Origin: a virus
Lineage: Duplodnaviria; Caudoviricetes
Direction: 5' to 3' (one strand)
Virus record (IMG/VR): IMGVR_UViG_3300022891_000004
Span: 1-48,260 of that record
DNA length: 48,260 nt
In this document: positions 1 through 48,260 of the stretch, in pieces
Layout: each line of letters begins with the position of its first letter
How positions within the stretch are numbered: the stretch's first letter is position 1
The notes under the pieces: model-generated
What the model saw: the letters and a program-made list of their open reading frames with translations, nothing else
Databases searched by the model: none
Told to the model about the DNA's origin: nothing
Program-made: the position numbers and the translations under genes

Positions 1-127
1 CACCGAGGCCACCGCCAATCATTTCGTGGGCCGCTCGGTCTATCCCACCTCTGGTGCCCTGCTCGGAGTGTGCCTCGGGGTTGTGACCGCCTATGCGCTC
101 ACCTCGGGCCGCGGACGGTTTACGGTC
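1..127. repeat. Terminal direct repeat (circular assembly overlap), copy 1
   Basis: 1-127 is identical to 48134-48260; 127 nt matches a common assembler k-mer; an ORF reads through the junction. Confidence 0.95.
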
Positions 128-187
128 TCGCCAGGCTCTCCGACGGGTGAGGCCATGGCCGACAACGTCACGCTGCTACTGATCTAG
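1..187 (+). CDS. 3' end of the ORF starting at 47622 (wraps the circular junction; 232 aa putative virion-associated protein)
   Basis: Frame from ATG 47622 stays open across the junction to TAG 185-187. Confidence 0.8.
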   Translation, partial: TEATANHFVGRSVYPTSGALLGVCLGVVTAYALTSGRGRFTVSPGSPTGEAMADNVTLLLI

Positions 188-188
188 G

Positions 189-1430
189 GTGCTGAGCGTC
201 CTCACATTGCGAGGTCCTGGCGCGCCGCCGAACTGGAATCGGCTGTCCTTTCTCGGCATGCAATTGAAGCTTTTGAGCACGGTGGATGCCGCCTCGCCGT
301 TCTTTGGCCAGACGCCCACCGTGGTCCCCGGTGATGAATGGGTGCTCGCGGGCCTGACGACCCCGGACAGCTACGCGCTTCTGCCCTTAAGCGATGGCAC
401 CGCCTCCTATGCAGGGGGAGCCACCCGACAGAGCTGGCTCAATGCGATCTATGACCGCTCGATGCGAGATTGGTATGCGACGGATGAGGTGGGCGACACC
501 TTCACGATCGTCGTTAACGATCAATCGCCTACGCAAACTGCCTCGATTCCAACACAGCAGTGGTATACGCACATCCCGATCACCCCGGTCATTCTGGGGG
601 ACTACGTCAGTGATCCGGATGATGCCGAGAGCCTGCTTGCCTACTCAGGTCTTTCCGTGTCGGGCCTGTCGATCGTCTCGCACGTCTACAACCCAGGCCA
701 GGTCAACGAGCGCACCGTCTGGCAGATCCAGGGCACTCCAGGCGCCGCCGGCTCAGGCTCGATCAGCCTCATCGCAACAGACCCGTATGGCGCCACGCTC
801 AATCTCAGTGCATTCAGCTATGACACGGACGAGGCCATACTCGTACCCCAGGTCAGTACCGGGACCACGACTCTGGCGATAGGCCTTGCCGCTTTTGATA
901 GCGCAGGACTTAACCTCGTTGGCATCATCCCGGAGCTGAGTGGCGTTGCGGTCGGCAACATCTTCAGTCAGATCCCGCCGGCTTTGACGTATGTGATCCC
1001 CGGCACCGCCGCGGTTCTCTACGTCAGTGGTGTCGCCCGCCCCGTCGTTATTGGCCTGACGCAGGCCGCCGCCATCGCAGCCCTTGAGGCCGCCGGCTTC
1101 ATCGTCAGCGTCGAGGCCCAATACACCGAGGATGACGAGAGCTTTGGACTTGTCATCGCGCAGTCGCCCTCATCCGGGGTTGCGCTTGCTGGGGAAACCG
1201 TCCTCATCACCGTCTCATTGGGCGTGCTCGACGTCCTGGCTGAGGTGCGTGCTCACAAGCCCGGGTTCTTTGACGGCCTCTACCGTGTGCCAGGCGATAC
1301 GTTTAATCTGACGGAGCCTGAGCAGTATTCGCCCTACTGGATGGAATTCATTAATGGTGTCCCGGCCAGTTGGGCCGGACGAATCGCTGTGTTCAACCCT
1401 TACGTGGATCGGGAGATCCTGGAGTTTTGA
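189..1430 (+). CDS. Ig-like + tandem PASTA domain protein, putative virion decoration
   Basis: PVVIGLTQAAAIAALEAAGF...GLVIAQSPSSG...VLITVSLG fits a PASTA repeat, preceded by a degenerate copy; ...IQGTP...ISLIATDPYGAT is Ig/cadherin-like. Confidence 0.75.
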   Translation: MLSVLTLRGPGAPPNWNRLSFLGMQLKLLSTVDAASPFFGQTPTVVPGDEWVLAGLTTPDSYALLPLSDGTASYAGGATRQSWLNAIYDRSMRDWYATDEVGDTFTIVVNDQSPTQTASIPTQQWYTHIPITPVILGDYVSDPDDAESLLAYSGLSVSGLSIVSHVYNPGQVNERTVWQIQGTPGAAGSGSISLIATDPYGATLNLSAFSYDTDEAILVPQVSTGTTTLAIGLAAFDSAGLNLVGIIPELSGVAVGNIFSQIPPALTYVIPGTAAVLYVSGVARPVVIGLTQAAAIAALEAAGFIVSVEAQYTEDDESFGLVIAQSPSSGVALAGETVLITVSLGVLDVLAEVRAHKPGFFDGLYRVPGDTFNLTEPEQYSPYWMEFINGVPASWAGRIAVFNPYVDREILEF

Positions 1431-1936
1431 TGGCTGAGGTCACTGCAATCTATGTGTTAAGAGACCCTCATACCTTTGAGCCTCGGTATGTGGGCAAGTC
1501 GAGCACGCCTAAGCTCAGGCTGACACAGCATCTTTTAGCGGCTCGAACCAAATCAGTCAGTCACCTTCAGCGCTGGATTACAAAGCTCGAGCGTGAAGGT
1601 CTCAAGCCCGTTATGGATGTAATGGAATGGGTTCCGCTCAGTGAATGGCAGAACGCCGAGCGCTATTACATTCGCGAGTTTACAAAGCTTGGCGCACGTC
1701 TGACTAACTCAACCCCAGGCGGAGATGCGCCGCCATCAGGCCCACAGGGCAAGCTGCATTACCTTAAGCGCAGCATAATGATGATCTACCGCTCCTTTGT
1801 TAAGGACGGACAACTTGGTGCAGCGGCTCGTGTAGCCGTGAAGATGCGATATATGCATCGGTTGCATCCATCTATCGCCCCTCGATCGTGGAAATACATC
1901 GGTTTAGATCTAAAACGGACTTCTTTACATGGCTAA
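1430..1936 (+). CDS. GIY-YIG homing endonuclease-like protein
   Basis: AIYVLRDP...RYVGKS...RL..H...E..YI...LTN motif; ATG overlaps upstream TGA. Confidence 0.8.
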   Translation: MAEVTAIYVLRDPHTFEPRYVGKSSTPKLRLTQHLLAARTKSVSHLQRWITKLEREGLKPVMDVMEWVPLSEWQNAERYYIREFTKLGARLTNSTPGGDAPPSGPQGKLHYLKRSIMMIYRSFVKDGQLGAAARVAVKMRYMHRLHPSIAPRSWKYIGLDLKRTSLHG

Positions 1937-2177
1937 GGGAATCAAGACCGGTGGGCGTCGAAAAGGCTCCATAAACAAAACGACAGCCGATCTGAAGAGC
2001 ATGGTTGAAGGGGCCTTGGCAGATGCCGGGGGTCGTGCATACCTCGCTCAGCAGGCCGTAGAGAGCCCAGCAGCGTTCCTCGCATTGCTCGGGAAGCTCG
2101 TCCCTCGCGATCTAAACATCGATATGCAAGTCGCCCTATCTGAGCGCATGCGGAATCTGATTGAACGCAAAGATTAA
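1929..2177 (+). CDS. terS: Terminase small subunit
   Basis: KTGGRRKGSINKTT N-terminus typical of small terminases; immediately upstream of TerL. Confidence 0.75.
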   Translation: MAKGIKTGGRRKGSINKTTADLKSMVEGALADAGGRAYLAQQAVESPAAFLALLGKLVPRDLNIDMQVALSERMRNLIERKD

Positions 2178-3690
2178 TGAGGCTGACTGGGATGCCATCA
2201 CGCGATGGCTGCTCTCGTGTCGTCACGATCCGCTGAGGTGGGTCACGACTGCGTATCCCTGGGGCGTCAAAGGGACAACGCTTGCCGATAAGAAGCCACG
2301 TGAATGGCAGATTGAGCAGGCAACGCGCATCCGGGATCGCCTCAGATCCGAGCCTCATCAGCCGATCCTAGAGGCCACTGCATCCGGTCACGGAATTGGT
2401 AAGTCCGCTGAGGTGTCGATGATTGGTCAATGGGCTCTGATGACGAGCCCTGACACGCGCGGCATCATCACGGCGAACACTGAGGCGCAGCTGCGCACCA
2501 AGACGTGGCCTGAGATGGCCAAGTGGTATGGATTGCTGCCCCCGGAGCTGCGCGAGCTATTCGTATTTGAGGCCACCTCATTACACGTTCGCGACAGCAA
2601 GCCCGAGCGTGCCAAGGCCTGGACACTCGATGCGCATCCCTGGAGTGAGCACAACACCGAAGCGTTCGCCGGCATGCACAACGAGGGCAAGCGCATCATC
2701 GTGCTGTATGACGAGGCCTCGGCTATCGCTGACAAGGTGCATGAGGTCACGGAAGGTGCGCTCACGGATGAGGGCACAGAGATCATATGGCTTCAGTACG
2801 GCAACCCCACGCGTACTCATGGCCGATTCCAGGAGTGCTGGGGTGCGCGCAAGCATCGATGGACCACACGCAACATCGACTCGCGCACCGTTGAAGGCAC
2901 TAACAAAGTTCAGCTCGAGAAGTGGGTCAACGACTACGGTGAGAACAGCGACTTTGTACGTGTTCGCGTGCGAGGTCTTGCCCCGTCCGCCTCGAGCGCG
3001 CAGCTCATCGAGACTGATCTCGTGCAAGCCGCCATGGACCGTGAGCCGCTGTTGGGTCTACGCGAGGCGCTGATCATGTCGATCGATGTCGCACGCGGAG
3101 GCGCTGATGAGTTCGTGATCGCCTTTCGCCGCGGTCTTGATGCCAAGAGCGTTCCTTGGCATTTCATCCCGGGCTCTGAGTCGCGTGATAGTGAGCGGGT
3201 GCTTGCAAAGATCGTGGACCTGGCCACGAGCCCCGACAAGATGTGCAGACCCGATGCGGTGTTTGTCGATGAGACGGGATTGGGCGGGCCGATCGTGGAT
3301 CGCTTGCGGCGTCTATTGGGGGACGACTTCCAGGTGCTCGGCGTGCAGTTCGGTAGCGCGAGCCCCAACTCACAGCTTGCAGACATGCGCACCTTTATCT
3401 GGTGGCAGATGCGCGAGAGTCTGCGTGTGGGACTTGCGATCCCCAACGATCAAGCCTTGAGCGCACAAATGACCGCTCCTGAGATCGATCACGACAAGCG
3501 CGACAAGCTCAGACTCGAGTCCAAAGACGACATGAAAGAGCGCTTGCCTGGCATCGGCTCACCAGACAGAGCAGACGCGCTTGCGATCTCCTTCGCCTAC
3601 AACGTGCAACCGCGTGAGCAGAATCAACTGCTCAATCGTGGACACACCTGCAAACACGATCACGATCCGTGGGGAACAGAGCGTGAATGA
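2161..3690 (+). CDS. terL: Terminase large subunit
   Basis: Walker A SGHGIGKS, Walker B IIVLYDEAS, GNPT coupling motif, nuclease IDVARGGAD...SPDRADALA. Confidence 0.95.
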   Translation: MNAKINEADWDAITRWLLSCRHDPLRWVTTAYPWGVKGTTLADKKPREWQIEQATRIRDRLRSEPHQPILEATASGHGIGKSAEVSMIGQWALMTSPDTRGIITANTEAQLRTKTWPEMAKWYGLLPPELRELFVFEATSLHVRDSKPERAKAWTLDAHPWSEHNTEAFAGMHNEGKRIIVLYDEASAIADKVHEVTEGALTDEGTEIIWLQYGNPTRTHGRFQECWGARKHRWTTRNIDSRTVEGTNKVQLEKWVNDYGENSDFVRVRVRGLAPSASSAQLIETDLVQAAMDREPLLGLREALIMSIDVARGGADEFVIAFRRGLDAKSVPWHFIPGSESRDSERVLAKIVDLATSPDKMCRPDAVFVDETGLGGPIVDRLRRLLGDDFQVLGVQFGSASPNSQLADMRTFIWWQMRESLRVGLAIPNDQALSAQMTAPEIDHDKRDKLRLESKDDMKERLPGIGSPDRADALAISFAYNVQPREQNQLLNRGHTCKHDHDPWGTERE

Positions 3691-4171
3691 TCGACTAAAA
3701 TCATTATTTTTCCAGAGATTCACCCCTGTCACAGAGAGCGGGTGTTGGCTTTGGGACGCCTCATCTAACAAAAAAGGATATGGGATTCTTTGGAGCGCTA
3801 CAGATCAACGCACGTTCCTGGCGCATCGTCTTAGCTGGGAGATCCATCGCGAAGAGCACCCCGGAGAATTGGACGTGTTACATCGCTGTGATGTGAGGTG
3901 CTGCGTTAATCCCGCCCATCTCTACGTTGGGACACAGACCGATAACAATGCTGACATGGTGCGTCGTGGTCGCAATCGCAGCAAGGCTCGACTCACCCAC
4001 TGCAAGCACGGTCACGAGTTCACTCCACAAAATACCCGCTTGATCCAAGGCGGAAAGCATTGCGTTGAATGCTCGCGAATTCGTCGCGCCAGATATATCG
4101 AGCGCGCCCGAAAGCTTGGTATGACATACGGATATACGTCCCTCTCAAAGCCTCGATACACAAGGGCATAA
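3683..4171 (+). CDS. HNH homing endonuclease
   Basis: GCWLW...GYG...AHRLSW...VLHRCDVRCCVNPAHL..GT..DN plus THCKHGHEF...C..C Zn module; GTG start overlapping the terL stop. Confidence 0.9.
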   Translation: MNDRLKSLFFQRFTPVTESGCWLWDASSNKKGYGILWSATDQRTFLAHRLSWEIHREEHPGELDVLHRCDVRCCVNPAHLYVGTQTDNNADMVRRGRNRSKARLTHCKHGHEFTPQNTRLIQGGKHCVECSRIRRARYIERARKLGMTYGYTSLSKPRYTRA

Positions 4172-4175
4172 TGCT

Positions 4176-4475
4176 ATGGGAACCATTGGTAAGAAACTCG
4201 CACGCTTCTCGACTCGTCCCGCCAGGATCATTCTGGGCGACAAGGCACAAGCGCGGCTTGATCCATTCGGCAAGGCAATTGGCGCCTATGAGAAGAGCGC
4301 CGCTGCGCCTGAAGAGACGGAGACGCCTGCGGTCATTGACCCCGGCGCCGCCTACAGTCAACGCGATCGCATTCGCCGCCGCGCATCCCGCGCGCAGGGG
4401 CAAGCCTCTACGATTCGCACAGGTGGGCCCGGAGCACCCTACACTGGCGCGCCCAGCAAACTACTAGGCGGTTAA
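4176..4475 (+). CDS. Small hypothetical virion protein (pre-portal, ends KLLGG)
   Basis: ORF position and LLG C-terminus resemble small pre-portal genes of podoviruses. Confidence 0.6.
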   Translation: MGTIGKKLARFSTRPARIILGDKAQARLDPFGKAIGAYEKSAAAPEETETPAVIDPGAAYSQRDRIRRRASRAQGQASTIRTGGPGAPYTGAPSKLLGG

Positions 4476-4498
4476 ATCTTCCGCAAAGGCTTCGATTC

Positions 4499-5851
4499 AT
4501 GAGCACAGTCAATGGAACGTTCACGGCCCTAAACCAAGCCTCATCCTCTATTCTGGTGAGGCCGAGTGAGACGCTACTCATCACACTCAGTGGCACGTTC
4601 GTAGGACTGTGCATGCTGCAAAGAATGATTGGCGCCGGGGCCGCATGGGAGAACGCAGGCACGTACGCAAGCGGCGTGGAGGCCATGAGTCAGCCGGGAA
4701 CGTATCGGCTCATCTGCTCGCGCTTCACATCCGGCACGATCAGTTACTCGCTCTATACGCCCAGCGCCACAGCCGTCGCCTCGTTGACCGGCATCACGAA
4801 CCTCAAAGCCTCCAATACCAGTAAGTACCGCGCCGCGCGCGGCAAGGTGCTCGCGGGCATCTCTAACATGGTGGTCTTAACCTCCGGTAACTCGATCACC
4901 GCAGGGGCCGGGGCGACCGGGGGGTCAGGAAGCTCCGCGGCGCTCTTGGGATCAAACGCGATCTCGAAGTCCTATCCGACTCAGCTTGCACAGCTGCTCA
5001 CCGCTCGAGGGTTGACTGCAAGCTCACAGTCATTCGTGGGCGGTCATGGAAGCAACGATTGGGCCGCGCACGATGGCCGCATCAACATGGGCGGCTGGCT
5101 CAACGTCAACGGCCTGGGGGTGATTGGTAGCAACACGCTCCGCGCCCCGTCCGCGGTGGCTGATTGCACCTTCACGCCCACGACCGCAGTGGATACGGTT
5201 GACGTATACGTTCTGCGATCGGGTATCGGCTCGATCACGATCAAGAATGATTCCTCAGCCACTCTTGCGACGATCGCAGCCCAAACCGGCTCAGGGATGA
5301 TCAACAAGACGACAGTGGTCTTAGATGGTGCGGCCGGTACAAAGATCATCAAAGCCGGCTACGTGACCGCAGCGACCAACCTCATCGGCATGCGCGCCTA
5401 CAACTCCGCTGTCAAAGAGGTCTCGATCATCAACTCTGCCGCCTATGGCGCGCGGGTGGACTCGCTCAACGACACCTGGAATGCCAATGCATCGGCGGTG
5501 ACTATTGCGCCGGATCTGACGATCCTCGCCTGGACGCGCAACGACTACGGTCAATCGACCGCTATCGAGACGTATCGATCGCTCTATCAGCTTGCCATCA
5601 CCGCAGCGCTCACAACCGGGGATTGCATCCTCGTGATCGAGCCGATGGGTGCGACGGTGACGGGTGATCCCTCGCCTTACTATCAGGTCGTCTATGACCT
5701 CGCCGAAGTGAACGACATCCCGGTGGTCGACTTCACGCGCCTTTGGGATGTCTACGCAAACATCTCCACCTGGTACATCGATGGCATCCACCCGGTGGGC
5801 TTTGCTTACGCAAACGTAGCTAACGAGATGGCCAAGGTATTACTCACATGA
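4499..5851 (+). CDS. SGNH/GDSL hydrolase with N-terminal small beta domain
   Basis: Block I GNSITAG, block II AYGAR, block III RND, block V DGIHP. Confidence 0.85.
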   Translation: MSTVNGTFTALNQASSSILVRPSETLLITLSGTFVGLCMLQRMIGAGAAWENAGTYASGVEAMSQPGTYRLICSRFTSGTISYSLYTPSATAVASLTGITNLKASNTSKYRAARGKVLAGISNMVVLTSGNSITAGAGATGGSGSSAALLGSNAISKSYPTQLAQLLTARGLTASSQSFVGGHGSNDWAAHDGRINMGGWLNVNGLGVIGSNTLRAPSAVADCTFTPTTAVDTVDVYVLRSGIGSITIKNDSSATLATIAAQTGSGMINKTTVVLDGAAGTKIIKAGYVTAATNLIGMRAYNSAVKEVSIINSAAYGARVDSLNDTWNANASAVTIAPDLTILAWTRNDYGQSTAIETYRSLYQLAITAALTTGDCILVIEPMGATVTGDPSPYYQVVYDLAEVNDIPVVDFTRLWDVYANISTWYIDGIHPVGFAYANVANEMAKVLLT

Positions 5852-7542
5852 TGGAAGTTCCCTCGCGATATCAGGTTGCACAGATCCGCTTAGCGGAGTT
5901 GAGAGCCGAGCGCGAGTCCTATGACCCCCACTACAAGGAGCTGCAGTCCTATTTCCTCACGCGTCGTGGGAGATGGATAGACGATAAAAAAGCCAAGGGC
6001 GGCAAGCGCAATCAGCTCCTGATAGATCCGACCCCTAAGTTTGCCGCGCGCACCTTAGGGGCCGGCATGCACGCGGGCAGCACGAACCCTGCGACCCCGT
6101 GGTTTCGGCTCACGACGCCTGACCCTGAGATGATGGAATACCCCGCGGTGTCGCTGTGGCTGTATGCGGTCGAGAATCTGATGCGCGATGTGTTCGCGCG
6201 CTCGAACCTGTATTCGGTCTTGCCCTCCATCTATACCGAGGCGGGGGTCTTTGGCACGGCGCCCATGTTGATGCCTGAGCATCCGACCAAGGTCATTCAC
6301 TTCGTGCCGAAGACCGTCGGCAGCTACTTCCTCGCCGCAAACTCCGATGGCGTGATCGACACGATGTACTGCGAATACCTCATGACGGTGCGGCAGCTCG
6401 TGGACGACTACGGCATCAACAAGGTGAGTCAGCAGGTCAAGACCGCCTACGATGGCAACCGGCGCCAGCAATTGGTAGAGGTGCTGCACATCATCGAGCC
6501 CAACAAGGCACGCGTTGAGGCGGCCGACAATCAGAACATGGCGTTCAGCTCGGTCTACTTTGAGACTCACGCGCCAGCCGGCCAGGCGCCGCTTCGTATC
6601 TCAGGGTTCGAGGACAATCCTCTGGGCGCCTTTCGTTGGGAGACGACAGAGATAACAGACCCCTACGGGTCCTCCTGCGGCATGGATGCATTGGGATGCG
6701 CAAAGGCCATGCAGGTTCAGCAGAAGCGAAAAGCGCAGGCCATCGATAAGCTCGTTGACCCGCCCATGGTCGGGGATCCCGCCATGAAGAATCAGCCCTC
6801 AACGCTCCTGCCCGCGGATGTGACGTGGGCGGGATTTACGCCCAATGGCTCGGCGCCGAAGTTTCAGCCCGCCTATGTCATCAAGCCTGAGATCCAAGGA
6901 CTCCTGCTCGATATCGAGGACGTGCGCGAGCTGGTGCATAAGGCCATGTACACGGACCTCTTTCTCGCGATCACGATGGCAGACCCGAGGAATGCCACCG
7001 TGCCAGAGATTGATGCACGCAAGGAGGAACAGATTCTGGCTCTGGGTCCAGTTCTTCAGAACCACGAAGACGGATTGATCAAGCCGCTTATTGATCGAAC
7101 GTTCAACATCATGGCGCGTCAGGGCAGACTCCCCCCACCGCCTCCAGAGCTTGAGCGCGTGCAGCTCAAAGTGGAGCTGATTGGTGCGCTCGCCCAGGCC
7201 TTCCGCTCGATTGCCGGCGGGAAGATTGAGCGCTTCGTGAACTTCGTGGGCAGTGTGGCCAAAGCGCAAGCGGACTCAGGCCAGGAAGTGACCGCATTCG
7301 ATAAGTGGGATGCAGATCAATCCATCGATGAGTACGCCCAGGCGATTGGGGTTCCGCCCTCGATTGTCCGAAGCGATGATGTGGTCGAGGAACTGCGCGC
7401 AGCACGCGCCGAGGCACAGGCGAAACAAGCGGCTCTTGAGGCCGCAGGACCTATGAAGGATGCGGCGTCCGCGGCGAAGTCGCTCTCGGAGACGGATGTG
7501 GGCGGGGAGAACGCGCTCGAGGCAATGACCAATGCAGCCTGA
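5848..7542 (+). CDS. Portal (head-to-tail connector), BPP-1/T7-like
   Basis: 564 aa; TNPATPWFRL, SNLY, FGTA, YG..CGMDALG, TVPEIDARKEEQILALGPV. Confidence 0.93.
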   Translation: MMEVPSRYQVAQIRLAELRAERESYDPHYKELQSYFLTRRGRWIDDKKAKGGKRNQLLIDPTPKFAARTLGAGMHAGSTNPATPWFRLTTPDPEMMEYPAVSLWLYAVENLMRDVFARSNLYSVLPSIYTEAGVFGTAPMLMPEHPTKVIHFVPKTVGSYFLAANSDGVIDTMYCEYLMTVRQLVDDYGINKVSQQVKTAYDGNRRQQLVEVLHIIEPNKARVEAADNQNMAFSSVYFETHAPAGQAPLRISGFEDNPLGAFRWETTEITDPYGSSCGMDALGCAKAMQVQQKRKAQAIDKLVDPPMVGDPAMKNQPSTLLPADVTWAGFTPNGSAPKFQPAYVIKPEIQGLLLDIEDVRELVHKAMYTDLFLAITMADPRNATVPEIDARKEEQILALGPVLQNHEDGLIKPLIDRTFNIMARQGRLPPPPPELERVQLKVELIGALAQAFRSIAGGKIERFVNFVGSVAKAQADSGQEVTAFDKWDADQSIDEYAQAIGVPPSIVRSDDVVEELRAARAEAQAKQAALEAAGPMKDAASAAKSLSETDVGGENALEAMTNAA

Positions 7543-7846
7543 GCGCTACGAGGCCAACAACCCCAAGGCTGTCGAGTCGCGCAAGCAGAAGGAAAAGCAG
7601 CGTCTCGAGCAGCAGCAGTCAGACCTTAAGACTCTGCTCGCGATGCCCGAATTCCGCCGCTACGTCTGGCGTCACATGAATGAGACGTGCGGGATGATGA
7701 AGTCGAGCGCGTCACCGAATGGCTCGACGCAATCCCTTAACATTGGGATGCAGGATGTTGCACGCGCGCTCTGGGCTGAGATCGAGACCATTGATGCGCT
7801 GATGCTGCCACTCATGATGACCGAACACCACGAGGCTCAGAAGTGA
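7532..7846 (+). CDS. Hypothetical protein (Bbp19-like, between portal and scaffold)
   Basis: DLKTLLAMPEFRRYVWR...SLNIGMQDVAR motif and synteny. Confidence 0.65.
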   Translation: MQPERYEANNPKAVESRKQKEKQRLEQQQSDLKTLLAMPEFRRYVWRHMNETCGMMKSSASPNGSTQSLNIGMQDVARALWAEIETIDALMLPLMMTEHHEAQK

Positions 7847-8040
7847 ATCCTGAACGTGTCAAGACGCGAGAATTCCGCATGCGCCTCGCGCGCATGATAT
7901 CCAGTGTGAAAAGCCGGCCTGTTGAAGTGACGCAGTACGGTGAGCGTGTCGCCGTGCTGGTCTCTCCTGATGAATATGATGAACTGCGTCACCTTCGACA
8001 AGTGTACACATCGATAGGAACAGCACGCCGCACAGCCTAG
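7843..8040 (+). CDS. Phd/YefM-family antitoxin (orphan)
   Basis: VKTREFRMRLARMISSVKSRPVEVTQYGERVAVLVSPDEYDEL fits the Phd/YefM N-terminal domain. Confidence 0.8.
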   Translation: MNPERVKTREFRMRLARMISSVKSRPVEVTQYGERVAVLVSPDEYDELRHLRQVYTSIGTARRTA

Positions 8041-8080
8041 CCTCTCACGAGCGCATATCCGCGCCACTCGTGAGACTTCT

Positions 8081-8716
8081 ATGGCTGATGCTCCCGCAGC
8101 TGACCCAGCTCCCTCAAACTCACCTGCTCCCGCATCACCTGATCCGACTGTAACGTCCCCCGTTCCTGATCCGGCGAAGCCCCCAGAGACTGCGAAACCC
8201 GCAGAACCTCAGAAGGCCCCCGAGCCTCCCAAGCTCACCGCTCCTGAGAAATACGACTACAGCGCCATCAAGCTGCCCGAGGGTGTGACCTTAGACACCG
8301 AGCTGCTGAACACGCTGGAGCCGAAGTTCAAAGAAGTCGGCTTGCCACAAGAGGCAGTCGCAAAGCTCGTCGAGGCGCACGCACAAGCGATCGCGCAAGC
8401 CGAAGAGAAGCGCGAAGCGGACTTCAAAACCTGGATGGCTGAGCAGACCAAGCAGCACCAGGCCGCGGTCAAGAAGGAATGGGGCCTGCAATACGACGCA
8501 AACCTTGCCGTCGCTCAACGCGGGATCGCCCGCTTTATGAGTCCTGAGGCCAAGGCGTTGCTCGATGAGACCGGGCTTGGGAATCACCCCGAGTTCGTGA
8601 AGGCGTTCTTTCAGATCGGAAAGATGGTCAGCGAGGACACACCCCCATCAGGACAGGCGCCCAGTGGCAATGGCCGCACGGCTGCGGAAGTTCTGTACGG
8701 CTCTACATCGAAATAG
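8081..8716 (+). CDS. Capsid scaffolding/assembly protein
   Basis: Pro-rich N-terminus, coiled coil, GLGNHPEFVKAF...EDT motif; directly upstream of the major capsid gene. Confidence 0.8.
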   Translation: MADAPAADPAPSNSPAPASPDPTVTSPVPDPAKPPETAKPAEPQKAPEPPKLTAPEKYDYSAIKLPEGVTLDTELLNTLEPKFKEVGLPQEAVAKLVEAHAQAIAQAEEKREADFKTWMAEQTKQHQAAVKKEWGLQYDANLAVAQRGIARFMSPEAKALLDETGLGNHPEFVKAFFQIGKMVSEDTPPSGQAPSGNGRTAAEVLYGSTSK

Positions 8717-8733
8717 TTTGAGGGAATGAATTC

Positions 8734-9777
8734 ATGGCTACTTTAGGTTTACTCGGCAAGGTCACGTTGTTGGATTGGGCGAAGATGCTTGATCCAGACG
8801 GATCAGTTCAAAAGGTCGTGGAGCTGCTGTCGCAGTCGAACGAGATCCTGATGGACATGCCTTTCATTGAAGGCAATCTGCCCACCGGTCACAAGACAAC
8901 CGTGCGCACCGGCATTCCCCAGGGCATCTGGCGTCAGATGTATCAGGGCGTGCCGCCCTCCAAGACCCTGCGCGCTCAGATCACCGATACCTGCGGCATG
9001 CTCGAGAACCGCTCCGAGGTCGATAAAGACCTTGCCGATCTCAACGGCAACACCGCGGAGTTTCGTCTGTCTGAGGCGGCCGGCATCGTTGAGGGCTTGA
9101 ACCAGCAGATGGCGCAGACGCTCATCTATGGCAACACAGCCGTCAATCCTGAGCGCTTCATGGGCTTGGCGCCGCGCTTCTCGACGATCTCAGGGGCTGG
9201 GAACGCGCAGAACATCATCGATGCCGGCGGCACGGGATCAGTCAACACGAGTGTGTGGCTCGTCGTGTGGAGCCCGGACACCGTCACCGGCATCTTCCCG
9301 AAGGGCTCCAAGGCAGGCCTGACTCATCAGGATCTGGGAGAGATCGATGCGTTCGATGCGAACCAGAACCGGTTCCGCGCGTACGCGGATCGCTGGCAGT
9401 GGAAAAATGGCCTCACGGTGCGCGACTGGCGCTACGTCGTTCGGATCTGCAACATCGACTCCACGGATCTGGTGACGCAGGCAACCACGCAGTCGAACAC
9501 GGCGGCGACCTTGCTGATCAAACTGATGATTCGAGCGCTTGCGCGCATTCCGTTCATGGGCAAGGGAACAGCAGTGTTCTATGCCAATCGCACGGTCAAG
9601 GAGATGCTGGCCATTCAGGCGCTCGACCGCTCGCAGAACGCGGTAGCCTTTACGCCCGGAACGGCGCAATTCGGCACGCTGGCACCAGGCTCCGTCAACA
9701 ATGGAACGGTCACTGTCTTGGGTGTTCCCGTTCGTACGGTTGACCAGATCCTGTCCACCGAAGCCCGGGTCGTCTAA
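8734..9777 (+). CDS. Major capsid protein (BPP-1 Bbp17-like)
   Basis: VELLSQSNEILMDMPFIEGNLPTGHKTTVRTG; RDWRYVVRICNID; GVPVRTVDQILSTEARVV. Confidence 0.95.
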   Translation: MATLGLLGKVTLLDWAKMLDPDGSVQKVVELLSQSNEILMDMPFIEGNLPTGHKTTVRTGIPQGIWRQMYQGVPPSKTLRAQITDTCGMLENRSEVDKDLADLNGNTAEFRLSEAAGIVEGLNQQMAQTLIYGNTAVNPERFMGLAPRFSTISGAGNAQNIIDAGGTGSVNTSVWLVVWSPDTVTGIFPKGSKAGLTHQDLGEIDAFDANQNRFRAYADRWQWKNGLTVRDWRYVVRICNIDSTDLVTQATTQSNTAATLLIKLMIRALARIPFMGKGTAVFYANRTVKEMLAIQALDRSQNAVAFTPGTAQFGTLAPGSVNNGTVTVLGVPVRTVDQILSTEARVV

Positions 9778-9800
9778 GGCCACCTTCAGGAGAAACCACA

Positions 9801-10286
9801 ATGATTCTCGATCTACAGACGATGTTCTCCGGCACGGTGGCGGCGGATGGCACCAAGACGGGCCAGGCCATCACCGCAACAGCCATTTCCACGAACGTGA
9901 TCGATCGCTCAGGAGGCCTTGCCTCCTTCCCGGCGCTCGAGGACGAGGGCACGAACCCTGATGAGTCCTGGCTCATCGTTCAGACCCCGACCGCCGCGGC
10001 CGGCGGAGATGCGGCCAAGACCCTCACGATTACCCTTGAGTCCTCAACGACTGCGGACCTTGCAACCTCCCCGGTGGTGCATGCCTCCACCGCGGCGATC
10101 GTCGGCTCTGCGATCACAGCTGGCGCAACCTTGTGGCGAATCGCTCTGCCCAGCGCGGATTACAAGAAGTTCATTGGCCTTCGATACACGGTATCGGCAG
10201 GCTTTACGTCCTTCCCGATCCTCGCCTACATCACAGCTGACCCACAGCGTAACGTCATCTACCCGACCGGCTTCTCGGTGGCTTAA
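9801..10286 (+). CDS. Capsid cement/decoration protein (Bbp16-like)
   Basis: MILD..TMFS...QAITATAISTNVID...IGLRYTV; follows the major capsid gene; SD AGGAG. Confidence 0.85.
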   Translation: MILDLQTMFSGTVAADGTKTGQAITATAISTNVIDRSGGLASFPALEDEGTNPDESWLIVQTPTAAAGGDAAKTLTITLESSTTADLATSPVVHASTAAIVGSAITAGATLWRIALPSADYKKFIGLRYTVSAGFTSFPILAYITADPQRNVIYPTGFSVA

Positions 10287-10298
10287 GGAGCAATTCCC

Positions 10299-10712
10299 AT
10301 GGGAACAATCAGAGTCATCGCAACCGCTCAAGGATACGACGGCACGTCCATTCAAGAGGTCGGCAACGAGTTCGACATGCCGGATGATGTTTTCGATCGT
10401 CGTCAGAAATTGAATGCGGACGGTGAGCCGATCGCCAATCAGTTCTATGAGCCGCCGAGTTGGTTCGAGCCGGTAGACAAGTCGCTCAAGGCAAAAGTCG
10501 AGGCGGACCGTAAGGCGGCGAGGAAGTCCGGCCGAGTCCCTGCGATCAATCCGGCTCAGCAGGAGGCTTCCGCCCAGGCCGAATCCAGGCGTCTTGCGGA
10601 TGAGCAGGCCGCGGCGATCAAGAAGGCGCGGGAGGACGAGGAAAAAGAGCGCCAGGAGCGCGAGCAGGCCGACAAGGAGGCCGCTCGCAAGAAAGGCCAC
10701 CACAAAGAGTAA
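10299..10712 (+). CDS. Hypothetical head-associated protein
   Basis: SD AAGGAG; N-terminal VIATAQGY...GNEF...WFEPV module plus charged helical tail. Confidence 0.7.
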   Translation: MGTIRVIATAQGYDGTSIQEVGNEFDMPDDVFDRRQKLNADGEPIANQFYEPPSWFEPVDKSLKAKVEADRKAARKSGRVPAINPAQQEASAQAESRRLADEQAAAIKKAREDEEKERQEREQADKEAARKKGHHKE

Positions 10713-10718
10713 TCCCGT

Positions 10719-11366
10719 GTGGATGACACTGGCGTTGCAAATATGTGTCTGGGTCGCCTCGGTGTAAGCCGAGCGATTGGCGCCTTGACGGAGAATTCCG
10801 TTGAGGCGAAGACCTGCAACCGGTTCTTTCAGCATTGCAGACAAGAAGTCCTGCGGAGTCATCCGTGGGGCTTCGCTCTGCGTGCTGAGGCCCTGGCGAT
10901 CGTGGCTGATCAGAGCTTTCCCGGTTGGGGCTATGTCTATCAGAGCCCATCGAGAAGTCTCATGATCCGATCGATCGCGGACGCGAACGGTATTCGCGTG
11001 ATGCGCGATGCATTCCTGTCAGGCGATAGCAGTCGCTGGGAGATGCTGCGCATGATCCGCGTGCCCTGGCAGATTGCACTAAAGGACGATGGCGCAAGTC
11101 AGGTGATCTTGTGTGACTTATCCGATGCGTGGGCCTTTCACACGGTGGATGTCGATAACATCGGGGCCTGGCCTGCCGATGCGGTGAGCGTGTTCGCGTG
11201 GCGCCTGGCCATGGAGGTTGGGGGGCCGCTGTCCGCCAAAGCTGAATTGGTGGAACGGGCCGAATCCCGCTATGGCTCGTATCTGTCCTGGGCCACCGCC
11301 AACAACATGAACGAGCAAAAAGATGATGCTCGAGCGGAGTCGCCGTCCATCGCGTGTAGGGCGTAA
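10719..11366 (+). CDS. Tail tubular protein A / head-tail adaptor
   Basis: VANMCLGRLG...EVLRSHPWGFA...WGYVYQSP...AWRLAME. Confidence 0.85.
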   Translation: MDDTGVANMCLGRLGVSRAIGALTENSVEAKTCNRFFQHCRQEVLRSHPWGFALRAEALAIVADQSFPGWGYVYQSPSRSLMIRSIADANGIRVMRDAFLSGDSSRWEMLRMIRVPWQIALKDDGASQVILCDLSDAWAFHTVDVDNIGAWPADAVSVFAWRLAMEVGGPLSAKAELVERAESRYGSYLSWATANNMNEQKDDARAESPSIACRA

Positions 11367-13829
11367 ATGCCCAAACTCAGCCAAGTCTCACTCGCGGGCG
11401 GTGAGGTCAGTCCAAGCCTCTACGCGCGGACGGATCTTGCGCGCTACGCCAATAGTCTTCGGACCTGTCGAAACTTCTTCGTGCGCGCAACCGGCGGCGT
11501 TTCCAATCGCGCAGGCCTTGAGTTCGTCGCAGCCCTCTACCCGCTAAGTCTCTCAAGCCTGATTCCGTTCGTCTTCTCGACCGAGCAGGCCTACGTGATC
11601 GTCTTTCAGGAAGAGACCACACAGATCTTCACGCAAGGGGCGGTCGTGGGCACAGGACCCGCAACGCCCTATCTCAGTGGGGAGCTGGCCTCCCTTCGCT
11701 ATACGCAAAGCGCGGATGTGCTGACGGTCGTCAATCAGAACTACATCCCGCACGAGTTCGTGCGAACCGGCGCAACGACGTTCACCTTCACGGCCATCAC
11801 CGACTTTGAGGGCGGGCCATTCCTCGATGACAACACCTCCAATGTCACCGTCACCGCCTCGGCCGCCACGGGCGTCATCACGCTCACCGCCTCCGCCGGC
11901 ATCTTTGGTGGCACGCACATCGGCTCTCTGTTTCGTCTGTCGATGGAGGATCTATCAGGGATCCCCCCTTGGGAGCCGAACAAGGTGCTCGCGCTCTCGG
12001 GCGTGAACCCCTTGAATCTGCGCCGCCGATCGAATGGCAAGGTCTACATCTGCACGACTAACCAGGCCGCAGGCGCGCTCGGCACCTTCACGGGAACAGA
12101 GCCCCCGAGCCATGACGAGGGCGAGCGGGCAGATGGGGATGGCAATGAGATCAAAGATGTGGCGACACGGGCCGGTGTGACATGGCTGTATCTGCATAGC
12201 CTGTTCGGCACCGCGATCATCACCGCCATTGGCGGTGGGGGCACGACCGCCACCGCCACCGTCCAGGACTACATGCCGGTCGTAAGTCCCGCCACGACAA
12301 CCGTGTGGGCGTTCGGGGCGTGGAGTGAGGACCAGGGGTATCCCGCCCTTGTGACTTACTACCAAGACCGTTTGGTGTTTGCCAATACCCCGGAGCAGCC
12401 TCAGACCGAATGGGCATCGAAAACCGGCGACTATCATAACTTCGGGATCTCTAATCCGCTGGTGGCGGATGATGCGATCAGGCAACCCCTGAATGCGCGG
12501 CAGATCAATGCGATCGTCGAGCTGATCCCGATGGACCAGCTGATCGCGATGACCTCAAGCTCATCATGGGCTTCCCCGAAGCGCGGCGAGGCCTGGACCC
12601 CGCTCACCATTGGCTACGATCCACAGTCCTTTGATGGCGCGATGTTCCTGCGCGCGATCCTGACCGGGGACTCTGCGCTCTTTGCACAGAACGGAGCGAC
12701 CAAGATCCGTGACCTACTCTACAAGACCGACACCGATAAGTTCCGTGGCGATGAGCTGACGGTGCTGGCGCGCCACCTCTTTGATCGCGATCACACGATC
12801 GTCGACATGGACTACGCCAAGGAGCCGCACGGGATCCTCTGGATCATCCGAAGCGATGGCGCCTTGATTGGGCTTACCTACCTCAAGGAGCAGGAGGTCA
12901 TCGGCTGGCATCGACACGACACGCAAGGCTTTTTCGAGCGGGTGTGCGTGATTCCAGAAGGTGGCCAGGATGTGCCCTACTTCGTAGTTCGCCGCGTGAT
13001 CAACGGGCAGACTGTGCGCTACCTTGAGCGCATGTCCTTTCGCGATCAGGTTGATCCGCTCGATTCGTTTTTTGTCGACTGTGGTCTGTCGTATGACGGG
13101 CGCAATGTCTCATCTACGACGCTTACGATTACTGGAGCTGACTATTCGGGCGGGGAGTTTGTGACCCTGACAGCCTCCGCCCCTCTTTTTGCAGCGCTCG
13201 ATGTGGGCGATGTGATTCAGTTCCCCGGTAGCTCGATCAGCGTGCGCGCCCAGATCAGCTCGTATGCAAGCCCATACAGCGTGACGGCGCTCCTGCAGTC
13301 GCCCGTTCCCGAGGCGCTTCGGGGTGTGCCTACGCTCACATGGACCTTCGCGCGGAACGTGTTCTCAGGTTTAGCGCACTTGGAGGGCGCAACCGTTGCC
13401 ATCCTCGCCGACGGCTCCCCTGAGGTGCCTCAGGTTGTGACGGCCGGGCAGATCGTTCTCGACTATCCCGCAGGCGTGGTCCATGTGGGTCTGCCGTACG
13501 TTTCGGATATCGAAACACTCGATGTCACGATCTTTGGGGCGAGTGAGTCGATTCGCGATAACGCCAAGTCCATCCCCAGAGTGAGCGTGGTCGTTGAGAA
13601 AACATTGGGATTAAAGGCGGGTCCTAATGTGGATAACCTCTACGACATCGGTCCACAGCCCGTGGAGTTTGATTACACCGCGCCCTGGCCGCTTCTGAAC
13701 GATGTGCAGACGAGCTACCTCGTTACGAGCTGGAACAATAGCGGTCGAGTCCTGATCCGACAGGATCTGCCGCTACCGGCAACGGTGCTCGCGGTGCTAC
13801 CGACCGTTGAGATTGGTGGGAGCGGCTGA
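11367..13829 (+). CDS. Tail tubular protein B / nozzle
   Basis: QVSLAGGEVSPSLYARTDL; YPALVTYYQDRLVFA; EQEVIGWHRH; GLAHLEG. Confidence 0.9.
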   Translation: MPKLSQVSLAGGEVSPSLYARTDLARYANSLRTCRNFFVRATGGVSNRAGLEFVAALYPLSLSSLIPFVFSTEQAYVIVFQEETTQIFTQGAVVGTGPATPYLSGELASLRYTQSADVLTVVNQNYIPHEFVRTGATTFTFTAITDFEGGPFLDDNTSNVTVTASAATGVITLTASAGIFGGTHIGSLFRLSMEDLSGIPPWEPNKVLALSGVNPLNLRRRSNGKVYICTTNQAAGALGTFTGTEPPSHDEGERADGDGNEIKDVATRAGVTWLYLHSLFGTAIITAIGGGGTTATATVQDYMPVVSPATTTVWAFGAWSEDQGYPALVTYYQDRLVFANTPEQPQTEWASKTGDYHNFGISNPLVADDAIRQPLNARQINAIVELIPMDQLIAMTSSSSWASPKRGEAWTPLTIGYDPQSFDGAMFLRAILTGDSALFAQNGATKIRDLLYKTDTDKFRGDELTVLARHLFDRDHTIVDMDYAKEPHGILWIIRSDGALIGLTYLKEQEVIGWHRHDTQGFFERVCVIPEGGQDVPYFVVRRVINGQTVRYLERMSFRDQVDPLDSFFVDCGLSYDGRNVSSTTLTITGADYSGGEFVTLTASAPLFAALDVGDVIQFPGSSISVRAQISSYASPYSVTALLQSPVPEALRGVPTLTWTFARNVFSGLAHLEGATVAILADGSPEVPQVVTAGQIVLDYPAGVVHVGLPYVSDIETLDVTIFGASESIRDNAKSIPRVSVVVEKTLGLKAGPNVDNLYDIGPQPVEFDYTAPWPLLNDVQTSYLVTSWNNSGRVLIRQDLPLPATVLAVLPTVEIGGSG

Positions 13830-14257
13830 TGGTCTACATTCGCCCCACGCTTCCGGGAGATGTCTGGCTCGTGCTCACCACGCTTCGAGAGGCGGAGGTG
13901 CGCGAGTTTGCGGCGCTGGGATTTACGAGCGAGGAATGCGTGCGCTTAGGTTTGGTCAGCGGGGAGTGCTTTACCGCCTTCATCCATGATGAGGCCGCGG
14001 CGATCTTTGGGGTCGTGAACATGGGCGATCATCAGATCCCGTGGGCGGTGATGACAACAGTTATTGATAAGTACCCGCTGCCCTTTCTCAGGGCCGCTTA
14101 CCGATGGTCCCAGACACTCACCGGGACGCTGATCAACTATGTGGATGTGCGTAATGAGAAAGCCATGAAGTGGTTCAAGTGGCTCGGCTTTACGCTGTCC
14201 GATCCCATTCCCTATGGCAACAACGGTGAGCTGTTCCGTCAAGTGAGGGTGGGCTGA
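13829..14257 (+). CDS. GNAT-like internal virion protein A (T7 gp13-like)
   Basis: LINYVDVRNEKAMKWFKWLGF motif; synteny after the nozzle gene. Confidence 0.75.
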   Translation: MVYIRPTLPGDVWLVLTTLREAEVREFAALGFTSEECVRLGLVSGECFTAFIHDEAAAIFGVVNMGDHQIPWAVMTTVIDKYPLPFLRAAYRWSQTLTGTLINYVDVRNEKAMKWFKWLGFTLSDPIPYGNNGELFRQVRVG

Positions 14258-14712
14258 TGTTGCCTGCCATTCTCACCCAAGATCTTCCGGCGCCAGATAA
14301 GATCCGCGCAGATATTCTGCTGCTCGAGAGTGAGTGTAAGAGCCTGCCTCAGATCTCTTTCCCCTTAACGCACACGTTCGCCCCAGGGGCCTACGCGCGC
14401 ACGATCCAGCTCTTTGCCAATACGCTCATTGTCGGCAAGATCCATCGGCATGCGCACCTCAACATCGTCTCAAACGGACATGTCACGGTGGTCACGGAGT
14501 TTGGCCGCATGCAGATCAGAGGCCCGCACGTCTTCACCTCACAGCCCGGCACCAAGCGTGCGCTCATTGCGCATGAGGATACGGTCTGGACGACTATCCA
14601 TCTGACGAACAGCACGGACTTGGATGAGATCGAGCGCGAGATCATCGCGCCCACCTATGATGATCTATCCATCCTCGAGCACTGTCGGGATCTCATTGAG
14701 GGGTCAACGTGA
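14257..14712 (+). CDS. Cupin-fold hypothetical phage protein
   Basis: HTFAPGAYAR...VGKIHRHAH...PGTKR...HEDTVWTTIH. Confidence 0.7.
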   Translation: MLPAILTQDLPAPDKIRADILLLESECKSLPQISFPLTHTFAPGAYARTIQLFANTLIVGKIHRHAHLNIVSNGHVTVVTEFGRMQIRGPHVFTSQPGTKRALIAHEDTVWTTIHLTNSTDLDEIEREIIAPTYDDLSILEHCRDLIEGST

Positions 14713-15164
14713 CCTGGGTTGCGGTTGGCGTAGGAGTAGTCGGGGCGGGCGTTCAGATGGCCGGCCAGATGAAGCAGGGCAAGCAGGCCAAGGAGACGGG
14801 CGAGGCGAACGCACGCTTAGGGCGTGCTCAGGCGCAGGACTCTCTGCTCCGCGGTGCGATAGAAGAGTCGATGTATCGGCGCCAGATCGCCTCCATCGTG
14901 GGCGGGCAGAAGGCCGCCTTCGGTGCGCGCAATGTGGCCGTCTCCGGCACCGCGCTCGATATCCTCTCCGACACCGCGCAGATCGGGGAAGAGGACGTGA
15001 TCAACATCCGCAACAACGCGGCGCGCGAGGCCTGGGGCTATCGCATGGGGGCCAATGAGTCGAGCCGCTGGGGCGCGAACCAGCTCTCGAATGCGAAGAA
15101 TCAGGCGCTCGGGACGCTTCTCACCTCCGGCGCCCAGGCGTACGGGACTTGGGCCGGCCGCTGA
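14709..15164 (+). CDS. Internal virion (ejection) protein B-like
   Basis: Hydrophobic Gly-rich N-terminus; G.Q.AAFGA.NV.VSGTALDIL...IRNNA.REAWGY. Confidence 0.8.
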   Translation: MTWVAVGVGVVGAGVQMAGQMKQGKQAKETGEANARLGRAQAQDSLLRGAIEESMYRRQIASIVGGQKAAFGARNVAVSGTALDILSDTAQIGEEDVINIRNNAAREAWGYRMGANESSRWGANQLSNAKNQALGTLLTSGAQAYGTWAGR

Positions 15165-17218
15165 TGCCGACCGTTCCCACACTGCATAACCAGGTTGGAC
15201 TGAATGCGCTGCCGAACGTGCAGCGCCGGCCTTTGCAATCCACCGGCCTTCAGGCGATCGGGGAGGGCCTGCAGAATGTCTCAGGGGTTATTCAGCAGGT
15301 TCAGAAACAAGAACAGCTCAAAGCCGATCGTGCCGCCTTCATGGAGGCGGATCGCACGACCGACACGATTGCCAATGACCTGTATTCAAAGGCCTCCCAG
15401 AAACAGCTGAAAGATGCCATCGGCATCACGCCACAGTCGATCGAGGAATTCGATAAGCGCACCTCAGAGGTGATGGGGTCGCTTCAAACTGATCGGCAGA
15501 AGATGACCTATCGCGAGGCGGTCAATCAACGCCGCTCGCAGTTGCAGCGCTCGATCGAGTCGCACGAGAACAGTCAGCGCGAGACCTATTACGCGAAGTC
15601 CCGGGAGGACTACAAAGACCAGGCGCATGTGAACGCGGTCACGAACTACCAGGACCCGAAGGCGATCGAGTCCGAGATCGATAAGGTGCGCGCCACCGTA
15701 GATCAAACCCCTGGCATCGATGCCGATCAGAAGGCCGCAGAGGTCGGGATTCGCCGCTCCGGGATCTATTCAGGCGTCATCGATCGATACCTCTCGAACG
15801 ATCAGGTCTCCCAGGCGGACGCCTATTACAAGTCCATCAAGGACAAAGTAAACGGCCCCCAGGCCTCGAACATCGAGCGCGCGCTCATCACCGCCAAACA
15901 GAGATTGGAGTCTGAGAAGAAAGCCAAACTGACTGAGATGCGTCAATCTCTTGGCGATCAGCTTCAGGACATTCACGCCGCGGCTCAAATGGGTGTGCCC
16001 GTCACGCAAGTCCCCCCGCGCGCGGTGCTCGAGGCGGTGTTCGGCAAGTACGAGGGCGGACAGAAGTATGAGACCGCCCAGAAGATGGCGGATCTGTCGG
16101 TCGAGGTGAATGCGCTGCATGACCTGTCGGCCGAGGATCTGTATCAGCAAACCACGCAGTACAAGCCCGTAAAGGTAGAAGGGGCGGCGGAAGCCGCGCA
16201 GATCACTCAGTTCATGTCAGGCCGGGTGCAGCAAATCTTACAAGAGCGTGACAAGGATCCGGCCGGCTATCTCGTGCGCCATTCCCCAGCAGTGGCTCAG
16301 GCCTGGGATAACTTCGAGCAGTCCGGGGATGAGGCCTCGCGCGCGGCCTACTTAAAGACCGTGCGCGCCGAGCGCGAGCGCTTACAGATTCCGGGGGACG
16401 ACATCCTCCCCGACACCTACGCGCAAGGGGTTGCAGACCGGCTCAACACTGCGGATGCTCAGAAGCTTGCGACCCTCATCGAGCGCGAGGCGCAAACCTG
16501 GGGCGCAGACTGGCCGGCGGTTCAAGGCCAGCTTGCGGGTAAGATCTCAGACACCGCTGCCGTCATTTCATCCGGGATCCCGCGCGGGGCCGCCGTGCAA
16601 TTGGCCGCCACCGCGAATCTCAAGGAGAACGAGCTTAAAGCGCTTCTGCCGCCGGGCACGACGTGGCCTGCCGTTGAGGCGGCCGTTGATCAGACTTTCG
16701 AGAGCTTCAAGTCATCTCTGCCGATCGAGGCTGCGCAAACCTGGAATGCGTTTCGCGACTCTGGGACACGGCTCGCCGTGCAGTACATGCATCAAGGCAT
16801 GAGCCAAAGCAATGCGATCGACAAGGCTTACAAGGATCTCGTGCGGGATCAGATCGTCGAGTTTCGCGCCGCGCCCTTTCGCGTCCCGCCCACGGAGAAC
16901 AAAGAGCAGATCGAGACAGGCGCCCGGCAGGCGGTTCAAGAATTTGTAACCCCTCCCGGGACGGTGATTCCTTCCGGGGCTTTCACAGCCGAGGAATATC
17001 AAAGCCAGCTCCAGGACTATGTGCGCGAAAACGGCTACTGGGTCACGCGCCCCGATGCCAAGGGGCTGCGCCTGTATGTGGATGGTGGGCCGCTGGCAGG
17101 CGTTGACGGGCCGGTTCAATACACCTGGGAGCAACTGCGCACCTACGGAGACAAGGGAGCAGAGGCCTCCAGAAAGCGCCTCAGCGATGAGATCACGCGA
17201 CGCAAGGAAGCGCGCTGA
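15164..17218 (+). CDS. Internal virion (ejection) protein
   Basis: Long helical ORF starting MPTVPT in the ejection cluster; ATG overlaps the upstream TGA. Confidence 0.7.
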   Translation: MPTVPTLHNQVGLNALPNVQRRPLQSTGLQAIGEGLQNVSGVIQQVQKQEQLKADRAAFMEADRTTDTIANDLYSKASQKQLKDAIGITPQSIEEFDKRTSEVMGSLQTDRQKMTYREAVNQRRSQLQRSIESHENSQRETYYAKSREDYKDQAHVNAVTNYQDPKAIESEIDKVRATVDQTPGIDADQKAAEVGIRRSGIYSGVIDRYLSNDQVSQADAYYKSIKDKVNGPQASNIERALITAKQRLESEKKAKLTEMRQSLGDQLQDIHAAAQMGVPVTQVPPRAVLEAVFGKYEGGQKYETAQKMADLSVEVNALHDLSAEDLYQQTTQYKPVKVEGAAEAAQITQFMSGRVQQILQERDKDPAGYLVRHSPAVAQAWDNFEQSGDEASRAAYLKTVRAERERLQIPGDDILPDTYAQGVADRLNTADAQKLATLIEREAQTWGADWPAVQGQLAGKISDTAAVISSGIPRGAAVQLAATANLKENELKALLPPGTTWPAVEAAVDQTFESFKSSLPIEAAQTWNAFRDSGTRLAVQYMHQGMSQSNAIDKAYKDLVRDQIVEFRAAPFRVPPTENKEQIETGARQAVQEFVTPPGTVIPSGAFTAEEYQSQLQDYVRENGYWVTRPDAKGLRLYVDGGPLAGVDGPVQYTWEQLRTYGDKGAEASRKRLSDEITRRKEAR

Positions 17219-18879
17219 TGCCGATCGTGTATCGCGACCTCATTCGCAGTGAGCCGCGGCTGGGGACGGATGTTCCCGCCTCACGCCGCGATGTGCTCAC
17301 CGAGCAGTTCGCGATGACCTATGAAGAGAATCCCATTCAGGCCTTCAAGCGCTACAACGCGCTGCGCGAGGATGAGCGCACGGGACCGGTGCTCGAGGCC
17401 ACCGCGGCGCGTCAGAAGCTCAAGGACGCAGGACTCGACCGGGATCTCAAGGTGAATGATGCCGGCATTACGCAGGCCGCGCTCGCAACGCTCATGGATC
17501 GCAAGCGCACCGAGCTTAAACGGCAAGAGATCTTCTCGCGCGCGCAAGGCGGGGCGGGAGAGTTCACGCAGCGCTTAGCGCTCTCGATCGCGACCACCAT
17601 GGCGGACCCGATCTCCGCGGGCTTGAACTTCGTGCCCGTCGTGGGACAGGTACGCTATGCGCGCTGGCTTGCCGAGGCCGGCTCGATCGGCGGGCGTATC
17701 GCCGTCCGCGCAGGCGTCGGGGCGGCGGAGGGCGCGGTGGGAGCTGCCCTTCAAGAGCCCTTCATCTACGGCATGCGCACCCAGGAGCAGGCGGACTATT
17801 CCTCCGCCGACAGCCTTCTCAACATCGCGCTCGGTGGCATCGCAGGCGGTGGCCTGCATTCCTTCGTCGGCGCCGCCGGAGATCTCATCGCCCGGCGTCT
17901 GGATATGGCGCCCACCGCACGGGTGGAGCCCCCTGCACGCACGGAGCCCACCCTTGGGGATGCGACCCGCATCACGCCCCGTGACGAGCCGCCCCTTGAG
18001 GCACGAGACTTCACGCCCCTTGAGCGCACGATCGATGAGCTGCCGCCCCAGGCGCGCGAGGCTGCGCTGCGAGCTGCTGTCGGTCAGGCCGTGGAAGGCC
18101 GCATGATCGATGTCGAGAACATCCTGACGCCGCAGATGAGGCAGACGGCGACCCCTGAATTCCAGAGCTGGTTTAGAGACTCAAAGGTCATCGATGAGGC
18201 AGGCGAGCCGCTTCGGGTGTACCACGGCACGCAGCAAGACATCTCCGAGTTCAACACGCCCTCCTGGTTTACCTCTGATCCGGGTGAGGCCTCTCGCTAT
18301 GCCACGGGATCCCGCGCCGAGCGGGCCGGAGCCAATGTCGTTCCGGCTTACATATCGATCAAAAATCCGTACAAGGCCACGTACTCTGAGATCATCAGCG
18401 CAAGCTCTGAGCTTCGCGCGAAGCTCCAGGCCCAAGGCTATGACGGCATGATGATGCATCAGACCCCGATGCTGGCGCGCGATGGGAAGTCATTTCTTCC
18501 AGATCAGTTGGAGCGTGATTGGTACGTGCCGTTTGATTCGGCGCAGGTGAAATCCGCCGTAGGAAACTCCGGGCGCTTTGATCCGAAAGCTGCAAGCCTC
18601 ACGGACCCGCGCGCGCAAGCGGACTTCAAAGCCACGATGGACCACGCCGAGGAAGTCCTCGCACGCGAGCCCAAGCCCAAGGGCACCGTGACCGAATCAG
18701 AAGCCCGTCTTCAGATGGCGCAGGACGAGGCGGATCTTGCCGTCGCAGATGCCACCGCATCGGCCAAGCGCTTAGGCTCAGAATTCAACGAGGATGACAT
18801 CGCGGAGAATCTTGAGAAGGCGGAGCGTTGGGCGCGGGTCGCTGAGCTTGCGACCGTGTGTCTGACGAGAGGGGACTGA
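17218..18879 (+). CDS. Ejection protein carrying an ART-PolyVal-like ADP-ribosyltransferase domain
   Basis: Gly/Ala-rich hydrophobic segment, then TPEFQSWFRDSKV...PLRVYHGT...WFTSD...A..YA...V.PAY.SIKNP...GYDG...F...QVKSA.GN.G.FD. Confidence 0.8.
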   Translation: MPIVYRDLIRSEPRLGTDVPASRRDVLTEQFAMTYEENPIQAFKRYNALREDERTGPVLEATAARQKLKDAGLDRDLKVNDAGITQAALATLMDRKRTELKRQEIFSRAQGGAGEFTQRLALSIATTMADPISAGLNFVPVVGQVRYARWLAEAGSIGGRIAVRAGVGAAEGAVGAALQEPFIYGMRTQEQADYSSADSLLNIALGGIAGGGLHSFVGAAGDLIARRLDMAPTARVEPPARTEPTLGDATRITPRDEPPLEARDFTPLERTIDELPPQAREAALRAAVGQAVEGRMIDVENILTPQMRQTATPEFQSWFRDSKVIDEAGEPLRVYHGTQQDISEFNTPSWFTSDPGEASRYATGSRAERAGANVVPAYISIKNPYKATYSEIISASSELRAKLQAQGYDGMMMHQTPMLARDGKSFLPDQLERDWYVPFDSAQVKSAVGNSGRFDPKAASLTDPRAQADFKATMDHAEEVLAREPKPKGTVTESEARLQMAQDEADLAVADATASAKRLGSEFNEDDIAENLEKAERWARVAELATVCLTRGD

Positions 18880-21872
18880 TGGCCACGTGCTTAGATCTCG
18901 TCCGGGAGCAGATTAAAGACCTCACCGAGAAGGAGCTGGATGAGGTGCTTGAGCAGATGCGCGCAAAACAAGGCCGCCTCATTCTCGATGGCGCAGATCC
19001 CGCGACCGCCGCCGCTCAGGCCGGGATGGATCTCGCCAACACACTCAGGGCAGCCGCCTCCATTGAACGCCGTAATGCGGCTATCAATCTTCGTATTCGC
19101 ACCGAAGCGCTCGACTATCTACGCTCAACCTGGAGCGATGATCCGACCGAAGGCGTGCTTGCCCTGCTCTATGGCTCACCGAAGGCCCGTTTCGGCTCCC
19201 GGTCCTCGGCGAACGCTGCCCAGGATGCGCAGTTTCGGCGCCTGATGGGCGGGGTTGCCGGGGAGCTTGAGGCCAAGGGGCTCTTTGATCCCTTACGTCG
19301 CGGGGAGATGGATCGGGATGTCGCGCGGGCGATGTGGCACCTGGATAACCCCGAGCAATTCGCAAAGCTTCCTCAGCAGGCCCAGGACATCGCCACCACA
19401 CTCAGAAAGTGGCAGGAGGTTGCGCGCATCGAGGCGAATCGTCACGGGGCTTGGATTGGCAAGGAGCCCCATTACGTGGTGCGCCAGAGCCATCACCCGG
19501 ATCGCCTGGCGAGCGCAGGCTTTGAGCGCTGGAAGACGGACATCAAGCCGCAGTTAGACCTTGCACGCATGTTCCCGGACGGGCCTCCCAAGAACTTAGA
19601 TGATTGGCTACACGAGACCTGGCTCAACCTCACGACGGGCGTGCGCATCAAAGATGATGTGAGCGGGGAGCGCATGGCGGCGTTTAAAGGCCCTGGCAAT
19701 CTTGCAAAGAAAGTCTCACAGGAGCGGGTGCTGCATTTCACTTCCCCTGAGGGCTGGTTCGACTACAACACGCAGTACGGCTTCGGCAATATCCGCGAGG
19801 CCTATGTGCAGGGCCTGCATCGATCGGCCGAATCCACCGGTCTTATGCAGGTGCTGGGCACGAACCCCGAAGCGAACCTTGATTCGATCATCACCGCCAT
19901 GCGCGCGGAGCTGTCGCGCAAAGATCCGGAAAAACTCAAGGCGTTCGACAGATCGCGAGGTCGCTTTCAGAACGCCTACAAGGAAGTCTCGGGCTTTACC
20001 CGTCAGGTCGTAAGCCAGCGCATGGCGACGGTGGGCGCGGGCTTACGCGCCTTCAACACGCTCACGGGCTTGGGAGGCGCGGTTGTTTCCTCCGTGACCG
20101 ATATTCCCGTGCGCGCCTCGGCGCTGCGCTTCCAGGGTCAGTCATACTTCAGTGAGCTGACCAAAGGACTGGTCGCGCCGATCAAGCGCATCGTTTCAGG
20201 TGTGGGCACTGATGAGCGCAAGGCAACCCTATCAGCCTTGGGCTACTTCAACGAAGTCGCCATGGGAAACCTTGCAAGTCGCTTCTCTCCCGATGAGAAC
20301 CTTCCGGGCCGGATTCAAAAAGCCACGCACACGTTCTTCAAGTGGAACCTCTTGGGCGCCTGGACCGATGAGATGCGCCGCTCATCCCTTGAATCGATGG
20401 GACACTTCTTTGGGGGCCTGTCGGATCGGGAGTTTACGCAGCTCTCCGAGCGCACCCGGCGCACGCTCGAGCGCTTCAAGATCGGGGAGGCGGAGTGGGC
20501 GGCGATTCGCGGCGGACTCGTTGAGGAATCAAATGGTCAAAAATTCCTCACGCCAGAGGCTGTGAGACAGATAGACCGAAGCGCGTTCACCTCACTGTCA
20601 AAGGACCGTATTAATGCGGTTAAAGAGGGTCTTGTCGAGCGCTACAAAAAACGCCAGGCCATGGATGCGCGCGAGCGGGAATGGCGCGACAGGCGGGCCG
20701 AGAAGCTGAGAGATGACTTAGTCGCTGCCAGCGCACGCCTATCTAAGCGCATTGAGTCTATCGAGGGTCGCGGCTCAGATGAGTTGCGCTCGTTACAGAA
20801 AAAGCTATCTAGCCTTTATGATCATCTTGATACATCACGCGACTATTGGGATTCCATAGATGGGCGGCGTCCAATCGGACAATTGCGTCGCGCGGGCGTG
20901 ACGGAAGGCAAGGCCATCGAATCCAGCAAGGCGCTAAAGGCGGAGGCCAGACAGATTGGCCGGGACCTTGTGAGACTGAAGAAAGAGCTGAATGAAGACT
21001 TTATAGAAAGATGGGCCGAGCGCCAGGACGAGTTGGTTGACTTCTCAGAGCGGGGTCAAGCCCGGATTAAGCAACGAGCAGAGGAAACGGCGCGTGATCT
21101 GATGGGCCTTGATCCGAAAATCAATCGCATCCTCGAGGATACGCGCGAGGACATGGCCGCACGGCTTCAGACGTTGTATGCGGATGAGGTCAATTCGGCT
21201 GCGATCTCACCGGACGCGCGCTCCCTTGCGACCCTTCGTCAGGGAAGTCAGGCCGGCACGATCGTTGGAGAGGGCCTGCGTCTGTTCTGGCAGTTCAAAT
21301 CCTTCGGGATTGCGATCATGCAGCGCGGGCTCCTGCGCGAGTTCTACGGTTACGGAAAAGGCGCGGGGGGCAAGCTCGGGATGAGCGAGGTGCGTGGCCT
21401 TGCGACATTCATGGCAGGCTCCATCGGCTTTGGCTATCTCGCCATGACGCTCAAAGATCTGCTACGCGGCAAGGAGCCTAAGCCCCTGGATAATCCCAAG
21501 ACCTGGATGGCCGCGGCTGCACAAGGCGGTGGCTTTGGCATCTATGGGGATTTCCTCTTTGGTGAGGCGAATCGTTTCGGCGGCGGGTTCGTGCAGACGC
21601 TGGGAGGCCCGACCATAGGTAAAGCAGAAGAGATTTACTCGCTATGGAATGCCACCAAACGCGGCGATGACACGGGCGCGCAGGCGCTGAAGTTCGCGTA
21701 TCGAAACACGCCCTATCTAAACCTGTTTTACTTGCGCATGGCGACCGATTATCTGTTCTTGTATGAGATGCAAGAGGCGATGAATCCTGGATATCTTCGC
21801 CGCATGGAAAAGCGAACCAAAGAGCAATCCGGTCAAGAGTGGTGGCTCAAGCCCTCCGAGGTAGTGAATTAA
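18879..21872 (+). CDS. Large internal virion (ejection) protein
   Basis: ~1000 aa; RVLHF, GT..GE.LR.FWQFKSF, GGGFGIYGDFLF, NPGYLRRME motifs; ATG 18879 overlaps the upstream stop. Confidence 0.8.
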   Translation: MATCLDLVREQIKDLTEKELDEVLEQMRAKQGRLILDGADPATAAAQAGMDLANTLRAAASIERRNAAINLRIRTEALDYLRSTWSDDPTEGVLALLYGSPKARFGSRSSANAAQDAQFRRLMGGVAGELEAKGLFDPLRRGEMDRDVARAMWHLDNPEQFAKLPQQAQDIATTLRKWQEVARIEANRHGAWIGKEPHYVVRQSHHPDRLASAGFERWKTDIKPQLDLARMFPDGPPKNLDDWLHETWLNLTTGVRIKDDVSGERMAAFKGPGNLAKKVSQERVLHFTSPEGWFDYNTQYGFGNIREAYVQGLHRSAESTGLMQVLGTNPEANLDSIITAMRAELSRKDPEKLKAFDRSRGRFQNAYKEVSGFTRQVVSQRMATVGAGLRAFNTLTGLGGAVVSSVTDIPVRASALRFQGQSYFSELTKGLVAPIKRIVSGVGTDERKATLSALGYFNEVAMGNLASRFSPDENLPGRIQKATHTFFKWNLLGAWTDEMRRSSLESMGHFFGGLSDREFTQLSERTRRTLERFKIGEAEWAAIRGGLVEESNGQKFLTPEAVRQIDRSAFTSLSKDRINAVKEGLVERYKKRQAMDAREREWRDRRAEKLRDDLVAASARLSKRIESIEGRGSDELRSLQKKLSSLYDHLDTSRDYWDSIDGRRPIGQLRRAGVTEGKAIESSKALKAEARQIGRDLVRLKKELNEDFIERWAERQDELVDFSERGQARIKQRAEETARDLMGLDPKINRILEDTREDMAARLQTLYADEVNSAAISPDARSLATLRQGSQAGTIVGEGLRLFWQFKSFGIAIMQRGLLREFYGYGKGAGGKLGMSEVRGLATFMAGSIGFGYLAMTLKDLLRGKEPKPLDNPKTWMAAAAQGGGFGIYGDFLFGEANRFGGGFVQTLGGPTIGKAEEIYSLWNATKRGDDTGAQALKFAYRNTPYLNLFYLRMATDYLFLYEMQEAMNPGYLRRMEKRTKEQSGQEWWLKPSEVVN

Positions 21873-24230
21873 ATGACGGTCCTCACGAATGACACGGTCG
21901 AGCGCTATACGATTTCCGGAGTCGGTCCGTATCCCTTCAATTTCAGAATCTTTGCCGAGAGCAATATCGCGGCAAGCGTGCTCAGTGCTGCAAGCCTTCC
22001 CGTAGCGACGCTGCTTTCCTACCCCGGTGACTACACAGTAGTCGTCTCGAATGTCGCAACTGGCGGCACCGTCACTCTCACGCCGGGTGTGGCGGCAACG
22101 TACGCAGGCTACACGCTCGACATCCGCTCGAACACGACGATTAATCAGCCGACCAGCATTCGCAATATTGGCCGTTTCTTGCCTGAGATCCACGAGGATG
22201 CGTTCGATAATCTGTCACGACAGATTCAGGATCTTGCGCGCAAGGTACGCGCCTCGTTTCGCTATCCGGATAACGTGCTCACGGATGGCACGCTCACCCC
22301 GCTGGAAGCCTGGGCTTCGAAGTATATAGCGATCAGCGCCGCAGGCGTCCTGGAGCCGGCTTTGCTGTCCTCATCCACGCTCACCCCTTCGGTGATCACC
22401 GCACTGCTTGCAAGCTCTCCTGCCGAGCAGACGGCCATTGTGGCGCTGCTGGTTGGGGATATTGCCGCGACCTCAACCTCCCAGGCGCTGCTGTCCTCGC
22501 TTGCATTAACAGAGGCGGAGAGCTTCTACCCGGGGAAGGTGGTCAATTACTCTTATGAGGGCGGCAATGTTCTGCGCTATGGCGCAGACCCCACGGGTGT
22601 CCTGGATTCCTCTGATGCGATCCAGGATGCGATTAATATGGGGTGGGCGGCCGGCTTCTTTAACACTCCGTGGTCGGGCATGGGTGGGGCTTTCCCCGTC
22701 ATCATCTTCCCGCCGGGCCGCTACCGGATTACGAAATCACTCATCGTTCCGACCGGTGTGACACTGAGAGGCACGGGACAGCCTAGCCATACGACCAGTC
22801 ACACCCGCATCATCATGGACTCGACGACCTACTCCCCGCCTGATGGCGCCGGAGACAACCGCAACAAGCCTATTTTAAAATTCAACCGCTGGACGTACAA
22901 CAACGCGGCTGAGATGAACTCAGTAATAACCTCATCGATTCAGGAGCTGGAGTTCTGGTATGTCACCCCCGGTGGCACGTTCAATCTGCCGCATTCGACC
23001 GGCTTCACATTCGGTGACTATCCGGACGGCGGCACGATCTGCTTTGATGTAGACGCGGGTGATTTCAGAGTCATCAACTGTGTCTTTCAGCACGGTCCTG
23101 CGGCGGTACGCATCAAGAATGTTTCGCTTACGCCCGCCACCCGAGGTGATGGGCATACCGGAAACCGCGGTGTGGGTGTGTTCTTCGAGGGCTGCGAGTT
23201 TGATGCGTCGACCTCATCTCACATCTACGCTACAAATTCGTACTGCTATCTCGTTTTCAAGAACTGCCAATTCTATAGCGGTCAGCACCGGTATGAGGGC
23301 TGCACGGGAAAGCTCGTGTATCTCGGGGGCAATTGGCAAGGCGGGGCCTACATCAATGCAGAGACCGTGGGCAACACGTTTGATGCCGTGATTGTTAAAG
23401 GGGCTGAGGTCGAGCCGCCCTCGAACGCGCCCTGGATCTCTCTATCCAAATCAACTCTCGTTGATATCTCAGAGAACACGATTAACACAGCTGCCACTCG
23501 TGGTGGCATCCAGGTCTGGGATGCCGATGGCGGTCGCATTTGCGATAACCTTCTGCATGATCAGGGCTTCAATGCGCCGGCCGGAACCGGGATCAGTGAT
23601 TTTTCTGCCGCGATCAAAGGCCGTGGCTTGCGTAACGTCCTCGTGAGCGGCAACAGCATCACCTGTTCTGGGCTCGCCTCATACAACGGATTCGGCATTC
23701 TGCTGGGTGATTCCGCGCGCGCCTCGCAAACCAATTTCGTTAACAACAATGCGGTGACGGTGCCTTTCAATGCCGCGACGTACTTAGGCCAATCTCGCTA
23801 CATCAACGTCGCGGCGGGCGATGTGATCGGCATTAACTATGTGTCGTATGACACCGTGAACGCCTCGATCATCGGCAGTGGGCTGTGGGCCCGCAAACGA
23901 TTCAGTGGCGTCGTAACCGTGCCCACGTACGGCACGACCATCACGATAGATTCATCGCTTGGAAACAAATTTGACATCCTTGTTACCAATGCGGTCGGCT
24001 TTACGGTCTCAAGCCCCATCAATACGGTATCGGGCGCCGTCCAGCGCATCACGATCAGCGTCTTCAATAGCTCGGGCGGGGTGATGGGCGCGATCACCTG
24101 GGGGGCGGGCTATAAGCTTGCCGCCTGGACCAATCCCGCCAATGGCTTTAACCGCTCAATCGACTTTGAATTCGATGGGTCAACCACCTGGCGCGAGGTG
24201 TCCCGCACACCCGCCGACGTACCTAACTGA
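21873..24230 (+). CDS. Tail fibre/tailspike with pectate-lyase-like beta-helix
   Basis: T7-like N-terminal anchor (PYPFNFRIF...FLPEIHEDAFDNL); NVLRYGADPTGVLDSSDAIQDAI...FPPGRYRI; parallel beta-helix repeats. Confidence 0.9.
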   Translation: MTVLTNDTVERYTISGVGPYPFNFRIFAESNIAASVLSAASLPVATLLSYPGDYTVVVSNVATGGTVTLTPGVAATYAGYTLDIRSNTTINQPTSIRNIGRFLPEIHEDAFDNLSRQIQDLARKVRASFRYPDNVLTDGTLTPLEAWASKYIAISAAGVLEPALLSSSTLTPSVITALLASSPAEQTAIVALLVGDIAATSTSQALLSSLALTEAESFYPGKVVNYSYEGGNVLRYGADPTGVLDSSDAIQDAINMGWAAGFFNTPWSGMGGAFPVIIFPPGRYRITKSLIVPTGVTLRGTGQPSHTTSHTRIIMDSTTYSPPDGAGDNRNKPILKFNRWTYNNAAEMNSVITSSIQELEFWYVTPGGTFNLPHSTGFTFGDYPDGGTICFDVDAGDFRVINCVFQHGPAAVRIKNVSLTPATRGDGHTGNRGVGVFFEGCEFDASTSSHIYATNSYCYLVFKNCQFYSGQHRYEGCTGKLVYLGGNWQGGAYINAETVGNTFDAVIVKGAEVEPPSNAPWISLSKSTLVDISENTINTAATRGGIQVWDADGGRICDNLLHDQGFNAPAGTGISDFSAAIKGRGLRNVLVSGNSITCSGLASYNGFGILLGDSARASQTNFVNNNAVTVPFNAATYLGQSRYINVAAGDVIGINYVSYDTVNASIIGSGLWARKRFSGVVTVPTYGTTITIDSSLGNKFDILVTNAVGFTVSSPINTVSGAVQRITISVFNSSGGVMGAITWGAGYKLAAWTNPANGFNRSIDFEFDGSTTWREVSRTPADVPN

Positions 24231-24574
24231 TGGACTTTGATCCCAAGGCGGTGCTCGGTTGGATCATCGGAATGGCGAGCACGGCCATTATTGGATGGAT
24301 TGGGATCATCCGGCGAATCGACAGCAAGATATCTCGAGAGGAATTCACCACGAATATTGAGCGGCGTGACTCGCGCGTACGGGATGACCTGAAAGAGATC
24401 CTGTATAAGCTCGATCAGCAGAACAGCACGATGCTTCAAAAGTTTGATCAGCAAGATGATCTAAGTGCCGAGTGGCGCACGCTCACGGCTGATAAGATGC
24501 AGAAGATCTCTGAAGAGCTTGCCGTAATCAAAGACCGCGATAGCCGGAAACGTGACTCCAGGCATGACACCTGA
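24230..24574 (+). CDS. Membrane protein (N-terminal TM + coiled coil), lysis cluster
   Basis: AVLGWIIGMASTAIIGWIGII TM segment. Confidence 0.6.
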   Translation: MDFDPKAVLGWIIGMASTAIIGWIGIIRRIDSKISREEFTTNIERRDSRVRDDLKEILYKLDQQNSTMLQKFDQQDDLSAEWRTLTADKMQKISEELAVIKDRDSRKRDSRHDT

Positions 24575-24597
24575 ACGCATTAGCGTATTGAGTCGAT

Positions 24598-25107
24598 GTG
24601 ACTCAAGATCATGAGGGTCCGCGTGTTGATCTGATCGGAGTGCCCCGAGGTGTCGCTGTCTCTTTAGTGGAAACACTTAAAGGTGACGCTGACATCTCAC
24701 ACGCGAAAGCCGCAAAACTAGAAAAAGAAGGCAGTCCTGAGATTGCCCAGGAACTGCGCATGCTAGCCGATGAGAAGCATCAATACGCCGAGTGCGTGAA
24801 AGCACAGCTTCGTGGCGAGCGACGGGTTTCCCATATACACAATAGCGGCGCGCATACGGACCAACGTCATGCCTCCGGCAACTCCAGCATAACGCAGGTG
24901 GAAAGCTCCAAGCTTCTGCCGTGGCTGATGCTGACCTGTCTGCTCTCAGGCCTCTCCATTGCACTATCTATATTCGCTATCATCCGGTCCAACGACAGCA
25001 TGACGTTGAGTCTACTGCTGCGTGAGGATGTCCGAATCTTCGACCATGCTTTGACCAAGCATGGGATTAACACCGATGAGCATGCATCAGAGAAAGGAGA
25101 GGAATAA
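24598..25107 (+). CDS. Hypothetical membrane protein
   Basis: LLPWLMLTCLLSGLSIALSIFAII TM; start uncertain. Confidence 0.55.
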   Translation: MTQDHEGPRVDLIGVPRGVAVSLVETLKGDADISHAKAAKLEKEGSPEIAQELRMLADEKHQYAECVKAQLRGERRVSHIHNSGAHTDQRHASGNSSITQVESSKLLPWLMLTCLLSGLSIALSIFAIIRSNDSMTLSLLLREDVRIFDHALTKHGINTDEHASEKGEE

Positions 25108-25293
25108 ATGAGTCACAGAATTGTTATCGCCCGACAGGTTAAAGAGGCCTTTCAGGACCAGAGCGTGCGCGCCGAGATGACCCCGCAGCAATGCACGAAG
25201 GTCGATGAGATCCTGCAATCCGAGGAACCCTCACCGTCTGAGTTTCGGGAGCTGACGCATCGATTAAATCGGGTGTACTGCAAAGAGGATTGA
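25108..25293 (+). CDS. Hypothetical protein
   Basis: SD GGAGAGG; abuts the upstream stop. Confidence 0.55.
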   Translation: MSHRIVIARQVKEAFQDQSVRAEMTPQQCTKVDEILQSEEPSPSEFRELTHRLNRVYCKED

Positions 25294-25311
25294 TCACATC
25301 TTTGTGATCAA
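25290..25311. promoter_or_regulatory. 22-bp inverted repeat upstream of the endolysin
   Basis: TTGATCACA-tctt-TGTGATCAA. Confidence 0.45.
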
Positions 25312-25342
25312 ATGGGCTCAATCGATAAACTCTATATAGCTT

Positions 25343-25777
25343 ATGGAAACTCTCGGACAGAAACGTGATCGATTCACCCGTGCCCTTGCGGAGTGGATTC
25401 TGGCTGTAAACAAGCTACCGGGGCATACCTTGCGACTGTGCGAGGCGCTGAGGTCCGATGAGCAGTCCGAGATCAACGCTATAGGGAATGAGGGTCGAAA
25501 GGCCCTCGTTTCCTATCTGATGCCCGCCTATCCCGAGCTTGCCAAGCGCATCGCGAACAACACCGGCTCCGGGATACGCACCTCGTTGCATGGGGATGGC
25601 CTTGCGGCTGACCTGCAATTATTCGTAGAGGGCAAATGGATCAGCAATGGCAATGACCCACATTGGGTTAAGGTGGGTGAGATGTGGGAAGCGATGGGTC
25701 CGGATCACAAATGGGGCGGAAATTTTCCTAAGCCTGATGGGAATCATGTGTCTATACAGCATGAAGGTCGTTCCTAA
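25343..25777 (+). CDS. Endolysin, M15-family Zn peptidase
   Basis: EALRS..Q...SLHGDGLAADL...WGGNF..PDGNHVS. Confidence 0.88.
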   Translation: METLGQKRDRFTRALAEWILAVNKLPGHTLRLCEALRSDEQSEINAIGNEGRKALVSYLMPAYPELAKRIANNTGSGIRTSLHGDGLAADLQLFVEGKWISNGNDPHWVKVGEMWEAMGPDHKWGGNFPKPDGNHVSIQHEGRS

Positions 25778-26157
25778 TGCCACTTCGCGCAGATGGCTAT
25801 CGAGTGATCTCAAGTCGGTTGGAGCATGTTGTTATTGCCGAGCGTGCGTTAGGTCGCGCGCTTCCAAAGGGAAGCTGCGTTCATCATGTAAATCATGATC
25901 GAAGCGACAACCGGAACGAGAACTTAGTTATCTGCCCAAGCCAAGCCTATCACTCGCTACTGCATCTTCGCGAGCGCGCCTTAGATGCATGCGGCGATGC
26001 GAATAAGCGCGCTTGCGTGTATTGCAAGCAATGGGACGATGCGCAGAATATGGCGATGCGTGATAAAGGTCGCAAGGGGATTCACTGGCGACACCGAGCG
26101 TGTCATGCCGCTGCCGAGATGCGCCGGAAAGTCATCGAGCATGAGGGGCGAAAGTAG
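25777..26157 (+). CDS. HNH endonuclease
   Basis: EHVVIAERALGRALP...VHHVNHDRSDNRNENLVIC...H..LH. Confidence 0.88.
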   Translation: MPLRADGYRVISSRLEHVVIAERALGRALPKGSCVHHVNHDRSDNRNENLVICPSQAYHSLLHLRERALDACGDANKRACVYCKQWDDAQNMAMRDKGRKGIHWRHRACHAAAEMRRKVIEHEGRK

Positions 26158-26159
26158 AA

Positions 26160-26666
26160 GTGCCCATGCCAGCAAGACAACCGCAGAACGGGAGCGACCA
26201 TAGACCCGATCCGGATCCAACCCGCCTCACTACGGAGCAGTTGCAGCGTGAGTTAAGTGCGCTTGAAAGGCTCATGAACATGCGCATGGATGGCATGGAG
26301 AACGCGGTGAAGATCCGTTTCTCAGAGCGCGACTTACGGTTCATTCAAGCCGCCAATGACAGCAAGGATGCACTCGCGATGGCGCGCGAGGCTGCGGCGT
26401 CTGCGATTAGCAAGCAGGAAGAGGCATTTAACAAAAGATTCGACATTGCCGATGCATCACGCGCAATGCTCGATGAGCGCATTCGGCTCATGATGCCGCG
26501 CTCTGAATCAGAGGCGCGCCACAAATCTCATGAGGATCACGCCGCGATGCTCACCAAGCAGATTGAAGCTCGAGAAGAGCGCGGGAAAGGAATGAGTCAC
26601 ACTTGGGGGATATTAGTTGGCGCTGCAGGGCTAATAGCGCTTATTGTAGGGTTTTTCCTCAAATAA
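26160..26666 (+). CDS. Coiled-coil protein with C-terminal TM (lysis cluster)
   Basis: Heptad-rich body; WGILVGAAGLIALIVGFFLK. Confidence 0.65.
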   Translation: MPMPARQPQNGSDHRPDPDPTRLTTEQLQRELSALERLMNMRMDGMENAVKIRFSERDLRFIQAANDSKDALAMAREAAASAISKQEEAFNKRFDIADASRAMLDERIRLMMPRSESEARHKSHEDHAAMLTKQIEAREERGKGMSHTWGILVGAAGLIALIVGFFLK

Positions 26667-26679
26667 GCTGAGAAACCCT

Positions 26680-26868
26680 ATGGCTGATACAAACAACGTC
26701 CCCAACCGGAAAGTCGTCATAGGAGCCGCGGCCGGCGCTCTCATGACCATCGTCGCCTGGTGTACCAAAGCCTTTAGCGGGGTGGAGATCCCGGCAGAGG
26801 TGGCTTTGGCAGGTAGCACGATCATCGTATTTTTTCTGCAATATTTCGTTCCTAACGCAGAGGTCTAA
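26680..26868 (+). CDS. Putative holin (2 TM)
   Basis: 62 aa with two hydrophobic helices, near the endolysin. Confidence 0.6.
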   Translation: MADTNNVPNRKVVIGAAAGALMTIVAWCTKAFSGVEIPAEVALAGSTIIVFFLQYFVPNAEV

Positions 26869-26870
26869 TC

Positions 26871-27209
26871 GTGAAGACTCACTTTGCTTGTGCCTTCCTG
26901 CTTCTGCTCACCGCCTGCGCATCACTCGGCATCGAGCCAGCCAACTCCTTTGGCGATCGGTTGGCCTATGCCTATGGGACGTATGCGGCCGTCAACACCG
27001 CTGCCGCAAGCTCGCTCGATGCCAAGACCATCACGGCGGAGGATGCCCAGAGCATCCAGAAGATCGCAGGCCAGGCGCGCAGCCTGCTTGATGGCGCGAA
27101 GCTTGCGGCCGACGGAGGGGACCTTGAGAGCGCCAATTCTCGCCTCACCGCGGCGACGGCGATCCTGACCCAGCTCCAAACTTATCTGCGAAATCGAGGT
27201 GCGAAATGA
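26871..27209 (+). CDS. Lipoprotein (possible spanin-type lysis component)
   Basis: Signal peptide with lipobox LLTA-C. Confidence 0.65.
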   Translation: MKTHFACAFLLLLTACASLGIEPANSFGDRLAYAYGTYAAVNTAAASSLDAKTITAEDAQSIQKIAGQARSLLDGAKLAADGGDLESANSRLTAATAILTQLQTYLRNRGAK

Positions 27210-27406
27210 GTGTCGATCTCGCCATTACCCTCTTGCTGTCCCTGATGTCGCACGCAAGCGAGATATCGAGCCTCATCGCCAAAGCGCGCGCCGAGGGGCG
27301 TGACACGCTCTCGAAGGACGAGTGGGATCAGATCCTCAATTCTGCGGACGCCTCTGAGGCGGTCTTAGCGGAGGCCATAGAGCGCGCCAAGCAGGAGGGC
27401 CGATGA
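27206..27406 (+). CDS. Hypothetical protein
   Basis: ATGA overlap, SD GAGG. Confidence 0.6.
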   Translation: MSVDLAITLLLSLMSHASEISSLIAKARAEGRDTLSKDEWDQILNSADASEAVLAEAIERAKQEGR

Positions 27407-27540
27407 TCGCCACCATCCTGATTGTGGCGGCTCTGGTGCTCTTCATCCTGGCTGCCATTGGCGTGCCCGCGAGCCGTTACAACCTCGTTGCCGCAGGGCT
27501 TGCGTGTCTCACGGGAGCGTGGCTCCTGGGCCATGTCTAG
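27403..27540 (+). CDS. Small 2-TM membrane protein (45 aa)
   Basis: MIATILIVAALVLFILAAIGVPASRYNLVAAGLACLTGAWLLGHV; SD GGAGG; read manually. Confidence 0.65.
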   Translation: MIATILIVAALVLFILAAIGVPASRYNLVAAGLACLTGAWLLGHV

Positions 27541-27587
27541 GCACACCGCGTGCTGCTCCCCCGTGTCTTTAACGCAGGAGCCTCAAA

Positions 27588-27689
27588 ATGGTTAATCAAC
27601 CGACGCAGCCCGGCCAACCTCAGCCGAAACCCGGTGACCCGAATTTCCCCGGCGATCGGCCGGATCAGGACAAAGACAAGAATCGATAA
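27588..27689 (+). CDS. Pro-rich 33-aa peptide
   Basis: AGGAG 7 nt before ATG; MVNQPTQPGQPQPKPGDPNFPGDRPDQDKDKNR. Confidence 0.55.
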   Translation: MVNQPTQPGQPQPKPGDPNFPGDRPDQDKDKNR

Positions 27690-27695
27690 GATTCA

Positions 27696-27717
27696 TGGGG
27701 GCCAAGGATGGCCCCCA
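27696..27717. terminator. GC-rich hairpin at the convergence of late and early operons
   Basis: TGGGGGCCA-agga-TGGCCCCCA; lacks a clear U-tract. Confidence 0.5.
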
Positions 27718-27844
27718 GCTCTTATCAGAGCAGAAACCAAATAACTAGCGCTGGTATCCAAGCAAGAATGTAGCAGCACGCCATTTGAGCGACGTCTTTC
27801 CAGTCTGGTTCATTCCACCCGTCTGTCATAGACCCTCTCCGACG

Positions 27845-28072
27845 CTACGATGTGCATTGCCAATGCACGCAACCAAACTTCGGACCTACCTCAATCATCC
27901 ATCCTTCGTCGTTCTCCAATAGCGCATCGCTAGGCGAGAGGTCATCGGTGATGAAATAGCCAGGACGCCAGTGCGGTGACCCACAGTCACCAATGACAGT
28001 CCCATCTGGTAAGAGCGCGTCTCTGTGCCTTTTAGTTCGACTCCAAAATCGGCAACTGTCGCAGGTATTCAC
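27845..28072 (-). CDS. Cys-rich hypothetical protein
   Basis: CDSCRFW...C...FGCVHW. Confidence 0.6.
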   Translation of the reverse strand: MNTCDSCRFWSRTKRHRDALLPDGTVIGDCGSPHWRPGYFITDDLSPSDALLENDEGWMIEVGPKFGCVHWQCTS

Positions 28073-28125
28073 AGACTCTCTCCTGGACGCGCCGCTGGAT
28101 CTATCTGTGTACGTTCAATCATGGC

Positions 28126-28347
28126 TTAGTGTCCTATAGCAGCTTTTTCTTTTTTCAACTCATCAAGCCAAGCATTGAATGCCTTGTAGGCGTTGCTACT
28201 AGTCCCAGGTTGCTTACTCAGCTCCTTACCGCTTTTGTCGGTAAACCAAGGCCCGAACATTTCGCTAAAGTCCCAATAGAACGTTTTGCCGTTCACCTCT
28301 CCACATCCAGAGGCTGTGTGAAACGAGCAGAGATGGAAAGCGCTCAT
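28126..28347 (-). CDS. Hypothetical protein
   Basis: ORF in the leftward operon. Confidence 0.55.
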   Translation of the reverse strand: MSAFHLCSFHTASGCGEVNGKTFYWDFSEMFGPWFTDKSGKELSKQPGTSSNAYKAFNAWLDELKKEKAAIGH

Positions 28348-28363
28348 TGACTACCGTCCACGG

Positions 28364-28588
28364 TTACTCTAACTCCCTCATCAGCGCGAACCTGCGCTGA
28401 TAGATCGAGCTAATCGACCGATTGATCATCACCGATAACTCAGCGTCCGGGCGTCGCTTGGCTCGCACCATCCGATCCTCGCGCTTAGTCCAACGTCGTT
28501 TCTTACCATTGCCTCTGTGTTTCATGGGATAGGAAGTTAGTGGATATCTCAGGTTTGTGCAAACTGATTTCTTAGGTTTTGATTCCAT
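28364..28588 (-). CDS. Small HTH/Myb-like protein
   Basis: RRWTKRED...ELSVMINRSISSIYQRR. Confidence 0.5.
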   Translation of the reverse strand: MESKPKKSVCTNLRYPLTSYPMKHRGNGKKRRWTKREDRMVRAKRRPDAELSVMINRSISSIYQRRFALMRELE

Positions 28589-28603
28589 TGCTGGTTTACG
28601 ATC

Positions 28604-28798
28604 TCAGCGGTGCTTGCGAAGGACTTCCTTATGCGCCACCAACTGCACTGCCTGTTCTTCAACCAGTTGGTAGGTGCCGACCACGCGCTTGTTATGATCA
28701 GCTAGTCCATCGGCTGATTCGTCAGCCAGCAGGAAGGATTCTTTGTCGTTGGGCTGCTGATCCCACGTTACGAATATCTGCTTTGGAAGTTTCTTCAT
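28604..28798 (-). CDS. Hypothetical protein
   Basis: SD GGAG; operon ORF. Confidence 0.6.
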   Translation of the reverse strand: MKKLPKQIFVTWDQQPNDKESFLLADESADGLADHNKRVVGTYQLVEEQAVQLVAHKEVLRKHR

Positions 28799-28837
28799 AT
28801 CTTTCTCCGATTGTTATTCGTTCTAGGTCACAGCGCC

Positions 28838-29056
28838 TCAGAACGGGATGTCGTCTGTTTCGGGCTCGTTGACTCGAAGGTCTGCGCGCTGCATGTTGTC
28901 GACGCGACGCACATGCGTTGCCTCCAAAACGATGAACGTGTCAGAAGGGTTCATGCGCGCAAGCCTCTCAGCCTCGCTGATAGCCAGGGCTTCAGACTCA
29001 TGCTTGTATCGAGGCGCATTGCCGTTGTGATTCCACACCATCCAAAACTGTTTCAC
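28838..29056 (-). CDS. Hypothetical protein with SSB-like DDIPF tail
   Basis: FWMVW...P...H.S...A..EAERLA; ends ETDDIPF. Confidence 0.7.
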   Translation of the reverse strand: MKQFWMVWNHNGNAPRYKHESEALAISEAERLARMNPSDTFIVLEATHVRRVDNMQRADLRVNEPETDDIPF

Positions 29057-29235
29057 CGACTCTCTCCCTTGCCCAACGCCGCACGCTCTCCCTCGACTAG
29101 CTTGAGAGCATTACGAATCCAAGGCAGGTCGCCGCTTGTAAGCTCATCAGACACGCCGCGTTTTGCGATGTCTTCCAGAATCACTTCGAGATTGCCCTCG
29201 ATATCAAGTAATTCCTCATCTGTAAATAGTTTCAT
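29053..29235 (-). CDS. Hypothetical protein
   Basis: Overlap-coupled operon ORF. Confidence 0.55.
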   Translation of the reverse strand: MKLFTDEELLDIEGNLEVILEDIAKRGVSDELTSGDLPWIRNALKLVEGERAALGKGESR

Positions 29236-29432
29236 CGCTCGTTCTCGCTTACCGCTTTCCGAACTTCGACGCCAACAAGATCGAACACCTCAAAGCCCAT
29301 TGGGCCACGCCCGCCACAAGTCAGCCTGTCCTCAAGCTCCGGAACTTCGAGATCAAGCGTCTGATACGACTCATTGAGATGGCCACCGGCATTCATGTCG
29401 CATTCGGTGCGTCGAACTATGAATCTAAGCAT
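29232..29432 (-). CDS. Hypothetical protein
   Basis: Overlap-coupled operon ORF. Confidence 0.55.
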   Translation of the reverse strand: MLRFIVRRTECDMNAGGHLNESYQTLDLEVPELEDRLTCGGRGPMGFEVFDLVGVEVRKAVSENER

Positions 29433-29637
29433 TGCGGCTCACCGGTATCCCATGCAACGGATGCACCTTCAACGGCTCACGCTTTTTGTAGCGCGTGAAC
29501 TCAGGGAGAGACGAGCACGACTGACACAGATGCCAGGGGCCGACGCGAATCGATGCCTGGTTCTCACAGTCACCTTCGTCCCTTGGGTCAAAGGCGGGGC
29601 ACTTATGCTTCGGGTTGTACTCACATAGCTGGATCAT
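29425..29637 (-). CDS. Cys-rich hypothetical protein
   Basis: Operon ORF with CQSC. Confidence 0.55.
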   Translation of the reverse strand: MIQLCEYNPKHKCPAFDPRDEGDCENQASIRVGPWHLCQSCSSLPEFTRYKKREPLKVHPLHGIPVSRNA

Positions 29638-29652
29638 TGCGCGTCCCCGTTC

Positions 29653-30846
29653 TCAGCCGTGCAAGTTATGCGAGCAGGATTGCCCGTGCGGTACGGCACC
29701 GCCGCACTCGGCGCATTCATAATGCGTTGCGTTGGAGCGTGGCGCGTCCGTTTTCTTCGCTGTGTGATCTGCCGTGCAGAACCTGCGCGGTATGCCGTGT
29801 TCACAGTTTTCATTACGCATGCCTTTGGCGTAACGCTCTGCGTCATCGTGTAATTTGCAGGCTTTACAGGTTCCGTCAGTATTCCCGTGTTCGCAGGCAT
29901 CAAGAGCCGCTGGCGTTTTCGCCTGTAGTCGCTCCAACAAAAGCGCGATGAACTTCTTTGTCGTGAAGCACGGGAACGTCACGTCATACGGCCCCTGTTC
30001 GTAGAACATTGCCTTCCATTGATATTCGCTAAATCCTGCATCCTGCGCTGCCGTAACTAGCAGGTCCTGAGGATCGTCGGGTAAGCGAAGCGCTGGCGTC
30101 TCGGACGAGAGCTTACTTTCAAGCTCTGTGATCTTCCTAAGCGCATAGGCATTCACGGCGTCGGCCGATTCAAGCGCATTGGCGGCCTCATGCCCTATGT
30201 CCGCATCGTCCTCACGGGACCAATGACGTAGGCGCTCGACGAGAAGGTGCGTTGAGGTAAGAGTGGGCGTCTCGACAGGTAGTACGCGGGCGCGTAGTTG
30301 CTCGATTTCCGCAGCCCCGCCGCGCAACGCCTGTTGCAATTGACCAAGGTGAACTGGCTTCTTTGGAAGCTCGTCGGCCAATTCGCGCAGGCTTCGTGCG
30401 CCATCCTTTGAGGAAAGGGGTGGCGTCTCGACAGCGTGTTGATCCGCTACCGCCTGGGCGTACCCATTCAACCAAGCACAATCCGACTGTTCCGTTGGCT
30501 CGCGTTTGAACTTTGCGACGAATGCATTTCCCGCTCGCACTCCAGGACTCTGTTTTGAGGTCCGCGGTGCTATCAGGCCATCCCGCTCAAGAGCACGGCG
30601 ACAATTTTTGTCGCATCCGCTATCACAGATGCCGAGCCCATCGGGGCATATGCCACACTGATCTAAGGAGCGGTTGCGTTTTTGCGCAGCAAGTTGTCCG
30701 ACGATGTCGCAGAGACTCGCTTGCTTTGCAGCTCCAGCCTCACCGTTCAACAGCACATCCAATTCCCGCACGAGCCTGCGATGATCCGCTAGCACTTCCT
30801 CATAGTCGGCGGCGGTAAGCTGTTCTGATGTCCGCGAGTCAACCAT
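29653..30846 (-). CDS. Mosaic multi-module hypothetical protein (ead/Ea22-like region)
   Basis: DYEEVLADHRRLVRELDVLLNG..GAAKQASLCDIV module; repeated VETP/ETPA linkers; Cys/His clusters. Confidence 0.6.
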   Translation of the reverse strand: MVDSRTSEQLTAADYEEVLADHRRLVRELDVLLNGEAGAAKQASLCDIVGQLAAQKRNRSLDQCGICPDGLGICDSGCDKNCRRALERDGLIAPRTSKQSPGVRAGNAFVAKFKREPTEQSDCAWLNGYAQAVADQHAVETPPLSSKDGARSLRELADELPKKPVHLGQLQQALRGGAAEIEQLRARVLPVETPTLTSTHLLVERLRHWSREDDADIGHEAANALESADAVNAYALRKITELESKLSSETPALRLPDDPQDLLVTAAQDAGFSEYQWKAMFYEQGPYDVTFPCFTTKKFIALLLERLQAKTPAALDACEHGNTDGTCKACKLHDDAERYAKGMRNENCEHGIPRRFCTADHTAKKTDAPRSNATHYECAECGGAVPHGQSCSHNLHG

Positions 30847-31033
30847 GGCCGTGCCCTTCGTATTGTTTGCGTAGCGCCACGAGTTCAGATTCCAGGGTTT
30901 CGGTTTTTCGCGCTAGCTTCTCGCATACGTAGTAGAGGTCGATCATCGTTTGCGCGCCAGTTAGGCCGGGGCTTTCAGAGTAAAAGTGCGCAGCCTCTGC
31001 ACAATGCTCTGAGAGCTTCTTTTCTGCGGTCAT
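30839..31033 (-). CDS. Hypothetical protein
   Basis: Operon ORF. Confidence 0.55.
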   Translation of the reverse strand: MTAEKKLSEHCAEAAHFYSESPGLTGAQTMIDLYYVCEKLARKTETLESELVALRKQYEGHGHG

Positions 31034-31359
31034 AGAGTCTTCTCCAACTCAGAAAGCACGTCCTTTAAGCGCGCATGTAGATTTTGGAATTTTGCACGCA
31101 TCACCGCACTATCCTCATCTGGGACGGCCCAATACCAAACCTCGTCGCGCAGCATCACGCCTTCAGCGTGAGGATGTGGCTTTGCCTCAGATGGCGCGTA
31201 TTCCCACCATTCTCGGCTTGCTGTTACTACTGTCGTGCAGCAATCATTGAACTGTGCCCGTTCCGGAAGTGGCCAACTCCATCGGCCAGATGATTCGATG
31301 TATTCCGGTTGAGGGCTGACCCGGATGAGTCGCTTTTCAGTAGTCTTCTGCTCACTCAT
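31030..31359 (-). CDS. Hypothetical protein
   Basis: Start MSEQKT at an ATGA overlap. Confidence 0.55.
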   Translation of the reverse strand: MSEQKTTEKRLIRVSPQPEYIESSGRWSWPLPERAQFNDCCTTVVTASREWWEYAPSEAKPHPHAEGVMLRDEVWYWAVPDEDSAVMRAKFQNLHARLKDVLSELEKTL

Positions 31360-31571
31360 GGTGCGATACCCGTATCCCATTTGTCTGTTTCGTCAACGCC
31401 TTCGGATTCCCAGCGTAGTACCCAAAACCCGTATTCCTCAGAGCCAAGAAGCTTGCGAAGCATCTGGTCGATGACCCATTGCTTATGATGGGCTCCATCT
31501 ATACCCGCATACTGAAACGCGAGATCGGTCGCATCTGAAATTCTCTCATCCGCAGTTCGCTGCTCGCTCAT
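31356..31571 (-). CDS. Conserved phage hypothetical protein
   Basis: YAGIDGAHHKQWVIDQMLR...WDTGIAP motif. Confidence 0.7.
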   Translation of the reverse strand: MSEQRTADERISDATDLAFQYAGIDGAHHKQWVIDQMLRKLLGSEEYGFWVLRWESEGVDETDKWDTGIAP

Positions 31572-31807
31572 GGCGCGTATTCCCTCATCTTCATCCAATA
31601 TTCTTCTGTTCTGCATGGCTCTTTGGCCTTCAATACCAACTCCAACTGACTATGCACGTTGTGCAATCGATAGATCCTCTTAACGTGGCTCTTCACGGTA
31701 TGAGGGGACAGGTTCAGCTCTTGGGCCGCTTCTGGTATGGTCAGGCCTCTAAGCAGAAGCGGGAGGATCTTCGCCTCACCCTTTGTGAGCGTTTTTCTTG
31801 TGTTCAA
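31568..31807 (-). CDS. LuxR/GerE-type HTH regulator (stand-alone)
   Basis: LTKGEAKILPLLLRGLTIPEAAQELNLSPHTVKSHVKRIYRLHNVHSQLELV. Confidence 0.85.
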   Translation of the reverse strand: MNTRKTLTKGEAKILPLLLRGLTIPEAAQELNLSPHTVKSHVKRIYRLHNVHSQLELVLKAKEPCRTEEYWMKMREYAP

Positions 31808-32015
31808 TCGACTTGCCCTTTGCTTGTGCTACTGCGATCAGCATGTCGGCCAGCGCCTCGCCTACCTCTAAGCGCGTATGGTTCGTAGCCAATGCGATCT
31901 CATCAACCGTCATGTGATCTCGACAGGCCAGCACTAACGCCGCTCGCTTGAGTGGGGTTGCCGTCCATACGATCTTGCATAACCAGTGATCCGCTATGTG
32001 TCTGCGCCTGCTCAT
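31776..32015 (-). CDS. Hypothetical HTH (sigma region 4-like) protein
   Basis: RAALVL...HMTVDEIALATNHTRLEV. Confidence 0.45.
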   Translation of the reverse strand: MSRRRHIADHWLCKIVWTATPLKRAALVLACRDHMTVDEIALATNHTRLEVGEALADMLIAVAQAKGKSIEHKKNAHKG

Positions 32016-32154
32016 GCGTGTCCCTCGGTGGTCATGATGATTCCCTCGAGATCACGTTCGTGATCGTGCTCGAACAAGCAGATCAAGCACTCCTTCTCGT
32101 CACTGTGCTCACATATGCTGAGCGTTCCCCATTCGATATATTTGATGATTGGAT

Positions 32155-32445
32155 TTAGCATTTCACATGTCCTTGTTCAGCCAGCCTAAGAATGGTCAGG
32201 AGCACGAGGTGAAGAAACTCTTCGCTGTGCTCCCACTTCATATCCTTGTCACGGGATAGCGTGTCCATGTCGCGATGACAGTGACCGCATAGATGAGCAC
32301 CTGCTAGATCGGCGACTTTTATCCCATAGCCTCCGCCATAAGCGAGTCGCCTGGGTCCGGTGTAGTGGGCCAGCACGACGGTCTCATCGCGCTTGCCGCA
32401 ACGCACGCAGGATTGATCACGCGCGAGGTTTCTTAGCTTGCTCAT
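32155..32445 (-). CDS. DUF1364/YbcO-like putative nuclease
   Basis: SKLRNLARDQSC..C...ETVVLAH...GIKVADL.GAHLC..CH. Confidence 0.8.
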   Translation of the reverse strand: MSKLRNLARDQSCVRCGKRDETVVLAHYTGPRRLAYGGGYGIKVADLAGAHLCGHCHRDMDTLSRDKDMKWEHSEEFLHLVLLTILRLAEQGHVKC

Positions 32446-32855
32446 GTGCTGGGGTCCGGAATCAGCACGTTGTGCGTTGCCCAATATCGTTGGAGATAAT
32501 CCACGTAGTCCATGAACTCGAGCGTTGTCAGCTTCGATGAGCGGCGCCGCGGGAAGACCATGCGCGTACCTAGAATGTCTTTCTCCACGGACCCGAAATA
32601 TTCACACAGACAGAACTCGTGGCATTCATCGGGATTCTCGAACAGCCCCAACATGCCGTTCATGATTGCGGGATAGCACACCCCCCACAGATATGCGTTC
32701 TGATCCAGTGAGCGCTTCTTGATGCGCCGCTTGATCGTGATCTCCCAGCCGACCGCATCCCCTAGCGCCTCGATATGCCGAACGATTCGCGACAAGGTCC
32801 GCGCCTTGTTCTCACGCGGCGCCAGATAGAACGTGGTGGTGGGCTCGCGGCTCAT
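32442..32855 (-). CDS. ninB: NinB-like recombination protein
   Basis: KRSLDQNAYLWG...RSSKLTTLEFMDYVDYL. Confidence 0.8.
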   Translation of the reverse strand: MSREPTTTFYLAPRENKARTLSRIVRHIEALGDAVGWEITIKRRIKKRSLDQNAYLWGVCYPAIMNGMLGLFENPDECHEFCLCEYFGSVEKDILGTRMVFPRRRSSKLTTLEFMDYVDYLQRYWATHNVLIPDPST

Positions 32856-33043
32856 GTCTCGTGTCTTCTTGCGCCATCGATATAGCCCTCGAGCATCGCT
32901 GCCAAAATCAGAGCCATGATCAGCCAGTATTTCCATGTAGTCATGCCAATGCCCGCTGAAGACAGCACAGCGCCCAGAGTCAAGAAAATCACGCCCTGAA
33001 TGGCGCAACGCATAAATAATCGCTTTGTAAATATTCTGTTCAT
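32852..33043 (-). CDS. Small 2-TM membrane protein
   Basis: Two hydrophobic segments. Confidence 0.55.
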   Translation of the reverse strand: MNRIFTKRLFMRCAIQGVIFLTLGAVLSSAGIGMTTWKYWLIMALILAAMLEGYIDGARRHET

Positions 33044-33046
33044 GGT

Positions 33047-33202
33047 CTATGCCTTTCGATCGACCTGAGACAATCGCCATATCGTCTTCTGACTCACCCC
33101 GAGCCAATAGGCGAGCTGGCGAGTGGAGCGGCGCTTTAGCATCTCGGGAATCGCTTTGCGCTGCTCTTCGCTCAGCTTGAATTTGCGTTTGCGCTTGTTC
33201 AT
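33047..33202 (-). CDS. Small HTH protein (51 aa)
   Basis: KLSEEQRKAIPEMLKRRSTRQLAYWLGVSQKTIWR; read manually. Confidence 0.6.
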   Translation of the reverse strand: MNKRKRKFKLSEEQRKAIPEMLKRRSTRQLAYWLGVSQKTIWRLSQVDRKA

Positions 33203-33804
33203 GCGGCAGCCCTCGAGGGGTCTATCTTGCCGATGAGCTGCATCATCTCATCGTTAAACGCATCGACCTCGCTGGCGAGCTTCTTGATATAGATCTCGTC
33301 CCGATAGACGCGCTTTATGAACAGGGGGAGCTTCGGCCAGTACGAGCAGAAATCTATCCACTCGCGATTAGCGACCCAGAGATTCCCTTGGCACTGCGCG
33401 GCGTGCTCAGGCGGGAGACGATCCGCAAGCAGTACCTCGAGCTGAATATGGGCGAGCTTGGTTTTAATCTCCGTCATGCCGGCCGTGCCGATGAGGCCGT
33501 CCGGGCTGCACCCTTTATTGCCATCTCGAATGAACCCAACCTGCTCCGGCTCAACGTCCGTCATGAACGTGTACAGCGCGCGCGCCTCGGCTTCCATGAC
33601 CTGACCGCGCTCGATGTGGGTATTCGAGTAGCTGTCAGACGGATCGCCCGTCAGGCGCTCTCCTATGAGCTTTAGCAGGTAGGTTCTACGGGTCTTGCCC
33701 TCGCCCTTCGCCATCACGGTCGCAAAGTTGCTCGCGGTGGGGATCCCTAGCCGACAGGCGAACCATTCCGGGCTTCCCTGCTCACAGTTGAATATCTCAA
33801 TCAT
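33199..33804 (-). CDS. exo: YqaJ/lambda-exonuclease family
   Basis: QGSPEWFACRLGIPTAS...GCSPDGLI...EIK...QCQGNLWV. Confidence 0.92.
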   Translation of the reverse strand: MIEIFNCEQGSPEWFACRLGIPTASNFATVMAKGEGKTRRTYLLKLIGERLTGDPSDSYSNTHIERGQVMEAEARALYTFMTDVEPEQVGFIRDGNKGCSPDGLIGTAGMTEIKTKLAHIQLEVLLADRLPPEHAAQCQGNLWVANREWIDFCSYWPKLPLFIKRVYRDEIYIKKLASEVDAFNDEMMQLIGKIDPSRAAA

Positions 33805-34529
33805 GAGCGCTTCCTCTTGGCCTCAATCGTGCGGATGACCTCGGAGTAGTTCTTCGCAAGGATCTGATCCAGCGAATCGATGCGGGCCCATTTCATGAAG
33901 GCCTTCTGGTCGGCCTTGACCTCGGTGAGCAGCGCTTTGATATCGGCGACCTGCTCCGGGGATATCGTATCGGCTTGACCATTGCCGTCGTTATCATCGT
34001 TGGTCAGCGTGATGTTGAAGATCAGTAAAGTCAGGTAACGACGCCCGTAGCTCATCGATGAGCCGAAGCCGTGCATAGTCGTCTTGTTGACGTTGCCTTT
34101 TAGGCCAGTCATGTCAATAGGTACATCCACCTGATACGGGCGCGAGTGACCGGCGACATGCGACACCAAGCATGTGATGCGGAAGTAGTCCTTGAGGGGA
34201 CAGTCTGCGGTACCAAAGGACAGGGAGAAGCCGTTCTCCGTATACACGGGGATGACCTTCTCATTGACACTTTCAAGATCCGCATACCTTGATTGCGTCG
34301 ACTCGTTTGGCTTATTGCGGAAAATCTTTGGAAGCTCCTTCTGAGTGGCCTTCATTGCGGTATTGAAGGCCATCTCTGCGTTACGAGCGGCTATTCGCTC
34401 ATACATCTCGAGAAGCTTCTCCGTCTTTGCAACATCAATGCTCGGATCACTCGCCGCTCGGCTAATGATGTCGAGGATGTTGGAGGGCTCCGGCATTCCT
34501 GGTAGCGTTTGCTGTACGACTGCGCTCAT
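33801..34529 (-). CDS. erf: ERF-family ssDNA annealing protein
   Basis: RYADLE...GSSMSYGRRY.....FNI...DDNDG. Confidence 0.9.
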   Translation of the reverse strand: MSAVVQQTLPGMPEPSNILDIISRAASDPSIDVAKTEKLLEMYERIAARNAEMAFNTAMKATQKELPKIFRNKPNESTQSRYADLESVNEKVIPVYTENGFSLSFGTADCPLKDYFRITCLVSHVAGHSRPYQVDVPIDMTGLKGNVNKTTMHGFGSSMSYGRRYLTLLIFNITLTNDDNDGNGQADTISPEQVADIKALLTEVKADQKAFMKWARIDSLDQILAKNYSEVIRTIEAKRKRS

Positions 34530-34670
34530 TTAGATCTCTCCGAATCGTGGTATGCCGGCATCATCAGCGGCCAGGTCCTGCCAGTCCTTAGGAACTGGCT
34601 CCGCGCCATACTTATGACGCAGTTCCTCTATTCGCTCAGCGTCATAAGAGAGAGGGTGTTCTTTGTTCAT
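34530..34670 (-). CDS. Hypothetical protein (46 aa)
   Basis: Fills the operon gap; read manually. Confidence 0.45.
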   Translation of the reverse strand: MNKEHPLSYDAERIEELRHKYGAEPVPKDWQDLAADDAGIPRFGEI

Positions 34671-34828
34671 GGTATATAGTTCCGCTTGCAGTTCTCTGAT
34701 GGCGGATCAATTCCGCGCTGTCTCTTGCGCTTATAGCAATCGCGGTAGGCAAGAGCGACCAGTACAAACCAGCCCATCGTCAGGCCACCGACAATCAGCA
34801 CCTTCGCGTTGTACAAAAACTCGCTCAT
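34667..34828 (-). CDS. Small membrane protein
   Basis: VLIVGGLTMGWFVLVALAY. Confidence 0.5.
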   Translation of the reverse strand: MSEFLYNAKVLIVGGLTMGWFVLVALAYRDCYKRKRQRGIDPPSENCKRNYIP

Positions 34829-35031
34829 GACGGCCAAAACCCATATTCCGCGTGGAAGTCCTGCCGCAGTTTCCGAATGAACTTTCGGTATGCTGTGTTC
34901 CTCAAGATCACGCGTCTTAGTTCCCATCCGTCATCCTTCCCGTACACCTTAAACACCATGCGGCCGGCGATGACGTTCAGTTTATCCGCGTGGTCGAGTG
35001 CATCGGCGAGGTCTGCGTATTCGTATTTCAT
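34825..35031 (-). CDS. Hypothetical protein
   Basis: Start MKYEY at an ATGA overlap. Confidence 0.5.
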   Translation of the reverse strand: MKYEYADLADALDHADKLNVIAGRMVFKVYGKDDGWELRRVILRNTAYRKFIRKLRQDFHAEYGFWPS

Positions 35032-35228
35032 GGCTCTTTTCCCCAGGATTCGACTCGGATCAGCAGCTCTGTAATGTATCGGCACTCAGCTAATCGCGCG
35101 CTCAGATATTCGCGATTGCCACCGTTCTTGATCTCGTTATCAAACCAATCAGATCTTTCCTTCAATTTCAAAATAAGCAGGCCCACCTGCGCACGCAATC
35201 CGCCTGTTCCTTGTGGGGCTGTGCTCAT
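35028..35228 (-). CDS. Hypothetical protein
   Basis: Flanked by 18-nt junction repeats. Confidence 0.5.
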   Translation of the reverse strand: MSTAPQGTGGLRAQVGLLILKLKERSDWFDNEIKNGGNREYLSARLAECRYITELLIRVESWGKEP

Positions 35229-35653
35229 GGCTGTTTTCCCCACTCTTCCTGAGCTTTCTCTGATTTCTCATCGAGATAAGTTGCTGTCGCGCCGCAGTTC
35301 GGACACATCCATAAAACGTCAGGTGACTGCATCTGGTCGATGTATTGTTCTCTGCTCAGCGCGACAGTACCGCAGCTATGGTCCCCGATATAGCCAACTA
35401 CGTTAAAGCCAACTCCGTGGCAGAACACGAAAGCGTAAGGATTCGTTTCATCCGATAGCCGCTCTCGTCGCTTGCGTAGGTATGTAAGAGCAGCCATGTC
35501 ACACGCCTCGGCCAAACTTGGTTGGAAATTAAGGCATGCCTCGCAAGTGACCATGCTCCTATCAATGACCGACGATCCGCGTGGTGAGTTACACGCTATG
35601 GCTCCGCCATTGTTCCAATGGATTAAAGCGCGCTTGGTGTGTCCGGTGCTCAT
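35225..35653 (-). CDS. Zn-finger-containing hypothetical protein
   Basis: CEAC and WMCPNCG motifs. Confidence 0.55.
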   Translation of the reverse strand: MSTGHTKRALIHWNNGGAIACNSPRGSSVIDRSMVTCEACLNFQPSLAEACDMAALTYLRKRRERLSDETNPYAFVFCHGVGFNVVGYIGDHSCGTVALSREQYIDQMQSPDVLWMCPNCGATATYLDEKSEKAQEEWGKQP

Positions 35654-35943
35654 GACTGACGCCCCTCTAGCCACGCGCTTACCTTCTCGCGTGACCCGTG
35701 ACAGACGGCTGGCGCGTAGTTATAGAGGAACGTGCCGTAAGCTTTCAGGCAGTTGATATTGGTGTCGTCTGCTGTACCGAGCGCTCTCATCAAATCGTTC
35801 TCGAGCACAGCCATCAGGAAGTCCCCTGGCGCTATGCGATCAACTAGGTATCTCGTAAGGCCCGGGATCATGTATACAGGGATCTCGCATTTCTGAGCGC
35901 GTAGGGCGTAATACTTTATGAAGTCCTCGTGTTCGGTGCTCAT
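35650..35943 (-). CDS. Conserved phage hypothetical protein
   Basis: GLTRYL....PGDFLMAVLENDL..A...AD..N...GS.E.V..W. Confidence 0.7.
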   Translation of the reverse strand: MSTEHEDFIKYYALRAQKCEIPVYMIPGLTRYLVDRIAPGDFLMAVLENDLMRALGTADDTNINCLKAYGTFLYNYAPAVCHGSREKVSAWLEGRQS

Positions 35944-36170
35944 GGTGGTGGCAACTCCGCTTCTGCTTTATCCGCCCATAGAAGCGCGGTTTCTAGCTGT
36001 GTGATCGCTACAGACATGGCGCGGGATGCGTCTGGATAGCCAAACGTCGTGAACAGCTCCCTCACAGTGCACAGATCAGACAGCGCTCGAATCATGTCAA
36101 CGCGCGCGCAGTTGAGTAGAAAACGTGAGTTAGTTTCTTCCACGTTGGGTTGTTCTATATCGTTGTTCAT
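35940..36170 (-). CDS. Hypothetical protein
   Basis: SRAMSVAITQLETALLWADKA; SD GAGG. Confidence 0.55.
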   Translation of the reverse strand: MNNDIEQPNVEETNSRFLLNCARVDMIRALSDLCTVRELFTTFGYPDASRAMSVAITQLETALLWADKAEAELPPP

Positions 36171-36179
36171 GATTTTCCC

Positions 36180-36500
36180 TCAGCTTTTTTGGAGCAGATG
36201 CTGACCACAAACAGGATTGCCGTCAGCATCCTTATATCTCGCATTACGGCTACATCTCATATCAGATGTGTTCATGCCCATCGATCGCTTCAAGATAACC
36301 GTACATCGTTTATTTGTATCTACAGCGCTAGCCTCTGTTTTTATCGCGCACATTCGAATGTCCTCACGCGCCGCGTCGAGCCTGATCTTGGTGTGATGAG
36401 CAACCGATGCCAGAAGCTCGACCCACTGTTCAAGTGGAAGAGACTTTCCGATCTCGTCGATGTTTCTCATGATCTTCGCGGTGTCTAATCCGATGCTCAT
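36180..36500 (-). CDS. Hypothetical protein with C-terminal Zn-binding motif
   Basis: RC...RCSR...VCGQH. Confidence 0.5.
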   Translation of the reverse strand: MSIGLDTAKIMRNIDEIGKSLPLEQWVELLASVAHHTKIRLDAAREDIRMCAIKTEASAVDTNKRCTVILKRSMGMNTSDMRCSRNARYKDADGNPVCGQHLLQKS

Positions 36501-36699
36501 TGGGCACCTGCCTTTGATAGCACTTCCGAGCACGCATCAAATGTGTCGCATAGAGATTTCCATACGATCGGATTCAAATATGGGTAATCAGTTTTATCCA
36601 GGGCAGACATCATCACTTCAATAGCCGAGAGAGCGTTTATTAACTCAGCTTTTAGATCAGGAGCGGCATCTCCTGCGTTCTTTGTCTGGGGTGAGAATG

Positions 36700-36981
36700 T
36701 CACGGCTGTTCTCCTTCCTTGAAGAAGGAACGACAGACCGGGCATTGCAGTTTTGTCTCAGAATCCTTTGCCAACTCTGCGAGCAGAAAGTTCGCCAATT
36801 TGACAGCGGCCCTTGCGACACCTGCGTCCACTGCATTTAGGCCAGGATCAGCAGCAAACCCAGCCATAATCTTGATGGCTGCGTACTCGAGCTTTGTGAG
36901 TCCTTGTGTTCCATAAAGAATCTCGCCGTTAGGAGTGACGAAAGATGGGCTTGGAAACGCGTCTTCTTTTTGAATGCTCAT
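36700..36981 (-). CDS. Conserved phage hypothetical protein
   Basis: AFP...GLTKLEYAAIKIM.G...AVKLANFLLAEL. Confidence 0.7.
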   Translation of the reverse strand: MSIQKEDAFPSPSFVTPNGEILYGTQGLTKLEYAAIKIMAGFAADPGLNAVDAGVARAAVKLANFLLAELAKDSETKLQCPVCRSFFKEGEQP

Positions 36982-36986
36982 CTCAC

Positions 36987-37268
36987 TCACCACAAGTCAT
37001 TGCCGTTTTGGATCCGATCCATCTCACGCGCTTTCTGCATGCGCTCGAGGTAGTTGCTTCCGAAAAACAAAGCGGCGCAGATGAGCATCAACACCCCAAA
37101 TCCAATAGCGATGAAGATCGCCGTGAGACGCCTCATACCGATTTCACCGTGTACAAAAGCATCACCGAATCCGAACACCTCAACGAGTACGCACGTTATG
37201 ACGCCCGTAATGATTCCAATTGACAGGCCGATTGCCGTCGGCTCAGGTTTATTCGTATTCATGTTCAT
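36987..37268 (-). CDS. 2-TM membrane protein
   Basis: Two hydrophobic helices. Confidence 0.5.
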   Translation of the reverse strand: MNMNTNKPEPTAIGLSIGIITGVITCVLVEVFGFGDAFVHGEIGMRRLTAIFIAIGFGVLMLICAALFFGSNYLERMQKAREMDRIQNGNDLW

Positions 37269-37423
37269 GTGTGTCCGATGTTGGAGACGGGGTTTAAAAG
37301 GTCGGCGCGATCTTCAGTCTTTGGAACCAAGTAGCTCACCAGGCGCTCATTGCCCTTCATCAGCAGTCGCTGAAACTCCAGCGCTGTGAGGGTGTCCGCG
37401 AATTCCTGTTCGACTTTGTCCAT
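37265..37423 (-). CDS. Hypothetical protein (52 aa)
   Basis: MDKVEQEFADTLTALEFQRLL...; read manually. Confidence 0.5.
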   Translation of the reverse strand: MDKVEQEFADTLTALEFQRLLMKGNERLVSYLVPKTEDRADLLNPVSNIGHT

Positions 37424-37428
37424 TGTTT

Positions 37429-37677
37429 TTAGCCGATTTCGTATGCGCCTGACGCGATCCCCGCAGCGATCGCGGCTCGATGTTGACGATCACCTTCATC
37501 ATTCAAGGCTTTCAGAAATAAGCGCGCCTGGAATGTGTCAATCGGCATACCGTCTGCGTCCAATACGATGCGGTCTTCGGTAATGCCGTAGACCTCCCCG
37601 CCAAACTTGAACCATCTGCGCGTCACGGTGCCGAGTTCTACGTCATCGGTCGCGATCAATTCTAAAGTTTGATTCAT
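37429..37677 (-). CDS. Early hypothetical protein
   Basis: Preceded by the 50-nt element and cactaggacacgcaaac leader. Confidence 0.65.
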   Translation of the reverse strand: MNQTLELIATDDVELGTVTRRWFKFGGEVYGITEDRIVLDADGMPIDTFQARLFLKALNDEGDRQHRAAIAAGIASGAYEIG

Positions 37678-37694
37678 GTTTGCGTGTCCTAGTG

Positions 37695-37744
37695 GGTTCA
37701 GAGTCGAGAGCCTGCTTACGCGGACTCTCTGCTATGAATCAACC
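37695..37744 (-). repeat. 50-nt structured intergenic element, copy A
   Basis: (-) GGTTGATTCATAGCAG-agagtccgc GTAA gcaggctct-CGACTCTGAACC. Confidence 0.85.
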
Positions 37745-37900
37745 CTGGTACCCGGAAGATCTGCCGTACTGGGCACCAGCGGCTATGCGTTTGTAGATGC
37801 GGCGCAGGTCGCTGAACGTAGCTGGCTCGCGAGCGCTGAAGTTCAGGCGCATCGCGGCACGCCAATCACACATCTGGCCATATTCGAAACGCTTAAACAT
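37739..37900 (-). CDS. Early hypothetical protein (53 aa)
   Basis: SD GGAG; MFKRFEYGQMCDW...; stop TGA lies inside repeat A. Confidence 0.6.
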   Translation of the reverse strand: MFKRFEYGQMCDWRAAMRLNFSAREPATFSDLRRIYKRIAAGAQYGRSSGYQG

Positions 37901-38114
37901 GTTGAGTCTCCAGTGGTTCAGAGTCGAGGGTTAGGGCAAGGAGAAGAAATTCTTCAGACACTGCGTCTATTTGCTGATCGTCGCACGCACTATCTACCAC
38001 CGCTTCGATGCTCAGGCCCCAGTGAGAGAACATCAGGCAACGGTCACGGAAATCTTCGTACAACGCTTGCGCGATTGCTGGTGTGAGATCGTTGATGTGG
38101 TGGATCGTGAGCAT
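37893..38114 (-). CDS. Early hypothetical protein
   Basis: Follows repeat B; 3' end overlaps the partial repeat. Confidence 0.55.
   Translation of the reverse strand: MLTIHHINDLTPAIAQALYEDFRDRCLMFSHWGLSIEAVVDSACDDQQIDAVSEEFLLLALTLDSEPLETQHV
37915..37926 (-). repeat. Partial copy (12-nt flank) of the 50-nt element
   Basis: GGTTCAGAGTCG on the + strand. Confidence 0.7.
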
Positions 38115-38133
38115 CTGCGTGTCTTTGCTGATT

Positions 38134-38183
38134 GGTTCAGAGTCGGAGGCCCGATTGCTCAGGCCTCCTGCTATGAATCAACC
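38134..38183 (-). repeat. 50-nt structured intergenic element, copy B
   Basis: (-) GGTTGATTCATAGCAG-gaggcctga GCAA tcgggcctc-CGACTCTGAACC. Confidence 0.85.
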
Positions 38184-38339
38184 TTCGACGTAGGTCTCGA
38201 TGCGCTCGTAGAACGCGTCTATGTCCGTATCGGTCTGCTCGTACTCATGACGCACATCGCGGCGCGCGATCTCTATGGAGACGCCGTAAGACTTGGCGTA
38301 CATCTGCGCTTCGGCTTCCATCTCTGCGGTGAATTGCAT
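38178..38339 (-). CDS. First early gene, acidic 53-aa protein
   Basis: SD AGGAG in cactaggagacgcaaacATG; stop TGA lies inside repeat B. Confidence 0.65.
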   Translation of the reverse strand: MQFTAEMEAEAQMYAKSYGVSIEIARRDVRHEYEQTDTDIDAFYERIETYVEG

Positions 38340-38374
38340 GTTTGCGTCTCCTAGTGTTTGGGCCAGTGGGAAGG

Positions 38375-38404
38375 ACTGTAAACCTACTTGCGTACGCTTG
38401 TCAA
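38375..38404 (-). promoter_or_regulatory. Leftward sigma70-type promoter
   Basis: TTGACA-N18-TACAGT on the - strand. Confidence 0.7.
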
Positions 38405-38426
38405 CATCAATGTGGACGAGTATATT
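38398..38426 (+). promoter_or_regulatory. Rightward sigma70-type promoter (predicts a leaderless HTH mRNA)
   Basis: TTGTCA-N17-TATATT; ATG begins at 38433. Confidence 0.65.
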
Positions 38427-38432
38427 CACCAC

Positions 38433-38651
38433 ATGATTAATCCAATAGAAATGCTGCGTACGCACGTAGGCACACGCTCCAAACGAGAAGTGGCACGCGA
38501 GATGGGAATCTCAGCAACGCTGCTTTGCGATACGTTAAATGGAAAGCGGACGCCAGGCCGGAAGATTCTGAATTATCTGGGCCTGAAACGTACCCAGGAA
38601 GTGAGCTACGAGGTTAACGGCGCGCCGAAGAACAAGCGCAGACGCTCGTGA
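38433..38651 (+). CDS. XRE/Cro-like HTH regulator
   Basis: [33 protein letters not shown]. Confidence 0.85.
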
Positions 38652-38962
38652 TCTGCCCCAGCTGTCAGGGCGAAACGAACGTCATCGACAGCCGCGCCTA
38701 TTCCGGCTCCGTGCGCAGGCGCCGCGAGTGCATTAAGTGTGAGCAACGATTCACGACGTTCGAGGTGGTCTCGACAGGCTTAGGAGGACATCCTAATCAC
38801 CTGATCATCTTGGATAAGCGCACGTTCTCAGATCAGATTCGCAGCATGTTTGAGCTGACCCTCAATGAGGTGTTGCTCAAGAGTCGGCCAATCTTTCCAG
38901 ACAGCCAGTCAGAGGAATCATCAGCACAAACGAAAAAGCCCACCGGTGAGGGTGAGCCTTGA
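38648..38962 (+). CDS. NrdR-type Zn-ribbon protein lacking the ATP-cone
   Basis: MICPSC...TNVIDSR.....[18 protein letters not shown]. Confidence 0.8.
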
Positions 38963-38987
38963 CGTGCCGAGGGGCGAGAGATATGTT
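38959..38987 (+). promoter_or_regulatory. Sigma70-type promoter upstream of the structured non-coding region
   Basis: TTGACG-N17-TATGTT. Confidence 0.65.
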
Positions 38988-38993
38988 CGGACC

Positions 38994-39308
38994 GCGACGA
39001 ACGAACGGGAGTAATCCTACTGACTTGCATTCACAAGTCAATAGTTGAACGACCGTTCAACTGCCGCCTTGCCTTAGGCGGGTCAACCATAGCTAAGACA
39101 TGTTTTAAGCCTCACTAGGGGAATCTGCCACAGAGGCTAGGGCCGAATGTAATCGCTGGCCCAAGGCAGCACGGGGCGTCAGACCGTGAAAGTGAAGCGA
39201 GAGATGGAGTCTGTTCGCACGACCATCCCTGATGGCTCTACAGGGCACTGAGAGGTCAGGATGAATTCCCATTCTCGCTTTCTGCGGGAATGGGGTGAAT
39301 TCGCCTGA
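38994..39308 (+). ncRNA. Candidate structured ncRNA / replication origin
   Basis: No credible ORF; about nine consecutive stem-loops downstream of a promoter. Confidence 0.55.
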
Positions 39309-39333
39309 GTGGATACGAGATAAGAGGTCAGCA

Positions 39334-39627
39334 ATGAAAATCACTAGAAGCTGGATTAGCGAAAATGGGGCTTGGACTGCGGCAATGTTGGCCGAGGTGG
39401 GAATTGAATGGCCACCGTTCAAAGGTTGGGTGGATTCTCTGGTGGGTAGAGAGATCACCGAGGCACAAAGAATCAATATAGAAGGATTGAATCGTCAGAG
39501 AAACGATAAGCACGCGGCGGATGCGGTGAGGCATGCAGCAAAAGCCGAACAGGTTTATTACACGAGACCAGACGGCAAAGGGGATTGGGTTGGATCATGG
39601 GAGAAACCTGAAGGCTGGTTCTCATGA
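39334..39627 (+). CDS. Hypothetical protein
   Basis: SD GAGG; NGAWTAAMLAEVGIEWPP.KGW...L.GREIT. Confidence 0.6.
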   Translation: MKITRSWISENGAWTAAMLAEVGIEWPPFKGWVDSLVGREITEAQRINIEGLNRQRNDKHAADAVRHAAKAEQVYYTRPDGKGDWVGSWEKPEGWFS

Positions 39628-40094
39628 AACTCCCACCTGATTGGCTCGAACAACTCAAATCCGAATACCCCCAACGCTACGGACCTCAAGGCTGGTTGAG
39701 AGTCAGAACGATCCTTCCTCAGTCCATCAGTGCAGGCGCTACTTGGGAGCAGATCCTCTCAGGTACGCGGGCTTACAGAGAATACTGTCTCGCCACCGGA
39801 TCAATCGGCACGCAACACGTCAAGTCCGCTTCAACCTTCTTCGACTACCGCACCCAAGGGTGGACGGAGGACTACGCCCCACCTGAGAAACCACAGAGCG
39901 CCGCAGAACAGAAGCTCAATGCAAGGTGGGAGCAATTAAAAGCCCGCGCCCTATCGATCGGATTCAGATCCCCGATGGCGGTTGAGAGCTGCGATGTGTT
40001 TGAAACCTTCCTGAAGCGTGCCGAGCGCGAGCAACCAAGTCCCGTGCAGAACGTCGTAAGCCTATTGGCTCGTGATAAGTCGATCAGGAGTTGA
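39624..40094 (+). CDS. Replication initiator C-terminal-domain-like protein
   Basis: YPQRYG...GATWEQILSGTRAY..YC...GTQHVKSASTFF resembles the C-terminal part of phage replisome organisers. Confidence 0.5.
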   Translation: MKLPPDWLEQLKSEYPQRYGPQGWLRVRTILPQSISAGATWEQILSGTRAYREYCLATGSIGTQHVKSASTFFDYRTQGWTEDYAPPEKPQSAAEQKLNARWEQLKARALSIGFRSPMAVESCDVFETFLKRAEREQPSPVQNVVSLLARDKSIRS

Positions 40095-40114
40095 CATACG
40101 CAAGCGCTTGCGTA
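40091..40114 (+). promoter_or_regulatory. TTGACA followed by a perfect 18-bp palindrome (operator-like)
   Basis: TTGACA 40091-40096, then TACGCAAGC|GCTTGCGTA 40097-40114; -10 not clear. Confidence 0.6.
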
Positions 40115-40288
40115 ATCATAAAAGCGTTAGGTGATAGAGCTAGTTTACATCTACTCATCAAGGGTGTTTGCAGTCATGCAGATGGAGCCGTTAGGAGCGG
40201 TCGCCGGCACAGCCGGACGGCACATATAACCGGCCAGCGCGCCGCCTACTACTGGCGCGCTGGTCTGAGCTACGAGAAGGCATGAGTC

Positions 40289-40606
40289 ATGACGACCATA
40301 GAAGACTTAAAAGCTTCTTACGATTGGGAAGCTGCATTCGGGTACGCGGATTTTGAAATTTCTGATGTTGCAGAAATCCGCAACGCGATTGAAGGAGAGA
40401 ACGACGCTGATGATTGGATCATCTGGGGAAAGCTGAATAACGGCGATTTTTTCTTTCTTAGCGCTGGGTGTGATTATGCAGGCTGGGATTGCCGAGCTAG
40501 TGGCCACTCTCATCGCTTTCCCACAGAACAAGAGTTAATCCTGATGGGCATGGATCGTGGCGCGCGTGAGCGATTCGGGTTACTGACGCCAGGGGAAACG
40601 GTTTGA
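40289..40606 (+). CDS. Hypothetical protein
   Basis: EGENDADDWI..G.L..G..FFLSAGCDYAGWDC. Confidence 0.7.
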   Translation: MTTIEDLKASYDWEAAFGYADFEISDVAEIRNAIEGENDADDWIIWGKLNNGDFFFLSAGCDYAGWDCRASGHSHRFPTEQELILMGMDRGARERFGLLTPGETV

Positions 40607-40824
40607 ACAAGGTATCTGATGCGTTAGACGCCGAGATGGACGAAGCCTTAAATGACATGGGCTACCCGTCTCGCATTAAACAGCTCGAAGACGCTCTCGC
40701 TCAGGCGAGACGCGATGTCATGGAATACATGATGGTCGAGAACTTTCTCGTAGGCGCTGATGTGGTCACGAAACCTCAGTTTCAGAAGCTCCATGAGATG
40801 GTGCGGGAGTTCAAAAAGCTATGA
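40603..40824 (+). CDS. Hypothetical protein
   Basis: Overlap-coupled ORF. Confidence 0.5.
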   Translation: MNKVSDALDAEMDEALNDMGYPSRIKQLEDALAQARRDVMEYMMVENFLVGADVVTKPQFQKLHEMVREFKKL

Positions 40825-41060
40825 GCGTGATACCGATTTTGAAAAGCCACATGAAAAGCCACAGAGAGCAGATCGCCGACCATGACGCTTATGCTCAGAA
40901 GGTGATGGATAGATATTTGGTGGCGCTACCGGTCTTGTCCGATGCGCAGTTTGCCCTGCTGCAGAGTGCATTCGCGCTTGCTCACGCGGAAGGCTGCGAG
41001 TATGCGACTCAGCAAAACATAGCCATGTTTGAGAAAACATTGAGCCACTTATCCTCATGA
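40821..41060 (+). CDS. Hypothetical protein
   Basis: Overlap-coupled ORF. Confidence 0.55.
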   Translation: MSVIPILKSHMKSHREQIADHDAYAQKVMDRYLVALPVLSDAQFALLQSAFALAHAEGCEYATQQNIAMFEKTLSHLSS

Positions 41061-41389
41061 GCAAGAACCCACACGCAGCTGCGCTCGGTGCGAAGGGCGG
41101 CAAGGCGGGCGTAGGTGCTGCGAAGCGTCGCTCACCGGCTCACTACCGAAAGATGGTTCGGGCGAGGCGCACGCTATCGCCGGCCCAGGCCGACACGGGT
41201 GATGATATCTCGCGCCTCGAGACGGACAATTGCAATTGCGGAGGCTGTTCCATTCTGCTTACCAGCAAAGGCGTATCGCTTTGGTCCGCTGACGGAATGA
41301 CGATCATCCCGCACGCTGACTTCCTACAGATGATCAAATGGTTTCTGATGCCTCAGAGAGCGCGGGACGCGGGCGAGGTGAAGTCGTGA
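41057..41389 (+). CDS. Basic KGG-motif protein
   Basis: KNPHAAALGAKGGKAG...RRS. Confidence 0.6.
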   Translation: MSKNPHAAALGAKGGKAGVGAAKRRSPAHYRKMVRARRTLSPAQADTGDDISRLETDNCNCGGCSILLTSKGVSLWSADGMTIIPHADFLQMIKWFLMPQRARDAGEVKS

Positions 41390-41814
41390 GTGAATCCGAG
41401 TTTAGGCTCTACAAACGTCGCGGATCTATCGAGGCGCGGCCATACGAACACGGAGATCAATCGCGCTTTTCTCTCTCGATTAGTGAGGCCGATTTAAAAC
41501 GGCCCACGTTGCTCGGTGGTTGGGTCGCCCGCAATCCTGACAATCACGACGATCAGTGGTACATCGCGCCCGAGTATTTCGCCAAACATTACGGGGATGA
41601 GGTCGTGAGCGAGTGGCAGCCGATCGAGGCGGCGCCGCGCGATGGCACGCCTATCGATCTATGGCACAAGAACGGATTTCGAATCACCGACACCTGGTGG
41701 GACGCTGGGGATGAAATCTGGACGTGCTATTTCGTCGATGAGGAAATCACCCACTGGATGCCGATTCCAGCGCCGCCAGCCAATGCTGACGGAGCACACA
41801 AGGAATCTGTGTGA
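41386..41814 (+). CDS. Two-module fusion protein with C-terminal DUF551-like domain
   Basis: ARNPDNHDDQWYIA..YF module + SEWQPIEAAPRDGT...THWMPIPAPP. Confidence 0.7.
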   Translation: MSESEFRLYKRRGSIEARPYEHGDQSRFSLSISEADLKRPTLLGGWVARNPDNHDDQWYIAPEYFAKHYGDEVVSEWQPIEAAPRDGTPIDLWHKNGFRITDTWWDAGDEIWTCYFVDEEITHWMPIPAPPANADGAHKESV

Positions 41815-42126
41815 CATGGAACGCCTCAGGCTTTTCGAGGATGAGTAATAACAAGCGGGTCACGGGAATGCTCCCGGTGGCCAAATAATAACCAGTAAGC
41901 AAGAAGCGTACCATGATAGCCATATCAAAGCTGATCCTCTTAGGTGCCGTCATCGGCCTCATCACGATGATCGTGACTCCCTACTACGCCCTGCGAGCGC
42001 AAGCGCTATGAGATTCGTAGGCTGGTATCTCGGATACGTGGTTGTGGCGTCACTGCTGACGCTGGTCGCGCTTCAGCGCTGGAGCCGGCATCGGCGTCGC
42101 GCTCCTGATTCCTCCGAGGTGCAATC

Positions 42127-42510
42127 GTGAAAGCTCATTTCGTGACGTTCTTTAGCCCAGGTACTTTTCTGGCAGAGGCCACCACGATGGATATCGATTC
42201 GTGGGACGTAGAGAAAGCCAAGAAGATGGCCAAGAAGATCAAGGAACGGCACGGCGCCAGACCTTACGGCTTTCAGTTCACGACCCGCTCACGGAGTACG
42301 AAGGATCTGGACAGCAAAGTGACGAAAACCAGTCCGATGTACTACATCGACTGCAAGATCGAAACGCTTGCAGAGGTCGAGAAGCGCAATGATCCGAAGG
42401 AAGAAATTCTTCGCTCTAACATGCGCTTGAATGGTTGGCACAAGATCGTCAGGACGACTAAGGGATGGGGGTGGATTCAGCCGCTAGAGGCCGGCGATGT
42501 TGTCCTGTAG
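42127..42510 (+). CDS. Conserved phage hypothetical protein
   Basis: FVTFFSPGTFLAE...ARPYGFQF...SPMYY; SD GAGG. Confidence 0.7.
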   Translation: MKAHFVTFFSPGTFLAEATTMDIDSWDVEKAKKMAKKIKERHGARPYGFQFTTRSRSTKDLDSKVTKTSPMYYIDCKIETLAEVEKRNDPKEEILRSNMRLNGWHKIVRTTKGWGWIQPLEAGDVVL

Positions 42511-42855
42511 CTGGTCTAGTGCGTCCGAGGTGCAGAAATGAGTGGCGAATGCGAAGCGTGTGGCGACAAGTTGATCGGCCACGAAGATGAGAGCGCAACC
42601 CGCTGTCGATGGTGTGTGACCGGCTGGAAGCCTTCGAGAGAGGATAAAGGCGCAGCCACGGTGATACCAGACAAAGCCTCGGAGGTTCAATCGTGAACGC
42701 TCCAATTCCATGGGTCGGAAAGCCCGCGAACACTGATCTGCGAGCCCAGCTACACGCCGCCGTAAAACGTGGGGACGAGGCAGAAATCGAGCGCTTACAG
42801 ACGCTCATCAATGAGTTCGCGCGAGAGCAGATCTCGGACAATGGAGACGCGCAAC

Positions 42856-43083
42856 GTGGCTAAAGCAACGATGATCTCCTGGGCAAAAGCAAAGCTCGCT
42901 GTGTCTAAGTCGCTGCGGGTACGCAGCGAGAAAGAGCTGCGAGAGCACTTGGATTTCGCGGGCTACAACGCGCCGGAAGCCTACAGGCTCGGAGTCGAAG
43001 AGACTCAGCATGAATTGATCGCGCGTATCAACGCACTGAGACCCGCTGACAGCGCTGACAATGGAAACGCTGGCAATGGCTAA
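42856..43083 (+). CDS. Hypothetical protein
   Basis: GTG start after GGAG. Confidence 0.45.
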   Translation: MAKATMISWAKAKLAVSKSLRVRSEKELREHLDFAGYNAPEAYRLGVEETQHELIARINALRPADSADNGNAGNG

Positions 43084-43360
43084 TCAGCGTTTCGAAGTGG
43101 CCGTGGCATATACCCAAAGCGCCCAAGACGTTCACAAATCCAGTTGGCACGAAGTGAGCGCCAGCGATGCAGAAGATGCGGCGCGAATCCATGCCGAAGA
43201 CTTTGACTCTGCACGCGACTATACGATTGTGCGTGGCAAGCCGAGGCATTTTTGGGTACGAGACAATGATGGAAAAATCACCAGATGGGAAGTCAGCGGA
43301 GAAGCTGAGCCTGTCTACTACGCGACGGAAGTAACCACTGTCAGCGCATCCTCGCCATGA
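43076..43360 (+). CDS. Hypothetical protein
   Basis: A.DAEDAA...AE...WVRD...V.GEAEPVY.A. Confidence 0.55.
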   Translation: MANQRFEVAVAYTQSAQDVHKSSWHEVSASDAEDAARIHAEDFDSARDYTIVRGKPRHFWVRDNDGKITRWEVSGEAEPVYYATEVTTVSASSP

Positions 43361-43713
43361 TTGAGCTGACTTTGAATGAGGCGACGCCGAGCCTGAATAA
43401 GATGATCAGGCTTCATTGGACCGTTGATAGGAAGCTCAAAGCGAAGTGGGTGAAGATGGTATGGGTTGCGCTTCGATCTCAGCGCATGGGGCCTGTCCAG
43501 CCCTTCTCTCGCGCTCGAGTCACCATCACCCGAATCTCCCCGCGTATGCTCGATAAAGATAATCTTTTCTCATCGGTGAAGCATCCCTTGGATGGACTCA
43601 AAATTTGCAGTGTGATCGTGGATGACAGCCCCGAGCACATCGAGTTGATCGTGCGCCAGGAGAAGGGCAAAGCCGGGACGCGTATCCAGATCGAGCCGCT
43701 GTGCGCTGCCTGA
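43357..43713 (+). CDS. rusA: RusA-like Holliday junction resolvase
   Basis: PSLN...RMLDKDNL...K..LDGL....VIVDDS. Confidence 0.85.
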   Translation: MIELTLNEATPSLNKMIRLHWTVDRKLKAKWVKMVWVALRSQRMGPVQPFSRARVTITRISPRMLDKDNLFSSVKHPLDGLKICSVIVDDSPEHIELIVRQEKGKAGTRIQIEPLCAA

Positions 43714-43866
43714 CTTGTGACACAGAATTTGAACCACGCACGCTAAAGCAGCGGCACTGCCACCTGGGCTGTTATAAACTCGTCCATGATCGCCCGCGCT
43801 GGGAGAGGCGCGACCACACGAGTCACGTCTCGCGCTTTCTCAAAGTCCGCGTGAATGGAGCCCAGA

Positions 43867-44472
43867 TTGAAATGCCTTCTTACGCTCGTTCTGCTGCTCG
43901 GTAGTCTGAGCGCCCACGCCCAGCTCATCATGTCGTGTGCGGAGCCGGTGGCGGCCGGCGCCTCGGCCAATACCTGCAAGACGCTTCAATACTCAGAGGC
44001 CTCTGATTCGCTCTCCGTCGTCTCATCGGCCAACGGGGTTTGGTCTGGTTCCACGTGGAACACGTACGCCAAAACCCCCGCCACCTCAAAGCTCGTGCAC
44101 TGTCTCGTACCCGTGATCGTCGGCCTGCCCTTCAAGGCGGGCGTGATCGGTGCGGATCCGTGTCCTTCGAAAGCCTGGGTCCAAAAGAGCACCCAGAGCC
44201 CGCCCAAGGCCGGGCAGGTGAGGATGGAATGGCCCGCCGTGACGAAATACACGGACGGTAAGACGATTGCTCCGGGGGATCATCTGGGATATGAGATTTC
44301 CTGGTGGGAGGGAAATACCTTCCCGCATGTCACGCGCCGCCTCTCCACCGCCAGCACCACCGCCCTCATCACGCTGCCCACAGGGCGGATCTGTGCGGAC
44401 GTTGTGACCAAGACTCGGAACGGCAACTCGAGCGCGACGCCTGCGCTGTGCCTGAATCTCGGTCAGCCCTGA
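43867..44472 (+). CDS. Secreted Cys-rich protein with FN3-like C-terminal domain
   Basis: TTG start after GGAG; signal peptide MKCLLTLVLLLGSLSAHA-Q; W...TKYTDG......GYEISW. Confidence 0.65.
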   Translation: MKCLLTLVLLLGSLSAHAQLIMSCAEPVAAGASANTCKTLQYSEASDSLSVVSSANGVWSGSTWNTYAKTPATSKLVHCLVPVIVGLPFKAGVIGADPCPSKAWVQKSTQSPPKAGQVRMEWPAVTKYTDGKTIAPGDHLGYEISWWEGNTFPHVTRRLSTASTTALITLPTGRICADVVTKTRNGNSSATPALCLNLGQP

Positions 44473-46863
44473 GTGTCGATTGGGATTCTCATCGCGACAT
44501 GCCTGAGGACGCCCTCCGGCCGCTACGATCTCAAATGGCGCAACGGCATCGAGACGCCCTCACCGCCTGAGATCTTGATTGGGACGATCCCCGCTCAGTC
44601 ACTGACCGCAGGCTCAGCCTACTCGCAAGACTTCTCTGTCTACGTCTCCGGCACCGATAAGCCGGGGGCAACCTATGCGATTGAGGCGGTCAGCGGCACG
44701 CTCGCCGCGGTGGATCTTATCTTCAGCGGCTCGACGCTCTCGGGCGCGACCCCGGATGTCGGCACGTTCACCGGCCGGCTCGCCGTGACCAAGAGCGGCT
44801 ATACGTTCCGCTCCGACCCGTTCCTTCTGACCTGCACTGCCCTTCCGGTCACAGACACCCAGGCACCCGCAGTCCCCCCGCCGCCCACCGCAACGGTTAA
44901 TAGCGCGACCTCGATTACGGTTGCGGGCTATCACTCGATGGATGTCGCCACCGCCTCGGTCACAGCCTCCGGGATATCCGCGCTGATCCTGCAACGCGCC
45001 ACCGTCATCAATGGCGTGGAAGGTGCCTACAGCGATCGCACCACGATCACCGCGCCCTCGGCCGGATTCAAAGGGCTGCTGGTGGAGGCGACGGTGGGTG
45101 CTCCGGCCTCCGTGAGCACTGCGCAGAATGGGGCGAATTACACGATCGTGTCGGGCCTGGGGAATATCTCCGGTAGCAGCGACAATTTCATCTGTCGCTA
45201 TGCGACGGTGAGCGGCAACTTTCGGGTGCTCGCGCAGTTGTCGGACTTCGACAATCAGGGCAACCCCTCGGCTGCGACTCAGATCATGATTCGCAGTAGC
45301 TTAGATCCGAACGCGGCGTTCTATCGGGCGCGGCGCTTCAATGCGGCCTCAGGTCTTGGAATCGGCACGGCCTGGCGGCCGACCACGGGAGGCGGCGCCA
45401 CGAGTTCCGCCGCCGTCACGGCCAACATCCCCGCTGATCCGTGGGTGCTCGTTGAGAAGGTGGGCAATGTTCTCACGACGCAGTTTCTCGACAACTCAGG
45501 AGTGTGGGTCGCCGCCGGCACCGCGACCATCACGATGGCAGATCCGGTGCTGGTGTGCGTCTCCGGGATCCGCGCAGCCTCCGGAACGCCCGTCACGTTC
45601 CCGATCAACAATCTCATCATCGATCAGCTGCCCTCCTGGACGTACGCGGATACCTCGGTTGCCGCCACGAGCTACCGCTATAAGTGCAAAGCAAGGGATC
45701 AGGCCTCGAACACGACGGGCGCCGGCATCGCAAGCGCGCTCTACACGACGACGGGCGCCGTCACGAACGCGATCCGCTGGCATCCCGGTCATTACATGCT
45801 GCTCGATGGGATCAAAAGCTCTCCTTCCCGCCGGGCAACGCACATCGCGCAGATCGCAGAGCTTGCGAACGAGCCCACCATCAAGGGCGTGAAGCTGCAA
45901 CTGTATTGGGGCGATGTCGAGAGCGGCACGACGCAAGGCAACGCAAGCTACCAACCGGGCTTTGACATCCTCGATGAGTACCTGGATGCGCTCGGCAACA
46001 TCGGCAAGAAAATGATCTTGTCGATTCAGGACCGTATTTTCGGAGGGCTAAGCCCCTCGAACCTGACGAATGGTTACTACTTCCCGCAGTACGTCACGAC
46101 CCAGGAGCCTGCGGTCTCACTCGATGCACCGGGCTACACGACACGTGTGTGGACGTCCTTTACGAATGGACGGCTGATCGCGCTCACCCAGGCGCTCGGG
46201 GCGCGCTACAACTCTGATACGCGATGGGAGATGTACCAGGGCGAGGAAACTGCGCTCGGTCTTGCGAACCCCTCAGGAGTCGGCTACTCAGCCTCCGCGC
46301 ACGCAACCCAACTAAAGCTCTTCATCACTCAGATGGTGAGCGCCTGGCCGAACACGCTCACCCGTGTATCGACCAACTTCATGAACGCCTATGGATCGTT
46401 CAGCGGGGATACGGCGATGGCGGACCTGCTCGCCTATATGGCCGATCGCAAGGTCGCAGCCGGTGGGCCGGACACGATTCCCAATCAGTCGATTGCCGCC
46501 AACCGCATCTTTGCGGGCATCGGTGGATACACCAACTGGCGCGGCAAGATTCCGTGGGTCGGGGAGGTTCAAAGTCCTTCGATGGGCGGCAAGGAGGGCA
46601 ATTTCACGCCCGCGCAAATCTGGATCACGCAGCGCGATGGACAGCTCGCCTCCAATCCAAACATCCCGCCCATGGAAATCTCTCACATGCTTTGGTATCG
46701 CAAGGACTGGCTCCAGGGGACGAGCAACAGCGACATGTACTGGAAGCAAACGACCGTCAACGGCTTCGTGCATCCGGGCATTCTTGAGTACATCAGGAGC
46801 ATCAATGGCGCGATGCCGCGCACGGCCTGCCCCGATCTATTCAACGCGTGCGCCACGGCATGA
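44473..46863 (+). CDS. Multidomain Ig/FN3 + lectin-like + glycoside-hydrolase-like protein
   Basis: Ig-like N-terminus, DTQAP..P FN3 start, ConA-like beta sandwich, C-terminal RWHPGHY...YWGDVE...RL..L..ALGARYN...EETA TIM-barrel-like region. Confidence 0.65.
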   Translation: MSIGILIATCLRTPSGRYDLKWRNGIETPSPPEILIGTIPAQSLTAGSAYSQDFSVYVSGTDKPGATYAIEAVSGTLAAVDLIFSGSTLSGATPDVGTFTGRLAVTKSGYTFRSDPFLLTCTALPVTDTQAPAVPPPPTATVNSATSITVAGYHSMDVATASVTASGISALILQRATVINGVEGAYSDRTTITAPSAGFKGLLVEATVGAPASVSTAQNGANYTIVSGLGNISGSSDNFICRYATVSGNFRVLAQLSDFDNQGNPSAATQIMIRSSLDPNAAFYRARRFNAASGLGIGTAWRPTTGGGATSSAAVTANIPADPWVLVEKVGNVLTTQFLDNSGVWVAAGTATITMADPVLVCVSGIRAASGTPVTFPINNLIIDQLPSWTYADTSVAATSYRYKCKARDQASNTTGAGIASALYTTTGAVTNAIRWHPGHYMLLDGIKSSPSRRATHIAQIAELANEPTIKGVKLQLYWGDVESGTTQGNASYQPGFDILDEYLDALGNIGKKMILSIQDRIFGGLSPSNLTNGYYFPQYVTTQEPAVSLDAPGYTTRVWTSFTNGRLIALTQALGARYNSDTRWEMYQGEETALGLANPSGVGYSASAHATQLKLFITQMVSAWPNTLTRVSTNFMNAYGSFSGDTAMADLLAYMADRKVAAGGPDTIPNQSIAANRIFAGIGGYTNWRGKIPWVGEVQSPSMGGKEGNFTPAQIWITQRDGQLASNPNIPPMEISHMLWYRKDWLQGTSNSDMYWKQTTVNGFVHPGILEYIRSINGAMPRTACPDLFNACATA

Positions 46864-47618
46864 CGATCACCTTTCATGGCGCCACCTCAACGCCCACCGA
46901 CAACGGTCTCAATGATGATGCGGCCGATGTGATCGTGACCCCGCCGGCCTCCATGGCGAACGGCATGCTCGCCTACGCGCATGTGAATCACCGCTCGAAC
47001 GGCGCCACGCTCACAAACGTCATCACGGGTGGACAGACTTGGACGGCGGAGACCAACCGCGCGAACGGCACGAGTTCTGCCTACCGGAATTTCTGGACGA
47101 CCTTCAATGGGACGTGGGCGGCGGATCCCACCTTTCACACGAACGTCACGCAGACCTCAGCGCTCACGGGGATCCTGCTCGCATTTTCCTGCACGAGTGG
47201 TGTGTGGGCGATCGATCAGATTGAGCAGACCGTGGGGTTCACCGCTCCGGGCTCTCCCTTTGATGTGAGCCGCGCGGGACAAACTCCCACGAACGCAGAC
47301 TCGGTCACGATCGCAGGCTTTCACACGACGAGTGATGCGAACACCTGGGCGCTACAAACCGCCGGTTGGACCGTGGCGCCGTCCGCGCAGATTCGCAACA
47401 CCCAGGGCGCCGGCACCTCAACCCAGCTCGCCTACCTGATTCAATCGAGCGCTGCAGCGACGGGCGCGGTCGTCTCGCGCCAGAATGCAGCATTGGCCGG
47501 TGTGACCTGGATCCAAACTTTCTATGAGGTTCCTGGCGCCTCCGGTCAGCCCGCCTATTCTCGCGATCAATCCATCTCGTTTCTCGGCAGATCCTTCGCC
47601 GGCCCTCAACTCTGGTGA
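46860..47618 (+). CDS. Thr-rich beta-sandwich putative virion protein
   Basis: Beta-strand/Thr-rich composition; ATGA overlap. Confidence 0.6.
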   Translation: MTITFHGATSTPTDNGLNDDAADVIVTPPASMANGMLAYAHVNHRSNGATLTNVITGGQTWTAETNRANGTSSAYRNFWTTFNGTWAADPTFHTNVTQTSALTGILLAFSCTSGVWAIDQIEQTVGFTAPGSPFDVSRAGQTPTNADSVTIAGFHTTSDANTWALQTAGWTVAPSAQIRNTQGAGTSTQLAYLIQSSAAATGAVVSRQNAALAGVTWIQTFYEVPGASGQPAYSRDQSISFLGRSFAGPQLW

Positions 47619-47621
47619 CGT

Positions 47622-48260
47622 ATGGCATCCACTGATTGTCTCCCGGTCCCCAAAAAGAACACCGCCTTTCGCGTGATCTTTCCGATCCGCGATAACGATG
47701 GCGATCTCGTCACGGGAGCGGCCGGCCTCGACAGCGAGATCAGTAAAGACCAGGGCACCGCCGCGGACTGCACCAATGAGGCCACTGAGATCGCCACCGC
47801 CACCGGGCTGTATTACCTCGATCTCACCTCCGCCGAGATGAACGCCGATAATGTCGCGATCATCGTCAAGACCTCCACAGTCAACGCCAAAACCGCCGTC
47901 ATCGTTCTCTATCCCCAAGAGGCCGGGGATATCCAGGTCAATGCGACCTATTGGAACGGCACCGCGGTTGCGGCTCCCAATACGGCAGGGGTTCCGCTCG
48001 TGGACATCGGCCGCATCAATAACTCAACGGTTGCGGCCGTGCGTCAGGGCCTGATTGCGCTCGCGGCGACCCCGGCGACCGTGGATAACACCGCCTTCAC
48101 CGCCACCGCCACGATCTTTGAATGCGATGACATCACCGAGGCCACCGCCAATCATTTCGTGGGCCGCTCGGTCTATCCCACCTCTGGTGCCCTGCTCGGA
48201 GTGTGCCTCGGGGTTGTGACCGCCTATGCGCTCACCTCGGGCCGCGGACGGTTTACGGTC
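47622..48260 (+). CDS. Putative virion-associated protein (continues to position 187 on the circle)
   Basis: MASTDCLPVPKKNTAFRVIFPIRDNDGDLVTGAAGLDSEISKD...GLYYLDLTSAEMNAD; open to the window end; missed by the ORF track. Confidence 0.8.
   Translation, partial: MASTDCLPVPKKNTAFRVIFPIRDNDGDLVTGAAGLDSEISKDQGTAADCTNEATEIATATGLYYLDLTSAEMNADNVAIIVKTSTVNAKTAVIVLYPQEAGDIQVNATYWNGTAVAAPNTAGVPLVDIGRINNSTVAAVRQGLIALAATPATVDNTAFTATATIFECDDITEATANHFVGRSVYPTSGALLGVCLGVVTAYALTSGRGRFTV
48134..48260. repeat. Terminal direct repeat, copy 2
   Basis: Identical to 1-127. Confidence 0.95.

Follow-up and report, generated by a model that had tools for sequence, protein, structure and literature searches.

A repeated GNRA-capped hairpin between early phage genes as a candidate RNase III signal of the T7 type

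The closest described counterparts of the element reported here are the early RNase III signals of phage T7, which were the best match to it. We folded the hairpins ahead of genes 0.3, 0.5, 1, 1.1 and 1.3 from the T7 record, which is without annotation of these sites, and the names used for them (R0.3, R1.1 etc.) are those that we take to belong to them. For R1.1, the assignment agrees with the pairs described in PMC1540722. In the hairpins before genes 0.3, 0.5 and 1.1, a variable upper stem is framed by 8 and 10 nt of identical flank. The loop is GCAA in two of them, and each stands between the following gene and a preceding stop codon or promoter. Published work reports that 11 bp between the cut and the tetraloop is the minimal helix for cutting by E. 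coli RNase III and that the distal-box sequence may differ between taxa (PMC1540722), that RNase III also cuts RNAs of lambda, T7 and T3 (PMC5371410), that T7 grows without RNase III (PMC6938266), and that a 3' hairpin on the upstream RNA is a stabiliser (PMC3867540). Two further kinds of described sequence are relevant for comparison. The attC site is defined, on the folded strand, by an RYYYAAC box that comes first and a GTTRRRY box that comes last (PMC5027507), and boundary sequences, according to PMC3029335, are not findable at most mosaic junctions.

The window, by which we mean the whole 48,260-nt stretch of DNA analysed, is a complete virus record of 48 kb with a 127-nt terminal repeat, and the runs in which the phage occurs are catalogued as leaf litter and soil metagenomes, X1 possibly being its source. 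No RNA run was among those listed, and the four runs examined, X1-X4, consist of contigs. PHROG matches assign its virion genes to the epsilon15/phiV10/BPP-1 type of podophage, and the closest cultured capsids are 52-57% identical. The early region is lambdoid in layout, with divergent sigma-70-like promoters at ~38400, an HTH gene on the right, and an extended leftward series of small ORFs in which Erf, YqaJ and NinB-like genes come further along (Table 1). An equal arrangement, in which the leftward promoter diverges from a rightward promoter and HTH gene, was identified in L136.

Table 1. Positions of the early-region features discussed in the text, numbered from the first base of the window.
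Feature	Position	Strand	Description
Element copy W1	37695-37744	-	50 nt, after gene 3; TGA stop 37741-37739; one C.A mismatch in upper stem; GUAA loop
Element copy W2	38134-38183	-	50 nt, after gene 1; TGA stop 38180-38178; 10-pair upper stem with GCAA loop between left and right arms
Right-arm remnant	37915-37928	-	Inside the 3' end of gene 2, just before the gene 3 leader; no left arm or hairpin
Leftward early promoter, sigma-70-like	38375-38404	-	TTGACA, 18 nt, TACAGT; consensus match only
Gene 1 leader	38337-38356	-	20 nt with RBS and ATG; repeated at 37675-37694 with 1 mismatch
Early gene 1	38178-38339	-	53 aa; no relative found
Early gene 2	37893-38114	-	73 aa; extends through the remnant and overlaps the start of gene 3
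Early gene 3	37739-37900	-	53 aa; relative P0003
Early gene 4	37429-37677	-	82 aa; 3' part divergent and longer in L066
Erf-type annealing protein	33801-34529	-	Same strand, further down
YqaJ-type exonuclease	33199-33804	-	Same strand, further down

Several other features of the window were observed in the course of these analyses. Words of the type TGCGTACGCA / TACGCA are present at 38389 and 38455-38464, at the divergent promoters, and at 40097-40114, by a promoter-like site at 40091; a similar word is present in the L136 promoter, and these words are probable operators of the HTH protein encoded at 38433-38651. The ORF at 35940-36170 (minus strand), which belongs to the same leftward run, matched the Acb2/Tad1 hairpin domain (Pfam PF24729, E 4e-5, below the curated cut-off) and is a candidate anti-defence gene. 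In the rightward operon, a 26-nt repeat (42111-42136 and 42677-42702, plus strand, 88% identical) with a GAGG RBS and GTG represents a second shared leader. A 413-aa ORF at 189-1430 (plus strand), partly common to the capsid relative G001, has a PASTA domain (E 3e-14), which is unusual in a phage. Finally, a 16-bp GAAA-capped hairpin at 25481-25516 (plus strand) lies inside the M15-type lysin ORF at 25343-25777, in a stretch with about 25-30 extra residues relative to the L001 relative, and is followed by an HNH gene.

The two copies of the element, W1 and W2, have 76% identity and a spacing of 439. Their 28 flank bases (16 + 12 nt on the minus strand) are identical, and the 22-nt cores differ at 12 positions that account for all the differences between them; the chance of all 12 falling in the core is P=5e-6. 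A sequence-only reading of the window had described both 50-nt copies with their identical 16- and 12-nt flanks, the TGA of the upstream gene inside each and a 12-nt remnant at 37915, and all of these were recovered on recomputation, with the remnant at 37915-37926 being identical to both copies over 12 nt and its match to W1 extending over 14 nt. That both upstream genes encode 53 aa holds if gene 1 starts at the ATG at 38339, and an RBS does follow each copy, the one behind W2 being weak (AAAGA). The repeat is not an assembly artefact, because both copies are carried by a contig of an independent run, X2, which covers 37585-38260 with 1 difference that is outside W1 and W2, and by the strain variant L066, in which both are unchanged. 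Strain variation was apparent away from the element, as 162 nt at 36514-36677 were replaced by 123 in X2.

The sole relative found for gene 2 was a 99% identical protein. The second copy of the gene 1 leader is directly behind W1, before gene 4 (2 matches versus 0 expected), and the gene 3 leader is related to the leader common to genes 1 and 4. Based on this arrangement, we infer an ancestral array of gene-element-gene-element-gene-element-gene whose middle element lost its left part, with the consequence that gene 2 would now read on into the start of gene 3. The remnant region (37895-37990) had a folding z of +2.15. A shorter relative of gene 2, which would support the loss of a middle element, was not found.

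On the minus strand, both copies were predicted to fold with a 10-pair upper stem, formed by nine core pairs and an invariant G-C, that is closed by a GNRA loop. Below this are an A.G/C.A internal loop, two pairs, a U.C mismatch and four pairs, as the earlier reading had proposed for the extension of the helix, and the two arms pair in register over 19 positions with no bulge. The claim that both differing cores form a nine-position stem was borne out fully for W2 (9/9) and for eight of the nine positions in W1, where the ninth is a C.A mismatch. Between the two cores, four pairs are changed on both sides, one on one side, and one U-G has become C.A, and the stem length is unchanged despite 11 stem substitutions. 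Keeping at least 8/9 core pairs after 11 random substitutions has a probability of P=0.0025, so pairing has been kept, while a formal covariation test with two distinct cores was not significant, as 42/500 shuffles reached the observed value. Hairpins with a GNRA loop and at least 9/10 pairs are by themselves no more frequent in the genome than in Markov controls (3 versus 3.0), and it is their combination with the lower stem that is in excess (3 versus 0.33, with a maximum of 1 in 30 controls). When the full 768-nt leader was folded, the W1 and W2 hairpins formed with upper pairs at P>=0.96 except for the C.A. Two other structural interpretations were rejected: a kink-turn or box C/D reading of UGAUUCA/CUGA, which was judged by eye against the consensus and in which the bulge would have 1 nt and the G-C pair is absent, and a two-state refold after cutting.

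It had been claimed that the G-U pairs favour RNA of the minus strand. This was contradicted by the folding energies, which were as good or better for the plus strand (-22.7 and -25.9 kcal/mol) than for the minus strand (-18.7 and -25.4 kcal/mol), because the invariant C.A and A.C mismatches turn into G-U on the plus strand. A scan for a promoter reading the plus strand across the element found none. We took the element to act as minus-strand RNA because of this result, the GNRA loops, and the orientation of the genes and their promoter.

Together, the position and anatomy of the element suggested that it is an early-mRNA cutting signal for host RNase III, as in phage T7, a reading by analogy to which we assign a probability of roughly 0.55. 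Of the options offered by the sequence-only reading, processing of this kind was the best supported, by anatomy and by register, with the cutting itself being predicted. Each copy is placed between a stop codon and the next RBS of an early polycistronic unit, as judged from the promoter and gene layout. The helix of 19-25 positions provides about two turns with at least 11 positions from cut to loop, and its non-canonical pairs 11-12 provide an internal loop at the predicted cut, which are the features given in PMC1540722 and PMC3867540. The profile for phage-encoded RNase III (PF00636) had no match in the phage (0/1, control 8/14).

To examine the register, we used a home-made 14-point score derived from published E. 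coli rules, which may not be those of the host, with the box numbering rebuilt from the text of PMC1540722 and checked on R1.1. Among the 8 registers tried, 11 was best for both copies, with W1 scoring 8/14 and W2 7/14 compared to 8/14 for T7 R1.1. At the preset register 11, P was 0.006 for W1, 0.047 for W2 and 0.006 for R1.1, and over all registers P for W2 was 0.27. The scores of W1 and W2 are not independent because 6 scored features are common to both, and the score discriminates weakly, since the unrelated lysin-gene hairpin reached 7 (P 0.03), the antisense of W1 reached 8 (register 9) and T7 R0.3 reached 6. As distal-box rules may vary by taxon, the register test neither proves nor excludes cutting.

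The invariant lower half has optimal pb1, pb2 and pb4 pairs for a 3'-strand cut, the base-side box being 3/4 optimal in both copies, and the 5' strand across the predicted cut reads AGCA (WSSW), as in the in vivo E. coli motif. The loop-side box is good in W1. In W2, and in the copy of the element in the contig L056 described below, this box has a G-C at pb2, which in the published rules is a strong binding antideterminant for E. coli RNase III. No U-A was present at db1 in W1 or W2, and in each of the registers 9 to 14 one half contains a blocking pair. The pb2 pair of W2, which would weaken binding by the E. coli enzyme, and the 28 invariant bases with three mismatched positions, which suggest sequence-specific reading, would also be expected if the invariant loop and lower stem were the site of a phage or host RNA-binding protein, or an uncleaved stabilising hairpin, that tunes the translation or decay of the next gene with no RNase III cut. 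We consider this unlikely. In L056 and at the remnant, the GGAG of the RBS could be paired by the right arm, but such anti-RBS pairing amounts to 4 bp and was predicted for neither W1 nor W2. None of the early ORFs was recognised as encoding a candidate RNA-binding protein, and T7 RNase III sites likewise keep 18 identical flank bases.

The lambdoid layout of the early region, with its divergent promoters, HTH gene and downstream Erf, exonuclease and NinB genes, is also the setting in which a nut- or put-like antitermination signal serving the long leftward operon might be looked for, and the GNRA loops would suit one. N-type proteins read the loop and upper stem of nut-type signals, and these are the variable part of the element. 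In addition, the element is repeated and follows stop codons rather than being located in an untranslated leader, no Rfam match was obtained, and terminator-like sites are not in clear excess (13 versus 8.6 +/- 3.2). The antitermination option that had been put forward thus found no support, and we regard it as very unlikely.

The search with Rfam 15 at the gathering threshold returned 0 matches for the whole window, the best overlap with the element being sX12 at 17 bits against a cut-off of 106 (E 8.6), and nothing significant was obtained on L056 or L066. As no Rfam family matches, which is as the earlier reading had supposed, the sequence family of the element is uncatalogued, while the kind of element is already known. 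The open-access papers searched contained no description of the element; the two flank words occurred in 3 papers that, by their titles, are unrelated human or animal studies.

Searches for the element elsewhere indicated that it is rare. The scan of JGI metagenomes returned 20 loci, of which 3 were real (the record of the window itself, L061, the strain variant L066, and L056) and 17 were chance. In IMG/VR, exact flanks gave 0 loci, loose flanks 45 loci with the stem in none, the GNRA-centred pattern 4 loci and the core-centred pattern 9 loci, none of them real. The pattern scan of GTDB genomes gave 1 locus, a chance match, and nothing in GenBank phages and plasmids matched over the element by BLAST. 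A model of the element (R1) was run on 53 sources, including 22 of the 45 loose-flank loci, 8 of the 17 chance metagenome loci and 2 of the 4 GNRA-centred loci. A common 42-nt look-alike (L005, L050 and others) was rejected, as 5/10 of its upper pairs are broken and it scores 21.7 bits, compared to 76-81 for the true copies. The expectation of further copies was therefore answered in part, by the identical copy in L056 and the pair in L066, with IMG/VR, GTDB and GenBank contributing chance matches only.

Phages related by their capsids (39 loci) did not carry the element in the material searched. In the records of 33 of these 39, the right arm with at most 1 mismatch gave single matches in 4/33 (2 for a control pattern) and was found in 0/6 near-complete records, DNA shared with 33000-44000 was present in 0/5 capsid relatives, and the full records of seven relatives had no R1 match above 12.1 bits. 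These seven included G001, which has 92% capsid identity and a different early module. In G002, whose promoter and HTH layout is the same, the first gene boundary lacks the element. The element is thus optional and not tied to the virion module, a patchy occurrence that fits with a signal that need not be essential, given that T7 grows without RNase III. Scans for relatives based on Erf and on the L056 proteins yielded distant or chance loci only.

L056, a contig of 2570 nt, is made up of small ORFs that are on one strand and belong to no known family, and its positions 1376-1424 are 100% identical to 38132-38180 of the window, that is over 49 bases with the variable core included. The copy begins at the TGA with which a 186-aa ORF ends, extends two bases beyond the right arm and is followed by an RBS and a 94-aa ORF. 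This 49-base identity is the new finding; otherwise L056 and the window have nothing in common at the DNA or protein level. L056 was considered as a chimera and this was rejected as unlikely because a second repeat family stands on both sides of the element. Beyond the element, L056 was not found in runs X1-X4.

The second repeat family of L056 (minus strand; 2325-2405, 1985-2065 and 1040-1115, at three gene boundaries) consists of a near-perfect 18-bp palindrome with GATACT and a shared leader behind it. Two of its copies match each other for about 50 nt, and two ORFs have their TAG stop within the repeat. Its RNA fold is poor (z 0.8, 0.3 and -1.8), and no copy was found in IMG/VR. In appearance it resembles a promoter-operator cassette.

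From the L056 copy and the shared leaders it follows that these blocks have moved or that the genes around them have turned over. The element could be kept mainly as a DNA joint, a boundary or linker sequence, for the shuffling of small early genes by Erf/YqaJ-type recombination, with the fold being minor or restricted to single-stranded DNA. The identity between unrelated genes, which begins exactly at the stop codon, would be expected of such a joint, as would the closer similarity of W2 to the L056 copy in another genome than to its neighbour W1 and the homology of the leaders of genes 1, 3 and 4. P0003 matches gene 3 up to Tyr51 and departs from it where W1 begins, by its last two residues only, which is a weak hint. 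The Erf-type and YqaJ-type proteins encoded by the phage are, from their family matches, candidates for recombination at short homologies, and there are precedents in PeSL cassettes (PMC2839356) and boundary sequences (PMC3029335). For a homology joint, however, neither a covarying stem nor a fixed stem length nor a GNRA loop would be needed. Moreover, in the single strain-level relative, L066, genes 1-3 are unchanged and the break is inside gene 4 (37429-37585), so that variation of the genes between copies, which had been suggested as a check, was seen in 0/1 such relatives, and runs X1-X4 had no joint or loose end at the element among the matches listed. We therefore think it quite unlikely that joining DNA is the main reason for keeping the element. 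The earlier suggestion of a hairpin recombination site did not hold for a site-specific system, as neither a recombinase nor attC anatomy was found, and it survives in the weaker form of a homology joint because an identical copy sits between unrelated genes in L056.

The two roles might also be combined. We speculate that the element is a mobile, self-contained punctuation module that supplies a stop codon, a site for RNA cutting and a place where a new leader can land, and that unrelated phages of the same host trade small early genes, including anti-defence candidates, by recombination in this hairpin, an integrase-free gene-cassette joint that doubles as an RNase III site. We see this as rather improbable, and under it the L056 copy would be the first trace of such gene traffic.

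That the element spans the region from stop codon to RBS, like PeSLs, and has fixed ends around a variable self-complementary centre, like attC, raised the question of whether it is a PeSL-type promoter(-terminator) cassette or an integron-like attC site; a promoter- or operator-like appearance was indeed seen in the second repeat family of L056. We give this scarcely any credence. No sigma-70 -35/-10 boxes were found in W1, W2 or the L056 copy, a -35 box would lie in the variable core, and with respect to a terminator the stem is present and no U-tract was called. The order of the attC boxes is reversed, as GTT precedes AAC on both strands, and the fold is symmetric, with 19 positions paired without a bulge and none of the two or three extrahelical bases that attC has in one arm. 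No integrase or resolvase of the tyrosine or serine recombinase type was found in the phage genome; PF00589, the profile relevant to an IntI in cis, matched 0/1 in G000 (control 14/14), and no PF00239 recombinase was detected.

Returning to the RNase III reading, we propose the following sequence of events. Host RNA polymerase would read left from the promoter to give one polycistronic early RNA, in which each copy would fold into a helix of about 19-25 positions. RNase III would then bind with 11 positions from loop to cut, reading mainly the invariant lower half, and because of the A.G/C.A loop at pairs 11-12 its action would be confined to a nick of the 3' strand (CGAC/U). The predicted bonds are 38142/38141 on the 3' strand and 38170/38169 on the 5' strand of W2, and 37703/37702 and 37731/37730 in W1. 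After such a nick, a 3' hairpin would protect the upstream message, and an unstructured leader of 25-27 nt would precede the next gene; the predicted downstream products were weakly folded. As a by-product, the 28 fixed bases would provide short homologies at gene boundaries at which small genes could be exchanged between phages. Gene shuffling is likely to be such a by-product and not the reason for keeping the fold.

If the element is an RNase III signal, punctuation of early mRNA in the style of T7 extends to a podophage of the epsilon15/BPP-1 type whose early region is lambdoid, and W1 and W2 are a natural substrate pair that differs at a known antideterminant, which is useful and not surprising. 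Of more interest is the identical copy between unrelated genes in another contig, although this is one contig. If such RNA signals were also the joints at which phages exchange small early genes, they would represent concrete and testable boundary sequences for phage mosaicism.

The element can be placed among the known systems as follows. Like the boundary sequences of lambdoid mosaic junctions (as cited in PMC3029335), it is short, located at gene boundaries and, in L056, found with different neighbours, and unlike those proposed sequences it is a structured hairpin with a covarying core. With the PeSLs of the T4-type phages RB49 and phi1 it shares a repeat that runs from stop codon to RBS among ORFans of a variable region and a potential as a recombination joint. 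As described in PMC2839356, PeSLs have sigma-70 boxes, an AT-rich UP region and a terminator tail, which the element does not, and they number about 50 compared to two copies and a remnant here. With attC, as presented in PMC5027507, it has in common the fixed ends, the variable self-complementary centre and the gene stop at the edge.

The T7 signals differ from the element in several respects. There is no sequence similarity between them, the best score of R1 on L137 being 11 bits, and the phage is a podophage with a lambdoid early region and not T7-like. The internal loop is a symmetric 2x2 plus U.C in the element and asymmetric in T7, the fixed bases are the base-side half in the element whereas those of T7 cover the loop-side box, and W2 carries the pb2 antideterminant, unlike the T7 signals. 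Cutting is proven for T7 and predicted, from sequence alone, for the element. Pair 3 from the loop is U-G in W2, as in the distal box of T7 R1.1, and C.A in W1. What the two have in common is their position between the early genes of a polycistronic unit, just before the next RBS, and their construction from identical flanks around an internal loop and a variable upper stem of 9-10 pairs with a GCAA loop. In T7 R1.1, W1 and W2 alike, there are 10 upper positions and the first invariant non-canonical pair is at position 11 from the loop.

Follow-up and report, generated by a model that had tools for sequence, protein, structure and literature searches.

The 48,260-nt stretch of viral DNA analysed here (the window) carries, in the initiator slot of its early region, a structured non-coding element that is a member of a real and uncatalogued structured family. 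Members of this family are built around an arrangement that is new: an invariant motif, a variable segment X, a hairpin, a second invariant motif and a copy of the segment, X'. The structure, the anchored guide/target repeat with its wobble asymmetry, and the residence in the initiator slot are shown by the sequences. On the reading that we prefer, and to which we give a probability of about 0.5 from the sequence comparisons, the RNA of the element would act in cis as a ColE1-like R-loop origin with a reprogrammable guide; its transcription, a hybrid at X' and a role in replication would follow the precedent of ColE1.

The window is a complete circular phage record (100% complete, direct terminal repeats, end repeat of 127 nt), and near-identical DNA is present in leaf-litter and soil DNA runs. 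The virion module is of the BPP-1-like podovirus type (head-tail connector, GP7 capsid, Bbp16) and includes a protein with an ART-PolyVal ADP-ribosyltransferase domain (17218-18879, E 1.9e-19), which is likely ejected and is a candidate host-takeover enzyme injected along with the DNA. The early region is lambdoid in style, with ERF, YqaJ and NinB genes running leftward and Cro-like, zinc-ribbon and RusA genes running rightward; the element lies between the Cro-like and the RusA-like gene. The GC-skew minimum near 38 kb falls at the same place as the switch in coding strand and is not independent evidence. Of 318 listed ORFs, 72 were picked as likely genes and scanned against Pfam and PHROGs. 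Among these 72, as the sequence-only reading had claimed for the genome, there is no polymerase, helicase, primase or separate loader, and the same scan found no integrase and no full-length initiator.

The features of the region, with coordinates, strand and basis, are these:
38388..38651, plus: Cro-like HTH gene, start of the rightward early operon (PHROGs HTH/repressor matches, E 9e-5 to 7e-4)
38648..38962, plus: NrdR-type zinc-ribbon gene, ending at the promoter (Pfam PF22811, E 9.5e-15)
38935..38960, minus: terminator-like hairpin with T tract (sequence; related A-tract/hairpins in other members)
38959..38987, plus: sigma70-type promoter candidate TTGACG-17-TATGTT (score 9/12)
38995..39107, plus: variable 5' portion of the RNA, containing three small hairpins at 39021-39081 (fold)
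39108..39227, plus: four covarying stems, 39108-39138, 39140-39162, 39170-39188 and 39203-39227 (helices 1-4, alignment A9)
39234..39249, plus: near-invariant motif 1, GGCTCTACAGGGCACT, a small stem-loop just 5' of the guide (alignment A8, 11 members; folds)
39250..39259, plus: guide segment X, GAGAGGTCAG, which varies among members and also pairs with bases just 5' of motif 1
39256..39308, plus: long hairpin in the guide-to-target interval (-30.1 kcal/mol; covaries)
39311..39321, plus: invariant motif 2, GGATACGAGAT, just 5' of the target, present once in the genome (alignment A8)
39322..39331, plus: target copy X', AAGAGGTCAG, the predicted site of pairing between RNA X and the bottom strand (member comparison)
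39334..39627, plus: 97-aa gene with a conserved GGW-WPP-GW domain (homologues 3' of 6/11 members; alignment A10)
39624..40094, plus: stand-alone C-terminal domain of lambdoid O-type/replisome-organiser initiators (C-terminal parts of PHROGs 270, 3729, 1701 and 26426)

Elsewhere in the window, a short leader, GGTTCAGAGTCG with a ribosome-binding site after it, occurs in three copies within 37690-38150 (near 37700, 37920 and 38140), each preceding a small leftward early gene; a second repeat, CTGCTATGAATCAACC, is found there too, and the two may constitute a recombination or expression cassette. A strong promoter match (10/12) with a ACGCAAGCGCTTGCGT palindrome lies at the stop of ORF 39624 (40091-40119), and related palindromes, which may be operators, flank divergent promoters at 38375-38465. 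A weak match to an Acb2/Tad1 hairpin on the minus strand (35940-36170, E 4e-5, under the cut-off) may mark an anti-defence sponge protein. At 44473-47618, large ORFs of 796 and 256 aa with no Pfam or PHROGs match stand ahead of a PASTA-domain gene; G001, another of the genomes with the element, has a PASTA gene too.

The promoter reported earlier as TTGACG-N17-TATGTT is where it was placed, and by itself it is weak and within chance: sites of this grade number five in the scan and 2.3 +/- 1.7 in shuffles. The strict consensus occurs in only 2/11 family members; the hexamers are found with another spacer in G001/L062, and unchanged in L005. The minus-strand terminator likely ends a short antisense RNA, and we take its position to be like that of lambda oop. 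A similar A-tract/hairpin lies ~230-316 nt 5' of the core in the window, L062, L068, L076 and L055, and a weak minus-strand promoter match (9/12) is seen at 39041-39014. In run X2, a contig from a related phage diverges from the window at 38977, just within the promoter spacer; its 5' leader is a further variant.

Downstream of the promoter the sequence-only reading had seen some 310 nt without a credible ORF, filled by nine stems and preceding the headless initiator. Stops in all six frames over the core bear out the first point, the non-coding length being rather ~345 nt, and the order is right as well, save that the conserved 97-aa gene, which had been overlooked, separates the two. The fold of the non-coding stretch (38990-39333), compared with shuffles as had been proposed, reaches -128.2 kcal/mol (z -3.26), a value that 0/100 shuffles equal. 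All nine stems form at their original coordinates. Covariation is found in five of them, namely helices 1-4 and the long hairpin; the stem at 39227-39245 lacks conservation, and the three hairpins at the 5' end are in the variable part, the first ~75 nt of which are common to the window and L005 before the two diverge. No Rfam 15 family overlaps the element, at the gathering threshold or at E <= 10.

The family consists of the window and 10 other distinct records. In successive pattern scans of viral contigs, members made up 5/6 matches, then 10/54 and then 9/68 (none new), with chance matches accounting for 1/6 and 44/54 in the first two; L026, reached through its headless initiator, has two motifs in common with the element of the window. 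Three candidates, L018, L141 and L157, turned out to be coding or chance. Part of motif 1 was itself the search pattern, so that its invariance is partly by selection, and motif 2 belonged to the pattern of the 54-hit scan; X and X' lay outside all patterns. Alignment A8 holds the 11 distinct members, L071 having been excluded as a near-copy of L062.

Covariation, which the sequence-only reading had set as a test of the element, is strong. Over the six members alignable across 280 nt, RNAalifold predicts 56 pairs, 21 with compensatory change. When six helices are counted separately in these 6 sequences, 91% of cells pair and 16/35 pairs are compensated; 0/500 shuffles score as high and slid controls are 31-45% paired, figures that are not probabilities, since related sequences were compared and their alignment also supplied the structure. 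In alignment A9, 93-100% of cells in helices 1-4 are paired, with compensatory change in 12/20 pairs. In 11/11 members the top strand forms the more stable long hairpin, and stops occur in every frame in most. Model R1, which has 5 pairs only and is mostly sequence, recovers its 11 training members and has no match in L005, L006, L015, L016 or L017. The genome of the window has one copy of the element. A blastn search of the element against GenBank phages returned nothing, one of the L029 copy against phages and plasmids returned only 22-32 nt matches, and full-text searches of the literature found no description of it. The element occurs in unrelated virus types: BPP-1-like, P22-like and filamentous.

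The arrangement common to the members runs from motif 1 through a variable X of 10-14 nt and the long hairpin to motif 2 and X'. In 10/11 members, at the same two anchored sites, a member's own X matches its own X' at 9-10/10 positions counting wobble; compared with the X' of other members, X scores only 1-8, except inside two close groups. The remaining member, L075, matches only with gaps (5/10 ungapped). Leaving aside L075, which needs gaps, and L089, a near-duplicate, nine members of 10 nt each provide 90 positions, of which 76 are identical, 12 differ in the way that wobble permits (G/A or T/C), 0 differ in the opposite way (A/G or C/T) and 2 are transversions. Three further differences in the same direction lie past position 10. 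Six of the 12 fall at position 1 and are probably inherited, which leaves ~7 independent events in the 10 nt and odds of ~1 in 130. The direction is the one expected for pairing of top-strand X with the bottom strand at X', whereas neutral decay of a duplication would go both ways.

X also pairs, in an internal stem, with the bases 5' of motif 1, and this biases X towards G. The match between X and X' continues into positions that are unpaired in this stem, and far past it in L055 (17-18 nt) and L064 (13 nt), so the coupling of X and X' is direct. On these sequence patterns, it is likely that RNA X pairs with the phage's own DNA, the template strand, at X'. In the window X' also serves the next gene as ribosome-binding site. 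By chance, 12/125 window tiles (~10%) contain a wobble repeat that equals that of the window. Contigs of 4 DNA runs contain no joint that skips from X to X', contigs being prone to drop rare forms.

Some ways of accounting for the repeat were set aside. In an RNA switch with X' replacing X in the internal stem, the G-to-A changes would face C, and the match exceeds that stem. Translational bypass from X to X' would need an upstream frame, which is not conserved. Copying of the DGR kind lacks its reverse transcriptase; no reverse transcriptase family (retron, DGR or DRT) was found among the ORFs scanned in the window and G001. A group I or II intron has no Rfam match, and the sense of pairing is wrong for one.

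ORF 39624 had been described as resembling only the C-terminal part of replisome organisers, with no HTH and no iterons, and this is confirmed: its PHROGs matches (E 8e-10 to 3e-5) cover C-terminal parts of the profiles only, and no 9-mer in 38651-40300 has more than two copies. The domain begins at residue 5 and spans residues ~5-110, the upstream frames being closed; a recoded or frameshifted N-terminal half was considered and rejected, as all three types of stop occur in all frames. Of 37 matches in a first profile search, 35 were close proteins of 135-213 aa, and an exhaustive search returned 2936 proteins at E <= 0.001. Among the best 150 of these 2936, the domain comes first in 73 (69 of them starting with Met) and follows at least 80 extra residues in 73, while 4 are intermediate; some of the short proteins may be no more than fragments on contigs. 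In the ESM Atlas there are 29 clusters of hypothetical proteins, among them viral ones of 138-161 aa, and one Phg_2220_C cluster. The AlphaFold model (pLDDT 89) is nearest to phage replication proteins and replisome organisers, the best named Foldseek match being PhiPLPE gp04 (E 1.6e-4); the PDB yields no Foldseek match at E <= 0.001 and no clear match in sequence and fold searches, with a weak resemblance to the C-terminal domain of DnaD (2zc2_B, Z 4.1, rmsd 3.5, 64 aligned, residues 5-87, rank 24). Because relatives with a short head are many and the model is confident and like phage replication proteins, we conclude from the sequences that the headless form is a conserved, widespread stand-alone family rather than a broken gene. 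The C-terminal domain of O and DnaD proteins handles single-stranded DNA or helicase loading.

The element had been thought to be paired with this headless initiator. The pairing holds in the window, L026 and L055/G007 (3/11), with the gene order in L055 as in the window plus one additional gene whose family is unassigned, and it is not obligate. Profile searches of ten member records found the headless initiator in 1, and in 0/3 of those at least 90% complete; no initiator profile matches in G001 (complete), G002 (93%, ending ~1.5 kb past the element) or G008 (100%), all of which carry the RNA. G001 is a complete 41-kb P22-like genome with the RNA between Cro-like and DUF1064 genes, and its scanned ORFs (all but the last 993 nt) include no replication family; an initiator of an unrecognised family may account for this. 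Neither the window nor G001, both complete tailed-phage genomes, has a detected full-length initiator. In G009 a helicase gene of its own lies near the element.

G008 is a filamentous-type provirus with a Zot ATPase, a pilin-like gene and an integrase, in which the folded strand of the element is antisense to the morphogenesis genes. If the coding strand is the one packaged, this orientation is presumably that which a primer for the complementary strand would have. Beside the Zot ATPase is a 557-aa protein (L163, 8365-10038) that neither Pfam nor PHROGs recognises and that may be a rolling-circle initiator of divergent sequence; the replication mode of G008 is accordingly a supposition, its putative Rep matching no family.

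The commonest downstream neighbour of the RNA is the 97-aa gene. It has no Pfam family, and a weak search found no longer proteins containing its domain; a fold comparison, below the threshold of the tool and a lead only, likens its product to a part of an RNase H-family cluster that is not catalytic (TM 0.75, 56 residues). In L016 (3990-4003, against window 39317-39626) the flanks of the gene are joined, and from this comparison the gene looks inserted inside the ribosome-binding region of the initiator. In L139 (2516-1948, minus strand), from an AT-rich phage, motif 1 without hairpin or motif 2 stands directly 5' of a GGW-WPP/HNH nuclease fusion. A T5orf172/GIY-YIG gene replaces the 97-aa homologue downstream in L076 and L089, and an HNH gene lies ~1 kb away in L075; such nuclease-type neighbours fit a mobile element equally well. 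Immediately 5' of the RNA in L026 (2020-2586) is an RNA-ligase-like gene (RLIG1, E 3.8e-10).

The sequence-only reading had suggested collecting the regions upstream of ORF 39624 homologues. Seven headless-initiator loci have upstream DNA, and in four of them (L005, L006, L015 and L016) it is likewise hairpin-rich, as judged from folds made without a shuffle control; these leaders are different from that of the window, and neither R1 nor, with L018 included, Rfam (0 matches) recognises them. L005 has a 99%-identical initiator and the promoter of the window followed by a different structured leader. Because L005 retains promoter and initiator and yet swaps the leader, the slot behaves, in these sequences, as an exchangeable RNA module. 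Leaders of a second family, in L005 (4790-4990) and L015 (2160-2340), share blocks, a 58-nt-spaced repeat and a covarying long-range CCCGTG/CACGGG stem. Those of L006 (1685-1775) and L016 (3905-3995) have long hairpins containing G-rich runs, and in L016 the G run wobble-matches a AGAGATAAGAGGT segment that is itself similar to motif 2/X' of the window. Wobble repeats of 13 nt (L016), 13 nt (L006), 11 nt (L005) and 9 nt (L015) occur in these leaders and are suggestive only, given that ~10% of window tiles have one.

These occurrences bear on the original proposal that a structured RNA replaces the DNA-binding domain of the initiator. Its R-loop version gains from the wobble-asymmetric guide/target repeat. 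Its other version, the RNA as protein scaffold, looks unlikely for a scaffold dedicated to the ORF 39624 protein, since G001, G002 and G008 carry the RNA with no detected initiator and the L005 initiator follows another leader.

ColE1 offers a close likeness: its replicon has no iteron-binding Rep and relies on a structured RNA that is made from a promoter and is active in cis, an upstream segment of which pairs with the downstream template (PMC4412123, PMC3628316). There, the persistent hybrid depends on base pairing between a run of rG in the transcript and a run of dC in the template (PMC4412123); RNase H makes a primer from this hybrid, or the strand that it displaces serves helicase and primase (PMC4412123, PMC3628316). 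In the element the predicted pairing is between X and the template strand of X', which lies downstream, and the minus-strand terminator of the window could end an antisense RNA. The differences are that the element (~340 nt) has no Rfam match to the ColE1 RNAs (the pre-primer RNA II and the antisense RNA I), that its pairing segment is a variable guide of mixed sequence covarying with the target instead of a G run, and that it resides in phages, sometimes with an initiator fragment. On the reading preferred here it works like a ColE1-type origin, yet it is not a ColE1 replicon. The likeness to lambdoid O-type initiators and replisome organisers (Phg_2220_C-like) lies in the genomic slot and in ORF 39624, which corresponds to their C-terminal domain; a full-length relative, L017, is 51% identical over residues 4-73 and has a repeat linker. 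ORF 39624, in contrast, is without the N-terminal DNA-binding domain, the linker and iterons, and the window is without a P-like loader.

No covariance model of ARRPOF, GEBRO or PAGEV, which we take to be in Rfam, matches the element in Rfam 15. These structured motifs of 223-349 nt are tied to plasmid replication, and ARRPOF sits in a region that replicates without a rep gene (Weinberg 2017, PMC5737381). They differ from the element in belonging to plasmids, and the available text of their description mentions no guide/target repeat (PMC5737381). Six supplementary files of a phage RNA catalogue hold no matching motif (PMC10690425). The Betaproteobacteria-1 RNA (RF02932) has a match at E <= 1 in 0/4 records searched (G000, G001, G007 and G011). 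IS110 bridge RNA, TnpB omega-RNA and HEARO have an internal guide that covaries with a nearby DNA target beside an invariant motif. From these RNA-guided mobile systems the element differs in having no cognate recombinase or RuvC nuclease among the members scanned, only small GIY-YIG/HNH genes near 3/11 members, and a target that belongs to the same transcription unit and is only 60-95 nt away on the downstream side.

As an R-loop origin the element might work as follows. Host RNA polymerase would transcribe it, from the early operon or from the local promoter. The RNA would adopt the stems that covary among members, with the bases 5' of motif 1 holding X in a stem. As polymerase passes motif 2 and X', or after cleavage of the long hairpin, X would move onto the bottom DNA strand; this direction of pairing is the one that the wobble asymmetry suggests, and 10-14 bp roughly matches a transcription bubble in size. 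By analogy with ColE1, the hybrid would displace the top strand and provide either a primer or single-stranded DNA on which restart proteins of the host could land. The headless DnaD/O-type domain, where present, might then aid loading of the host helicase as an optional adaptor. Such an R-loop would stand in for the missing DNA-binding half of the initiator, opening or priming replication with no need of a protein domain that binds iterons. In rolling-circle replicons, host-made RNA primers act at the single-strand origin (PMC5714925), and by analogy this would fit G008. We hold only tentatively, and on balance doubt, a wider version, in which a portable RNA with a reprogrammable guide and a PAM-like motif opens its own origin, replaces the HTH/iteron half of lambdoid initiators and has allowed repeated loss of that half, and primes the complementary strand of a filamentous phage.

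The same repeat could serve transcription rather than replication. A cis-acting control RNA, whose X grabs the template strand at X' in the elongation complex and makes polymerase pause, terminate, slip or antiterminate, would set downstream expression; we regard this as unlikely, if well worth considering. The length of the match is close to that of an RNA:DNA hybrid, X' in the window, L076 and L089 overlaps both the ribosome-binding site and the start of the following gene, the downstream genes vary, the element is within the early operon, and none of the 72 window ORFs scanned is an N- or Q-type antiterminator. Control of this kind would, however, leave unexplained the missing full-length initiator in both complete tailed-phage genomes and the unrelated structured leaders before the headless initiators of L005, L006, L015 and L016, and the element of G008 runs antisense to the main operon there. 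A signal at the level of DNA, with the displaced top strand folding as single-stranded DNA (ssi/primosome assembly or slipped strand) and X pairing with X' without RNA, seems improbable to us. There are many conserved G-U pairs, and the long hairpin is weak with DNA energies (-4 to -26 kcal/mol, against -15 to -41 kcal/mol for RNA), even if it is better on the top strand with DNA parameters too (11/11, by small margins). Comparative folding cannot separate RNA from single-stranded DNA (PMC5737381). The poor conservation of the promoter also suits a DNA signal. In G008, on the other hand, the folding strand is the non-coding one, which we take usually not to be the single-stranded one.

Equally improbable, in our estimate, is a mobile or self-targeting element in which X, as in bridge RNA, omega-RNA or HEARO, would be a retargetable guide recording the adjacent site for a nuclease or recombinase in cis or trans. 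Presence in unrelated virus types, GIY-YIG or HNH neighbours in 3/11 members, motif 1 ahead of the GGW-domain/HNH fusion in L139, and a layout of scaffold-guide versus invariant motif-target that presumably resembles TAM/protospacer systems are all in keeping with mobility, as is L005 with the same promoter and initiator but no core. Yet the slot in L005 is not empty and holds another structured leader, no transposase, recombinase, TnpB/IscB or reverse transcriptase matches near any member scanned, and the window's genome has one copy, the sites being confined to intergenic early regions. That the element is the decayed 5' half of an initiator, or plain intergenic DNA with chance hairpins, is hardly credible: repeats equal to that of the window are common enough in its own tiles (12/125), but family-wide compensatory changes refute this explanation, differing sequences form the repeat at the same two anchored sites in 10/11 members, and most members have stops in every frame.

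Many complete metagenomic phage genomes have no initiator, or a fragment only, and an RNA origin driven by the host and seated in the initiator slot would provide a testable reason. The reprogrammable guide, if true, would be a natural case of origin opening specified by RNA and would be useful for orthogonal replicons. Even on the rival readings, an RNA that pairs with its own template strand through a covarying guide would be an unusual mechanism.
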